Position numbers and translations under genes: made by a program. Shown here in pieces: positions 1-64,000 of a stretch of 64,000 nucleotides of DNA. This stretch comes from Podarcis filfolensis (Eukaryota), in assembly GCA_964270895.1 (NCBI GenBank), contig OZ185443.1; one strand, given 5' to 3'. Position 1 is the stretch's first letter; each line of letters begins with the position of its first letter. The notes beneath the pieces are model-generated. The model saw only the letters and a list, made by a program, of their open reading frames with translations. It was not told the origin of the DNA and did not search any database.

Positions 1-825
1 TAAATGGAATTAAAGCTAAAAAAACAAAGTAATAAAGAATCCAGTAGCAATGTAGGTTTTATGTCAGCTATTTCCATAGAACTGAAGAAAAACATGTGTC
101 TTGATCTGATACCTAAAGACAGCTAATGAAGGGGACAGCTGTAGCTCCATGAGGAGGCAATTTCACATCCAGGGTGTCACCACTGAAGAGGCCCTGGTAC
201 TTACACAATGGACTGCAGCTATACATGGAACTATGAAGAGGTCATTTCCTACATAACTTAAGGCATGGGCTGGTTGGTAATAAAGGAAATGATCCTTTAA
301 GTACTTGGGGCCCAAGTTGTATAGAGCTGTATAGACCAAAGTCAGTTCTTTAAATTGGGTGTAGTAGCTAACAGGCAGCAGATCTTTAAACGGTAGGTAT
401 CACTTGAACTTGCTTCATGGTGCTGGTCAACAACCTGGCAGCTGTGTTCTGGATAAGCTACAGTTTCTGGACCATGCTCAAGGGCAATCCAGTGTTGGAC
501 AGCAGGCCAGCCTGTTAGCTAGGGAGCTGAGCTTTCTCATGTTGCTGGTCCCCCCACTCACCAGTAAGGGCTCTTCCGCCACCCCTTTGCTTGTTGTGAA
601 GGGGGTTCCTGGCAGGGATCAGATATGAAATTTATTTATTTTATTGAGGGAAATAATATTTTGAACCCTCCCACTCCCAGTCCAACCATTAGATCCACCC
701 CTAATAATTAAATAAGCTTAGTTTCTATTTCATAGCATTCTAGTGCAATGTGTGAAACACCATTTCTATATTTCCAAATAAATACACCTTCTGTGAAGAG
801 ATCCCCATTCCTGTGAATCTGCATA

Positions 826-1000
826 AGGCAAATGGTCATAGCTCAATGGTAGAGCACAAGCTTTGCACACCCAAACTCCCAAGTTAAATCCACAGCATCT
901 CTGGATACGGCTAGAAAAAACTGCTGTGCAAAACTCTGGAGAATCACTACCAGTCAGTGTTGACAACACAGAGCTAGATGAAGCAGTGATCTGACAGTAT
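826..1000 (+). mobile_element. tRNA-derived squamate SINE (Squam2-like), diverged
   Basis: TAGCTCAATGGTAGAGCA A-box head followed by CCAGTCAGTGTTGACAACACAGAGCTAGATG body. Confidence 0.7.
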
Positions 1001-1004
1001 CTAT

Positions 1005-1345
1005 ATCCTAGGTGTGCAAACATGATATGAAGGCTGGCAACATCAACCCCACCATGTGGGAATCCCAGACAACTGCAGTGCTTGGAGACGGACAGTCAAG
1101 TCATGTATCCATAGCAGTGACCAGAGGAGGAATGACTGCCGGAAGAAGCACAGAGAGAAGAAATGCCATGGTGCATCTGCAGAAGCACAACTGGACACCT
1201 TCATCTGCCCCAGCTGCAACAAAACACGTTCCTCTCATATTGGTCTCTACAGCCACAGCAGGCACTGTAATTGTCCAACAGCTTGACCTCACTTCCAAAG
1301 GCGCACTCCTCCACTGTCTCCCAAGACAGACAGTTGTCAACAAAA
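1005..1345 (+). mobile_element. RTE-clade LINE 3' fragment
   Basis: Translation SAWRRTV...FICPSCNKTRSSHIGLYSHSRHC is the RTE C-terminal C2H2 motif. Confidence 0.8.
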
Positions 1346-1699
1346 GTATATCCTGTGTAACTATGGACAAATTTCCACCCTCTTGAATATACAGAATGAA
1401 ATCCTATAGAAGATAGTGATTCCAAATTATTTTTCTATTAGTTGATGCAAATATCTTATACACACATGTACTGTGATCCAAAGACTCTCAATATTCCTCC
1501 TGGAAGCAGCAACCTATGCAGTGGGAGCCAATCTGCCTACACATCGAATGGCTCATAGCATTCAACCGTGGCAGCTGCTAGTTTTTTGTGCGAGAGATCT
1601 GTCAGTCCAAGAATGGTTGTATCTTGACTTTTGAATGTATTACTAACCGGGCTGAGGGACTCATCTTTGAAATCTCTGTCCTTTATTCGCTGCTTCCTT

Positions 1700-1810
1700 C
1701 TAAAGACATTATCTCCTATATGATTTGCGAAGGAGGAAGTGAGTCACGTCGTGCTCCTGTGGGGAAAAGATCTAGGTTTCCAACGGTTACTGTATTACGA
1801 CCGAATGTAA
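1700..1810. promoter_or_regulatory. Candidate enhancer (ETS + AP-1 + GATA)
   Basis: GAGGAAGT (1733-1740) overlaps TGAGTCA (1740-1746); TTATCT at 1709-1714; about 7 CpGs in about 120 bp. Confidence 0.4.
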
Positions 1811-2345
1811 TTTTGAAATTCTATCTGAATCAGTACATTTATATCCTAGGCTAATAGACTTTGCCAAGAACTTCTCTCATTATATAGGGAAGCTGCATTA
1901 CACAAATTTGATTTAAGGATGAGAAAATCTTCTGGAAGGATGCTTTTTAGGAAGCGTCTAAAATCATTTGTAGTTCTGCAGCCAGGGGATGCATTTATGA
2001 AAGTCTGTATATAATTAAAGATCTTTCAGATGAATGGATCTTTGCATACCTTTCAGAGCACAATGGCTCGTTGCAATAGATCTCAGGAAATTAATAGGTA
2101 ATATGAATTTTGCCTCTTTGCCCATGAGTTGGTGCAGTGCTTACAGAAACACCCTGTCTAAAAGAACATTCTTGCACTCATCCTGTGATTAGTGCTCTTT
2201 CCATTGATGTCTTGTGGTCTAAAGAGCCACAACCTACATACACACTACCCAAGCTTGTGCCCTGAGGAAGTCACTTTATTGCTGCTCACACAGCAGTTTG
2301 ACTTCACCCCTAGAGACATACTCCATCATTGTTTGGTGTCTAGAG

Positions 2346-2481
2346 CAGTGTTTCCCAAACTTGAGTCTTCAGCTATTTTCGGACTACAATTCCCATCATC
2401 CCTGACCACTGGTCATGCTAGCTAGGGATAATGGGAGTTGTAGTCCAAAAAGAGCTGGAGATCCAAGTTTGGGAAACACTG
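2346..2481. mobile_element. hAT MITE
   Basis: TIRs CAGTGTTTCCCAAACTT / AAGTTTGGGAAACACTG; 8-bp flanks GTCTAGAG / GGCTACAG (6/8). Confidence 0.88.
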
Positions 2482-3019
2482 GGCTACAGCATTCAAATCA
2501 ACCTTCCGTGCAAGAACAAAAGGAAAAAGTACACACACTTTTCTGTTGTTCTTTAAAAGGATTGCCACTACAACATCTTCCTAAAATGAGGCGCACCTAC
2601 AGGAATTTTTTGCTTTATTTTCACCTAGGCCTGTGCAGGAGGCAATCCACAAGTATTCAGAGGCATACATGGGTCCCTTGTGCTCTCGGTAAGGAGCTGT
2701 ATTGGAGCCCTTGGCAGGGAACTGCATTGGCATCCCTCCACAAAAAAATCTGAGAAGCAGGCAAGATGGCCTGGGCAGGAGGACTGCTCCTCCTGCTGAG
2801 GTTGCTCTCTTCCTGGAAAACACTCTGGGGACACCTTTCTGCCTCCTCCCTGCAATTTTTTGCTGCTGGAAATCACTGTGGATTCCTTCTTTGGGCAAAG
2901 CAGGTGCTGGAGTGCTGAGCTGGGGGGGGGGGTGCTCCAGGTGTTGTGGGAGCACTCCAACGCCTAATAGGTTTGGTTTTGAGAACATGGATCACTGCTA
3001 TAGAGCATGCTGACTTTCC

Positions 3020-3182
3020 TAGAATCATAGAATTGTAGGGTTGGAATGGACCCCTGCAATGCAGGAATCCCAGCTACATAATCCCTGAACGCTGGCCGTC
3101 CAACCTCTGTTTAAAAACCTCCAGTGAAGGTCCACTGCCTTCTGTAGTAGTCTGTTCCACTGTCAAACAGCTCTTACCATAG
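3020..3182 (-). mobile_element. CR1 LINE 3' end
   Basis: Begins TAGAATCATAGAAT, the reverse complement of the CR1 (ATTCTRTG)n tail, followed by CR1 3' sequence. Confidence 0.78.
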
Positions 3183-3464
3183 AAAAAGCTGTAGAAAAGC
3201 AGCAAAGGGGAAGAGGTTCCAGATTCTTCCCCTGTCCACTGTTTTCATTTAGTCCTTTCTTCTTCATAGTAGCTTCCCCTGTCCCGCAGTTTCCAAAGTG
3301 TTTTCCCTTATCACAGGAGGTTGCTAGGAGGAAATGGCAGATGGGGAAGGATTGAGCATTCCTCTCACCTACCATTTCCCCACTGCAAACCTCCCCCACA
3401 TATTTCTAGTGACCGGGGATCTCGTACCCAGCAGGGCAGATGGGCCAATGGTTACGACCCAGTA

Positions 3465-3706
3465 CAGTGGTACCTCAGGTTAAGTACTTAGTTCGTTCTG
3501 GAGGTCCGTTCTTAACCTGAAACTGTTCTTAACCTGAAGCACCACTTTAGCTAATGGGGCCTCCTGCTGCTGCTGCACCACTGGAGCCCAATTTCTGTTC
3601 TTATCCTGAAGCAAAGTTCTTAACCTGAAGCACTACTTCTGGGTTAGTGGAGTGTGTAACCTGAAGCGTATATAACCTGAAGCATATGTAACCTGAGGTA
3701 CCACTG
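3465..3706 (-). mobile_element. Tc1/mariner (Tigger/pogo-like) MITE, copy 1, nested in a SINE tail
   Basis: CAGTGGTACCTC / GAGGTACCACTG TIRs; TA TSD; splits CAG|TA|TAAGGCAAGTTCCTATGTTCCT. Confidence 0.92.
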
Positions 3707-3821
3707 TATAAGGCAAGTTCCTATGTTCCTTAAAAAAAAAAATGTAAATGAGAACAAGGGACACAATTAAAAATAGGCAAAACAGACTAGATGGCAATTA
3801 AAAAAATTTAAATGCTAGAGT

Positions 3822-3942
3822 ATGCTGGCCACATGACCCGGAAGCTGTACGCCGGCTCCCTCGACCAATAAAGCAAGATGAGCGCCGCAACCCCAGAGTC
3901 GGTCACGACTGGACCTAATGGTCAGGGGTCCCTTTACCTTTA
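3822..3942 (+). mobile_element. Sauria SINE, 5'-truncated
   Basis: Matches 29440-29561; ends GGTCCCTTTACCTTTA. Confidence 0.92.
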
Positions 3943-4296
3943 TGCTCTAAAATTCTATGATTCTATATAGATTTTTAGACCTGGTGCCGGAATAACTGTA
4001 GTGTTGGTGTCAGTCATACCCCTATTGGGGAGGGGAGCAGCCTTTCACATTATCTCCTAAGGGAACAATGATCATACTGTTGAGGAAACTGTTTCTAAAT
4101 AATTCAGATAAACAAGACCACCCCCACCCCCAAAATGGTTTTCTGCAAGGGAAATCATCCATCCATCTGCTTTCTTAGAAAATGACTCTGCATCCGCTGT
4201 AAGCAATTTCATTTTGGGGGTAGAATAACTCCATTTATTTCCCGCCACCCTAAAGTAAAGATAAGAAAGGGAGTGAGAGCCAGACTGCGGCAGTCT

Positions 4297-4311
4297 CCAC
4301 CAGGTGGTGCC
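4297..4311 (+). promoter_or_regulatory. Candidate CTCF site
   Basis: CCACCAGGTGGTGCC is one mismatch from the CTCF core CCACCAGGTGGCGCC, in non-repeat, CpG-retaining sequence. Confidence 0.55.
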
Positions 4312-5323
4312 ACATGCTGGCAGCGTTTGTCTGCTACCATTTTGATGCCCTCCCAAGCCTAGGTGCAGCTTGTTCCCCACTGGGTGGTTGAAAAAAAGAG
4401 AAAATGTTCAACGATCAGCTCCCCCCCCTCCCAAAGAACAAAACAAAAGCAGGTGGAGGAAAATGCGAGCGAATGTCTAGTTGCGCTGTTTTCATCGCAA
4501 TCCCTGCCTGATCGTTCTCAGGGCAGCGAAGCATGTGGAGAAAGCTGTCCCATTTGTATGTCTTTGCTGGAGGTAAGATGCCTTTGCTGGGGAAGCATTG
4601 AGGAAGAGGAAAATAATAAGAGGGGAGATGAATAACAAAAAATAATGGAGCAGTTGCTGCCAGGGGGGAACTCTGCCTATTCTGGGTATTCAGCTAACAG
4701 CAAGAGAGCAGCTCTCTCTTTTTCTCCCAAACAATCCTCTTAGAGAGCGGTCTAATTACAGATTCTGGCCTTGGCCTTGGGAGGTTGGGCCTGAGTTTCT
4801 CTGTGCAAAGTTTCAGTCTGCTACTAGCATGGGGCTAAGCAAAACTGAATAGAAGCAAACTCTAACTGGGATGCAAATATTTGTATACGTTATATTAAGC
4901 TCAATTTGCCTGATTTGCCTGTCTTCAACACCAGCACCTTCCCCTTTGAAATGAGCCAAACAAAACATAAGAGGGAAGAAAATGTTATATAATGATAGGG
5001 TTGAGAAACTCTTCCCTTCAGCAAAAATTCATCCGCCAGTGAACAGCAGCCTAAGAGGAAATCTACACATGCTAAATAAATACATATTCCCAGAAGAACA
5101 GGAAAGCTTTTATGGGCTAGTTCTCTAGGGGCTTGTTTAACCTGAAATGCCTCAGATATATATATATATTTGTAACAAACAAGGAGAAAACTCAAGCTCT
5201 TTTCTTGGTTCTGCAGTCACCTTGGAATAACTGACCGTAGGAAGAATGGGAAGCTGCCTTATTATTTAGTTATTTCCCACCTTCTTCCCTGGCAGGGACT
5301 CAAGGCAGCTTAAAGCTGAGATA

Positions 5324-5657
5324 AAAGGTAAAGGGACCCCTGACCATTAAGTCCAGTCACAGATGGCTCTGGGGTTGCGGTGCTCATCTTGCTTTATTGG
5401 GCAAGGGAGCCAGGGTACAGCTTCCGGGTCATGTGGCCAGGATGACTAATCCACTTCTGGCGAATCAGAGCAGCACATGGAAACGCCGTTTACCTTCCTG
5501 CCAGCGAGGTACCTATTTATCTACTTGCACTTTGACGTGCTTTCGAACTGCTAGGTTGGCAGGAGCTGGGACCGAGCAACAGGAGCTCACCCCATCGCGG
5601 GGATTTGAACCGCCAACCTTCTGATCGGCAAGCCCTAGGCTCTGTAGTTTAGACCAC
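5324..5657 (-). mobile_element. Sauria SINE, near full length
   Basis: Reverse complement of the 29212-29561 family, starting AAAGGTAAAGGGACCCC. Confidence 0.92.
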
Positions 5658-5686
5658 AAAAATAATAATTTAAAAACAATTAAACA

Positions 5687-5915
5687 CCCGGAGGAGGAAT
5701 GACCACAGGAAGGAGCACAGAGAGAAGAAACGCCATGGTGCATCTGCTGCAGCACAAACTGATGCTTTCATCTGCCTCAGCTTCAGCAAAACATGTCTCT
5801 CCCATATTAGTCTCTACAGCCACAGCAGGTGTTATAACCTTCCAAAAGTCTGCATTTGACCTCACCCCAAAGGCACACTCCTCCATTGTTTCCCAAGACA
5901 GATGGGTGCCAACTC
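5687..5915 (+). mobile_element. RTE-clade LINE 3' fragment, second copy
   Basis: Colinear with and highly similar to 1125-1340. Confidence 0.8.
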
Positions 5916-5939
5916 CCAAAGATGATAATGACATATAGA

Positions 5940-6128
5940 TTGTGGAGCTGTTGCAGCAATGGATTAGTCAACAATCTGACCGCAGCTCTTTGAGGTAGCT
6001 GAACTTTCTGAGCACTTTTCAAAGGCAGCCCAATGTAGAGTGTGTTACAGTAATCCAAATGGGATGTAACTAAGGCATGTGTCACTGTGGCCAAATCAGA
6101 CATCTCAAGGATTGTGTGTGGCTGGCAA
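5940..6128 (-). mobile_element. L2-clade LINE fragment
   Basis: Translation HALVTSHLDYCNTLYIGLPLKSAQKVQL is typical of the L2 ORF2 C-terminal region. Confidence 0.82.
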
Positions 6129-8667
6129 ACCATTTTTTTGGTATTTTTTTAATTGAAGTTTTTATCTCTACAAAATAACAGAAAGAAAGAAAGGTTTACA
6201 CATATGTACATGTTTGTGGCTGGCAAACTAGTTTCAACTGTGCAAATGCAGTCCTGGCCACCGCAGAGACCTGGGCATCCATGGTCCAGTATTTTAAATT
6301 ACTTTGTTCTTAGAACCACAGGTCCAGTCTTAGGTTGATGCTACTGAGTTCCTCTTCTAGACAGCTTTTATTACTATAAGATCATTCCAAATTAGAAAAC
6401 GGAGGGTTGGTGCTTTGCTATCTCACACTCAATGACAACTAAAGGTCTGTTTGGGGTCTCTGAAAATCTATGGATCAGTTTAGGAAGGGAGAATGGGAGA
6501 GTCAGAATTTGCTTGTTACAGCTTTCTTGCTGTATCTCCCCACCCAAAGTGTGTATCACAGTATGAACTGTCTGTCCCATATCTTTTCTGCTTCACCCTG
6601 GTAACCAGCACTGACAAATCTATTGCTTACAGAAAAGCAAAATCCTAGGTGCATGGAAGGCTTGATAAGTCTATGCCTGGCACTTTCCTTCCAGAATTCA
6701 GTGGGCACTGAATTTATGGGAAACAGCATAGTTAGTTTGACACAACATTTTCATTTAGTTTACATGAGGGTAGATGATGAATTGATGGGTAAATGATGTG
6801 TTGAAGCAATATTTGCAACCCACATCACACTTTTTGCAGCCTTAAGGTGCCTAGACTGTCACTGCTTTGCAGGAGGGATTCAAGTGCCTACCAGAAATTA
6901 AAGTGGATTAAAGCGCTCTTCTACCCTAGTATAACAAATACACTTTAAGAAAACAACAACAGACTTTTTTTGCTTAGGAAAGTGATAGGGAAATGCACAG
7001 AAAATTGTGGGGTGGAGGAATGATTAACAAGAAGATGCATCAGCACCCCACAAGCAAATATTGATAGATATAGTCTAACTTCTGCACAAGCTCTGTGCAA
7101 GCAAAACTGCTCAATAACCAGGTCATTTGGAGGAGCTCTTAGACTCTAACATGTTATAGAAACAAATTATTTATTTCCAGTCAAAATATTGCAGTTGTTA
7201 ATACTTGAACATTGACAATTAATGTCTTCACAAATAAAGCTTTGCTAGCCTCAGTCATAGTAGTGATGGCAGCTTCCTTTAAATAGAAGTAATAAACTAA
7301 TCAAATATTTTTACCTGCCACCACTGTTTCAGAAAAGCTGGGGGAGCGAACACATCTAACCAGAAAACGCTTTTTTGTCCCTTTCTTTTTCTCCTTAAAA
7401 AAAAGAGAGAGTCATCCTGAACTGCCATTTTGTACCTGGTCCTCTAGCCCCATGTCATGATTGCTGTTATTAACAGTCATTTCAGCTGACTCTCTGTCAA
7501 ACCTGCTGTGAAAGGCAAGCCGAGCTGCCACATGCCTGGCTCTTGCTAGTCACTCCAAAGAACAATATATAGACCATTTTAGAGGCTCTCAGACCTGGCC
7601 TATATTTTCACCCACTCACCCCACCTCCCTCCTTCAGCAATGTCAGCATATATGTGGAAAATCATGACTCAATGCTGGGAGTAAATTGGGGACTGATACC
7701 AGGGTAGGCAAGATGTTCCGAAATTGTTCTTTTCGATCGATACATCTATCAGGAAAGGGTCTCTTGAAGCATCGGTTAATTTCTTTTGTTGTAAGGGATT
7801 TTTTGCAAGCTTAAGTGCTTTAAAAACTAAACCAAAGAGAAAGAAAGCAATGAGTCATCACATTGTCTTTCCAAGGAGATTCCCTGTTACAAGGCAATGC
7901 TGATTGTTTCAACAACCTCTGTGGTTCTTTCAAGGTTGAACTATTGGAAGGAAAAAAGAAGCAGTCAGATGGCTTCTTCTGTGTCTTTTCCCATTACTGA
8001 ACACTGTGAATAATGTGCTGGAAGCAGGTTTTTCATAGGCATGACTGGGCGTCATGGGGGTAGTGCTGTTAATGGGATCATTAGAAGTTTGATACCACAC
8101 TGGATTTCCCCCCTAATAATATTGCTGTGTGCACGCTAGTCTCCAAACCATGAGAGACTTAAGGGATTCCAGACCTTACCCAGGGTTTGGGTTCTTTTTG
8201 AAAAGAAGGCCATTAGAGACAGTGGTATATTTAGGATATATGGTTGTATTCACACATATATACAACCTAAGCATAAGTTGGTAGAAATCATTGTATTAGT
8301 ACTCCAACAAATCTTGTTGCAGGGTGGGTCGTCAAAGTCATAGCTTTTGCCTCAGCACAGAGAGCAAGTTCAGCTTCTGTGTCTAACTTCTAACTCTAGG
8401 CAGGACTAAAAAGGGGGGAGGAACTTAATTCCTGAGGTACTGTCTTCGTATCTACAAGATTTCTTGCCCTCCAACCAGGAAAGGTGAGGTGTGGGAAGCC
8501 TACCAACTCCTGAAAGAGCACCACCATCCAGTTGTTCCCATGGCAACATTGCTAACTCTTTAGTCATGCAGGCAGGAGGCTTAACTGACTTGACTGAGCC
8601 CATTATCTCAACAAAGAGACCAATTTGACCAGTGCAGTGGCTCCTTCTGCTACAAATTCCAGCCATA

Positions 8668-8790
8668 CAGATACAGAATCATAGGCCTGAAGGGGACCCA
8701 CAGACATCATGCAAACCAACCCCTTCAGTCCTATAATGATATATACCGATAGGGATCTCAATTCTTCAAGTGCTTGCACCAAAACAGTAG
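8668..8790 (-). mobile_element. Degraded SINE with CR1-type tail
   Basis: CAGAATCATAGG...GGGACCCACAGACATCAT...AACCCC is the reverse of the CR1-tail SINE body. Confidence 0.55.
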
Positions 8791-9372
8791 AGAAACTGGT
8801 ACCAGCCATGCACAAGAGGGGATGTGGGGAAGACAAATGTTTGGAGAAACACAAACAAGAACGAAAGAAAAAACCTTTGGGAGAGGAAACCCCCCCCCAT
8901 CCAATAAGTGGGCATAAAATGGTGGGTGAATGTTGGTGGCTTAAAAGGAAAACTGCATGGAAAAGGGGGAGTGGAATGACATAGTCTATGAATTCTTCAC
9001 TGCAATATTTTGTTGCAGTCTCTACTTCTGCCTTTTGCATTCTTTGTTGCCCTTTAAATACACAGTAACCTGTTCTAAACTTTGTTGGAGAGAGAGGTTT
9101 GGAAGAGATACTCTCCTGGCAGAGTCACACAATGGCTGACTGCACCAAACACATTTCAAACGTGGTTAGAGTTGACACCTGCCCTCATTCAGTTTTTTTT
9201 AAAAAGTTTCCCACAAAAATACTAAGGCTAGAATAAATGAACAGTCAACTTGTTTTGCAGATAAGTGAAGATTTTACTTATAGGCTGTGTAAATGTCCCA
9301 GATATGCAGTTTACTCACAGGTGGTTTTGTTTATTTGGGAGCTCAATGTGGCTACTGGCTTGATCCAAGAAG

Positions 9373-9374
9373 GT

Positions 9375-9414
<40 letters not shown>
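9373..9414. repeat. (GT)n microsatellite
   Basis: Direct reading. Confidence 0.98.
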
Positions 9415-9416
<2 letters not shown>

Positions 9417-11416
9417 CCACAAACCTTTGGTACACCAAGATTAAATGTAAATAACTAAGGCATCTGTGCAATAAAGAAATTCAGTGAAATCACCTAGATC
9501 TTTTAAGGCTACCATGGAAATGTTATACTACCTGGTTATTTCTATATTGTCTCCATCAGTAAATACATATTTAGCATTTAGTTTTCTTAAAACTACTTTA
9601 ATGAAACAATCATGAGATCCAGCTATGATCTAAGCAAGCTATATGTGTGCATGGTTGACTTAAGAGCATGCGCTGCCACAACTTTATTTGAAAGCCTATT
9701 TCAGCCACAGCTCTGACAGCCAAAGAGGCAAGGCTTTGAAAAAACCGAACAATGGCTTGCTTCTTTAGTAATAACAGGAGATGCTGCAGCGGTGATAACT
9801 TTGTAGAAAGCTGTGTTTGCATATGCAATTTCCCCCTGTGCATTCATAAAATTTATTGGTGTTTCAGCTCCTGTCAGCTACATCTATAGAACACATTCTT
9901 GGCATACCACTGGGACAGATGCCACCACCACCACCACCACCCACCCACAGCAAATTGGGAGCAAGTGCTAAATGCACCATAAGGCCCAATCTATGAGACA
10001 TGGCATCGACACTGCAGCTTCTAAAGTCAGCTCAGCACACCAGTATATAAATACCACAAAATGCTATGTATGGTACAATGGCCCTTTATGTGGCATCCCA
10101 TAGATTGCACTCGCTCACTTAGGAAAGTGGACTGATGGAAGTAACAGATGAAGATCTCTAGTTTGAAAGGCAAGTTAAGCTTTATGCCTGGCAAGTTTAG
10201 CTTCCTTATCAGAAGCAGCAATATGCATGGGCAGCCAGCTTTGAATTTTTATTTTCAGCAGCAACTATGATGTGAGCCTTTTTTCCTGGCATTACAAATT
10301 GCTTTCCATATTTTTGCAACAGGTTAGCAGATGCATGTACTGCTGCAGGATTGGACAAACCCTTAATAATTACTGGCAACTAACATATGAAAAGGCAAGC
10401 AGAAAGTAATTTATTTTATGATTGCTCAGTTTTTGTTATTTACAGGGAAATATTCATAACATCAGCCCTCACCACAGGACCCTCCTAGTCTGACTTTGCT
10501 GAACTGCCCTTATAATGGGGAAGATGAAATGTAAAGATTATACTGCTCAGTATTCGGTATCAGCCATATGGTTCTGAAGAGTAATTTATAAGGCAAATAG
10601 GAAAGAGATAGGCAAGCCATCATACATATAGAAAAGGGTTCTTCTACACTTCACTGGTTCTGCCCTACTTTTAGAGTCGGTAGTGTATCTGTAATGTTAT
10701 TCTCTCCCCAACCTTCAACAGATGGCACCGTTTTCTTCAGTCTTTGTAGCATGGCTAATATGTTCTGGGTTTGAACAGCTCAGACCTCAGGCTATCAGTA
10801 TGTTGGAATCAATTATGCAAAGCCAATTCATTTCAATACAAAGTAGAGAACTGCCTCTTTCATGGCATTGCATAAAAAAAATAAAATCATTACAGTTTTA
10901 TCACCCGTGCCCAAAGTTGCCCTTCTTCTGTTAAATACATTGTCCTCCATTCTAGGATGTATTGCTTCTCTTTGCAGCTTTATCAAATACATGTTGCAGT
11001 TGCGGCATTGATAAATGGAGTGCACTTATAGTATGAAGGTAAGATGCAACGTGACCAGGGGTTAAATTCTATTCTATGCGCTAACAAATTTGGCCAAGAG
11101 CGAATAGTTATATTAAGGGAAGGTAGAAATATTTGCTGCAGGAAAGAATCAGGATAGGTTGACAAGGAGCAGGAAATGTTGCCAAGAGAAAAATTGCAGG
11201 ATTTAGAAGTGCAAATGTACACATTCTAAGACACATTATTGGTTTTAGTGGGATCACATGGTTTGCTTTGTAACTGTTGTCAACAAGCGTGTGGATTTTG
11301 TTCATTATTATTTTTCCTTTTTCTTATTTCTTTTTTTGGAGGGGCAATCTAAGGCATTTGTTAGATCCATTTGACTATAGAATATGTCAAGGTATTCAGA
11401 AATACGCATAACCATA

Positions 11417-11574
11417 TTTATTTTCTTCTATTTATATCCCATCTTTCTTCCATCAAGGAACCCAAGGCAGTATACATGTGTTTCCCAGGTGGTCTCCCAT
11501 CCAAACACTGGCCAGACTCAAACCTGCTTAGCTTTAACAAATATGGTGGTCTCATATGTCTTCAGATCATAGCC
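11417..11574 (-). mobile_element. 5S rRNA-derived SINE (SINE3-type) or tailed 5S pseudogene
   Basis: Minus strand 11482-11534 matches the recalled vertebrate 5S internal control region at 44/53 (Box A AGCTAAGCAGG, Box C TGGATGGGAG), followed by a non-5S LINE-like tail. Confidence 0.82.
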
Positions 11575-13227
11575 TAGGATTTATATATCAAATGCACCCT
11601 AGCTGTAGCCAGAATGCTCCATAGCGAGTTTCCTGGAAACAGTGGTGCTTTTAGGGTTCCTGTGTCTCCTAAGAGCCCATAAGAAATAGTGGTCATGAAC
11701 TCCACCCACCCACCTACTCATGAACCATTAATATAGGAATGTGGAACCTGTCAGACTCCAAAACTCATCCAACCCAGTCAACCTGGCCAATGGTTAGGGG
11801 TGATGGGGCCACACCTTCTCCATCCTTACCCTAGTAAATTATTGGAGATGGTTATGCGTGTCTAAGAGTTCCAGCCTATGGAACCCTTACCCAGAGTGGA
11901 TCTTCTTGCCCACCCCCAATACAACAATCTGACTTTTCTTGGAAAACATAATTTCACTATGATTTAATGTTTATTCCCTCGCTTATGCCTGAAATTGGGA
12001 TTTAAACATTTGAATGAATAAATAAATGGTTGTTTATATCCTGCCCAAAGCAATATACACAGACGGAAGCCTACTGCATTAACCTTATGAACTTAAGTTT
12101 TGGCTGAACTGTACCTAGGTTCTAGGATCAGGCAGTAGTCTCCTTATCAGCAGGACAGCAGAACTGAGTCCCATTGTAGAGGAAGGATCCTGGGAGTTTT
12201 CAATGACACATTTGAACCAACTCGCAGCACATTTTGGAGGTGAAGTCACTTGACTTCAGAGGGACTTTAGCTCCATGGTTGTTGCAGCTCCAGTTGATGC
12301 ATCTAGTGTCACAGTCTGTGATGTGCTGTGTGATCCGTTTCAGTTTGTGTATCCTGAGAATGAGGACAAGGTACTTGTGCCTATACACCCGATGATGTGC
12401 CCCCCTGATTCACATCCTTTTGGGTTATTAAGTCTAGCAGAGGGGGCTTGACTGGTAAGATTCAGAGGCTTCATTTCATAAGGGGTTGGTCTCTCTCGCT
12501 CAGTTCACATATAACACTAAGCTATGCTTTACTAAAGAAGATTTATTTAAAACATGGTTTAACATTATGTGTGAAGCAGAACTATGGTCTGCAGTAGGGC
12601 CATAGCATAAGTCTGTCTGGAGCTACAAATGTTGAGATATGTATATATTTATACATTTGTAGCCTTGCATCATTAGCATTTATGAGGCTTTTTGAAGGTG
12701 GTTTGAAAGGATAGTGCTTAACTGAAATATGCGACTTATGAGACTTAAATTTTTGCTGTTCAGCTATCAGTTTAGACTTGTAACTTGGGAGCATCACTTA
12801 TTGTCGAACCTTGACAAGGCCTCAAAGGTTTTTGTTTGAACCTGTTAAAATATGACATAATGAATCAAATGCTTCCTTGAGCCTGGAATGCTGCAAATTT
12901 ATAATATTCGTTTCTTAACAGTATATTCAGAAAGAAGGAAAGTGCACAAGCCTTTCATATCATCTCTTCTTGTCCTTGACACAGTGAGGAAAATGTCTGA
13001 TAACCCATCAGAATCCTAATCATACAAAATGAATAATGCCAGTTTTCAAGGAAGAAAGGAAGCATAAAATGCCTAAGTCCCATAAGCATTCTTTATCAAT
13101 ATAGTTCAATGACCAGAAGCACTGCATGAAAATATTGGTTTGTTGGTAGAAAAAAGACACAGGCAATGGTCCCTGAATGTACTTAGTATCCTCTGAGCTG
13201 TCTAGAGGGGCAAGGTTCCCACAGAAA

Positions 13228-13355
13228 TACCTTCCCCAACATGGTGCTCTCTTCAGGAATTTTGGACTACAATTCCCATTATTGGTCCTGCTGGCCAGGG
13301 CTGAAGTGAGCTGCTGTTCATAATTGCCTAGAGGGCACTAGGTTGGAGAAGACTG
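13228..13355. mobile_element. Degraded hAT MITE
   Basis: CCTTCCCCAAC ... GGTTGGAGAAGACTG ends; GGACTACAATTCCC core shared with 2346-2481. Confidence 0.7.
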
Positions 13356-15267
13356 ATTCTTCCACATCTCACACAAAGCCAGATAGCGCCTTAGAGCACC
13401 ACCTTTGTACTTTTCCCTTAAAGAAAGTAGTGCAGGCTTTGGGGAGTTTAAAGAGGCTGTGGTAATTACCACTGGTTCTAACTTGCAGAGCCCTTTTGTT
13501 TTTCTGGGAGATTGCAAAAATTCCCCGAGGTCTCTAAATAGGGAGTAAACCAATGACAAGCCACCACCCTCCTCCCTTATGGAGGCTCCAAGATATGCAC
13601 AGGCAAGCCTCAAATTTGTACACACCTTGACTATCTCTATTAGTATTCCACTTTATCCATGGGCACAGAGATGCCCTTCCAGAGGTTAGCAAGGGCAAGA
13701 ACCACACATTTTATGGTGACCTGGCCCTTGTGAGTTGCCAGACCTTTCTTTAAATAGTGTCATGTTGTTTTGTACAAAAAAGGGAGTAAATTCTGAGAGA
13801 CAAAGTGGGTCTGAAAACTCTCCCTCGTTCCAACCTTTCTAACAGCTCTGAGCCTGTTGAGCTGTAGTACGAGGACGCAAAAACCTTATGCCCACTTTCA
13901 TTTTCTGCCTTTGCTGCTGAGGCATTAGTTTTCAGCACTTTCCGAACTTGTTCCTTCCTCATCTCCCAGGCCTCCCCCTTTCTTTCAATTCAATCTCAAA
14001 CTGCAACGATCATTAAAAACAATGAGTATGTCTGGCGCAAGTAAACGTGCCCAGACTGTCAACTATTCATTAAGTACCTGGCACTGGATCCATAATATGG
14101 GATTCTGACACAGGAATAAAAGCTTTAGTGCTCATTGAAAAGAACAAGCTTTTCATGCATAGGCGTTCAAAGATGCACCTTTGTCTGAGGGTGGTGGTGG
14201 GGGGAGTGTTTTGAAGTGGTATTGATAGTCTCATAATTTGTATTAGCTAATTCTTCCTATTTAGGAGCCCACCTATTTGAAACCACAGATTAATTAACTC
14301 AACTTTAAGCTAATATGGTAATGATTTGTAGTGAGTGGCAGAAATTCCCCTGTAATTATGCATGAATTGATGTGTGATTTCCTAATGAGCTTAACTGAAG
14401 AAATCATCCTTTTGTGATAAATGCTTTATTTCTTAAAATGCTAGTAACACGTTTCTAATAAATTTAATCAAGATGCTCTCACTTGTGTAACATTTGCAGT
14501 TATTAGCATGCAAGCTTCTATATTGCCTTTTTGCCTTAGCTGATTGCAGGATACAAAAAGTGTAGTATTTCTAGACAAGGCCATAATAACTCTTTATGTT
14601 ATTTTCCCTCCAAACCATGAATTATTTCATTTTGCACTTCATTCAGTTCTGGGAAGATTTCATGCCTCATCACAAGCTGGTGCTACTGCTGTTTATATAT
14701 TAAATTATGCACTGTTGAGCCAGGTTTTTCATTACCTTTCAGCATGTAACCTTGTCCACTTTGAACATCAAGTGTGTTGGACCATATCTTGTGTCACCTT
14801 TAAATAATGCTTCCATCCCTCTCATGAATGATTTCTTCAACTGCCCCAACACTCCTGACAACAAGCCCCAAACTGAAGAAGCCCCCACCCTTCCTAAACG
14901 TAAACCTCATTAGCAGAAACATCGATTGTACCAACATTCTGAACAATGTGGAAAGGACAGTGGATTGCAGTTTCTGACCAGAGTATGAGAATAAAAGTAT
15001 GAGAAGTGGATTTGAATAACTCCATAAAACAATGCCATATAGGCATTTTTACATATTGCACAGCAAGTCTGGTAATAATTTTAAAGCAGATACAGCAGTT
15101 CTTAAATAATGTGGCAGCGAGAGATAGGAAGGTGTCCTTTCTGGAATGCACAAGCCCACCCTGATTCCTTCCAGTTTTAGCCAGATCATACCCTCCCCAA
15201 CACTTTATCCTGTTACCCGGGAGACTCATAAAACTTAAGGACACACACACACACCCCGAGTCCTCCT

Positions 15268-15517
15268 GAGAGCCAGTGTGGTGTAGTGGTTAAGAGCGGT
15301 AGACTCGTAATCTGTTGAACCGGGTTCGCATCTCTGCTCCTCCACATGCAGCTGCTGGGTGACCTTGGGCTAGTCACACTTCTTTGAAGTCTCTCAGCCT
15401 CACTCGCCTCACAGAGTGTTTGTTGTGGGGGAGGAAGGGAAAGGAGAATGTTACCCACTTTGAGACTCCTTCAGGTACTGATAAAGCAGGATATCAAATC
15501 CAAACTCTTCTTCTTCT
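15268..15517 (+). mobile_element. Squam3 (Ther1/MIR-derived) SINE, full length
   Basis: GAGAGCCAGTGTGGTGTAGTGGTTAAGAG head, CORE-like GGGTGACCTTGGGCTAGTCAC, and (CTT)n tail. Confidence 0.88.
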
Positions 15518-15544
15518 GTAATTTTACTTGCCTGAGACAGTAGA

Positions 15545-15716
15545 CCTGTTCACAAATTACACTGAACTAAGGTAAAAAACGGACTCTACACATGTATGTT
15601 TGTGTGAAAGAGTACACACTACTTTGTACACAGATATACAGTCTGTACACTCATTAAATGTTACATGTGAATAACTGTACAAGTGTATGCTTGTTCAGTG
15701 CAATGTGTGAACACCC
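15545..15716. mobile_element. Palindromic MITE (Harbinger-like)
   Basis: GTTCACAAATTACACTGAAC (15548-15567) is an 18/20 inverted repeat of 15693-15712. Confidence 0.7.
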
Positions 15717-15736
15717 TTAGTAAGTCCACCAATAGG

Positions 15737-15875
15737 ACATAGGAACATAACAGGAGCTCTGCTAGATCAGGCCAATGGCCCTTCTAGTCCAGAATCCTGT
15801 TCTCACAGTGAGTGACTAACCAGATGCCTGTGAGCAACCTGCAAGCAGGACCTGAGCAGAAGAACACTCTCCCCT
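15737..15875 (-). mobile_element. CR1-type LINE 3' end
   Basis: ACATAGGAACATAA...GATCAGGCCAATGGCCC...CTAGTCCAG...CCTGTTCTCACAGTG. Confidence 0.78.
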
Positions 15876-17446
15876 CCTATAAGGTGAAAAAGGATCAGGG
15901 GAAGAATGCTGGAATATGAAGTTGAAGAGAAAATACAAGCCAAAGAGAATCAAAAGCAGAGAAAGAAAGGTATATGACAGTGTCAAATCACACACACACA
16001 GGATAAATTCTGCATGCTTAAACATCGCTCTCTGGAACCGTGAATTATTTTCATTTTCTGAAACTCAGTCTTGCTGTCTAAAAATCTCCTGGGAATTTTT
16101 ATAAATAGTCCATCTTGTAGTAAGACTAATTTAGACACAGCAGACAGAATAAATGGGGAAGCAACCTCTCAACATTCAGTTGCAACATGGATGTCTTGCC
16201 TCTCTTTCAGGCAATCTTTTTGGAATGAATGTCTTCAAACAACACTCAGCTGCAATGAGGAAATCAGCACTAGCCAACTCCAAGCAAACTGGAGTGCGGT
16301 GGGTGGAGGGACACTAAATACTCCTAAACCTCACACAAAAGGCAACTATAATGACTGAGACTGGTTTTTAGCAATCTAGCAGGTAGCCAACTAAGCAGAT
16401 GCTGATTTCATCCACAGACTGTGCTGATGTATGTTTCAGTGGTTGGGGATCATTGCATTTCTTCTTGTCTTTGTGCCAAGCGGACTGCACACTAATTGTC
16501 CTTTTAAGCTGCAGTATGAGGAGGAACGGGTACACCAGCTGTTTCCAATCTTTCTTCTCCCTTGCCTCCTTTTTAGACTAAAAAATATCCTCCCAATGTG
16601 GTTTACAGACAATGTATCAAACCACAAAATTCTATATATCAGATTTTCTGTAGAAAGCCCGGCTAGCAAAATGATGAAGGCTATTTCAACTCTCACTCCC
16701 AGGAGAGCAACAAAGACAAGCCAGCAGAGGTGATGGTAAACAACCTGCAAAGCATAAAACTTATCACTTGTAAACTTGCCTTAATTGATGGGAACTCTGG
16801 CCACACAATAGGAACATGCTAACCAGGAACTATAGTTTTATGCAACCTACCGGTTACCGAATACTTGCAGTTTGTCATATGATGAACAGGTTCATATGAT
16901 TTGCCTTGTGAATCCAGTGAAACAGAGCACAGATGGAGGCAAGTTATGTTTCTTAATGCTAATTGAGTGTGAATACAAATAATCTCTCTCTCTCTCTCTC
17001 TTTCAGACACAGTGACTTTCTCAGTATGTCTTTGTTTCCGATACCAGAATAATATTTTAAAGGTTTGCAAAATAATTATTCCAAGCACTGTTGTAATCAG
17101 GAACATTGGTTCTTAAGGGCTCGGGGTACAGGCACATGACATAAATTTGCACATGCTACTTTATACATAAAGATGCATCTGAAAAAGATAGTGCTTGCAG
17201 AGCCTAACCAGTGCTGTGCATTGCAAGTATGCTCAGCCACTCTATAAGCAAATTTAAAACTTTTCAATATTTTAAAGAAAGAAATGGCCAAGAGATCCAG
17301 GCCTCAAGCACCCCAGGTCACTTTCTAGCAATGCTCCTTGCTGTAACCCATATCAAACACTAATTGTTATACTTTTTACTACTTTTGTGGCATTTAAGGA
17401 AGTTGGGAAACTATAGCAGCAACTGTTTTCATTTAGGAAACAGGGT

Positions 17447-17626
17447 CATAGGAAGCTGCCTTATATCTTACCAATTTGTCCACCTGGCTCTGTATTTGTT
17501 GGCACTGATTGGCAGCCACTCTGCAGGTTTCTAGACAAGTTTCTTTCCCCATGCTACCTGTAGATGCTGTGGGCTGAACAGAGGACTTTTTAAATGCAAA
17601 GCATGTGCTCTGCACTGAGATATAGC
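17447..17626 (-). mobile_element. Squam2-like SINE
   Basis: CATAGGAAGCTGCCTTATA tail through GCAAAGCATGTGCTCTGCACTGAG head, reversed. Confidence 0.75.
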
Positions 17627-17837
17627 ACTGTCAATATAGGCAGCCAGAAAAAGCTTGTGCCTAAAGCAGGTGCAATTGCTTTCCAAATGAAGAGAGGTTG
17701 CAATTGAGACTTTTAGAGTGTCCCATTTTAACATCTCACCCAGGATACCAAATGTGTAACAGCTCAGCCCGGTTCACCGGACTCACACTACTGGACCACA
17801 TAAGATCCCACTCTAACACAAGGCCATGACCTAGAGC

Positions 17838-17975
17838 ACGTATGGGGAACTGGTCACCCACCAGACAATGCTGGACTACAAGTCCTATTATCCCTGATCA
17901 TTGGCCATGCTGGCTGGGGCTGGTGGAAGTTGGAGTCTAGCAAACATCTTAAAGGCCACAGGTTCCTCATCACTA
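17838..17975. mobile_element. Degraded hAT MITE
   Basis: GGGGAAC ... GGACTACAA ... GGTTCCTCATCAC. Confidence 0.65.
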
Positions 17976-18462
17976 ATCTAGAGAACACCAGGGACTCTCA
18001 TGTGCGTTGTTGGGCTTCTAACCTCCACCTTCCTCCATGATGCAACACAAACACAGTGCAAACACTATTTGGATTTCAAAAGCTGCTTTGTTAAGTGGCA
18101 AGTGATGCCATTGTATGGTTGGAAATTATTGCCCTGCAAGTACAAATCATCACCATCTGGAATGTTTAGAGAATACAATTGCTGCCCTTACAGATGAATC
18201 AGGGTTCAGAGCGTTGCTAGAAGTCAGTATATAAGGTTAGTCCCAGATAAGAATGTTTTTCTTCCATCAACATGTGAGATTCATTTTGTGGTTTCTAGCT
18301 AGCTTGAAAAACATTTTGTTTATTTCTATAAATAGAGGCCATATTGTTGTTATTGTTGTTGTTTTTTTAAAAAAACCCTCAAAGTTTTGGAGCTACAGAA
18401 TTGTTGAACAAATGAGTGTTTCTCTATTAAAATTGTACTAAGAACATTTCTGGGTCTTCCAG

Positions 18463-18534
18463 AGAAGTGTTTATAACTACATGAAAGAACTGGGCAGCGC
18501 AAACTACAGCTTGCTTCTGGCAAAAATCTCAACG
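18463..18534 (+). other. Candidate 72-nt phase-0 coding exon, gene unidentified
   Basis: GGTCTTCCAG| acceptor and ACG|GTAAGT donor; only frame 0 is open (RSVYNYMKELGSANYSLLLAKIST). Confidence 0.3.
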
Positions 18535-18699
18535 GTAAGTACCTTCAACAATAAACATTTCCTATTAAAAAACTCTCCATCTTGACATTTTGTAATTACA
18601 GTTTCTTAGCAACAGGACTTTATTCCAGAAGAACTCTTGCTGTGTAAAGAGGCTGTATTGAGAATACTTTACTAATCCTTAAGTCCCTGTATATATTTG

Positions 18700-18905
18700 A
18701 AGACTTAACTCTGCATGGGGCTGCCCTTGGTGACTGTTCAAAAGCTTCAGGTGGTGCAAAATGTGGCGCCCCCCACCTGACAAAGGTGTGTCCTGGAGAA
18801 CACATTAAACCAGTGCTCCAGCCTATGTAGTGGCTCCCTATTATCTTCTGGCTAAATCCAAGGGCCTGGTTTTGACATATAAAAGCCTATAACAGCTTGG
18901 GTCCA
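18700..18905 (+). mobile_element. L2-clade LINE fragment
   Basis: Degraded GLPLVTVQKLQVVQN...EHIKPVLQ...WLP...KGLVLTYKA. Confidence 0.8.
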
Positions 18906-19606
18906 CTATGGCAAGAGAGAGTGCTTTGTTTTTCTGAGTTCCATTATGATTGTCAAGATCAGCAAAGAGCACCACTTGATGATGCCATATGTACACTAAG
19001 TATATACCATGAGGTAACCAAAGCAAATGCCTTGGTTCAGAATTATTTAATTCTATGTATGTCTTTTGCACAAGGACCTAGCTGGCAAAAGAAATGGGGT
19101 TCTAGTAAAAAAAAAGAAAAGGCCTGAAGTCACATATGGAGAAGCTTGGATTATGGAAACTATGGAGAAAGGGCAGCTGACACACGCAGCTAGGTCTCAA
19201 AAACGAATATGGGAAGAGCAGACTGCTAACATCTCACTTCTCAGAAACCTTACAGGTGCCCTGTACATTGCTATACAGGGATTGTCTCCGTCTGTATCTG
19301 ACTGCTGTAGACGCATAGCTGACATACCACTCTGGAACTGTGGGGGGTTCTAGGGAAAGTTGCGACATCCTCCATTAGGTTTGCTGTGGTTTCTAATCAA
19401 CTTTTCTGCTGGGCATGCACAGGATCCTGACTAAGTTATTCAATGAATGTTTTCTCATGGCTTGCATCCAATGCAGTGCTAAGTAACCATCCGGTCAGTG
19501 CAAGGACTTCTGCCTGAACAACAGGACTTCCTCACCTTTCTTCCCCCTGCATCCCACCAATCCATTCTGAGATTCCAGCCAAGTCTCTGCAGCAGATTTG
19601 GGGAGA

Positions 19607-19609
<3 letters not shown>

Positions 19610-19651
<42 letters not shown>
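19610..19651. repeat. (GT)n microsatellite
   Basis: Direct reading. Confidence 0.98.
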
Positions 19652-19652
<1 letters not shown>

Positions 19653-19759
19653 GGGAGAAGTATAAGAAAAATTCTTGCACAGACAGGACAGTTATTGAAT
19701 GCTACATTGGATACAAGCCTGTGTCTCCTTTTCCTGTTTAGGGAAGCTTTTAATGTTTG

Positions 19760-19848
19760 ATGTATTAGAGTATTTTAATATATATTTTTTGGAAGCTGCC
19801 CAGAGTGGCTGGGGAAGCCCAACCAGATGGGTGGGGTACAAATAATAA

Positions 19849-19893
<45 letters not shown>
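19760..19893 (+). mobile_element. L2-type 3' end with expanded (TTA)n tail
   Basis: GGAAGCTGCCCAGAGTGGCTGGGGAAGCCC...AAATAATAAA followed by about 14 TTA units. Confidence 0.75.
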
Positions 19894-19900
19894 TCCAGTA

Positions 19901-20113
19901 CAGTGGTATCTCGGGTTACAGACGCTTCAGGTTACAGAATCCTCTAACCCAGAAATAGTACCTCAGGTTAAGAACTTGGCTTCAGGATAAGAACAGAAAT
20001 CATGCAGCGGTGGGGCGGCGGCAGCAGGAGGCCCCATTAGCTAAAGTGGTGCTTCAGGTTAAGAACAGTTTCAGGTTAAGAACGGATTAAGTTCTTAACC
20101 CGAGGTACCACTG
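19901..20113 (+). mobile_element. Tigger/pogo-like MITE, copy 2 (internal deletion)
   Basis: Same TIRs and TA TSD. Confidence 0.9.
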
Positions 20114-20183
20114 TATACTGTTGTGGCTCACTTAAGAGTGCAAGTTCTAGTCCCCCAACCCTACACACAGCGTGGTAGTCAAC

Positions 20184-20274
20184 TAAGTTTTACTCAGAGT
20201 AGACCTATTGAAATTAATGGGCCTAACTTAGTAATGTTCATTACTTTCAATGAGCCTGCTCTAAGTAAAACTTA
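20184..20274. repeat. Hairpin-type MITE remnant
   Basis: TAAGTTTTACTCAGAGTAGACCTATTGAAATTAATG is an imperfect inverted repeat of CATTACTTTCAATGAGCCTGCTCTAAGTAAAACTTA. Confidence 0.7.
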
Positions 20275-22764
20275 CATGAATACCACCCATACGTACCCCA
20301 TTTTCCAGTATCATTGTCAACAGTATTCCATATGATATATTCAGCCGGGGCCATTCCTTCCTGAATTTTGAATCAGTTCACAAATAAATTCCATGAAAGG
20401 CTTTAGGGTTTAGACTCATTGCTAATTTTGAAAGGTTTCTTTCCCCCTTTTTTGTTTTGCAAAGCACAGAAAACAGTCTTAGTTCCATTATCAGGTCTTG
20501 GGCTCATAATACACTGATAGTAATAATAATTAATAATTTAGCAAAAGCATCTTATGTTTTATGGATTTGGTACCAGCATTACAGCTGCCTCTGGGGTTAT
20601 GAAAGTAATAAATAAAGCACATGTAAATTTCATTGCAAGTATTACCCAAATGCATACACCAAAGAGAAAAGCCTCACCCAAATATACTGTTGATATGAAG
20701 GTAAAACTAATGCATTTATTTAAAAAAGCTGTTTTGCATTTTCTTCCAGAAACATAATGATACATTTGGTATGTGTACTTCATGTCCTGACAAGATTCTT
20801 CATGTAAATTATTGCCAATGCCCTACCCAATAATATTCTCCAAGTTTGAGAATCCTGTTCTAAGCAGTTTCTTCTATGGCCCTCATTAATTAATGTATTA
20901 TCCAGTCACCTTCCAGCAGTGCATTAAACCATGTGAATAACATCTGTCATGCATTGTTCTTCTTTCTCATTCAGTGTTGTGGGGAAAGCAGAGTGCCTGC
21001 TAAAGGTTTTTAGTTAGTGGACAATTTCTCTTGCTATGCTAAATGTACCTGGGGGCAGTTGAGTTATTGCTAGGTCTCTTCTAGCATCCTAAACAGACTG
21101 GTCACAATACAGCCAATGGACAGTTCTGGAGCAAGCTATAGCTCCCTTCAGTTGTTCTCTCATCATATGAATATAGTCACCTGAGAGGAGGGCTGTGCAT
21201 GCTCCTCCTGCCCCTTCTGTCACATCTTTACTCTCCATTCCACCATCTATGTATTACAGTACTCAGAAAAGTCTGGAGTAAGGGAGCCTGCTATAAACAC
21301 ATAGGTTCTCCACGCATACCAAGTTACATAAGGAGTCTACATGTGTGCAGCAAGTGCTCCATTTCAAGCCTTCTGCTCCAATGACTGGACAGCAAGGCTG
21401 GCAAAAGTTGTGGTATTTATTCATGACAGTATGGATGCTGTAATCTTTGTTGTGATATATCTTATATGGCCCGTCTGCTGTGGTGCCTCCAGATGGATGT
21501 ATTTCTCAATGCCCTGCATGTGACAACTATAAAAGGACACCACTCTTTGATGTTACCTTAGCTTTTAGGGGGAGCTAGTGCAATGCTGGATAGAAGGATC
21601 CATGAAGCCTCAAGTTTATGTTCTTTCCCCAATGGTACCCGTTGCGTTGCAGCAGCTCCCATACCACTAAGATAATGTTACAAGAAACTCTAGCGATGCA
21701 TGTGCATTCAGAAGATTGCAACCTCAATTATGCATTATGACTGAAAGCAAAATAATGAATTTTGAGATCTACCCTACCAAAAAGTTCAAACCAGCCATAA
21801 AATGAGAGCAGTAAGAAAGTCCAGCAATGCACCTTGTGCCAGGTTTTGCTGATGGTGCTAAAATAAAAAATAATGATACAGTTCAAATTAATTCAGTAAT
21901 CTGTCATCCTGAGTTATCTCTGTCTGCAAGGTGCTGCTGTCCCTAACACCTAATGAGGGACAATTACTATCTGTAGTGAGTTAGCCGTTATTAGTGGCTG
22001 AACAGAGCTGGGCTGAAAAAAATCTGGAAGTGGCTAATTCACTAAAGAAAGAAAGTGTCAGACTAGATGAGATGGTGGATGCCTATGGTTGAATCTCTTG
22101 TTTTTAAATTTTGTGACAGGTCTGTGGATCCTAATGAGATGGTGGTGCTGAGAGGGTTGAACGAACCAGTCCCTCACCATGTTGAGTTTTTTGTGCTCTT
22201 CAGGAAAGCATACATGCACAATTTACTGTGAACATGAAAGTTTTCTCTACTGGGACACAGAGGAGTGTTTGTGTGGTGTGGTGTGGGTGGGTGTTCAGTG
22301 AGTAAACAGTATGGGGGGAAATATTAGCCTCATCTCCCTCACCCACTACTGTGGTTCAAATCCAATCCCACCTGCTCCATGACTACTGCCATTATATTGC
22401 CATTATATATTTGCCATTATATTAGTCAAGTCTTAATTGCCCACTTTCTTTCACACCAGAAGTGTGAAAACTGTTTCAATCCAAGGACTGCAAAACTATG
22501 TTTACAATAATAGGGTAAGAAAGATAAAAGGGGTGAGGTGAGGAAGGATAATGTACACAAACCTGAGTTCCTGAGTGATACAAAGCATGATACAAATAAA
22601 TAATAATATTCAGAAGCAGGCTCCTTGCTTTAACTACATTTCATAGTCCTGATATTAATAACAACATGAAAATAAAATAAAAAGTTTCAAAACGCTGATG
22701 AATAACCACAAACAAAAAACACCACAACTATGTGCCTTTTCAAAACTTTGCTGTCTAAACTACC

Positions 22765-22875
22765 GACTCTCAGCTTGGCCTACCTCACGGGGTTGTCATG
22801 GCAACAAAAGGGGAAAGGAGAAGGCAACTTATGCAGCCTTGATCATGGTGGGGAGTGGAGTCAGGATATAAATAC
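22765..22875 (+). mobile_element. MIR/Ther1-like SINE, 3' half
   Basis: CTCTCAGCTTGGCCTACCTCACGGGGTTGT...GCAGCCTTG...GGATATAAAT. Confidence 0.6.
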
Positions 22876-23554
22876 ACAACAACACACAACCAATATGCAC
22901 ACAACTCTTAGCAAAACCCATACACATAACATTTTGCCAACCTTGATAAACAAAAAAACCCCATTCTGTTAAAAATAAGTTAGAGGAATTCTAACTTGCT
23001 GCAGCTGTAAGGTGTTTGCCGATTCATTTTGTATTTTACATTTGTGTTTATGGTTACTGTAGCTTAATAAATAAGAAGCATCCCAGTAGTGGTTGGGTGG
23101 GGAAGATTGTAATAGAGCATTTTTTTTCCCCGGTAGAAAAGAAGTCTTATTATTTCAAGCAAATTGCTTCTGAGTAAAACATAGGGGAACCAGCCAACTG
23201 TTGTTTTTTTTATTATTCTGTAAAGGCAGCATACCTGGGGAGTGAATGGAATGATGTAGACAGGGAGCAAAGTGCTTAAATAAACAGACCTCGGTATCCT
23301 CCTCCACTCAGTGCCAGGCCTGCAGCAACAAGCCTCTCCTGCTTTTTCTGCTGCTCTTGGAGGACCTCTTCCTGACTCCCAGGTAGGAGTGATCAGCATT
23401 TCTTCCTCTGCTTGCTTAGCAACAGTGACTAAGTCCTTAGCAATGCTGCCGCCTGCTGAGAGCTGAAGCCTCAGGGCTGCCTCTGTGTTTTGCTTTCTAA
23501 CTCTCTTCAGAAATATCCTATTGACTTGCTTTTTTATAATGAAAGCTAAGTGTC

Positions 23555-23730
23555 TGGGGCCCTGCTGGTTTAGGGCCTGGTACCTGCTGTCAGCAGCCCT
23601 AAAGGCTAATGAGGTCTTGGAGAGAGGGCATGGCATGGGGATTTATTTATTTTTTTTAGACTGTAAGCATGCAGATACGAATTGTCCTGTTTTTGTTGTA
23701 TGTAAGTCACTCTGGGAACCCTTTTGGGTG
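23555..23730 (+). mobile_element. Degraded L2-type 3' end
   Basis: AGGGCCTGGTACCTGCTG... followed by AT-rich spacer and TGTAAGTCACTCTGGG tail motif. Confidence 0.5.
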
Positions 23731-24503
23731 GACTACTACTACTAGTTCTGGAGGCGAGATAAAGAACCCATATATGGCCCCGAAGACTTGAAGTTCCCCA
23801 CCTCTCATACGCACAATTCAGCCTGTACTGCCAATGCATCACAATTTGGGAGAGTATTTTTTCTAAACCCTTTTCCTGGACTGTAGGGAGACACAATTGT
23901 TGGATTGTTGGGCCTTATAGATTCACTTATGTAGTACCACCTTTTCTGCATCCGACTATAGCCATATAAGTTTTGTTGACTATGCTTCCCCCCACTACAC
24001 AATACATTTGTTAGTCTTGAAGGGTTCTCGGTTGCTTTTGTAGTCCAGAATGAAGACAAATTTTCATTTAGTCACAGTGTGATGTATTCATCTAGCAGTC
24101 AAGTTTAATGTCAGAATTCAGAAGTTCCAGGCGGATTAAGGGCCCTTTAGATGGAGCAATATCAATACTTTTTTCTTCTTCTTTTTTTTCAGAAGAGACA
24201 ATAATCCACAGTTACGGGGTATTACAATGGCACAAAGAATCATAAAAGTAATTGAGATTTTCCAAACAGCGTTATGCCAGTTAAGATAAGCAAGGGAAGC
24301 TTAGGAGGAGATCAGCTGCACATAACAACAAACTGGAGCGGGGGGGGGGGGAGAGATTTAATTCTGCTATTCACCTTTACAATATGACAGTATTACGCAC
24401 TAGGGCCCTCACAGCTACACATTAGATTAAACTGCAACAATGGAAGTAATGGCCTGCATTGAAGCATGTAGCTAAACAGAGATCCAAATTCTGGCTGGGA
24501 CTA

Positions 24504-24640
24504 NNNNNNNNNNNNNNNNNNNNNNNNNNNNNNNNNNNNNNNNNNNNNNNNNNNNNNNNNNNNNNNNNNNNNNNNNNNNNNNNNNNNNNNNNNNNNNNNN
24601 NNNNNNNNNNNNNNNNNNNNNNNNNNNNNNNNNNNNNNNN
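24504..24640. other. Assembly gap (137 N)
   Basis: Run of N. Confidence 1.
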
Positions 24641-24867
24641 ATATACCGCCCTATATCTGGAGGTTACAGGGTGGTTCACATAAAAAGATTACAGTATATA
24701 AAATTTAAATAAAAGCAATAACCCCATAATACCACTCACCTCCCCCCCCAAAAGAGCCACATTTTAAAAGGGTATGTTGATCAAGTCAACCAAAGGCCTG
24801 GTTAAAAAGGAACGTTTTTGCCTGGTGCCTAAAGGTGTATAATGAAGGCGCCAGGCGAACATCCCTT
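24641..24867 (-). mobile_element. L2-type 3' end abutting the assembly gap
   Basis: ATATACCGCCCTAT...CAAAGGCCTGG...TTGCCTGGTGCCTAAAGG...GGCGCCAGGCGAAC. Confidence 0.7.
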
Positions 24868-24950
24868 GTGGTACAGAAATACTTTGCATGCAGAAGGTCC
24901 CAGGTTCAAACTTGGGCGTTTCAGTGAAAAGCATCAGATAGCAGGTGGTG
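24868..24950 (+). mobile_element. Squam2-like SINE head fragment
   Basis: CTTTGCATGCAGAAGGTCCCAGGTTCAA. Confidence 0.7.
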
Positions 24951-25210
24951 GAAAAGAGCACAACATACTAAAGTTGGTGTTTCCAGCAACTGATATTCAA
25001 AAGCATTGGTGCTTCAAACTGTGGACGTAGAGCTTAGCCATTGATAGCCTTTTCCTTTGTAGAATCCAAATGCTAATCTCTTCAGTGGAATTCATACGAG
25101 ATGACTTTTTAAAAAACAATCAAGCAGTGTATAAATTTTATGATAATAAAATAATAAATAAAATATAAATAAAGAATTCATAGTTATTGTCTTTGCACTA
25201 GCTTGAACCC

Positions 25211-25262
25211 CCTTCCTTCCTTCCTTCCTTCCTTCCTTCCTTCCTTCCTTTCTTTCTTTCTT
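25211..25262. repeat. (CCTT)10 plus (TCTT)n microsatellite
   Basis: Direct reading. Confidence 0.98.
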
Positions 25263-26460
25263 GTTTGTTTAATATACATAATAATATAATTGTTATTGGG
25301 TGGTGGCAGAACATCTCTCTCATGAGCATATTATCTTCACAAGCACCTTTTTCAAGCTACAAACAAGAACCATCTTCAAACTAGAGCTTATCCTTGGCAT
25401 TTGAGCATTGATACATATTTTTGACTTATTCCTGCATTTGCACACATCGTTTCAACTTCATGCGATTATAAGAATTTCAAAATCAATTCAAAGACTATAC
25501 AGGGAATAACTTCTCAGCGTTCTGCTGAACTTGAAAGAATACCAACTATGGGAACATTTTTTTTTCTGGGTTGCATAAAGTCCCCAGAGACTTTCTTATT
25601 AATATTATAGAGGAATGCAGTCTTAAAAAAAAACAGCCAGGAGTAAAGTTTCAAAATAAAAAGAAACTTATCTGCTGTCGAATTCTTCTGGGTATGACGT
25701 AGGTTGTTGCAGACTTTGAAATGCCAGAGGCTTTAGGGTTCTGAAATATAAAATATTCATGGTGTATAATTTTGCATAATTTGTTTAGCTACCTAAGCAT
25801 AATTTAGTAATTTTGTACATGAATCCATTACAGAAATAAAACAACAATTCCACTCCCCAAAGCTAATTCATGCATCAGATGACATATATTATGACTGCTA
25901 CATGTATCTATAGAAGAGAACAGGCATGTACAAAGCATGGACATCTATTATCCAATGCTGTTACAATATTACTTTGTCTTCATTCTTAATTAGGATCTTA
26001 TGAGAAGTTATTGCATAAAATATGGCATGTTCTTTCTATCCTCCAATGGATTCTCTTTAGCCTCAAGTTCTGATTTCATAAATACACTAGAGCTTACTGA
26101 AAACACTTAAGGGGGAAAACATCTAGCTAGACTCTAAATTTAAGTGAAAACAAACTAAAGGACAGCAAAAACTGTGGGCTGGTTGGATATGTACTTTGGC
26201 AAAACTCCCACTCCCATTCACGGCTCCTTCTACCTTGTAATTTCTCTCTCTTGTAGTCCCTTGCATTGACCTCTGATGGTTTACAGAAAAGGAGAATCTA
26301 AGACTACATTCAGATGGCACTTTATTCCATCTTCCTGACAACTCCTTACCTGCTTATTTTCATTTTTTATATGATCCTTACATAACACTTCTGGAAATGT
26401 GGAATCTAGCCGTATCCCCCAATCATTGAGGACTTTGTGCAAATTTGGGGGATCAAAATA

Positions 26461-26852
26461 TGTCAGGAGTACGTGCAGGAGCCAGGCCCTGTGACCAGTA
26501 GGACTTTGCAAGACTGGGGCCTTCCTAAGTTTGCTCTGAAGAGGCGAGGCGCGGCCATACAGGTGAGGCCGATTGGTAACTCACAGCACCTGGTGGCAAG
26601 AGCTGGGGAGGGATATAAGGTCAGCATTTCCCTTCGCCTCTTTGCCACAGCAACACGTTCCCTGCCTTGCTGCGTTTGACTTTGTGACTCCTTGCTTCTT
26701 GATCCGCGGACCCCTGATTTTGTGATTCCTTGCTTCCTGACCCTCAGACTCTTGGCTTCCTGACTCCCGTTCCTGTTCCCACCCTGCCGTCTTGCCCCCA
26801 GTCCCGACGTCCCCAGCCGGGACTTCGATCGCCCGTGAACTGGACCGTGACA
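26461..26852 (+). mobile_element. Solo LTR (392 bp) of a second LTR family
   Basis: TGTCA...TGACA termini; perfect 5-bp TSD AAATA (26456-26460 and 26853-26857); ATTGG box and TATAA (26614-26618); CpG-rich; short internal repeats GA(C/T)TCCTTGCTTC(C/T)TGA. Confidence 0.85.
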
Positions 26853-27395
26853 AAATATATATAGATACACATGGCTAGCTCCATGCAGGAGTGTGTTGGA
26901 AATGGTTCTAAGCACAGCTGGAAAATAAAGGAAAGCATCAAGGAGGTTTGCAAACCTGAGTGGAGCAGGCTGGATCCTGATCTTCCCCAGTTCTGATAAA
27001 TTATCCCTGTACTTTGTAAACCTGAATTTACAGGGGGAAATAATTGAGACTGGAGTTGTCTGAGGGTAACATCATGTGGACTACATAATTAAATGGAAAT
27101 AGAAACAGCTGCAAACACACTGGAAGCTCTAGTGTGGAAAAGCCTTCTGCAGTTGGCTTAATATTGCTGATGACACACTTATATTTTCAGAAATGAAGAT
27201 TAGTCTTTGCTTCTTTGTCTCAGAAACCCTAGGTGTAACCTAAAACGTGCATAACAACACCTTGCACAGAGATTTAAATTCATTGTCTATTTTTAAACAA
27301 CAATATTCTGCTAAATCAACAGAAACCCTACAAGCAGCTCACATAAAACTAATAAAACTAGTCCAGTTAATTCCAAATTCACATGAGGGCAACAT

Positions 27396-27470
27396 CTTTA
27401 TTCTACCAACCAAAATGTCACAAAATTGTGTGCAAGCTTTCAGGTTCTCCAGAACTCTTCATAGGGTTAG
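27396..27470 (-). mobile_element. Penelope-like element terminal relic with hammerhead-like core, copy 1
   Basis: Minus strand CC-CTATGA-AGAGTTCT-GG-AGAACCT-GAAA-GCTTGC, followed by an AATAAA-containing tail; homologous to copies 2 and 3. Confidence 0.65.
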
Positions 27471-29211
27471 AAATCAAACAAAGCAATGATAGGTGTTAGG
27501 GAAGGGGGAAAGGTTGGCTAACAGTGCCTTGGAGCTGCATTTGGTCTCAGTCTCTTAAGATGGGGTGCAGAGAAGGAAGAGATAACAGATATTCAAACAT
27601 GACTCTTAGAAGGCTACATGCACCTCTTCACTACATATTGAGATTGCGTAATAGTCAAGGACAGTAAACCAGTGTTTTTTTGGGGGGGTGTTTCCCCTTC
27701 CTAACCCGGCTTTTCTTAATCCAGTCTGATAAAAAAAGTTATGGGGATCTCAAAAGCTTCTCCGCAATTTTGAGAAAGTACCATGCGCCTCATTCACCAC
27801 TTTACAAACAAAATGGGGAAAGAAAATCTATTTCTATCCATTAAAAATAAAATGGAATATTCCCCCATCAACCTCAATCATCATTTCAAAATAAAAGAAC
27901 TGTCTGCATACCATAGATAATTAAGTTTGAAAACATCAGCCCAGGCTTTCCCCCCACCTGCCCCACCACTTAAGCTTTGGATAATTTGCTCATTACCATC
28001 ATAATTGCTTGTATGTATGGTAGCCAACATAAAGCCATATAATTTCTGTACTGCCTGAAAGAAGGAATTTCATATATATTTTTGTGGCTATCATAAAGTA
28101 AAGACCGTTCAAGACAACCAAAGGCTTTGTGACCATCCCTCATCCTCCGCAAAAAGCTTGTGAATTTTAGTACCATATACAAAATTGATGATGCTTTAGA
28201 CTGGATCAAAAATTTGTTTTCCTGTTAGGAATCTTCTTTTTACTATGAAATAGTCAAGTATCAGAGCAGTAGTCAAGTATCACATGAATTTTTTGGGGGT
28301 CTTGATTTAATAATGAAATAGGATGAAAGGAGGCTACCTCCTATAAGCCCTTTCCTGGTTATTAATGTAACCCATGAGAGACACCAGGTGGCCAATACCA
28401 CCTCTCCTCTTTAGATATTGGTAAAGCAAAGCTGCCAAGTAAGGAATCAATAAATCTTGGAAGTCTCCTACAGAAATTGTTCACGAAGCCCTCTGGGCAC
28501 GGGGATTTGTGTGCTTTTACATTCTTAATTGCCTGCTTAATCCCTTCCAGTGCTATCCTTGCATATAAGAACTAGTGAAGTTCTTCTGTTAAAGGTTCAG
28601 TTGTAATCTCATCAAGGCTCTGTCCCACTTGGGTGTTATAGATCGATGTAACTCAGCATAGTAGACTGAAAAGGCTCAGTTTATCAACATCCTTCCTGGT
28701 TAGTTAAGTGCAATATTATTCCTCACTCTTCTGTTTTTCAAGGCAGATGCCAAAATTGTTTCATTTTGATATTTAGCACATACTTTTGCTTTATATAAAC
28801 CAGCACTTTAATGATTGAATTTACCTCTAAGCTATCTAATTATTTCCTTTTAGTCTCTGATTTTTTATATAGTGTTGATGTGCCAAATAGTTTGTATTTT
28901 TCCTCCAATAAATGCAGTTCCTATCATCTTTTGTTCTGCTGTTGGCATTTTATTTTTCTAATGCACATTCAGTTACTTTGACTTCTTTCCAAATTTCTGC
29001 TTTTATAGCATCCCAACCTGTCCTGTCTGCAGGGTGCAATCTCATAGTTTTGCCCCCAAAAAGTGTTGAACTCCGATTGGATTGAACTGCCAACGTAGGC
29101 TGTGATGCATATATAAGATACTGAACAATTACTGGTGAGTGAGCTGATATTCTGTGGGAAATAATATTTCTTGTTGTTACAGAATTGGCCAGTGATACAA
29201 AGGAAAATACT

Positions 29212-29561
29212 GGGACACGGGTGGCGCTGTGGGTTAAACCACAGAGCCTAGGACTTGCCGATCAGAAGGTCAGCGGTTCGAATCCCCGTGACGGGGTGAG
29301 CTCCCGTTGCTCGGTCCCTGCTCCTGCCAACCTAGCAGTTCAAAAGCACAAAAGTGCAAGTAGATAAATAGGTACCGCTCCGGCGGGAAGGTAAACGGCG
29401 TTTCCGTGTGTTGCTCTGGTTCGCCAGAAGTGGCTTAGTCATGCTGGCCACATGACCCGGAAGCTGTACACCGGCTCCCTTGGCAAATAAAGCGAGATGA
29501 GTGCCGCAACCCCAGAGTTGTCCACAACTGGACCTAATGGTCAGGGGTCCCTTTCCCTTTA
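29212..29561 (+). mobile_element. Sauria SINE, full length (Podarcis-type)
   Basis: GGGACACGGGTGGCGCTGTGG head, GGTTCGAATCC B-box and CCTTTA tail; flanks CAAAGGAAAATA / CAGAGGAAAATA (probable TSD, 1 mismatch). Confidence 0.95.
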
Positions 29562-29688
29562 CAGAGGAAAATATCTCACTCTCTCAATGAGAGAGATGTA
29601 TTACAATGAGAAAGAAAAGTAAAATCTCATCTCCCCAACCTCTTTGGTTCTCCACTCCAAAGCGCCTGCAAATTAAATCCACCTTATT

Positions 29689-29878
29689 TAGGGCTGCCAT
29701 ACATCCAGAATTTCCTGGACATAGTCTGTCGGAAATTACATCTGGGTAGAAAAATGTATGGGAAAACTCGGGTGCAAATTAATTTCCCAATCCTAAAGAG
29801 ATTTGCACCCCCCCCAGAAAGCTCAACAATTTTGTGTCCAGATTTTCACCTTTTACTTTTTGAAATAGGGCAACCCTA
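29689..29878. mobile_element. hAT (Tip100-like) MITE
   Basis: TIRs TAGGGCTGCCATA / TAGGGCAACCCTA; 8-bp flanks ACCTTATT / ACCTGTTT (6/8). Confidence 0.72.
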
Positions 29879-31743
29879 ACCTGTTTTCTTCCACTTTCTC
29901 CTATTCCGAGGGCTAGGTCTGATCAAATAAAGAGCATATAGACTGCTTTTTTGTAATACACAGCATTATGCATGATGTCATCTGCCATAACTGAGAAAAG
30001 GAATCCCTGTTTACATAGTATATTCACCGCTTTTAATTTACTGGCTTCAGATTCTATCTTCTGTGCAGAGCCTCACTACAGAGATCCTGTAAAAATTATT
30101 GGGAGCCATTTAAAGGAGAATTCCTAGATGCCAAGATCCAAGTTTGGGGCAAGTACTCTTTGGTGAGAGAACCTCAGCAGAGATTTGAAGTTACAAAACA
30201 TAAAGCGTGGAAATATAGGCGTTTAGACCTTCAAAATTTGTACCAAGTTAGTTCCAAAATGTCTTCTTAAAAAGTTTATTTCCAAAGTTTCGCCCTCCCC
30301 GTAGCATAGGAAAAGACCACAGGTTGCTAAGTTAAAAAATGATGTACTTACAAACTCTTCAAAGGTCAGGTTCATGTGCTTCAGACAGTTGCACAGGGAG
30401 TAAAAGTTAGCTTAATTACAAAGTGGTGAAAGTTCCTAAATTATAGGAACTCAAGAATGGCTGAGAGTCACGTGGTTGAGCTGCAGCAACCAGCTCAAAC
30501 CTTTTCACAGGCTGAGCTTCTCAAATAGACTGGAGTTACAACAACAGGCTTGATTAGGGTACCTATTTCCTCCCAAGCTAAGGGGAAGTTACCTTTCTAT
30601 TTTAGTGTGCACAATCCTTAGGCGGGGGGGGGGGGGGGACTACAACCACTGCTGTATCAAAAGGGTCTCCACATCCTTCCTGCCAGTCTGTGCCAAGACC
30701 CTGCATGTACAAAGGTTCTAGCATTACCCATGGTTTTCAATATTTTCCAACTTTAGTTGGGCCATTCTATTGTGGGCCATTACCTTTCAAAGTTTCTCTG
30801 CATGCTGTGTGTTCATTTGAAGTGCAGCCTCTTCAGTCACTTTGGACCTCATTGTGAGCTCTGCAATTTTAGGGCAGCTGCTGCCCATTCCTAGCAAGGT
30901 CTTTGTTTACTTGTTTAAATTGCAATGTCATCTCCATCAGTAATAAAACACTAGTGTCTGCCAATTCACTGCAAGTAATATCAGTGGAATGAAATCTTCT
31001 GCTTGAACATCTCATGGCTAGCCCTGAGACATTAGCTGGACACTGACTCCTTGGAGGATGAACTGGACCTTCCATCCACCAAAGACTTGGGGGAGCAGGC
31101 AGCTCCCCTGTCTCTAGCCCTGAAAATCTGGCAAGTCTGAGGGAGCCAGCCCAGGGTCTGAGTGCCAGTGAATGGAGCCCCTGAGAGTGTCTGAGGCAGA
31201 GGTCAAGCTCCTCAAGAGCACAGATACCTAAAGATTCAAGCCTGGCCAATGAGGAGGTGCATGCACAAGAGCTATAAGTTGCCATGTGATTTAGAAGTAA
31301 ATGACTCTTATAAGTAAGAGCTCTCAGAACATCCCTAAATAGTAGAAGCTGCATTTTGCCTAGATAAGTCATCACTTTGAGCTTTGCAGCATCACAGGTC
31401 TCTTACTCCTTAGCGAGGGTTTAGGACAGTGTTAGTGGTGCAGTCGCACTGGGTGTGCAACTGTGGAGGGTGCCATGTCAAAGCCCAGTCAGCGCTTTCC
31501 CCACTTCAGGAAGGAGGCGTGAGGGCTCTGGCAGGATCTTAGAGTCCTCCTTCCTCCTTTCCAAACATGGGCAAGCGTTTACAAGTCTTTGGAAGGAAGG
31601 CGAAAGGGCTCTAGGACCCTCCCACCTCCTTTCCAAAACTCAGCTTAAGCCAGTGCTATGAGGCCTGCAAGGAGGGCATCGTATTACCAAGATCCACCCT
31701 TGGCTTACCTTGCCTAGATTGGATCTCCTGTTCCCAACCCCTG

Positions 31744-32075
31744 CAGTGGTGGAGGAAGCCGCTTGAGCGCCTGGGGTGGCGTGCCCATAGGGGTGGGGCG
31801 AGTCATCCATAGGGGTGGGGTGCATCGCGGGGCCTCCAGAGTCTGCTTGCCTCCTCCCACTCAGCTGCCCTACAGCTCAGAGGGAGGCGGTGGGTGGACA
31901 GTTTGGGCAGCACAGAGCCTGCACATGCCCAAGCCACCGCGTCTCTCCCGGGAGCGATGTGTGGCTTGGGCGTGCTGCAGGCCCCGTGGCAAGTGCCGCC
32001 TGGCATTTTGTCACCCCCTTCAGTGGTGACACTCGGGGCGGCCTCCACCCACCGCACCCCCCATCCTCCGCCCTG
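31744..32075. mobile_element. GC-rich hAT MITE with perfect TSD
   Basis: TIRs CAGTGGTGGAGGA / TCCTCCGCCCTG; perfect 8-bp TSD AACCCCTG (31736-31743 and 32076-32083); internal duplication CCATAGGGGTGGGG. Confidence 0.88.
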
Positions 32076-32301
32076 AACCCCTGGACTGTTAACTTCTGTC
32101 ACTGCCTATGGATCATGTTTTCAACTCAAAACTGATTACTCATGCCTCACCAAGGTTTGATTGGTAATATTGTGGTGGAGGTTGTAGCTTCCTTAGTCTT
32201 TATAGGTAGGCACAGCCCACACATGGGGCAGGGTGAAGCAGTCACCTGAGGCAGCAGAAGGCCCTGAGGCAGCTTCCCCATGGGTGTCTCACCCGCCTCG
32301 C

Positions 32302-32651
32302 TGTTGTGACGTGGGGTTTGTGATTTCAGCTCTCTTGACATAATATGCTGGAGACAGTTCTGTAGTAACACTTCTTTATTACAGCAAACAAGACTGAGAA
32401 CTGAGGAGGGGAGAGCTACATTTATAGGGACAGGGAACTACCTAGAAAGGATACATTTTGGAGGGAACAATATCAGGCAATCACAGTCCTGCCTTTTGGA
32501 GGAAACCAATAAGACAGAGGATCCAAATACAGCAGCTTAAATGAACCAATAGTAGCTGTACCCTCTGGAACCAAAAGGCAGTTACTTTACCCTAATGCAA
32601 ATACAGACAACAATAATACAGATATAAAATCCTTTGACTCAATACACAACA
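32302..32651 (-). repeat. 3' LTR (350 bp)
   Basis: Direct repeat of 36861-37210; TG...CA ends; AATAAA at 32375-32380 (minus). Confidence 0.97.
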
Positions 32652-32665
32652 CCCCTCCCCCCCCT
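32652..32665 (-). promoter_or_regulatory. Polypurine tract
   Basis: Minus strand AGGGGGGGGAGGGG abuts the 3' LTR and overlaps the TAG stop of pol. Confidence 0.93.
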
Positions 32666-34736
32666 AGTGAGCACTGCAGACGTAATCTCTCAGGTACTGT
32701 GGGGGCCTACAACTTCTACTTGATCTCCTGACAACAGGTGTTGCCGGTTCTGGATTGGATGTTACCTGTGGTAGGGGGGGTGCTATAGGGGTTTCGTCAG
32801 GAACAGATGGAGTCCCAGACATCGCAGGGTCCCCTACCTGTACCTCGTCCTCCTGAGGACTAGCAGACCCTGGTTCATTTGCTGAAGCCCCTGGTGACTG
32901 CACCTCTGGGCCATTTTCACTCTGGTCTTGCAGCTCTGCGTCGTTAGCCAGGGATGAATTATCTGACCCCTCCCTGCTGAGCGCCCGGCGCCTCAGCTGA
33001 TCTATATGTCTCTTCCAAACTTGCCCATTTTCCAAGGTCACATAGTAGGACACTGGTCCACTAGTCCGGGTGACCACACCAGCCACCCACCGCGGACCTC
33101 GTGAATAGTTCCTCACCCAGACCAGATCTTCAGGGGCGAGATACCTTGTTGTGTCAGCCTCAGCCTGGGGGGTTTCTCTTGAATTACGGTTTGGCATTTT
33201 ATCGGGGTGGACATAATCCAGCACCGTTACCAGTCTTCTACCCAAGAGCAGCTCAGCTGGCGACTTGCCCGTCGCAGTACACGGCGTCGCATGCTGCAAA
33301 AATAACATTCGCGCGATGCGAGCTGACCAGTTACCCTCCATTAAGCGCGCAATGGATTCTTTGGCTGTTCTTACCATGCGCTCAGCCTGCCCATTGGAGG
33401 ATGGGTGAAAGGGCGCGGATGTGACCCCTCTTATGAAGTTATCAGCCAAGAATGCCCTGAATTCTTGGGATACAAAAGCTGCCCCATTATCTGATACAAT
33501 GGTCTCAGGTAACCCGTGGGTTGCAAACAGCTGCCTCAACACCTTGATTACGGCAGCTGATGCCATGCTAGGGACCATCGCCACTTCTAACCATTTGGAA
33601 TATGCATCGACAATAACCAAAAAGACCTTCCCCTGGAATGGCCCAGCAAAATCTAAGTGCAGCCGGCTCCAGGGAGATCTGGACTGCTCCCACCAGTGAA
33701 CTGGTGCTCTGGCCACTTCTGGCCGCACCTCTTGGCATGCCTTGCATGTTCGTACCCATTGTTCTATGTTCTGGTCCATTCCAGGCCACCACACATAACA
33801 TCGGGCTAGCGACTTCATCCTGACCATTCCCGGGTGTCCCATGTGAAGCGTCTCAAGAACCCTGTTTCTCAGTGGTGCTGGGATGATCACCCTATCTCCC
33901 CACAGGAGACAACCCTTATGCATGGACAACTCGTGCTGCCTTGTCGCATAAGGCCTGAATTTGTCTTCATGCGGACCACCTGGCCACCCCCTCCCCACCC
34001 AAGTGAGCACACGGGAGAGAACAGCATCTTTCCTCGTTTTCTCAGCTATAGCAGTAGCCGTTACAGGAGCCCCCGGAAGTGTTTCCAGCATCATTATGTG
34101 CTCCGCTGGAGCAGGATCCACATTGCTCCCGCCAGGAAGAGGCAATCGACTCAGCGCATCAACGTGGCACAACCGTTTCCCTGGCACATGGGTCAAGGTG
34201 TACTGGAACCCGTTCAGGAATATAGACCAACGCAACATTCTGGGGGAGAGAATTTGTGGCGTTTGTTTGTTCGGGTTGAACAACCCTAACAGTGGTTTGT
34301 GGTCCGTTTCAATGGAGAAATGGCGACCATACACATAATCATGGAACTTTTTGATTCCTGCCACAATTGCAAGCGCCTCTTTGTCAATTTGAGCATAGTT
34401 GCGCTCCGTGGGCGACAACGTACGGGAATAGAAAGAGATGGGCTTTTCCGACCCATCCGGTTCCCTATGACTCAGCACCGCCCCCAGGCCGTATTGAGAG
34501 GCATCACATGCCAGGACCAGCGGCTTCGACTCATCGTAATGAGCAAGGACGCTCCTGCTACTCAGCATTCCTCGCAAGGAGTCAAAAGCCTTCTGCTGCC
34601 CCTGCCCCCATCGCCACACATTCTTTTTCTGCAACAGTCGATGTAATGGTTCAGCTACCGAAGCTTTGTGGGGTAAGAACGAATGATAAAAGTTAATAAG
34701 TCCCAGGAATGACTGCAACTGCGTCTTGTTCTGTGG
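32664..34736 (-). CDS. RT thumb/connection, RNase H and integrase (downstream of the premature stop)
   Basis: RNase H LACDASQYGLGAVL, EKEALAI-like DKEALAI and TDHKPL. Integrase HHCC (HMGHPG...CKAC), DDE (LDFAGP, SDNG, NGQAER), GPY/F-like region, and RRSSR...LRDYV C-terminus. Confidence 0.92.
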   Translation of the reverse strand, partial: PQNKTQLQSFLGLINFYHSFLPHKASVAEPLHRLLQKKNVWRWGQGQQKAFDSLRGMLSSRSVLAHYDESKPLVLACDASQYGLGAVLSHREPDGSEKPISFYSRTLSPTERNYAQIDKEALAIVAGIKKFHDYVYGRHFSIETDHKPLLGLFNPNKQTPQILSPRMLRWSIFLNGFQYTLTHVPGKRLCHVDALSRLPLPGGSNVDPAPAEHIMMLETLPGAPVTATAIAEKTRKDAVLSRVLTWVGRGWPGGPHEDKFRPYATRQHELSMHKGCLLWGDRVIIPAPLRNRVLETLHMGHPGMVRMKSLARCYVWWPGMDQNIEQWVRTCKACQEVRPEVARAPVHWWEQSRSPWSRLHLDFAGPFQGKVFLVIVDAYSKWLEVAMVPSMASAAVIKVLRQLFATHGLPETIVSDNGAAFVSQEFRAFLADNFIRGVTSAPFHPSSNGQAERMVRTAKESIARLMEGNWSARIARMLFLQHATPCTATGKSPAELLLGRRLVTVLDYVHPDKMPNRNSRETPQAEADTTRYLAPEDLVWVRNYSRGPRWVAGVVTRTSGPVSYYVTLENGQVWKRHIDQLRRRALSREGSDNSSLANDAELQDQSENGPEVQSPGASANEPGSASPQEDEVQVGDPAMSGTPSVPDETPIAPPLPQVTSNPEPATPVVRRSSRSCRPPQYLRDYVCSAH

Positions 34737-36734
34737 TCATGGTGCCTCGATGATGGCCTTAATCTTAGCATCTGTGGGGTGGATGCCTGATGCATCAATT
34801 TTAAACCCCAAGAAATCCGCGGTTGGCACCCCAAAACTGCATTTTTCCTTTTTCAGTTGCAACCCCACCTCCTTGAACTTGAGCAACACTGCACGGACAC
34901 GCGCAACCAGTTCCTGTGGGTCTTTTCCAGCAATCAAAACGTCATCAAAAAATGGCAAGACCCCCGGCAGACCTCTTAACAGGCGTTCCATGAGCCCTTG
35001 AAAAATCCCTGGGGCCACACAAACTCCAAATTGTAATCTGTTAACTCTGAACGCCCCTTTATGTGTGACAATAGTCTGTGCTTCCGCTGATTGTGGGGTT
35101 ACTGGCAGCTGTTGGTAAGCTTGTGCCAGGTCAATTTTGGCGAACACCTTGCCCCCAGCCAGTTTAGCCAACAGATGTGATACGACTGGAATGGGGTATG
35201 AGTTTCCCCTGAGTGCCTTATTGATAGTACATTTGTAATCTGCACAGATCCTGACTTCCCCATTTGCTTTAAGGGGCGTGACAATTGGAGTCTCCCACTT
35301 AGCAGAGTCCACGGGTGAGAGAACTCCCTGCTTGACCAATTTATCCAGCTCTGCTTCGATCTTGGGTTGCAGTGCAAATGGCACTCGCCTTGGTTTGAGT
35401 CGGATTGGGGCCACCCCAGGGTCCAATTCGAAGTCAACTGGGGGCCCTTTATAACAACCCAGTTTTCCATTAAAGAGACCGGCAAATTCTTTGCATAATG
35501 CCTCGCTCATCTCAGGGCAGGTTTGGATTGAATTAAGCCCTGATATACTCAGTCCCAGGGCGGGGAACCAGTCAGTGCCCAGGAGACTGGGGCGACTGCC
35601 CTTCGCAATCACCAGTTTGAGTACCGCCTGTTTGTCCCGGAACTGTACTCTCACGGCACACATTCCCATGACATGGATGCGGCCCGCTGAGTATGACTGC
35701 AAGGTTGCCGGGAAGGGCTCCAGAGGGGGCAACTTACCCCTGGGGAAGAATGTCCTCGCGGTCTGGTCCGACACGATAGTGAATCCAGATCCGGAGTCCA
35801 CCTCCATGTCGCACAGCTGACCCTCAATCTTCACCTTGACGTGTGCCTTGCCTTGCGCTGGAAACTGCACGACCCTCCCGTTGATCTCCGTTACGTAGTG
35901 GCAGTCCTTTAGAACATGGTTTGCCGTGGATGGTCTGCGATGCTCCAGTCTAGTTGCTCCTGTCGCTCCCAGCGCCGCCGATCTACAGACCCTGGCGATG
36001 TGACCTGTCTTCCCGCACGTCCGGCACATAGCATCCCGGAAACGACAACTCTTCCACTCATGGTTTCCGCCACAACCAGGGCACCTGCCTCGGTGATCTT
36101 TGTGCACTGTGCAGGCCTGACGCACTGACTCGACCCCACGGACTGGGCTTTGGCTCGGAGTAGCCTCTAGCTCGTCCATGGCATGCGCAACTTCTATCTT
36201 AGGGGCCTTGCGACTGGCATCAAGCTCCTCTCTTTCATAATTCTCCGTGGCAGCGGCCTCCTTCAAGGCTGAAGCAAGGGTAACCTCTTCTTTAGCCACG
36301 ATGCGTCTTCTGGCTTTCTTGCTGCTCAGACCACCGATAAACTGATCCAGGAGAGTCTCTTCCAGACATTGGAAGTCGCAGTGCTGAGCGAGCTTCCGCA
36401 GTTCAGCTAGGAATGCAGATACAGACTCCCCAGCACGCTGCTGCCTCTTATGAAACTCCAACCGCCGGGCCATCTTGGTCTCAGTAGGTGCCAAATGGCT
36501 TGTCAGGCAGGCAAGAATATCTTTGAGAGGTGTCTCACTTAGCTTCGCTGGAGCAAGCAATGCCTTGGCCAGCTTGAAGGTCTCAGGCCCACAGTAGCTC
36601 AGGAATGTGGCCCTTCTTTTGCTGGCATCGGTGATCCCTTGAGCCACTGCGAAGAACTCAAAGCGTTCGACGTAGTCTTCCCACGTGTGGGGCTCTGATG
36701 GCTGGAAGGGCTCCAATACCCTTGGACTCTCCAT
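34737..36734 (-). CDS. Gag (capsid-like domain, two CCHC-type knuckles), aspartic protease and RT core; ends at the premature stop
   Basis: CPGCGGNHEWKSC and CRTCGKTGHIARVC knuckles; protease VDSGS; RT motifs KIDLAQAYQQL, RLQFGV and FFDD. Confidence 0.92.
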   Translation of the reverse strand: MESPRVLEPFQPSEPHTWEDYVERFEFFAVAQGITDASKRRATFLSYCGPETFKLAKALLAPAKLSETPLKDILACLTSHLAPTETKMARRLEFHKRQQRAGESVSAFLAELRKLAQHCDFQCLEETLLDQFIGGLSSKKARRRIVAKEEVTLASALKEAAATENYEREELDASRKAPKIEVAHAMDELEATPSQSPVRGVESVRQACTVHKDHRGRCPGCGGNHEWKSCRFRDAMCRTCGKTGHIARVCRSAALGATGATRLEHRRPSTANHVLKDCHYVTEINGRVVQFPAQGKAHVKVKIEGQLCDMEVDSGSGFTIVSDQTARTFFPRGKLPPLEPFPATLQSYSAGRIHVMGMCAVRVQFRDKQAVLKLVIAKGSRPSLLGTDWFPALGLSISGLNSIQTCPEMSEALCKEFAGLFNGKLGCYKGPPVDFELDPGVAPIRLKPRRVPFALQPKIEAELDKLVKQGVLSPVDSAKWETPIVTPLKANGEVRICADYKCTINKALRGNSYPIPVVSHLLAKLAGGKVFAKIDLAQAYQQLPVTPQSAEAQTIVTHKGAFRVNRLQFGVCVAPGIFQGLMERLLRGLPGVLPFFDDVLIAGKDPQELVARVRAVLLKFKEVGLQLKKEKCSFGVPTADFLGFKIDASGIHPTDAKIKAIIEAP

Positions 36735-36840
36735 TGTCCTGTGGGCAGGGTCGTCTTCTCAGCCGGCCAGTGAGTCTTGTTCTTAGCTACAATCCGGACT
36801 CTGAGGCAGGGCTGCGTTTAACCGCTCCTCAGCATTCCGG

Positions 36841-36858
36841 ATCCCATCCTCGTCGCCA
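36841..36858 (-). promoter_or_regulatory. Primer-binding site, tRNA-Ser(GCU)
   Basis: Plus strand reads ATCCCATCCTCGTCGCCA, matching the 3' 18 nt (including CCA) of vertebrate tRNA-Ser(GCT) as I recall it. It lies 2 nt from the 5' LTR. Confidence 0.9.
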
Positions 36859-36860
36859 GT

Positions 36861-37210
36861 TGTTGTGACGTGGGGTTTGTGATTTCAGCTCTCTTGACAT
36901 AATATGCTGGAGACAGTTCTGTAGTAACACTTCTTTATTACAGCAAACAAGACTGAGAACTGAGGAGGGGAGAGCTACATTTATAGGGACAGGGAACTAC
37001 CTAGAAAGGATACATTTTGGAGGGAACAATATCAGGCAATCACAGTCCTGCCTTTTGGAGGAAACCAATAAGACAGAGGATCCAAATACAGCAGCTTAAA
37101 TGAACCAATAGTAGCTGTACCCTCTGGAACCAAAAGGCAGTTACTTTACCCTAATGCAAATACAGACAACAATAATACAGATATAAAATCCTTTGACTCA
37201 ATACACAACA
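36861..37210 (-). repeat. 5' LTR (350 bp)
   Basis: Identical by eye to 32302-32651. Minus-strand TATAAA at 36980-36985 and AATAAA at 36934-36939, plus CCAAT boxes. Confidence 0.97.
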
Positions 37211-38624
37211 CTTGCCACCTCAGCCTCCAATTTCTGGTGAAATCTCTCTAAAATCTTACAAGATCTTGCTGGAAATCAGCACTGAGGCTGGCACAGCTTC
37301 TCCAGCGTCAGTGGAATCAGCAGTGCAAGTGGTACGGCAGCACTTCCTGTTTTGCCTCAAGTGGTGACACAAGATGCACCAGCCCTGTTTATAGGCTTTG
37401 GGCCTACCCAAGGACTGAACCTGTGGTAGAAAGACAGAGTCCCTATGTCTGGAATGTTCTGGGCCAGATGAACTTTAAAACAATATGTTAAAGCCTCTTC
37501 GTTTGCATTTTGCATGCATACATGCAAGCTTGATGACTTCTCTTGGCTCATTCAGTTCTAATCTCTTTGATTTGCCTAAGTGATTTGCTTATTTAGCAAC
37601 CAGTCATGGAGCTACTTGCCATCATCAGATGGTGTCACAGCCTGACTCAGTGCAAGTCTGCTTCAGATATTCAAATGAGTACCACGGGCTGGTTGACTAT
37701 AATCTCACTTTGCAGTGGCCGCACCAACATCAAACACTGCTTACCTGTTTGCAGTGAAGCTAACTGCACTGTGACTTCATCACTCCAATGAAATGTGGAA
37801 GTCATGAGGGAATAGTAAGGTCAGTGCATAACTACACATGACTGCAGCACACTTGGATGTAGCCATTGCATGTGAAATTATAAACAACCCCACTAGTTCT
37901 TCTGAAACCAGAGGATTCCGGTGGTTCAGCAACATTCAAACAATTTATTTTAAAAGAATGCTCATTCTGCAAACAGCTTTAAATCAAAGTGACAATTTAT
38001 AGTTTTGTACAAGCACATCTTTCAATCCTTATCTAAGTTGTATATTTTCAGCAGAGTTTTACATGAATGAGAACTCCAAGGTTAATTAAACTATATATAC
38101 ACATTATTATAGAGTATAAAGAAGAGAGAAGCTGAAACACATACATATCATTACATATGACATTGTGGAACAATGATTCAGTCACAAAGTGCAAAATCTG
38201 TAATCCTGCCCACAGGCTGCTTAAATCCTGCTGAAGCCAATCATGTGGAGGATTGCAGCCAAAAATAATAGGGATTAATGGATGGAGTATGTTTTAATAG
38301 CAGCCAATTAAAAATCTGTCATGTGTGGTAAAGACCACTGACTTTGAGAATTATGTTGATGGTTTGAGATAACAGTGTAAACAGCATTGATTTTCTTTAA
38401 AAAGTGGCACTTAGTTTTCCTAGTGCCATAAGTCACTTCTTCATAGCTGTGCTGCTGTTATCACATACCGTAGCTATCACACAGAATTCAAAACGAAGCC
38501 TCTTGATCCTAAACACGCTGTCTTGATCTAGTGAGCGGGACTTTGCATGTGGAAATAGGCTACTGGCTTCAATTCCCCCCACCAAATACAAGTGTCATTT
38601 TTCCTGCAAAAGTTAAAGTTTCCT

Positions 38625-39072
38625 GTATAGTTAAAGCTATGGTTTTCCCAGTAGTATGGAAGTGAGAGCTGGACCATAAAGAAGGCTGATCGCCGAAGAA
38701 TTGATGCTTTTGAATTATGGTGCTGGAGGAGACTCTTGAGAGTCCCGTGGACTGCAAGAAGATCAAACCTATCCATTCTTAAGGAAATCAGCCCGGAGTG
38801 CTCACTGGAAGGACAGATCCTGAAGCTGAGGCTCTAATACTTTGGCCACCTCATGAGAAGAGAAGACTCCCTGGAAAAGACCCTGATGTTGGGAAAGATG
38901 GAGGGCACAAGGAGAAGGGGACGACAGAGAACGAGGTGGTTGGACAGTGTTCTCGAAGCTACGAACATGAGTTTGACCAAGCTGCAGGAGGCAGTGGAAG
39001 ACAGGAGTGCCTGGCGTGCTCTGGTCCATGGGGTCACGAAGAGACGGACACGACTAAACGACTAAACAACAA
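38625..39072 (+). mobile_element. Bov-B (RTE clade) LINE, 5'-truncated 3' end
   Basis: Encodes the Bov-B C-terminus (MRREDSLEKTLMLGKMEGTRRRGRQRTRWLDSV...DRSAWRALVHGVTKRRTRLND); ACTAAACAACAA tail. Confidence 0.93.
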
Positions 39073-39715
39073 AAGCTTGCAAAAAGTAGGTTTCATATGT
39101 TGCACTGGATATGCTCCATTCGATGAGGAAAGGAAAGTCTCATTTATTCCCATGGAGTTTATTAATATAAATCTTTAGTCAGGGCAGACACTCATTCCTA
39201 ATGTAGAATGACTGTTTGAGTGCAAAAGTCACCAGTTTGTGCTCAGTGAACAACAGTTCTTCAGATAATGACCCAATTGTTCATGTGCACAGAGCAATCT
39301 AGACTGGGTGAAGATAATCTATATATAGAAGAATCTATACAGGGAGATAAACTGTCCCCCAGGTCTAATCATATTGCTCTTCCATCAACTGTGCTGAGGT
39401 AGGAAGGAGCTGCTGGCTTTTATGCCTCACTGGTTGCCCAGGCAGGCGTGCAGCCAATGTCCTTTCAGCCAGTGATGCATACGCCCCCAGAGGAGCCCAC
39501 TCATTGGTCAATTTGAAATACAGCATCTATGGGAAATTGAGTCAGCTACCCAGGTGGTCAGGTGGAATTCCCCCAATGGCCATGTGCATTCCATTCTAAT
39601 TGTCCAGGGATGGGGACCGAGTGAGTCTCCACAACAGCTGCCCAGCCAGAGGAAGAGGTAAGCACCCATTTTGTGTCAAAAATAAAAAGCAAAGAGCAAA
39701 GCATACTTTAAAGTA

Positions 39716-39957
39716 CAGTGGTACCTCAGGTTACATATGCTTCAGGTTACATACACTTCAGGTTACAGACTCCGCTAACTCAGAAATAGTACTTCGGATT
39801 AAGAACTTTGCTTCAGGATGAGAACAGAAATGGGGCTCCGGCGCCGCGGCGGCAGCAGGAGGCCCCATTAGCTAAAGTGGTGCTTCAGGTTAAGAACAGT
39901 TTCAGGTTAAGAATGGACCTCTGGAACAAATTAAGTACTTAACCCGAGGTACCACTG
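39716..39957 (+). mobile_element. Tigger/pogo-like MITE, copy 3
   Basis: Same TIRs and TA TSD; 242 bp. Confidence 0.92.
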
Positions 39958-41493
39958 TACCTCAAGAAGAAGCCTAGCCAGTCAGAAGTCTGGTTAAAAA
40001 AGGTGTCTACTTGGTTGCCTGAGCAGTGTTGTTTTTATTGTTATTAGTCTCTTTTTTCAGAAAGATGAACTCAAAGTGACTTACAAAAACAAACATTGGA
40101 AACAAGCCCATTCTCTGGAGTGTAATCTGTTTTAAAGTATTTTAGCATTAGATTTTTAAAATTGTTGTAACCTGTCGTGGAACCTCTGGACTGAAGGGAA
40201 GAAAGAAGCAGCAGCAGAGGATGAGGTCAAATGACCATCTCTACTGAGGAGAGATGGGGTTGGAATTCTGACCCTTAGTCCAATGCAGAAGCATATAGGC
40301 AAGAAGTAAAGAGATGCTTGCACCACCCCTTGCAACTTTGTGCAGTGGCCAAGTGCAGCTTATGTTAAGAGTTCAAAACAATCACACGGGTCTGACCATA
40401 CCTTTTTCTTCTTCTAAATTTCACTCTGTCTCTCTGACAGGGAGGGGGTGGTGGGGAGAAAAGATAATAGTTATGAATGTTTGTGGTATGCCCATCATTC
40501 TTCCTAGGTTACAACAGAAATGCCAGAGTTAATCACTTTCATAAGCTTATCTGTCCCCCCACTTGCAGCTTTGAAATGCCTAGCTCTGAGTAGATGGTAC
40601 CCAAATGACTCTAACACGAAAAGCTATAAATACTTACTAGAGTTGGCTCAACCGGCAATCCCAGACAGAGTAAACTAGAACGCTTTGTGGGCTACTTTTT
40701 AAAGACTGTCAAATTGCTGCAGGGAAAGAATGTTACCTCTGCCTTGACAATGAACAATAGCATATGGAGTGTCTGCATTTGCCATTTGCTTAAAAAGGCA
40801 TCTGAAGAAGCCGTGTGCGGTGCTGCAGCTATTTAAAGACCTTTTGAAAACCAACCTGCTCCTGCTTCTTCTGCTGCTGTTGCTGCTGAGCATTTGTATA
40901 CCTCAGGCCACCTGAAGACAAGTTAAGTGTTGATTCAGAACCTTCGCATTTTTTGTTTTATTTCTCAGTGATAGGTAGGCTGGGATTTGCTCAAGACAAT
41001 GAGCGCAAGCCATAACCCTTCTTCATGGTAAACATATAATTTCCCCAGCGATCCACTGAGTAATAACAAAAAGTTATGTGTAGTACATGCACTGTTTATA
41101 TCCCTTTGGGTTTAATATTGCTCACAGTAAAATTGATTTTCTGGAATCTTGCAATAAACCTCATCAAAATAAACCAAATCCACCCTGGCTTTTTATGAAG
41201 TGATTGGAATCACTGTAATTATTTAACCCTCTCCAGAAGGAAAATACACATATCACACCCCTCCTGATAAGGTGCTTATATGATTAAATCACTTCTGTTC
41301 CCGCTTAGGTTTTTAACCATCTTATAACATTCTCTTTTCATCACTAAGGCTGCTAAGTGACATTTTACTTCAGTGAGAACTATGTACTTTTTACATGAAG
41401 AATGATGACCAAACCACTTTATTTAGGGCAAACGAAAATACACATTAAGCATGAGGAAAGCCCGCCAGCTGCCTCAGGGCCTAGTTTTGGGAA

Positions 41494-42159
41494 CACTGGT
41501 TCCCAACTTTTATGAGGAAACTCCACCCCCAAAATTCACGGATCCCCGCATGCAAAGACTCAGAAAGGCTTTTAAGACAGCCCCCCCAGCCCCTGGAGGC
41601 ACAAACGGGAGCATGGAGTCCTATCTTTTAGCCCTTTGCAAAAGTAGTCTGAAACAGCTTCCCTTCTCCTTCTTTGAGCATTGATGTTTATTGAGAAGAA
41701 AGCAGCTGCTTCAAAAGTTGCTTTTGCAAAGCATTATTTGAAGCCGCCAGCCCCTCTTCTGTAAACATCAGAGGCAGAAGGTGGGCAGTGGCAAGGGTCT
41801 TCCACCTCTGTTGCCTGCCCACTCAATTTAAAGGAGAGGGAAGGCTGCTTCAAATGTTGATTTGCAGCTCCCCATGCATGTGAAGCATGTGGACTGTCTT
41901 AAAGCATTTGGCGAAAAGTGCCCTTTGAAGAAGCACCTCTTCTTCTTTAAATATTAAAGGAGGCAGGGAGACTGCTTCCAATGACACTTTTTGCAAAAGC
42001 TTTAAGACAGTGCCCATGCTCCAAAAGCTAGCACTGGGACTGTCTTAAAGCTGCAAAGGTTACTCCTTTAAGAGAGCAGGCAGTGATGTGGCATAACTTC
42101 TTGTTTGTAGACCCCTTGGGCTAATTCCATGGTGCCTAGCCCCATGTTGGAAACCACTG
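41494..42159. mobile_element. Non-autonomous hAT-like element (about 670 bp)
   Basis: Ends CACTGGTTCCCAAC / GTTGGAAACCACTG; internal inverted motif TTAAGACAG / CTGTCTTAA; TSD poorly preserved. Confidence 0.55.
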
Positions 42160-43546
42160 CTGTAGAACGCCTGATCTTTATGTAAAACCTGGAGGGGAAC
42201 TGCTCCAAACTCAGGTGAACTGGAGCATCTAAAACATGAATTGGATTTAACTTTACACAGTGGTTATTGCAGATATTAATATTGCGCAGCTTGATGCATA
42301 AAAGCTGACTTCTTTAGGAATGAAGCATCGTACAGACCCGTTAGATTGTTCAAAACTTTACTTGTGGAACTTTCTTCAAAACAGAATGAAGACATCAAAA
42401 ATACACCCAAAATATCTACACAATACATTGTGCTGTCCAGCACAGGTTCAGCATCTTCTTAGAAATAAAAGATAATTCCAAACAGACCTAGAATCAAAGA
42501 TTTCTTTCCTTATAGCTTCCATTTCACCTGGAGCTGTTTTCCTGAAAAGTTTCATTTGCATCCTTACCCTCACAAAGCCTGAGAACATAGACTAAACCCT
42601 TTCAAAATGGAGATTTGCAACCAAATACCTTTTGTCACATGGTCAAAGGCACGCACCCGCACACACATACTCAGTTTAAGAGCAGAGAACATTCAACAGC
42701 TCAGAGTCCATTAGAATACTGTAGTGGAACTTTCCAGTGTTGAACCTTTTAGCAATACACAGGCATCCCAATTTCAGTGTGTAGAAAAATGATGACAAAT
42801 TTCAATACAGCCTTTTGAAAAACAAAATCGTAAAGTGTTGAGGAAATGTGATTAATTTAAAATTGGGGAAAAGAGAGAAATCAGAACTGACAGATCCACC
42901 CAGCCCTAGTAGATTAGCCCATTCAAAGCACATCTCTATAAAAGAGAATTCAGCAAAGAAAGAAGCTTTTCTTTAATGATAATTTTACTAATATGGCTGT
43001 GGATGATTGAGATGAGTGCTTTGAAAAGATAGTCTTGACAAGCAAGAAGACTGATGTGATATACGTCTCCATTTTGCCAATCCTGAAGATCTAGCTCCTC
43101 TGTTAATCTACTGCACTGACATATATTCACACAGCGCAAGCTTTCTCACTGTATTCATTGCCCAAATAATGTGTTGATTCTTACCCAGAAAGACCGTGAT
43201 TGTAAAATGAGATGTTACATGAGAGGTTTTTGTGACTAAGGAGGCTGGCTGCATAAAACACAATCATGTCGGAAATGAATGGGGATTATTCGACTCCTGC
43301 GTTGCTCCCATTCATTTGAGTGGGTGTTTCTGCAAGAGATGCAGGGCAGGCCCTTTCTTTAGGAAGAGTGAGGTGGCTTCCTCAGGCACAATGTGCAGGG
43401 AGAGGGAGAAACAGTAGGATTCTGGAAGACAGAGTTGCTTGCGTCATGTAACCCACCTGTTGTCTCAGGTGAAGTGGAAGCCACTGTCCGATTGCCAGTG
43501 TTCACACAGGATTAAACTGCAAGTCCACTTTGCTTTTGCGAATAGT

Positions 43547-43680
43547 AGTAGTAATAAATTTTATTTATACCCCGCTCTCCCCAGCCAGGGCCAGGATCAG
43601 GGCAGCTAACAACCAATAATAAAAACAAGTTGAATGAATACAACTTAAAAACAAGATTAAAATACAACATTAAAATAGAA
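43547..43680 (-). mobile_element. L2-type 3' tail
   Basis: TTTATTTATACCCCGCTCTCCCC...GGGCAGCTAACAA. Confidence 0.6.
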
Positions 43681-44593
43681 ATAGATGGGGACTACAACGT
43701 TGCAATTCACCTGAGGCGGCAACATGTCTTTGGCTGACCCAGAGGTCTTTTACTTACACTAGAAAGTAAGCAAAAAATAAAGGTCAATGGGATCTTCCTT
43801 TAAATGGTTCTAGTGCTAGCTGAGCTTGATGTGAGTTGTTAATTTAACATTTTGAGGGCACCAGGTTGGAGAAGGCTCATCTACTGTATCCAATGATGTG
43901 CCTGAGGAAAAATTCATGAAACATCTATTTGCATCTTATGTGCAATATGTATGAAAACAATTTTTATTTCCATGTTTACTCTCAATTAAATGAGTGGTAG
44001 AAAAAAAAAAATGTAACCAGGAGTAAAACCTCTGAGATTTTCTTTCTCATTTCCCAAGCTGTCCGGGGAGAAAAGGCAGCAGTAAACAACTATGCTTTGT
44101 TTTATTCCAGAATTATATGAATTATCATAATAATAATTACTAGTAGAACATCTGTTTCATATTTTTTTACCAGGCAGACAGCAGGATTATTTTTAACACA
44201 ATGTTCACATTTCTCTGTTGCTCTCTGGGCTCACAGTTTTAGAGTTTATCCATTTTTAAAGGAGTTAAAAAACAAATGTATAAGAGGTTATATGGAAAGT
44301 CTATTTTCCCCCACAGAAAGTTCATGTCAAAGTTTTATTCCAAAGTGGCTGTCAAAAGTTTTGTTGGTATACTATCATGCTTTTATTTCCTAAATGGCAT
44401 GGAAATGGACCCTTTTTGCTAAACAGGTGGAAAAATTGTGGCCCATAAAATGTGACCACATCCTAATTGGCGGGAAGTCCAAATTGGATGTTGATAAATG
44501 CTGGAGATCAAGAAAGTAAAGCAAATAGTAAGAATCAATAACTTTTTTAAAAAATAAGAATAATAATTCTAGAAGAGACATTTTGGAGGTTGT

Positions 44594-44822
44594 TTATTTA
44601 TTTATTACATTTCTATTCCAGCTTTTCTCCAAGGAGCTCAAGGTAGCATACATGATTCTCCATCTCCCCATTCTATCCTCACAATAACCCTGTGAAGTAG
44701 ATGAGGCTGAGGGGCAATGACTGGCCCAAGATCACATCCAGTGAGCATCATGGCTGAGTGGGGACTAGAACCCCAGTTTCCCAGTCCTTAATTCATCACT
44801 TTAACTGCTATGCCAAACTGGC
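44594..44822 (-). mobile_element. MIR/Ther1-like SINE
   Basis: TATCCTCACAATAACCCTGTGAAGTAG...GACTGGCCCAAGATCAC...GGACTAGAACCC. Confidence 0.8.
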
Positions 44823-45858
44823 TTCCACCACAAAGCCATAGAATGGCAATGCTACCAGATGCAAAGGCAGGTAGAGCTCCTGGATCTTTTAAGCAATGGT
44901 GCCATTAGGACATCCAGGACCTCACTCAGCAGAATTAACAGGAGGGCCCCCAAACACTCACACACTCACCAGAAGAATATTCAGTCCAGTAACTGTATCA
45001 CTGCTTTTACCAGGATAAATTTCCTGCGGGTGATTGCTTATCATGCCAGAGTACCAAAGAGGTAGGAAAATTGTCTCCTACAGCTTTTACAGATGCAAGG
45101 GCCTTGTCCTCTATAGGACATACAAAAAGGAAAAACTCCACACAGCACATAGCTCACTTATGGAATTTGGATCCACAGGATGTACTAATGGCCACTAATT
45201 TGGATGCCTAGACACATTCATGGAGGATAAGGCTATCAGTGGCCGCTAGTCATCATGGCTCTGTACTTCCTTCCAGGCAAAATGCTTCTTGGGCTTTCCC
45301 CATCTGCATCTGGGTGGCCACTGTGACAACAGGATGTTGGATGCAGGATGGATCATAGCTCAGTGGTAGAGCAACTGCTTCAATCACTAGCATCTTTGTT
45401 CCGGTGAACTGCTTTCTTGCCTGTATCGAGACAAGCTTGCCTGAATCACTTCTTGCCATGACCTCACATTTATATCCCCCTGCAAGCCTCACACACATGA
45501 GTTAGAACAGTCACCATGCCAATTTTGTACTTTGCTTATGGGGAGCAATTTGGGTGACTCATATGTGCTGTGTGTGCATCAATCCAGTACAAAAGAGCAG
45601 CGTTCTCAACTAACGGCAGAAGTAGGTGTGTGATTTGGCTCCTACAGAACTAATGGAGGATAATGAATCAGGCTGAATAGCACAGGTTTCAACAAACTGG
45701 CACCAAAGTCAAGCACATAGTTTGTTCATTGACCCTGCTACCTCTCATAAAACTCCTAAAGATAGCACTACTATTTATGTTTGTACACTTGTGTGATATA
45801 AGGATTATCTCAGAGAAGTGTATTTTACCTGGACTTCTCTAAAAGGGGAAAAGCTAGA

Positions 45859-46120
45859 CAAGGGGTCTTCAAACTAAGGTCCGCGGGCTGGATCTGGCCC
45901 AATAGGATCATGAATCCAGCCCGGCTGGCCAGGACAAAGCCTGCTCAGTCTCCTCCCCTGTCTCGGTGAGAGGCTGGGTCTCCCTTACTCCCTCCCCGCC
46001 CAGGGAAGCCGCTTTCCTGTGAGAGAGTGGTTCTCGGCTCTCTAAGGTGCAGCTGTGCTGGCAGAGCCCCTCCTGCCTGCCGGAGGAGAGCGCTGCCCGA
46101 GATTTGTTTTTAAGTATCTA
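45859..46120. mobile_element. hAT-type element fragment
   Basis: CAAGGGGTCTTCAAACTAAGGTCCGCGGGCTGGATCTGGCCC left end followed by GC-rich interior. Confidence 0.6.
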
Positions 46121-46830
46121 CCACCCTTCAGGAGGAAGTGTGATATAAATTCAGTAAGTAAATAAAATAATAAATACAATACTGATGATTTTTTGCAAAT
46201 TGGTGTGAAAATGTGCTGTAATGAACTTAAGACTGGAAAAAATGAGAAACTGAAAGAAACAGAATTGGACAGAACCAGTCTTTCTACTGGGCTGGAGGAT
46301 AATCCCACCCCCAGGATTCAGGCTCCCTAAATACAGTCTCTTAACATATTACCTTTCAGATGATACATTTCAGAAATAATTCAGGATGAGAAAGTAGACA
46401 GATATGTGTAGTATTCAGAGATGTGTGGGATGACATAATTGAAGATGCTATTTATGGCTGAGCACAGGTGTAGTTTCAATTTTTTAAAAAGGCATTACAA
46501 TTTTTTGTCAGTTTCTGCCATTTAATCAAGTGGCAAAGATTTCTGCTACCTGCCATTAAATGCCATAAAAATGTAATCCAAGAATCATTTCCAACATTAT
46601 GCTATTAATCACATACATCATTTGTTTTTGTGTATAGTATCGTGTATTACAGGGAAAGAGGTTCGCCAAATGTTGTTGACCACAACTTATTTCACACCTG
46701 ACATATCCATGATGGAAGGTTACATCTCCAAGTTGCAGAGGATAAGGGGAGGAAGCAGCTAGTTTTGCTGAGTGCTACATAGTTACCTTCACTGCTGGAA
46801 GAATCCCAAAAGCCACAGTAGCTTAATACT

Positions 46831-46910
46831 TTTCTTAGGACCAATCAAAACATCACAAGATAGCCAGCAAACTTCCTAGCTTTCCATAACACTTCATCAG
46901 AATGGATGTT
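46831..46910 (-). mobile_element. Penelope-like element terminal relic with hammerhead-like core, copy 2
   Basis: Minus strand CTGATGA-AGTGTTATGGAAAGCTAG-GAAG-TTTGC; aligns with copy 1. Confidence 0.6.
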
Positions 46911-49900
46911 ATGCAAGGCAGAAGAAAGGATGGGGAAACAACAAAAATCTTTTAAACCAGTTTGATGTTGTAGTCCAAGCAAGGTCCTTATAGCCAAACT
47001 AAGGTCCTCGTCTACACTCGTCTCAAAATGGATATTCCATTAGTCTCTGATAAATGCTGCAGGTCTCAGTTGTACCTATGATTCTGAGACAAGTAAAGCA
47101 ATGGCCCACTCCCATTCTGGGAAACATAAAGTTCAACAGTATCATTTTGGTTGGTTCTAATGTAGATGCTGTCCAACTGTGTAACTGTTCTTATAGACCA
47201 ATATGACTTCCTGTACTTTTAAATTTCAGATTGAGCCTCAGTGGCGAGAGAGACAGAGACAGAGAGAGAAAATGTGTTGCTTTCATTGTTATATCCGGCA
47301 GAGAACAAAAGCAAGCTACACAGAGTTTCTGTTAAGTATAATTGATTTAATTGACACAGGAATGGAAAATGAATGTTTAAAATGGGAAATGGCTAAATGT
47401 GTATTGCTAACTTTGGGGTTCCTTCACAGTAGTTTTCTAAGTGGACTCTGAGCTCTTGCTGAGTTGTTAATTAACTAACTGTTGTTTTCTGTTAGCTAAC
47501 ATGTGAGTGTTGTGACCTTAGATCAGGTGATAAAGCATTTGGTTGCAAATCTCCATTTTGAAGGAAGTTGCCTTTGAGTCTTTTGTTTCCCAAACTCCAT
47601 GGGGTGAAGATGTAAAAGCTGGAGAGCAGGCTGTGGGGAGAGACAGACCTCTGCTTCTAGGTCTGTTTGGATTATTTCATATTTCCTAAGATGCTGAGCC
47701 TTTGCTGGACAGCATAATACATTAAATTGATATTTTGGATGTATGCTTTGATGTTTCTGTTTTGTTTTGAAAAGTTCTCACTTTGAATAATATTTGTATG
47801 GGTCTGGACAATGATTTCTTCTGAAAGGAGTCAGTTCTTCTGCATTGTTTCAAACTGTGCAATATTAATATCTGCAACAGTTTCATGGGAGATATAATAG
47901 AATTATCATAGTGGTTATCCTTGTGTCAATGAAAGCACTAATCTCTGGCAAATTTTGGAACCTACCAAAAAAAGAAAAAAACAATAATTTCACATTTTAA
48001 AACTCTGTGAAATATTTGTAAGGGACTCATACTGATAATGTTTGAGCACCCATCAAGATTTAAGATTCAAAGTGTTCATTGGAATCATGGGGTGTGGTAT
48101 GGAGGTTGCTCAACTACTGTTTCCCAGGATTTTCCAGGATGAAAAATAGTCATCAGTCTGTGTATCTGTTTATCAATCTCTTAAGACTCTTCATTAAATG
48201 TTTGACCATATGGGTTTAAAGTACTGGAACAGCAACAGTGATATCCATTTTTACATTCCTATTTCTGCTTTCAGATAATGCAGATGCCTGGGTCTTATAA
48301 TCTAGAAATTTAGGGATACAGTGGAAGAAATGGCTGGAAGGATAAAATGCCATGGAAAAGTTAAACACGGCTATTATTTCCCAATTGTTACATTGACAGA
48401 CGGCAATGTTTATGCAATGTATAATTCAGAGCAAATTTGCCTAGAGGTCCAAGATAAAGATGTTTTATCCTCCCGAACAAATGTTGTGCTGCAACCTTCA
48501 AATCTAAAGTACATAGTGCAACCTGAGACTGAACAGAATCTCACCCCCTTCCCACTGCAACCAAATCAACATGATGGTATTTACTGTTTCCAAATAAGGA
48601 ACCTGGCCTTCTTTCAAGTCCTTATAGTAATCAATCGTTTAGCAGTAGGAGGGGGGAACATATTCTCCCTTTCCAAAGTCTTTAAAAACCAGCATCCACA
48701 AACTGTCTCCAAGGTCACATTGTTTGCCAGTTGTTCAGTTTACTCAACTTCTGCTTTGAACCAAATAACGTGATCTTTGTTTCATTAATATTTAAGAGTA
48801 ATTTAGATTGTGCCAGATGATCTTATAGCTCATTTAAATCAGTGTGAAGATAATATTAAGATTTCTCCTGCATAATCTACTACCATAAATGATTTGTGTC
48901 GTCTGCATATAAATGGCAAGCTGAATATGATAATTAAGTACAAAGATTATCAATAGGGAATGACAAATGTATCTGACAAGATAAATCCTCCCGGGACCTA
49001 TTTATTTGGTTTCGGATGGTATATATATAAAAAAAGCAATGCATTGTTTCATTCAAAATATTCTACAAAAAGGCATAAGTGATGTGGATCGCTGGGGGGT
49101 GGCGGGGGTGGGGGGAGATCCTACAGTGAATAAGGGAGGCAAACCCCAGGCCAACTGTTTCTGCAATTCTCTTTGTTTTCAAGCATAGCAATTACCGTTC
49201 ACGCAAGCCCCCTTATATTTCCTTATCTTGATTCATGGCTATATTTTGAAGTACGATTAGACATAAAGATGTATTTAGAATACATTTTTATGGCCATTTA
49301 AACTGGTTAATATTAATTGCCAAGTAAATGTCATGCCCACAATAAAAATGCAATACCTGAGCAGCATTAATAATACGGCACCCAAAGCAATTACTTCAGA
49401 AAAATGACAGCTGGGAGGATTATTGGGAAACCCCACAACAGTCAGGTTGACAGTTGTAGATTTTCGTTGTCAAGCAGGCGGTTTCATATGTGTTGTTTAA
49501 AATCAGCTATTTGATTTTCAAGCAGATTTTAAACTCATCACTGGTGGATCAAGGACAAGGCAAAGGATGGGTTAATGCATGGCCACAGTGCAACTTAAAG
49601 TTCTGCAGTATTTCTTTGAAGGATTCAATTTGAGTCAGGATTCTGCCAGGTTATGTGTACGAAGGATACCTAATTTGGTGCCCTCTAGATATTGTTGCAC
49701 CGTCTTTTCCATCTATTCAAGGGATAACCCACCCAAAGAGGACATGCAAGTGTAAAAATACTGTAGAGGCCGAAATCACACAGTAGATTCGTGAATTTTA
49801 CATGGGGAATAAGCAGTGTGATTTTTGCCTTATATGTGTAGGATTGTGGGTGCATCTGTCTCATTTCAATGGATGGCAAAGGTGAGGCCAGAGTCCTGAT

Positions 49901-50170
49901 TTTACCTGTAGGATCAGGCGGAAGGAACTAGGTGACTCCGCTGTCTGTTTTCTGAAATAAATGTTAACAAATTAATCAACTATATACAGGGTGTTTTACT
50001 CTAACCACTAACCACGGGGGGGGGGGTGTATCCCACTATGTTCTCATTCAGAACTTCCTTGCCACTTGTGCTGTCAAGGCTATTTCATCGTCCAAAAGAG
50101 GTAGAAAATATGTGGATGCCAAAATGAGAGGCAGAGGAAACTTAGGATATTTCGCATGTTGTGCTGTGTA

Positions 50171-50385
50171 CAGTGGTACCTCTACTTAAGAACGTGATGC
50201 ATTTCGGGGTGCCGTCCACACCCCCAAAAAGTCCATAAGTAGAGCGCCGCTACTGTGTGTGCACGAAGCGCGATAGAGCAGACTGCTTCTGCGCATGCAG
50301 CGAACCTGGAAGTAAACACTTCCGGGTTTGCCACATTCGTAACCTGAAGAGCCACAACGTGAAGCAAACATAACACGAGGTATAA
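50171..50385. mobile_element. Related Tigger-like MITE, different subfamily
   Basis: TA|CAGTGGTACCTC left TIR; degraded right end GAGGTATAA; internal GGAAGTAAACACTTCC palindrome. Confidence 0.7.
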
Positions 50386-51571
50386 ACTTGGCACTTGTCT
50401 CTGAAGATAAGAGAGAGAGAACACCAAGTTGTACCACAGAAACCCCAACAGATGTGGCAGGACTACTCTAATGAATTTGCTCATGAAAGCTCTTCTGTGT
50501 CTGTTTCCAGATAATTCTTTACAGCTTTCCATCACATTTCTCTTACAGTCTAAGGATGTGGACCCAAAGCAGGACAAGGGGAAATTAAAAACAATGATTG
50601 TGATACATCTGATATTTTTTTAAAGTCTGTATAGATGACAGTATATGAATCACTTGCTTTTTTAAAAATAAAGTGCTTCCCTGTATTCATTTTTGTAAAT
50701 ACCTTCATCGCTATCATATAACCATTTCGTTCTGAGAATATTAAATATCTCTATGGCTGTGTTCTTCCACAGAATGATAAATGACTCCATTGATTTGACA
50801 GATGTTGCTCCTGTCCAGCAGCAAAAAAATTAGGGAAGGATTCCTAAGCTACATTTTTCTTCCCCAAAGGAATGCCAACAAAACCCACTAACTTGAAATA
50901 CATGCATTTCCTTTTGCAGGAAAAACACATCTAGAGGAATCTTGGAACCTGCCTGCTCCAGTTTATGAATTGTGTAACCCAAAGTTTCTCAATATGAGGC
51001 TGCCCAGATGTTTTGAACTACAAATTCCATCAGCCCCAGCCAGCACAGCCATGGTACAAAATATTTGAAGGGCATCAAGCTGAGGAAAGCTCTTGCAGGC
51101 TAATGTTCTGCTTTCCCCTTATGTGTATTTTCCTACAGATACCCTCCACTACAAAAATGTGAATTCTGCAATGGCTCAAAAAATGGCGAAGACTGTATTA
51201 TCACTGATAGCCCAGCCCAGTATTTTGCACTGGTGGTACTGTATTTTATTACCCAGCCCAGCATTCTGAAATGGCAGCAGCTTCTACACAAGGGGTTGCC
51301 ACTGTTTTTGAGCCAAAGGACACATTTGGAATTTTGAAGTGTCATGGCTGCCAATTCCGAAATGGCTACTGTGTGTGTGGTATCAAACAAAATGGCAGTC
51401 ATATCTAAAAGTTTTTGAACATTTTTAAAGGAAATTCACCAAAATCTAACTTCCAACATGGATTTTCCCAGATACTTCAGTGATACTTTCTCGACTGCCA
51501 TATTCTGGTTATGGCCAGGAAATTCTGGACATATGGCAGCTCAAAGATTGATGACCTCCCTATTCGGTATA

Positions 51572-51797
51572 CAGTGGTACCTTGGGTTACATACGCTTCA
51601 GGTTACAGACTCCGCTAACCCAGAAATAGTACCTCGGGTTAAGAACTTTGGTTCAGGATGAGAACAGAAATTGTGCTCTGGCGGTGTGGCGGCAGTAGGA
51701 GGCCCCATTAGCTAAAGTGGTGCTTCAGGTTAAGAACAGTTTCAGGTTAAGAACGGGCCTCCGGAACGAATTAAGTACGTAACCAGAGGTGCCACTG
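51572..51797 (+). mobile_element. Tigger/pogo-like MITE, copy 4
   Basis: Same TIRs and TA TSD. Confidence 0.92.
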
Positions 51798-52409
51798 TAA
51801 CCAGACTACTACCCATAAAATCTAGTGTAATCTAGCAGCACAAACCATCAACACGGATTCCTTGAAATAAAATCCTTGTATTTGTATGGTCTCACCCCCC
51901 CCCCCAATTCAGTTCTAGTGTTGATCATTACCTCTTCTGGTGGCACAAAGTCAATTCAGTACTCAATGGAGGCGGGAAGCTTTGTTTTGTTTGTTTTGAA
52001 ACATGTTGTGTGTCAATTTAATTGGGCAAAACTGTATTACTAGTGTTATGTGAAAGGCTAAACATCTATCCCCTGCTCATTTTCACCAGAAGGAGCATGA
52101 GGTTAAATGCTATAAAGAAAAAAGCAAAAAAGCAAGCAAACAATCCATGAGCAAGTCTGTGGCAGAGATAAAAAGCACAAAATGCAGACCAAAGCAGGAA
52201 AGCTGTTTTATATGATCAAACCGCAACAATAGCACCTAGATCAGAATGACTTAATAATACAAAGACAAAGAAGTATGTAAGAGAGGACACTGGAACAGGA
52301 ATTTTGACCTTGGAAGAAAAGTGGGTCTATTATGTAGATACTTGAAGTTTTCTCCTAAAACCCAGAAAAAAATATACAAGTGATTGGGGAAGGAGGCATT
52401 TTGTAGCAT

Positions 52410-52546
52410 AGAGTCAGACCAGAGCTAGAGGCTCTAGTTAAGTATTGTCTACACAGTTTGGCAGCAGCTCTCCAGGGTTTCAAACTTGCTCTACCTGAAG
52501 ATACAGAAACTTAAACCTGTGACCTTCTGAAAGCAAAGCATGCTGC
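52410..52546 (-). mobile_element. Squam2-like SINE, degraded
   Basis: GAGTCAGACC...AGTATTGTCTACAC...GGCAGCAGCTCTCCAGGGTTTCA. Confidence 0.7.
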
Positions 52547-54665
52547 TTTTGTTATATTGTGCTGACATAAGACTTCTTAGATATTGAGGTTTACCTCTTC
52601 ATTAATTATTCTTTAAATTACCTAAAATATGCCATACACCAAAAAGAAAACAGACGAATGCTCCTGAAGAATAATGACAAAGAGAAGAAAGCTAAGCACA
52701 TGCTTGTTACTGAATAAAATATTCAAGAGGATATATTTTGTGCCTATGTTCCCTCTTATCATGTAACCATGGCTTGTTTTCATTTCAAGTTGCCTACAAC
52801 AGGTGCCAGACTCTGAACAACATAAATGTATTTTGTACCTTCTAACAGCTGAGACTAGAGGAAGAATTGAAATCTTAAGGAGATATTACACAACGGGACT
52901 GTCTCGGATGGCTATGAGCAGTTCCAGAATTTAAAACATCTCCTTGCCCTGAAGTTAAATTGGGCCATGGCTGATACTCATTTTGTAACTTAATATCACA
53001 GGACTTTGAGAGACAGACAGAAAGAGGTGACATTTGGAACCTGTAGAATTTGCAACACAAGCAGGATTTGGTTTGCCTTTTTTAAAAGCCAGCTACAGAT
53101 TTTGCCATGTAGTTGATATTCAAATGTAAAAATTAACTTTGGTAGTTGTATGAGAATGTGATTGGGTACCATCAGAACAACTGTCCTAGCTGTTTAACAA
53201 AGCTTTCCTATGCAAGACTACTGAAAAACATGTCCCACTGAGTTCAGTGCGGCTTGCTCTCAATATAATCTTGGAGCCTAAATGTATTGCTGAGTGAGGA
53301 CTAACAAGACCCCATGGGTGGTAAGTGAGGTATAGGCATAGAGAATGCTAAAATTTAAAAATAGGCTGCAACCTTCTTTTCACTTAACCTGGAACTCAGC
53401 ACCACTGAACTCAATGGTAAACGTACTTCTAAGGAGATGTGAACATATTTGAATGGACAAGTTGCTTTTATTTTTATTGCCTTTTAAGCATGGGACATAA
53501 ACACTGCCTCTCTTAAATCCACTGACATCTCCTGTCAGGATCATCAAGTCCAGCCCCCTGCAATGTTATGTATTTTTGTGCTTATATTGTAAGCCACCTT
53601 GTGATTCTCAGGTGAAGGGCAGTAAAGACATTTTAAGAACAACAACATAGTACTAAGGAAATTGTTTCATCTGTATGAGCATTTCTGCTTGCCCAGCAGA
53701 GTGATCTCCCCTCTCTTTCCTCCACAGGCTGTTCTGGGGGCGGGGGGTTCTTCAGACCCCCCTGAGCAGACCGAGGGAGGTTCAGGGAGGTTCAGAGGAG
53801 TTATTGTACTGGCTTCTACCAGCATAAAGGGGTAGTTTAATCCACACCTACATCTTTAGCAATTTATTCCTCAATTTCTTTCCAAGTATCCCTTTTTGTC
53901 TGCTTGCATTTCATCTGCCAAAAATTCTGTTCCTTTTCGTTCATTTGAACAAGACTTTTATTTTGCTCTCACTTCTAATAGCTTCTTTGACTATGCTTGT
54001 TAATAACACAGACATCCTCTTGGCCCCTGTGGTACCTTTCTTGACCTGCGGTATATATTCTAGCTGAGCTTCTTATATTCTGGTTTTAGACAACTCCTTA
54101 ACATTTCAGAGAAATTTGACCTCTTGACTTCTCCTTTCAATTTCCTTTTAACCAATCTCCTTGTTTTGATTCCTCAAATGTGACTTCTTTTTCCTTGCAA
54201 TTGTCCATTTATTTAGATATGCATATATATTGAATTTGATAAAACTATGGTCACTGGTCCCAATTGGTTCAACAACAGTTACCGTACATCTTGTACCAGG
54301 TCCTGGGCACTACTTTAGTTTACTTAAACTAACCACCCTTTTGGGAAGTTGATCTCACTATAATGTATATAATATATCAAACCATCTCATTTTAATGTGG
54401 AAGACTGTGATCAGATTATCTGTGTGCCTGCTCAGTCTCCTGTCCAGATACTAACTACTGACAGGCAACTTCAACGCTCTCCTGTCCTAAGGATTTTTAT
54501 CTCTGGGCCACAGACAAAAAATTGACAGTCCACAAAATGGTGGTATCTTATGTAAAGTAGGCTATCCATAGGTAAGTGGATATAGGATTGCAGCCTAAGT
54601 GACATATAGCAGAATCTCACTTGTAGATCTCGCTTCTGTGATTGAAACCCTAGAAGAACAATTCT

Positions 54666-54980
54666 ATAAGAATGTAAGAAGAGCCTTCTGAATTAGGCCA
54701 GTGGCCCATCTAGTCCAGTATCCTGTTCTCACAGTGGCCAACCAGATGCCTGTGGGAAACCTGCAATCAGGATCCAAGCATAAGAATGCTGTCTGCTCCT
54801 GTGGTTTCGAGCAAGAGGTATTCAGAAGCATTACTGCCTCTGACCATGGAGGCAAAGCATAGCCATTAGGGTTCACAGTCACTGATAGCCCTTTCTCCCT
54901 TGAATTTGTCTAATCCTCTTTTAAAGCTATCCATGTGGATGGTCATTCCTGCCTCTTGTGGAAGTGAATTCCATAGTTCA
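54666..54980 (-). mobile_element. CR1-type LINE 3' end
   Basis: Same family as 15737-15875, longer. Confidence 0.82.
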
Positions 54981-56364
54981 TAAATTGGAGGATCAGGTCC
55001 TTAATGGGATTAAATGAGTTCTGAATCTTTTTTTAAAGAATAGAAAGCAAGTCTGAGTTGGGTCTTGGAAGACACGGTGGTACTTGGTGAGTTTCAGGAC
55101 AATCAATTGTAACGCAAAGTCGTGATTTCTCTGGTCACCTAATATTTTACGCTCACTAACTTGTAAACCTGAACAGAATTTTAAAAATGGATATAGCTTG
55201 TTCAATATAATAGTGCTGAGCAGTTTACCATAAGGCACTAATGGAGCTGGTATACCCAGAATTTTATTCACCCCCGATTCATAATTACTTTTGTAGCCCA
55301 AAAGGAATGCAGTCCAGAAACTTGGATTATGGTTCCACTTTCAAGTAAACTCCGTAAGGATGATAGCATAGGAACCTTCACTAGAGGTCAAGAAATATCA
55401 CCTGCGTCATTATTTTATAGTTTAAATCTATAGAATTAATTATGCCCCATATTATATATGCTCTACGTCCACGTTAAAGGTCTTTCCCAGATTTATTTAC
55501 TTCATGACATTCAAAGGCAGCAAATGTCATCATATTAGTAAAACCAGCACAAATCTTTTACAGAGAAATGCTCTCAATTCGAATCCTACTTGCTGCCATC
55601 TTTTCCTTTAGCAATTTCCCAAGACATGAGGAATAGTTTTTATTTATTTATTTTTAAAAGGAACAACAGGGTGCTTGCTGCATTGGTTGTGGTGCAATTA
55701 CAGAGTCCAAAAACCCCACTGTTTTGTATATGCAGCTATACAGTGGTGCATTGTAATGCATGACATAATTATAACAAACAGGATGTTTGTAGCATTGGAT
55801 GTAGTGAAATTTCAGTACATGATTAGAGCTGTGGAAAAAAATGTATGCTGCTGCATAGCCATGCATAGTTATGTATGGCACTTGATTCCTTCCACCTGAA
55901 GGCTACATTGCAATCTAGGCAGGAAACCCAGCAACCTTTAATGTTAAATATAATAGATAGCTTTCACAGAAATTAAGCTGCAAGGAATTTGATGAATGTG
56001 ATGGGCGATATATAAATAAAATGCAACACATTCATCACATTCCTGTTCTAAGAATAAAAGGATCAGTAGCAGTTTCCATTATAAATACTATTTTGAAGGG
56101 GATTATGATTAATCTGTTTTAATTCATTCCACACAGATTCAGGAGTGTTTATATTTACAGAGGTTTAATGGATGGTATTACATGTTTCCAGCATCCCCTG
56201 GTTGTGGTGATTGTGCCAGGAGCTCTTGACTTTTTGTAAATCTTCCTCCTATCTTTTCTCTCGCCTCACTGATTTGTGAGAAGTGAGAGGAACCTATCTG
56301 TAAATAACATTAAAAACCTATACAAGGAATCTGTTTATGTTTACAGTGCATTTGTAATATTTAA

Positions 56365-56996
56365 GGCCCCATCTTTAATATACAAAGCAGTATCATACCA
56401 CTTTAAACAGCCATGGCTTCTTCCAGAAAACCCGTGAAAGTCTGATTTGTTAAGGCTTCTGTGAGTTGTGGTTCGAGGACCCGACCCCCGCAATGTGAAA
56501 TGAATACACAAGGACACGAGATATAAGGTTAATGGGCAAGTTATAAGGTAAACGGGACGTACGATGCTGACTCGCGACGGGACGACGGAGAATGAGGCCG
56601 AGGAGGGGCTGGCGCCGCAGCATTTAGGCTGCTGAAAACGCCCCTTCGGAGGCACCTGGTTGGGTGCCTGCCGATGGGGGTGGGCGCCAGCCAGGTGAGT
56701 GGGGAGGCGGAGCTCGGGCTCCTGCCCACAACCACTCCCCTCTCTTCCAGGGAGGAGAGTCTTTGTTAGGAAACCTCTATTCCTCCACCCCCAGCTACAG
56801 CTCTGAGAGTGGTTTAACAATCAGTCCCTCTTTCCAGGAAACTCTGGGAATTGTAGCTCTGTGAGGGGAATAGGGTTCTCCTCCTAACGACTCTCAGCAC
56901 CATGAACAAGCTACAGTTCCTAAGATTCTTTGGAAGAAGGCATGACTATTGAAAGCGGTGTGATCATGCTTTAAATGTTCAGTGCAGAAAGAGCCC
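56365..56996. mobile_element. Long palindromic PIF/Harbinger-like MITE, interrupted by a nested insertion
   Basis: TAA on both flanks. Left arm AAAGCAGTATCATACCACTTTAAACAGCCATGGCTTCTTCC is an inverted repeat of the right arm GGAAGAAGGCATGACTATTGAAAGCGGTGTGATCATGCTTT. Confidence 0.8.
56470..56762. mobile_element. Unclassified CpG-rich, LTR-like nested insertion (about 290 bp)
   Basis: Interrupts the MITE arm at GAGTTGT|TAGG; TTGT on both sides (56466-56469 and 56763-56766); many intact CpGs; no TG...CA pair. Confidence 0.65.
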
Positions 56997-57293
56997 TAAT
57001 TTTCCATCTTATGCAGCACTTTCTATGCTCAGTCTTCATTCGGTTGTTTTGGGATTTTTCTCTCCCAACCACCTGCTTGGGATTCCCTTAAGCTTGCTAA
57101 TAGTCATCTCTAGTGCATGAATTGTGTCATTTGGACTACATAAGGATAGACCAAATATACAAGCCTTTTTTTTTTTTTTTAGAGAAACACACACACACAC
57201 ACCAAATAATCTAAGCACAGGAAGAGACAGATTGCATTAACATGCATGTCTACAGGTCAGTTGCCGCTTTTATTTCAAAATATGCCACAATCC

Positions 57294-57365
57294 TTTCATT
57301 AGGACCAATCAAAATGCCACAAAATAGTGAACAAGCTTCTGAGTCTAGCAAAATCAGGCTGAATG
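57294..57365 (-). mobile_element. Penelope-like element terminal relic, copy 3 (core deleted)
   Basis: TTAGGACCAATCAAAATGCCACAAAATAGTGAACAAGCTT...TCAGGCTG aligns with copies 1 and 2. Confidence 0.55.
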
Positions 57366-57789
57366 TTAAGCAAAGGATGGGCATGGGGAAAGAGAGTGAA
57401 AAACCTAAAAGTTGTTTTTTTAATCCCTTTCTGTCTAAACTCTCACCATCCTGCAAGAGATGTCTACATAATCAGCTTTCTTAAACAATCTGTTTGCCAG
57501 CTGACAGAGTTCTGCAAAAGAAACTTGTTTTTGACATTGGTTCCCACATGTGCTTCCTCAAGAAACCTTTCAGTGGATGCATACATGTGGAAATTATTGC
57601 CGTGGACCAGATCTTCCTTGGGGATTTGTTTTTAAAAAGGAAGGTTCTGTGGGCTGAATACCAAATGATCTTAGCATCATTGGAGCAAAATCTGCATGCA
57701 AGCCCTCTTTTGGATACAAATGCAATATTGAAAGAGATTATGCTGGTTCTGTTACTTTTTTAAAAAAGTGCAAATTCATTCCAACTTAT

Positions 57790-57867
57790 GCAGCTTAGCT
57801 CAGTCAGTAAAGCACGAGACTCTTAGATGACCTTTGTGGTCCTTTCCAACTCTACAGTTCTATGATC
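57790..57867 (+). mobile_element. tRNA-Lys-headed SINE with CR1 tail, internally deleted
   Basis: TAGCTCAGTCAGTAAAGCACGAGACTCTTA (tRNA-Lys(CTT)-like) is fused directly to GATGACCTTTGTGGTCCTTTCCAACTCTACAGTTCTATGAT. Confidence 0.72.
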
Positions 57868-58519
57868 TTGTTAAAGTTGGAGACATTCACACTGGTCTCT
57901 TTCCATGCTTTCCACTTGCCTCCTTGAAACCTGCATACTATTTGGTAAGACAAATGAACTGTGCACTCTTCCCTTAAGAACAACCCAACCTCCCCCATTC
58001 CTTTTCTTCCATTGGAGCTATGAGGGAGCCCTATATAACCTTACTAATATGCTAATCAACACCAGTGGAATGCCTGAATCCAGTAATGAAGGTTCAACCA
58101 ACAGCACTTAGATGAGTGGGAAGTGGAGGAGGTAGAATGACAGAAACTATTTGGCACATTTTACATCCCAAAGCTATGCAGGCTTAATCAGAAGTAAATT
58201 CTATTGAACTTAGTAGGGCTCATGTCCAAGGAAGTGTGCATTCCCCCCCCCATAAAATTTATACACAAGGCTTATCTGATGTCCTCTGTGCTGTTCTTTC
58301 ACCAACAAGAAAAAAGCTTTTCAAACATCTGTTTATGTCATTTTTACTTTATCCTGTTGCTATGCTGCTTTATCTATTCTGTTGACATTGTGCATGTGTG
58401 TATAATTTTATTCAACAGCCCTGAGAACACTGCTGAAGGGTGGAGCAGAAATGGACTAAATCAACACAGTCAAAGATTGGGATTTCTTCAAAACATCACT
58501 CCCTATGGAGGAAAAGGAA

Positions 58520-58688
58520 GGACAATAGCTTGATGTCCTTGGCATGCAAAAGATCCCATATTTAATTCCTGCCATCTTCAGGTACAGCGAAGTGAGACTT
58601 CCACCTGAAATGCTAGCGAGCCACCAATAGTCAGAGTCGACAACACTGAACTGACTGACTCAAGATAAGGCAATTTCTCATGTTCCTA
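58520..58688 (+). mobile_element. Squam2-like SINE, degraded
   Basis: GCATGCAAAAGATCCC...CATCTTCAGGTA...TAAGGCAATTTCTCATGTTCCTA. Confidence 0.65.
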
Positions 58689-59405
58689 AATTTCTCCATT
58701 TTCCCAGCACTAACGATTCCCATTCCCCCACCCATCCCCAACAGGCAAGAAGTGTGGCTGGGAAGAAAACTGGTTCTTCCTTCCTTCCTCCCCCAACTCT
58801 CAGCCTTTAATGGGTCTTCTGTGACATCTTGTAGCAGGAAGTTATCTTACAATGATCCAACGCAATCATTGCACACGAACGCACTCCCACAACAGAAGCC
58901 TTCTCCCTTCCCCTCCCTTATGATAAAGAAGAGCTTTGCTAGGAGAGCGCTCTAGCCCCAGAGCTTTCAAACTTTCCTGCAATTCTTTTTCTTTCTTCTT
59001 CTTCTTAAGACATTGCCCTCTCTCCACACAAAGAATTCTTTTTACGGGTTTTTGTTTTTCATGTGGTTGGCATACCACTCCTACCTTCCGAATTCCCAGC
59101 AGCAGCTCAAACACATAATTTTCTAAAGTATAAGTTTTTTTAAAATAAAATAAAATTAAAGGTTATATTTCAGCTGCATGAGTGAACAAACTTACCTGGC
59201 AGTTTAAAAGATGCCATTGTGCACTGAGTCATTTTTAAAAATAAATCTTATAAAATACACTCTTGAAATGCAACTTCATCTTATACACAGCCTCCTATTC
59301 CACCACTTGGACCTGCAGGCTTGTGGACCAGCAAACTCACTTGTGTCAAGTCATCTCCAGCCTGAAGTCTCTGAGCTCGTTGATGGGAGAGGTATAGCTC
59401 TAGAG

Positions 59406-59533
59406 CAGGGATGGGGAACGTGTTACCCTCCAGAGGTTTCTGGACTACAACTCCCATCATCCCTGGCCGTAAGTCAAGCTGGCTGGGTCTAATGGGGGTT
59501 GTAGCCTAACCCAGTCAAAGCTTCTCCAGCCCT
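59406..59533. mobile_element. Degraded hAT MITE
   Basis: TCTAGAG|CAGGGATGGGGAAC ... GGACTACAACTCCCATC ... CCAGCCCT. Confidence 0.7.
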
Positions 59534-60030
59534 ACCATTAGGTAGAATGAAGCAGTCTGCCACTGACAGTAAAATGTACAACTAAAAACCGACAAATTGT
59601 AAAATGTATTTTATTAATAAGGTGACTCCGTCCACAATATAATCAATGTATGAGCTCCATTTGGATTTTATGCCTCAAGTACAAAAAAGAAAAGAAAAGA
59701 AAAGAAAAGAGGAGACTTGGATCCCAGTATACCTACTAGCAATTTCAATATAATTGAGCAGGGCTGTGCAACTCAATGATATTCTGGGGAAGCCACAAGA
59801 TTCAGCTCAACAGACACGCCATACCCAGAAGAGAGAGGAGGGCAATGTGTATTCTTGTCATTTGGGGCCAGTTCAGTTTTATGCAATTAGAACAGACATA
59901 GCAGCTGCCAGAAGTTGTAAAATAAAAGTTCCAGAGTTTGACACTGCTGTTATCCACTTTGATCAGCCTTTACAGTCTTAACAGTTGAATGAAATGTCAC
60001 CACCACTCTCCTCAAATTTGCTGCCCCGTT

Positions 60031-61040
60031 AACATTAGAAAAGTCCTAGTAAATCAGTTGAAAGGTCTATCTAGTCCATTATCTTGTTCTCAAAGGGGCC
60101 GGCCAGATGCTTGTGGGAAGCCTACAACCAGTATCATTCTCTTGGTGTTTGCCAACAATTGTTATTCTGCCTGTGATCCTGGAAGTCAGATGCAGCCATT
60201 GTGATGAGTAACCTTTGATAGTCTTCCCTCCATGAATTATAGCCCTATTGGTGACCATCACCACATCTTTTGGCAGTGAATGTCATAGTATAGCTATGTG
60301 CTGTGTGAATTATTTTATTTAAAAGCTATATATTTTATATGTACCTGGCACCATCTACAATGTGTTTTAGGCATCAGCTTAAAATGTCCCCCACCCCAGC
60401 AAGTCTTCTCTTGAATATTACCCATATTGTATTTCTGTGAACATGCTGTGTTTTATTATGCATTCTGTATTGATTTGTTTTATTTTTCATTGGTTTTGAA
60501 TTGTGTATTCTGTGTACTGCATAGGCATATTTATATGATTCTGTGGTATGAAAATATTGTCCTTCATTAGGGGATGAGGTGTAGAGAAGTCTGTCCCAAA
60601 TTGCCCACAATTCAGTCAGTCCCTGGTTCTATAAGAGAGAAACCTTTCTCTCCATTCATTTAATATGCACACAATGCCTTTTAAAAATTAAAGTTCTCCC
60701 ATATTTACCCATTTGTCTTCCCCCGCTCTGAACTACAAAATTCCAAACCTTTCCTTGCAGCGATGTTTCTCCAGCCCTCTAGTAAGTTTGCTTGCCCTTT
60801 TCTATACCTTTTCCAGATCTTTAGTATCCTTTTTGAAATCTGGCAAACAGAACTGCACATAGTACACCAAGTGCGGTCACACCATAGAATTGTGTAAAGG
60901 CATCATAATTGTTATTTCTATCCCTTTCTGATGTTCCTAGCATGAAATCTGCCTTTTCTCACAGCTTCTGCACACTGCGGCTGACATTTTTATTCAGCTT
61001 TCCCCTGTGACCTCAGGGTCTCTTTCCTGGCTGTCACCTC
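60031..61040 (-). mobile_element. CR1-type LINE in two pieces (60031-60308 and about 60620-61040)
   Basis: The first piece matches the 54666-54980 family. The second has CR1 RT-region signatures (CAGAACTGCACATAGTACACCAAGTGCGGTCACACCA). Confidence 0.7.
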
Positions 61041-61169
61041 CATCTCAGACACCATGGGGCATCAGATTTTCAGGGGAAACTCTTCAATTTGAGGGGAAAG
61101 GATGGACTTACTGCTTGTGACAATGCAGCAGGACTTTCTCTCTCTCTCTCTCTCTTTTAAACGATAACT

Positions 61170-61472
61170 ATGGCACCCTTTTGTATGCAATTTTGTCGAA
61201 TATATACATTTTTGCAAGCAATTTCCCCAAATAGAAAGCATCTTTGTATGTTATTTTTCTTTGATAGATGCATTTTTATGTACCCTTTACCCTAGTATGT
61301 GCATTTTGTACACATGCCTTGGCTTGCAAAATTTGGAGAAGTGTGATTTTCAAGGATAGCTGCTCTTCAGTTTGTATATTGTTTTGGGAAGTGAAAATTA
61401 GGAAGTGAATTTGGGACATTTGGGAAGTGAAAATTTCAATGAGGATGGAACCAAATTTTGCCCTCATCCCTA
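61170..61472. mobile_element. Fragment of a common lizard non-autonomous DNA element
   Basis: TGCATTTTGTACACA...GCAAAATTTGGAGAAGTG...AAGGATAGCTG...CATCCCTA terminus. Confidence 0.55.
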
Positions 61473-62745
61473 GCTGCCATGCCCTCATTGGCAACCCCTT
61501 AAGCCCTTTGAAAACATTGAGTGGTCCTCCTAAATTCCTGTTTGGGAAGCCTTTTCTTGCCATAACGTTTCTCCCCCCACCTAGCTGAAATTTCTCCTCA
61601 GAGAATGTTAATCAATGTTTCCAGATTTTAAATTCCAGAAATATCTCCCCTGCCCCATTTATACAGATGGTTCTTCTCTGACAGCAGGCCTACTAACAGG
61701 AGGAGAGCAGAAGGTAGCAGCTGTCTTGGACCATTTTTATTTGTACTGCCTTTTGCCAGCATACCGTTATATATAGCTATTATCCGTCTCACCTTTTCAA
61801 ACTGTTTGCCAATGGTTTGGTGAGCAGCAGAGCTGCCCAAGATCTGGTGTACAGGAGGGGTGAATGATAAACACACATTTTACATACGCCATATCCTCAG
61901 GCCCCATACAACAAGAGCCTGAATAAAGGATTATATGTCTAAACCCGCCTCACTGTCTGCAGCCGCAAACCAGACAATTAAATACAGCCCAAGATGTAAT
62001 TAAAACTACTTACAGTATATGGGGGGAATTTGTCAGCATGAAGATAATGGACTCAAAGAGCACTGTTTATCTGAGAATAAAAAAGGATGTGCTCTGCATC
62101 CATCTATCCCCAAAGGATGTATCCTCCGAGGCTAATAAAATAAAGTGCTGTGCTCATTCAGAAGTCTGCTAGCAGAGAGAGTATGGCAACAACCTAATTG
62201 TCAAATCAGGGGCAGCTCCTGCTGAGAAATCAAAACCAGGTTTGGACATTGTCCAGGGTTGAAATGTTGCCTCTCTTTTTTGTTACTGTTGTTGTTTTCT
62301 CAGTTTTGTTGCGCCACATGTGTGCTGTGTTTGAGGCATGTTGACACACACTGCCTTGGCTCATTTAGCATTGCCAAATCAATTGCTCCAAATCCAGTTG
62401 GAAAAGACTTGAAAGGGAAACTGCAGGGCATGTGATTTGGTTAGCTCTCAAGCATCGCTGGAGTTTGGCTGACCTAGTATGGCTTCATCCTGCTGGAGTG
62501 TGGCTGAGCCAGCCTGCCATCATCCTACTGGGCTTCTTCAATTATACATTTCCTCGCTGAACACCAGGGAGATTTTCCAGCCTTTGATTGTACTAGCCAG
62601 ATTTCCCAGTGGCCATCTGAAACATGTTGATATAACTTCTTTTTAAAAATAATTTATATTTATGATTGTGGAGATATCTTGAAGAAACAAAACTGACATA
62701 ATAATGGCAAGCTTTTCTAACAAAATCTACAAAATGTGTGATGTG

Positions 62746-62798
62746 GTGTGTGTGTGTGTGTGTGTGTGTCTTTGTCTTTGTGTCTGTCTGTCTGTGTG
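62746..62798. repeat. Compound (GT)n/(GTCT)n microsatellite
   Basis: Direct reading. Confidence 0.9.
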
Positions 62799-64000
62799 TT
62801 ACAGCAAAGCACTTTTAGTGAATCTACTAAAATGGAAAATTAATGATCTCAAAATACGAATTTTGCTGACTTGCAATACTCAGTTGAGTAGTTCCCTTGC
62901 CCCAACATAGTTGTTCCATTAGTAATTAGAAGTCAAGATACTTTGTGAGGATGTGTGCCAATTTTGCTCCTGCATAGTTTGCATTAACTGGAGTCTGCAT
63001 TTAGGATACATAGCTGCGGTTGGTGCATGACCAGAAGTTGGTTATGCAGGAATGAAACTATACCAGTTGCTGAAACTGACCTGAATTTTTCAGACAGGAA
63101 TGCATTCTGCAACACATGCACCATAGTTTGTCTCCTAGGAAGTCAATTGGCTTTGGACTGTGTTACAAACTATTCAATTTAGCTGGAGTCAAGGTGGGTG
63201 AGGATTTTACTGGGTAAGTGAGGAAAGTCAAAGCCTGCTGTTTCCTTTAGGTTTTGGTCAGAGTAGTATTCCATTACCACCCATGCTACAAGTCCCATGC
63301 GGCACTGCAGTGATTCAATTTTAGAGCTCTAAAGTTTTTATTACTATTTTTAAAATGTTCAACAATTCATATTTGCACATCACAAAGCATTTCTGAGCAC
63401 GCATGAAGTGAGCCAGCTTTATGTCATGGTTTGGACTTTGAAGGAAGCAAGTCTGCTGTTTGATTTTGATTGATCAAACCATTGCATCCAGTCCTTCTGT
63501 CAATCCAGCAATGCTTGAGAGCTAACCAAAGCTTGTAATTGCCCCAGTCATGTAGATATGGTGATGGGGGTGAGGATCTCATTTAAACAAGCAAAAGGGA
63601 CCATATGGGTGAGGAGGACTGAAAAACTCCCCCTTTTGTAGCTTGGACTACATGCATCCCCTTTCCCCAAGGACTTTTCTCTAAGCCACAAGTCTATCTT
63701 TATGAGCTTCCATAGAAGTACATTGGTCACATATTACTTGATTTCTGGACCAGCTCCAGAATGCGAATTCTGAGACAGCAACAGAAGACTGAACTCAAAG
63801 CGAGCGCTTAAATTAATGCCTCTTCCTTCTCACTTGCAATGTAAACTTTTCCTGAATGGGCAAAGTAGTCCATTTCCCCAAGTGTTTTACAACACTTATT
63901 ATATCACAAATTAGAAAGCCTGGCCTTTACAATGGGATTTCAGAGGTTATGCTATTAAGAGTTTCTACCCATTGTGGGCAGGTTGGAAGAAGAAGATTTG

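Follow-up and report, generated by a model that had tools for sequence, protein, structure and literature searches.

Retrotransposons with two identical long terminal repeats (LTRs) are usually read as recent arrivals, and a nonsense codon inside such a copy raises the question of how and when it was acquired. The case considered here is an element of 4,909 bp on the minus strand, at positions 32302-37210 of a stretch of 64,000 nt from Podarcis filfolensis (referred to as the window). An earlier note, made from the sequence alone, had described it as a very young Gypsy element with a single lesion, a stop codon in the reverse transcriptase (RT), and had treated this combination as remarkable. 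Our comparison with the rest of the family favours a plainer account. With high confidence, we regard the locus as one of about 91 products of a single young wave, a full-length, env-less Ty3/Gypsy copy whose stop was likely an ordinary point mutation at a hypermutable base after insertion and which is predicted to be unable to transpose alone.

By every feature tested, the element is a Ty3/Gypsy LTR retrotransposon: it has direct LTRs with TG...CA ends, a short target duplication, a primer-binding site (PBS), a purine tract, the domain order protease (PR)-RT-RNase H-integrase (IN), and a Ty3-like RT (Table 1). Most of the structural description in the earlier note was borne out, i.e. LTRs without a difference (32302-32651 and 36861-37210, identical over 350 bp), PBS, purine tract, one frame of 4,071 nt, and a single TGA at 34737-34739, and the RT, RNase H, integrase zinc finger and integrase core domains all pass Pfam. 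Three genomic tRNA-Ser(GCT) genes have a 3' end complementary to the PBS. The purine tract shows a one-base length difference (homopolymer) near 32657, and the CpG observed/expected ratio is 0.57 in the interior versus 0.21-0.22 in the flanks. There is no env between integrase and the 3' LTR, as the frame ends inside the purine tract adjoining the LTR, and no other frame of 150 aa exists on the element's strand; an errantivirus or endogenous retrovirus was rejected on the missing env. Likewise, a chromovirus was rejected, with no Chromo match at E 0.001 (Pfam) after the integrase.

Table 1. Features of the element and its target site, with positions in the window.
Feature	Position	Strand	Details
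5' LTR	36861..37210	-	350 bp, TG...CA ends; TATA-like word at LTR position 226, AATAAA at 272
3' LTR	32302..32651	-	350 bp, TG...CA ends; no difference from the 5' LTR
Primer-binding site (PBS)	36841..36858	-	18 nt, complement of the tRNA-Ser(GCT) 3' end plus CCA
Polypurine tract	32652..32665	-	Directly after the frame end, no space for env
Single gag-pol frame	32664..36734	-	1,356 codons, 4,071 nt, from ATG at 36734 to TAG at 32664, interrupted at codon 666
Premature TGA, codon 666	34737..34739	-	Sole in-frame stop; also in two other copies, distant within the family
Gag capsid-like region (limits approximate)	36240..36734	-	Homologues; weak PNMA match (E 1.8e-4), below the cut-off
Two zinc knuckles	35985..36083	-	C-X2-C-X3-H-X4-C, then C-X2-C-X4-H-X4-C; missense at 36056 in the first
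Aspartic protease DSG motif, aa 313	35790..35798	-	D common to 49/50 homologues
Reverse transcriptase core (RVT_1)	34797..35261	-	Pfam E 5.2e-19; FDD at aa 596-598; missense at 34819
RNase H	34206..34610	-	Pfam E 2.2e-36 and 4.3e-35; downstream of the stop
Integrase HHCC finger and DDE core (rve)	33402..33884	-	Pfam E 1.4e-17 and 4.2e-14; downstream of the stop
Target-site duplication beside the 5' LTR	37211..37215		CTTGC on the plus strand; mismatch to the other copy at 37213
Target-site duplication beside the 3' LTR	32297..32301		CTCGC on the plus strand

The best matches among solved structures are Ty3 RT (4ol8_A, E 2.4e-31) and Ty3 Gag-Pol. The part encoded before the stop aligns to residues 54-281 of the 478 residues of Ty3 RT, and the product would thus be missing the remainder of RT along with RNase H and integrase. 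The column of codon 666 is variable among homologues (2.78 bits), and the damage would consist in truncation rather than in the loss of a conserved residue. Of twelve catalytic-residue columns looked up among the homologues, three (aa 546, 599, and 743) were mis-indexed and left out. An autonomous element was rejected, as the gag-pol frame is interrupted by the TGA.

How unusual such a copy is can be judged from its siblings. The window lies at G000:C9:38874001-38938000 of the 1.5-Gb genome, in which a 30-nt internal word is found at 91 places (84 exact and seven with one mismatch) and at none with two or three mismatches, while a 29-nt LTR end is present 272 times exactly, 310 times at up to one mismatch, and 314 times at up to three. 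The lack of a divergent tail in these counts marks the family as a single young wave in which solo or partial LTRs are numerous; old relics are not visible, although fast-changing words may hide them. A pattern that left codon 666 open matched 72 copies including this one, and 61 of the 72 entered the full-length counts (11 without two LTRs in the fetched stretch were excluded, and copy L083 was additionally omitted from the tree). A perfect 5-bp target duplication is present in 50 of the 61, identical LTRs in 19, and a frame of at least 1,340 aa in 21. At least one stop occurs in 24 copies, and ten have exactly one stop and no frameshift. With 8 of the 19 identical-LTR copies having a broken frame and 10/61 a single stop, identical LTRs combined with one nonsense codon are a common state in the family and not a remarkable one. 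The earlier suggestion of a family active until recently is supported by its numerous close siblings (72 matches) and by the 21 long frames. Two copies, L059 and L060 (G000:C4, 98.69 and 98.81 Mb), have the same target duplication and are paired in the tree (support 99), and thus likely stem from a segmental duplication and not from two insertions. Family contigs are also contained in runs X15 and X17 (perhaps RNA, and from other organisms), which says nothing on expression of this locus.

The history of the stop follows from its distribution across the family. TGA stands at codon 666 in 3/72 copies and a sense codon in 69/72, and all of the nearest siblings (29/29) are one base different from this copy in that codon. 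The other two stop-bearing copies are far removed, with 45 and 44 differences from this copy (43rd and 51st of 60 in closeness); at subfamily-diagnostic columns they differ from it at 13/20 and 14/18, and the nearest siblings at 2-3. The only rare allele that they have in common with this copy is the stop allele itself, and as nothing else is shared, the stop recurred in this copy. A single stop-bearing lineage was rejected for this copy by rare alleles, diagnostic columns, and an AU test, the last of which weakly rejected forcing the three into one clade (p 0.047; marginal, from a quick tree). The other two group together (SH-aLRT 81) with three common rare alleles, and it is possible that the stop had two origins rather than three, one of them shared by these two copies. 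Such recurrence is seen elsewhere in the frame: 18 codons carry stops across the family, three of which recur in three copies and one in four. CpG-type transitions account for 424 of 1,044 rare alleles at 354 of 4,209 positions, a 7.4-fold enrichment per site that points to germ-line methylation and confirms CpG-type decay, invoked earlier for this codon, as the dominant mutation process of the family. As a gauge of lost selection, non-silent and silent variants were compared; they number 336 vs. 198 among singletons and eight vs. eight among shared variants, a non-significant difference (Fisher p 0.30).

This copy has accumulated other changes as well. It carries nine rare alleles (family median 14, range 4-39), made up of one stop, five missense, and three silent changes, with six of the nine of CpG type. 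The missense changes at 36056, 34819, and 34162 lie in conserved columns (0.28-0.39 bits), and the residue of this copy occurs in 0/39, 0/52, and 0/51 homologues, respectively. Together with the length change in the purine tract and the mismatch in the target duplication, they contradict the view of the stop as the sole lesion. Some of the nine alleles may derive from an unsampled parent copy. The absence of LTR differences is to be expected since the LTR holds a single CpG (0.61 differences expected, P(0) = 0.54), and LTR identity by itself sets no more than an age bound, below about 2.2 million years. With the rate of 1.98e-9 substitutions per site per year given in the available text of PMC8760935, the three non-CpG changes correspond to 0.39 million years (0.08-1.15). 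From sequence divergence, the insertion would be young, but not brand new, with an age of roughly 0.1-1 million years.

The earlier note had proposed to look for insertion polymorphism, and the site is indeed empty in other individuals, i.e. in all four runs checked (X1 and X3 from organism A, X6 from organism C, and X4 from organism B). Contigs of X1, X3, and X6 join the flanks at flank depth and skip 4,914 bases (4,909 + 5), and X4 has a variant join at the empty site; all four runs carry the family elsewhere. Contigs of these runs drop rare alleles, so that heterozygous carriers are possible; the family is collapsed in them, and the stop is not displayed. Since the empty site has the sequence of the target copy at 32297-32301, the copy at 37211-37215 likely mutated afterwards.

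Elements of the Ty3/Gypsy type are transcribed from the 5' LTR, translated into a Gag-Pol polyprotein, and reverse transcribed from a tRNA primer with copying of the LTR. On this basis, the ancestor of the present copy would have been transcribed from its 5' LTR and translated as one Gag-Pol polyprotein. Reverse transcription primed by tRNA-Ser and the purine tract would have produced the identical LTRs, followed by integration at a 5-bp staggered cut. Once inserted, the copy was probably methylated in the germ line and left to decay without selection, and any translation would now stop in the late part of RT and not reach RNase H or integrase.

Could the stop instead have been present from the start? 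An error of the reverse transcriptase or inheritance from a parent copy would have made the element dead on arrival, which the identical LTRs would suit as a sign of recent insertion, and one site alone is undatable. Against this, eight further rare alleles and the altered host target duplication show that time has passed since insertion, the CpG-skewed spectrum of the family points to germ-line decay, and no parent with the stop plus other alleles is found among the 61 copies; we thus consider this origin improbable. Nor is an assembly error a likely source of the stop. Homopolymer length differences, such as the one-base difference near 32657, are a typical class of long-read error, and contigs of the other runs (with the family collapsed) are without the stop. 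However, the same stop stands at two other loci, stops recur at other codons, and the nine rare alleles lie within the family range of 4-39, far above the expected error of a chromosome-level assembly, leaving very little room for a frame that is open in the animal and closed only by assembly or base calling.

A role for the truncated copy fares no better. The earlier note had envisaged that it might be mobilised in trans as a non-autonomous template or, by making Gag, protease, and a shortened RT, act as a dominant-negative; in favour of this, the copy retains its LTRs, PBS, and purine tract, a long open frame survives in 21 of 61 copies, and the stop occurs in three copies. Yet no other copy has more than one of the nine rare alleles of this copy, the copies with the stop do not form a single lineage, and the first zinc knuckle is altered at a conserved column. 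A dominant-negative effect is likewise unsupported for one copy among about 91, and we deem either role highly improbable. A comparison of rare alleles across the 61 full-length copies found no daughter copies, and a non-autonomous subfamily (LARD/TRIM-like, trans-mobilised) was rejected, as there is no lineage of copies with a common disabling change. Programmed read-through or recoding that sets Gag versus Pol output is scarcely credible. With C as its next base, the TGA has a leaky stop context, and its fixation in all family members would suggest recoding, but a stop confined to 3/72 copies is not fixed, and the idea is effectively refuted by sibling counts. Moreover, the stop lies inside RT, past the stretch that matches Ty3 RT and away from the gag-pol junction, and full-length relatives in Zootoca are annotated as uninterrupted proteins of 1,358 aa. 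An ordinary point mutation after insertion thus accounts best for the stop.

The closest relatives are Gypsy polyproteins named “Uncharacterized protein K02A2.6-like” in Zootoca vivipara (e.g. XP_060130523.1), Podarcis muralis, P. raffonei, and P. lilfordi, which belong to the same family and are automatic gene models rather than a described element family. Seven Zootoca members have 95.6-95.9% identity to this element over 1,355 aa and partial Podarcis members 94-98%, and both form one clade in an RT-RNase H tree (SH-aLRT 96). Compared to the Zootoca form, this copy is two residues shorter and has the stop at codon 666. Near window position 36197, six bases absent from the copy in this genome are present in family contigs from organisms B, C, D, and E, and they match the two additional residues of the Zootoca proteins. 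The seven full-length Zootoca vivipara proteins differ mutually by only 5-17 residues, so the family is young in Zootoca too. Gypsy proteins of the tick Rhipicephalus microplus (P0014 and P0015) adjoin the lizard clade in the tree (support 90), with 56% identity overall and 66-67% in RT, an old link at most. No paper describing the family was found in the literature searched; subscription papers, supplements, or Repbase/Dfam may contain one.

Among known systems, yeast Ty3 shares tRNA priming and a 5-bp target duplication with this element, and differs in that its gag and pol are linked by a frameshift and a different tRNA serves as primer, in place of one frame and tRNA-Ser. Both are also alike in RT fold and in the order PR-RT-RNase H-IN (PDB 4ol8, 7q5b). 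The Mag clade (Bombyx Mag, SURL, and relatives) resembles the element in two zinc knuckles, a single frame, and the lack of env and of a chromodomain match, while the first knuckle here has X3 spacing and two knuckles are not unique to Mag. According to the available text of PMC2577118, two knuckles are usual for Mag and Micropia/Mdg3, and the available text of PMC3587641 offers no structural definition for a Mag clade comparison. Our RT-RNase H tree contains only unnamed K02A2.6-like proteins and no named Mag reference, so that Mag-clade membership is suggested by the two knuckles as a lead only.

The young age of the family in two lizard genera bears on its arrival. A recent horizontal transfer, with the Zootoca lineage as donor or recipient (or with ticks, for example, as a common vector), may have brought the family into Podarcis, where it would still be spreading, but this is on balance doubtful. 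A recent invasion would fit a single young wave with no old relics, insertion sites varying among individuals, and absence from a relative that retains the flanks: in run X21 (organism F), unique flanks are covered at 4-9% divergence and depth 10-15, and the element has a depth of 0-2.9 (80% threshold, one run). Organisms D and E contain the family at 1.3-1.6% and 2.0-2.3% divergence. The nearest Lacerta agilis protein among the matches listed has 70% identity (gene models), and the element tree unites the Podarcis and Zootoca copies apart from Lacerta, which paralogous lineages could also explain. This grouping departs from the host tree, in which Podarcis is sister to all other Lacertini (available text of PMC6733905); the crown of the latter is dated there to 15-47 Ma, and at 1.98e-9 per year, this gives an expected neutral Podarcis-Zootoca divergence of 6-19%. 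Host RAG1, with an identity of 99.1-99.5% to that of three Podarcis species against 98.5% for Zootoca and 98.1% for Lacerta agilis, marks the host as a wall lizard. The element protein with 95.7% between Podarcis and Zootoca is not above this host control (98.5%). In the loose C-terminal tail, 10-13 of 106 residues are different, which agrees with the lower part of the neutral range. P0047 (Podarcis muralis) and P0050 (Zootoca vivipara) form another Gypsy lineage of near-identical members, with branches of 0.028 and 0.018, reflecting either the usual vertical rate or repeated exchange. Hydrophiine snakes offer a precedent in squamates with a Gypsy family transferred from fishes, also the source of the three transfer criteria, namely patchy distribution, similarity above that expected from host divergence, and conflict between element tree and host tree (available text of PMC8872380), whereas here a transfer between lacertid genera is only a candidate.

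In the remainder of the window, a search for host genes gave no Pfam matches in 45 other long frames (short exons would escape). Direct repeats of ~227 bp (1121-1341 and 5688-5913; 80% alike, 4.57 kb apart) were rejected as an older LTR element, with no match to this polyprotein between them, and are likely two copies of a short interspersed repeat. Inverted repeats lie at 42267-42631 and 47532-47877 (~240 bp at 74% plus shorter arms, ~5 kb apart). A repeat of ~250 bp (inverted ends TACAGTGGTACC...; depth very high in every run) occurs at 3462-3708, 19892-20118, 39714-39960, and 51568-51799, and resembles a Tc1/mariner-type miniature element. Positions 24504-24640 are 137 N.

Taken by itself, the copy is ordinary, a young Gypsy copy of known kind in early decay that the earlier note described well. 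It marks, in a routine way, the onset of decay in a young element and can serve for presence/absence typing. The family offers somewhat more: in an amniote, a young LTR wave that is polymorphic and rich in open-frame copies makes CpG decay and solo-LTR formation measurable (314 LTR ends vs. 91 internal matches). Only its possible jump between lizard genera would be notable. If true, transfer between lacertid genera would add a case of Gypsy elements passing from one land vertebrate to another, for which records are fewer than for transfers with fishes (in part from the available text of PMC8872380).
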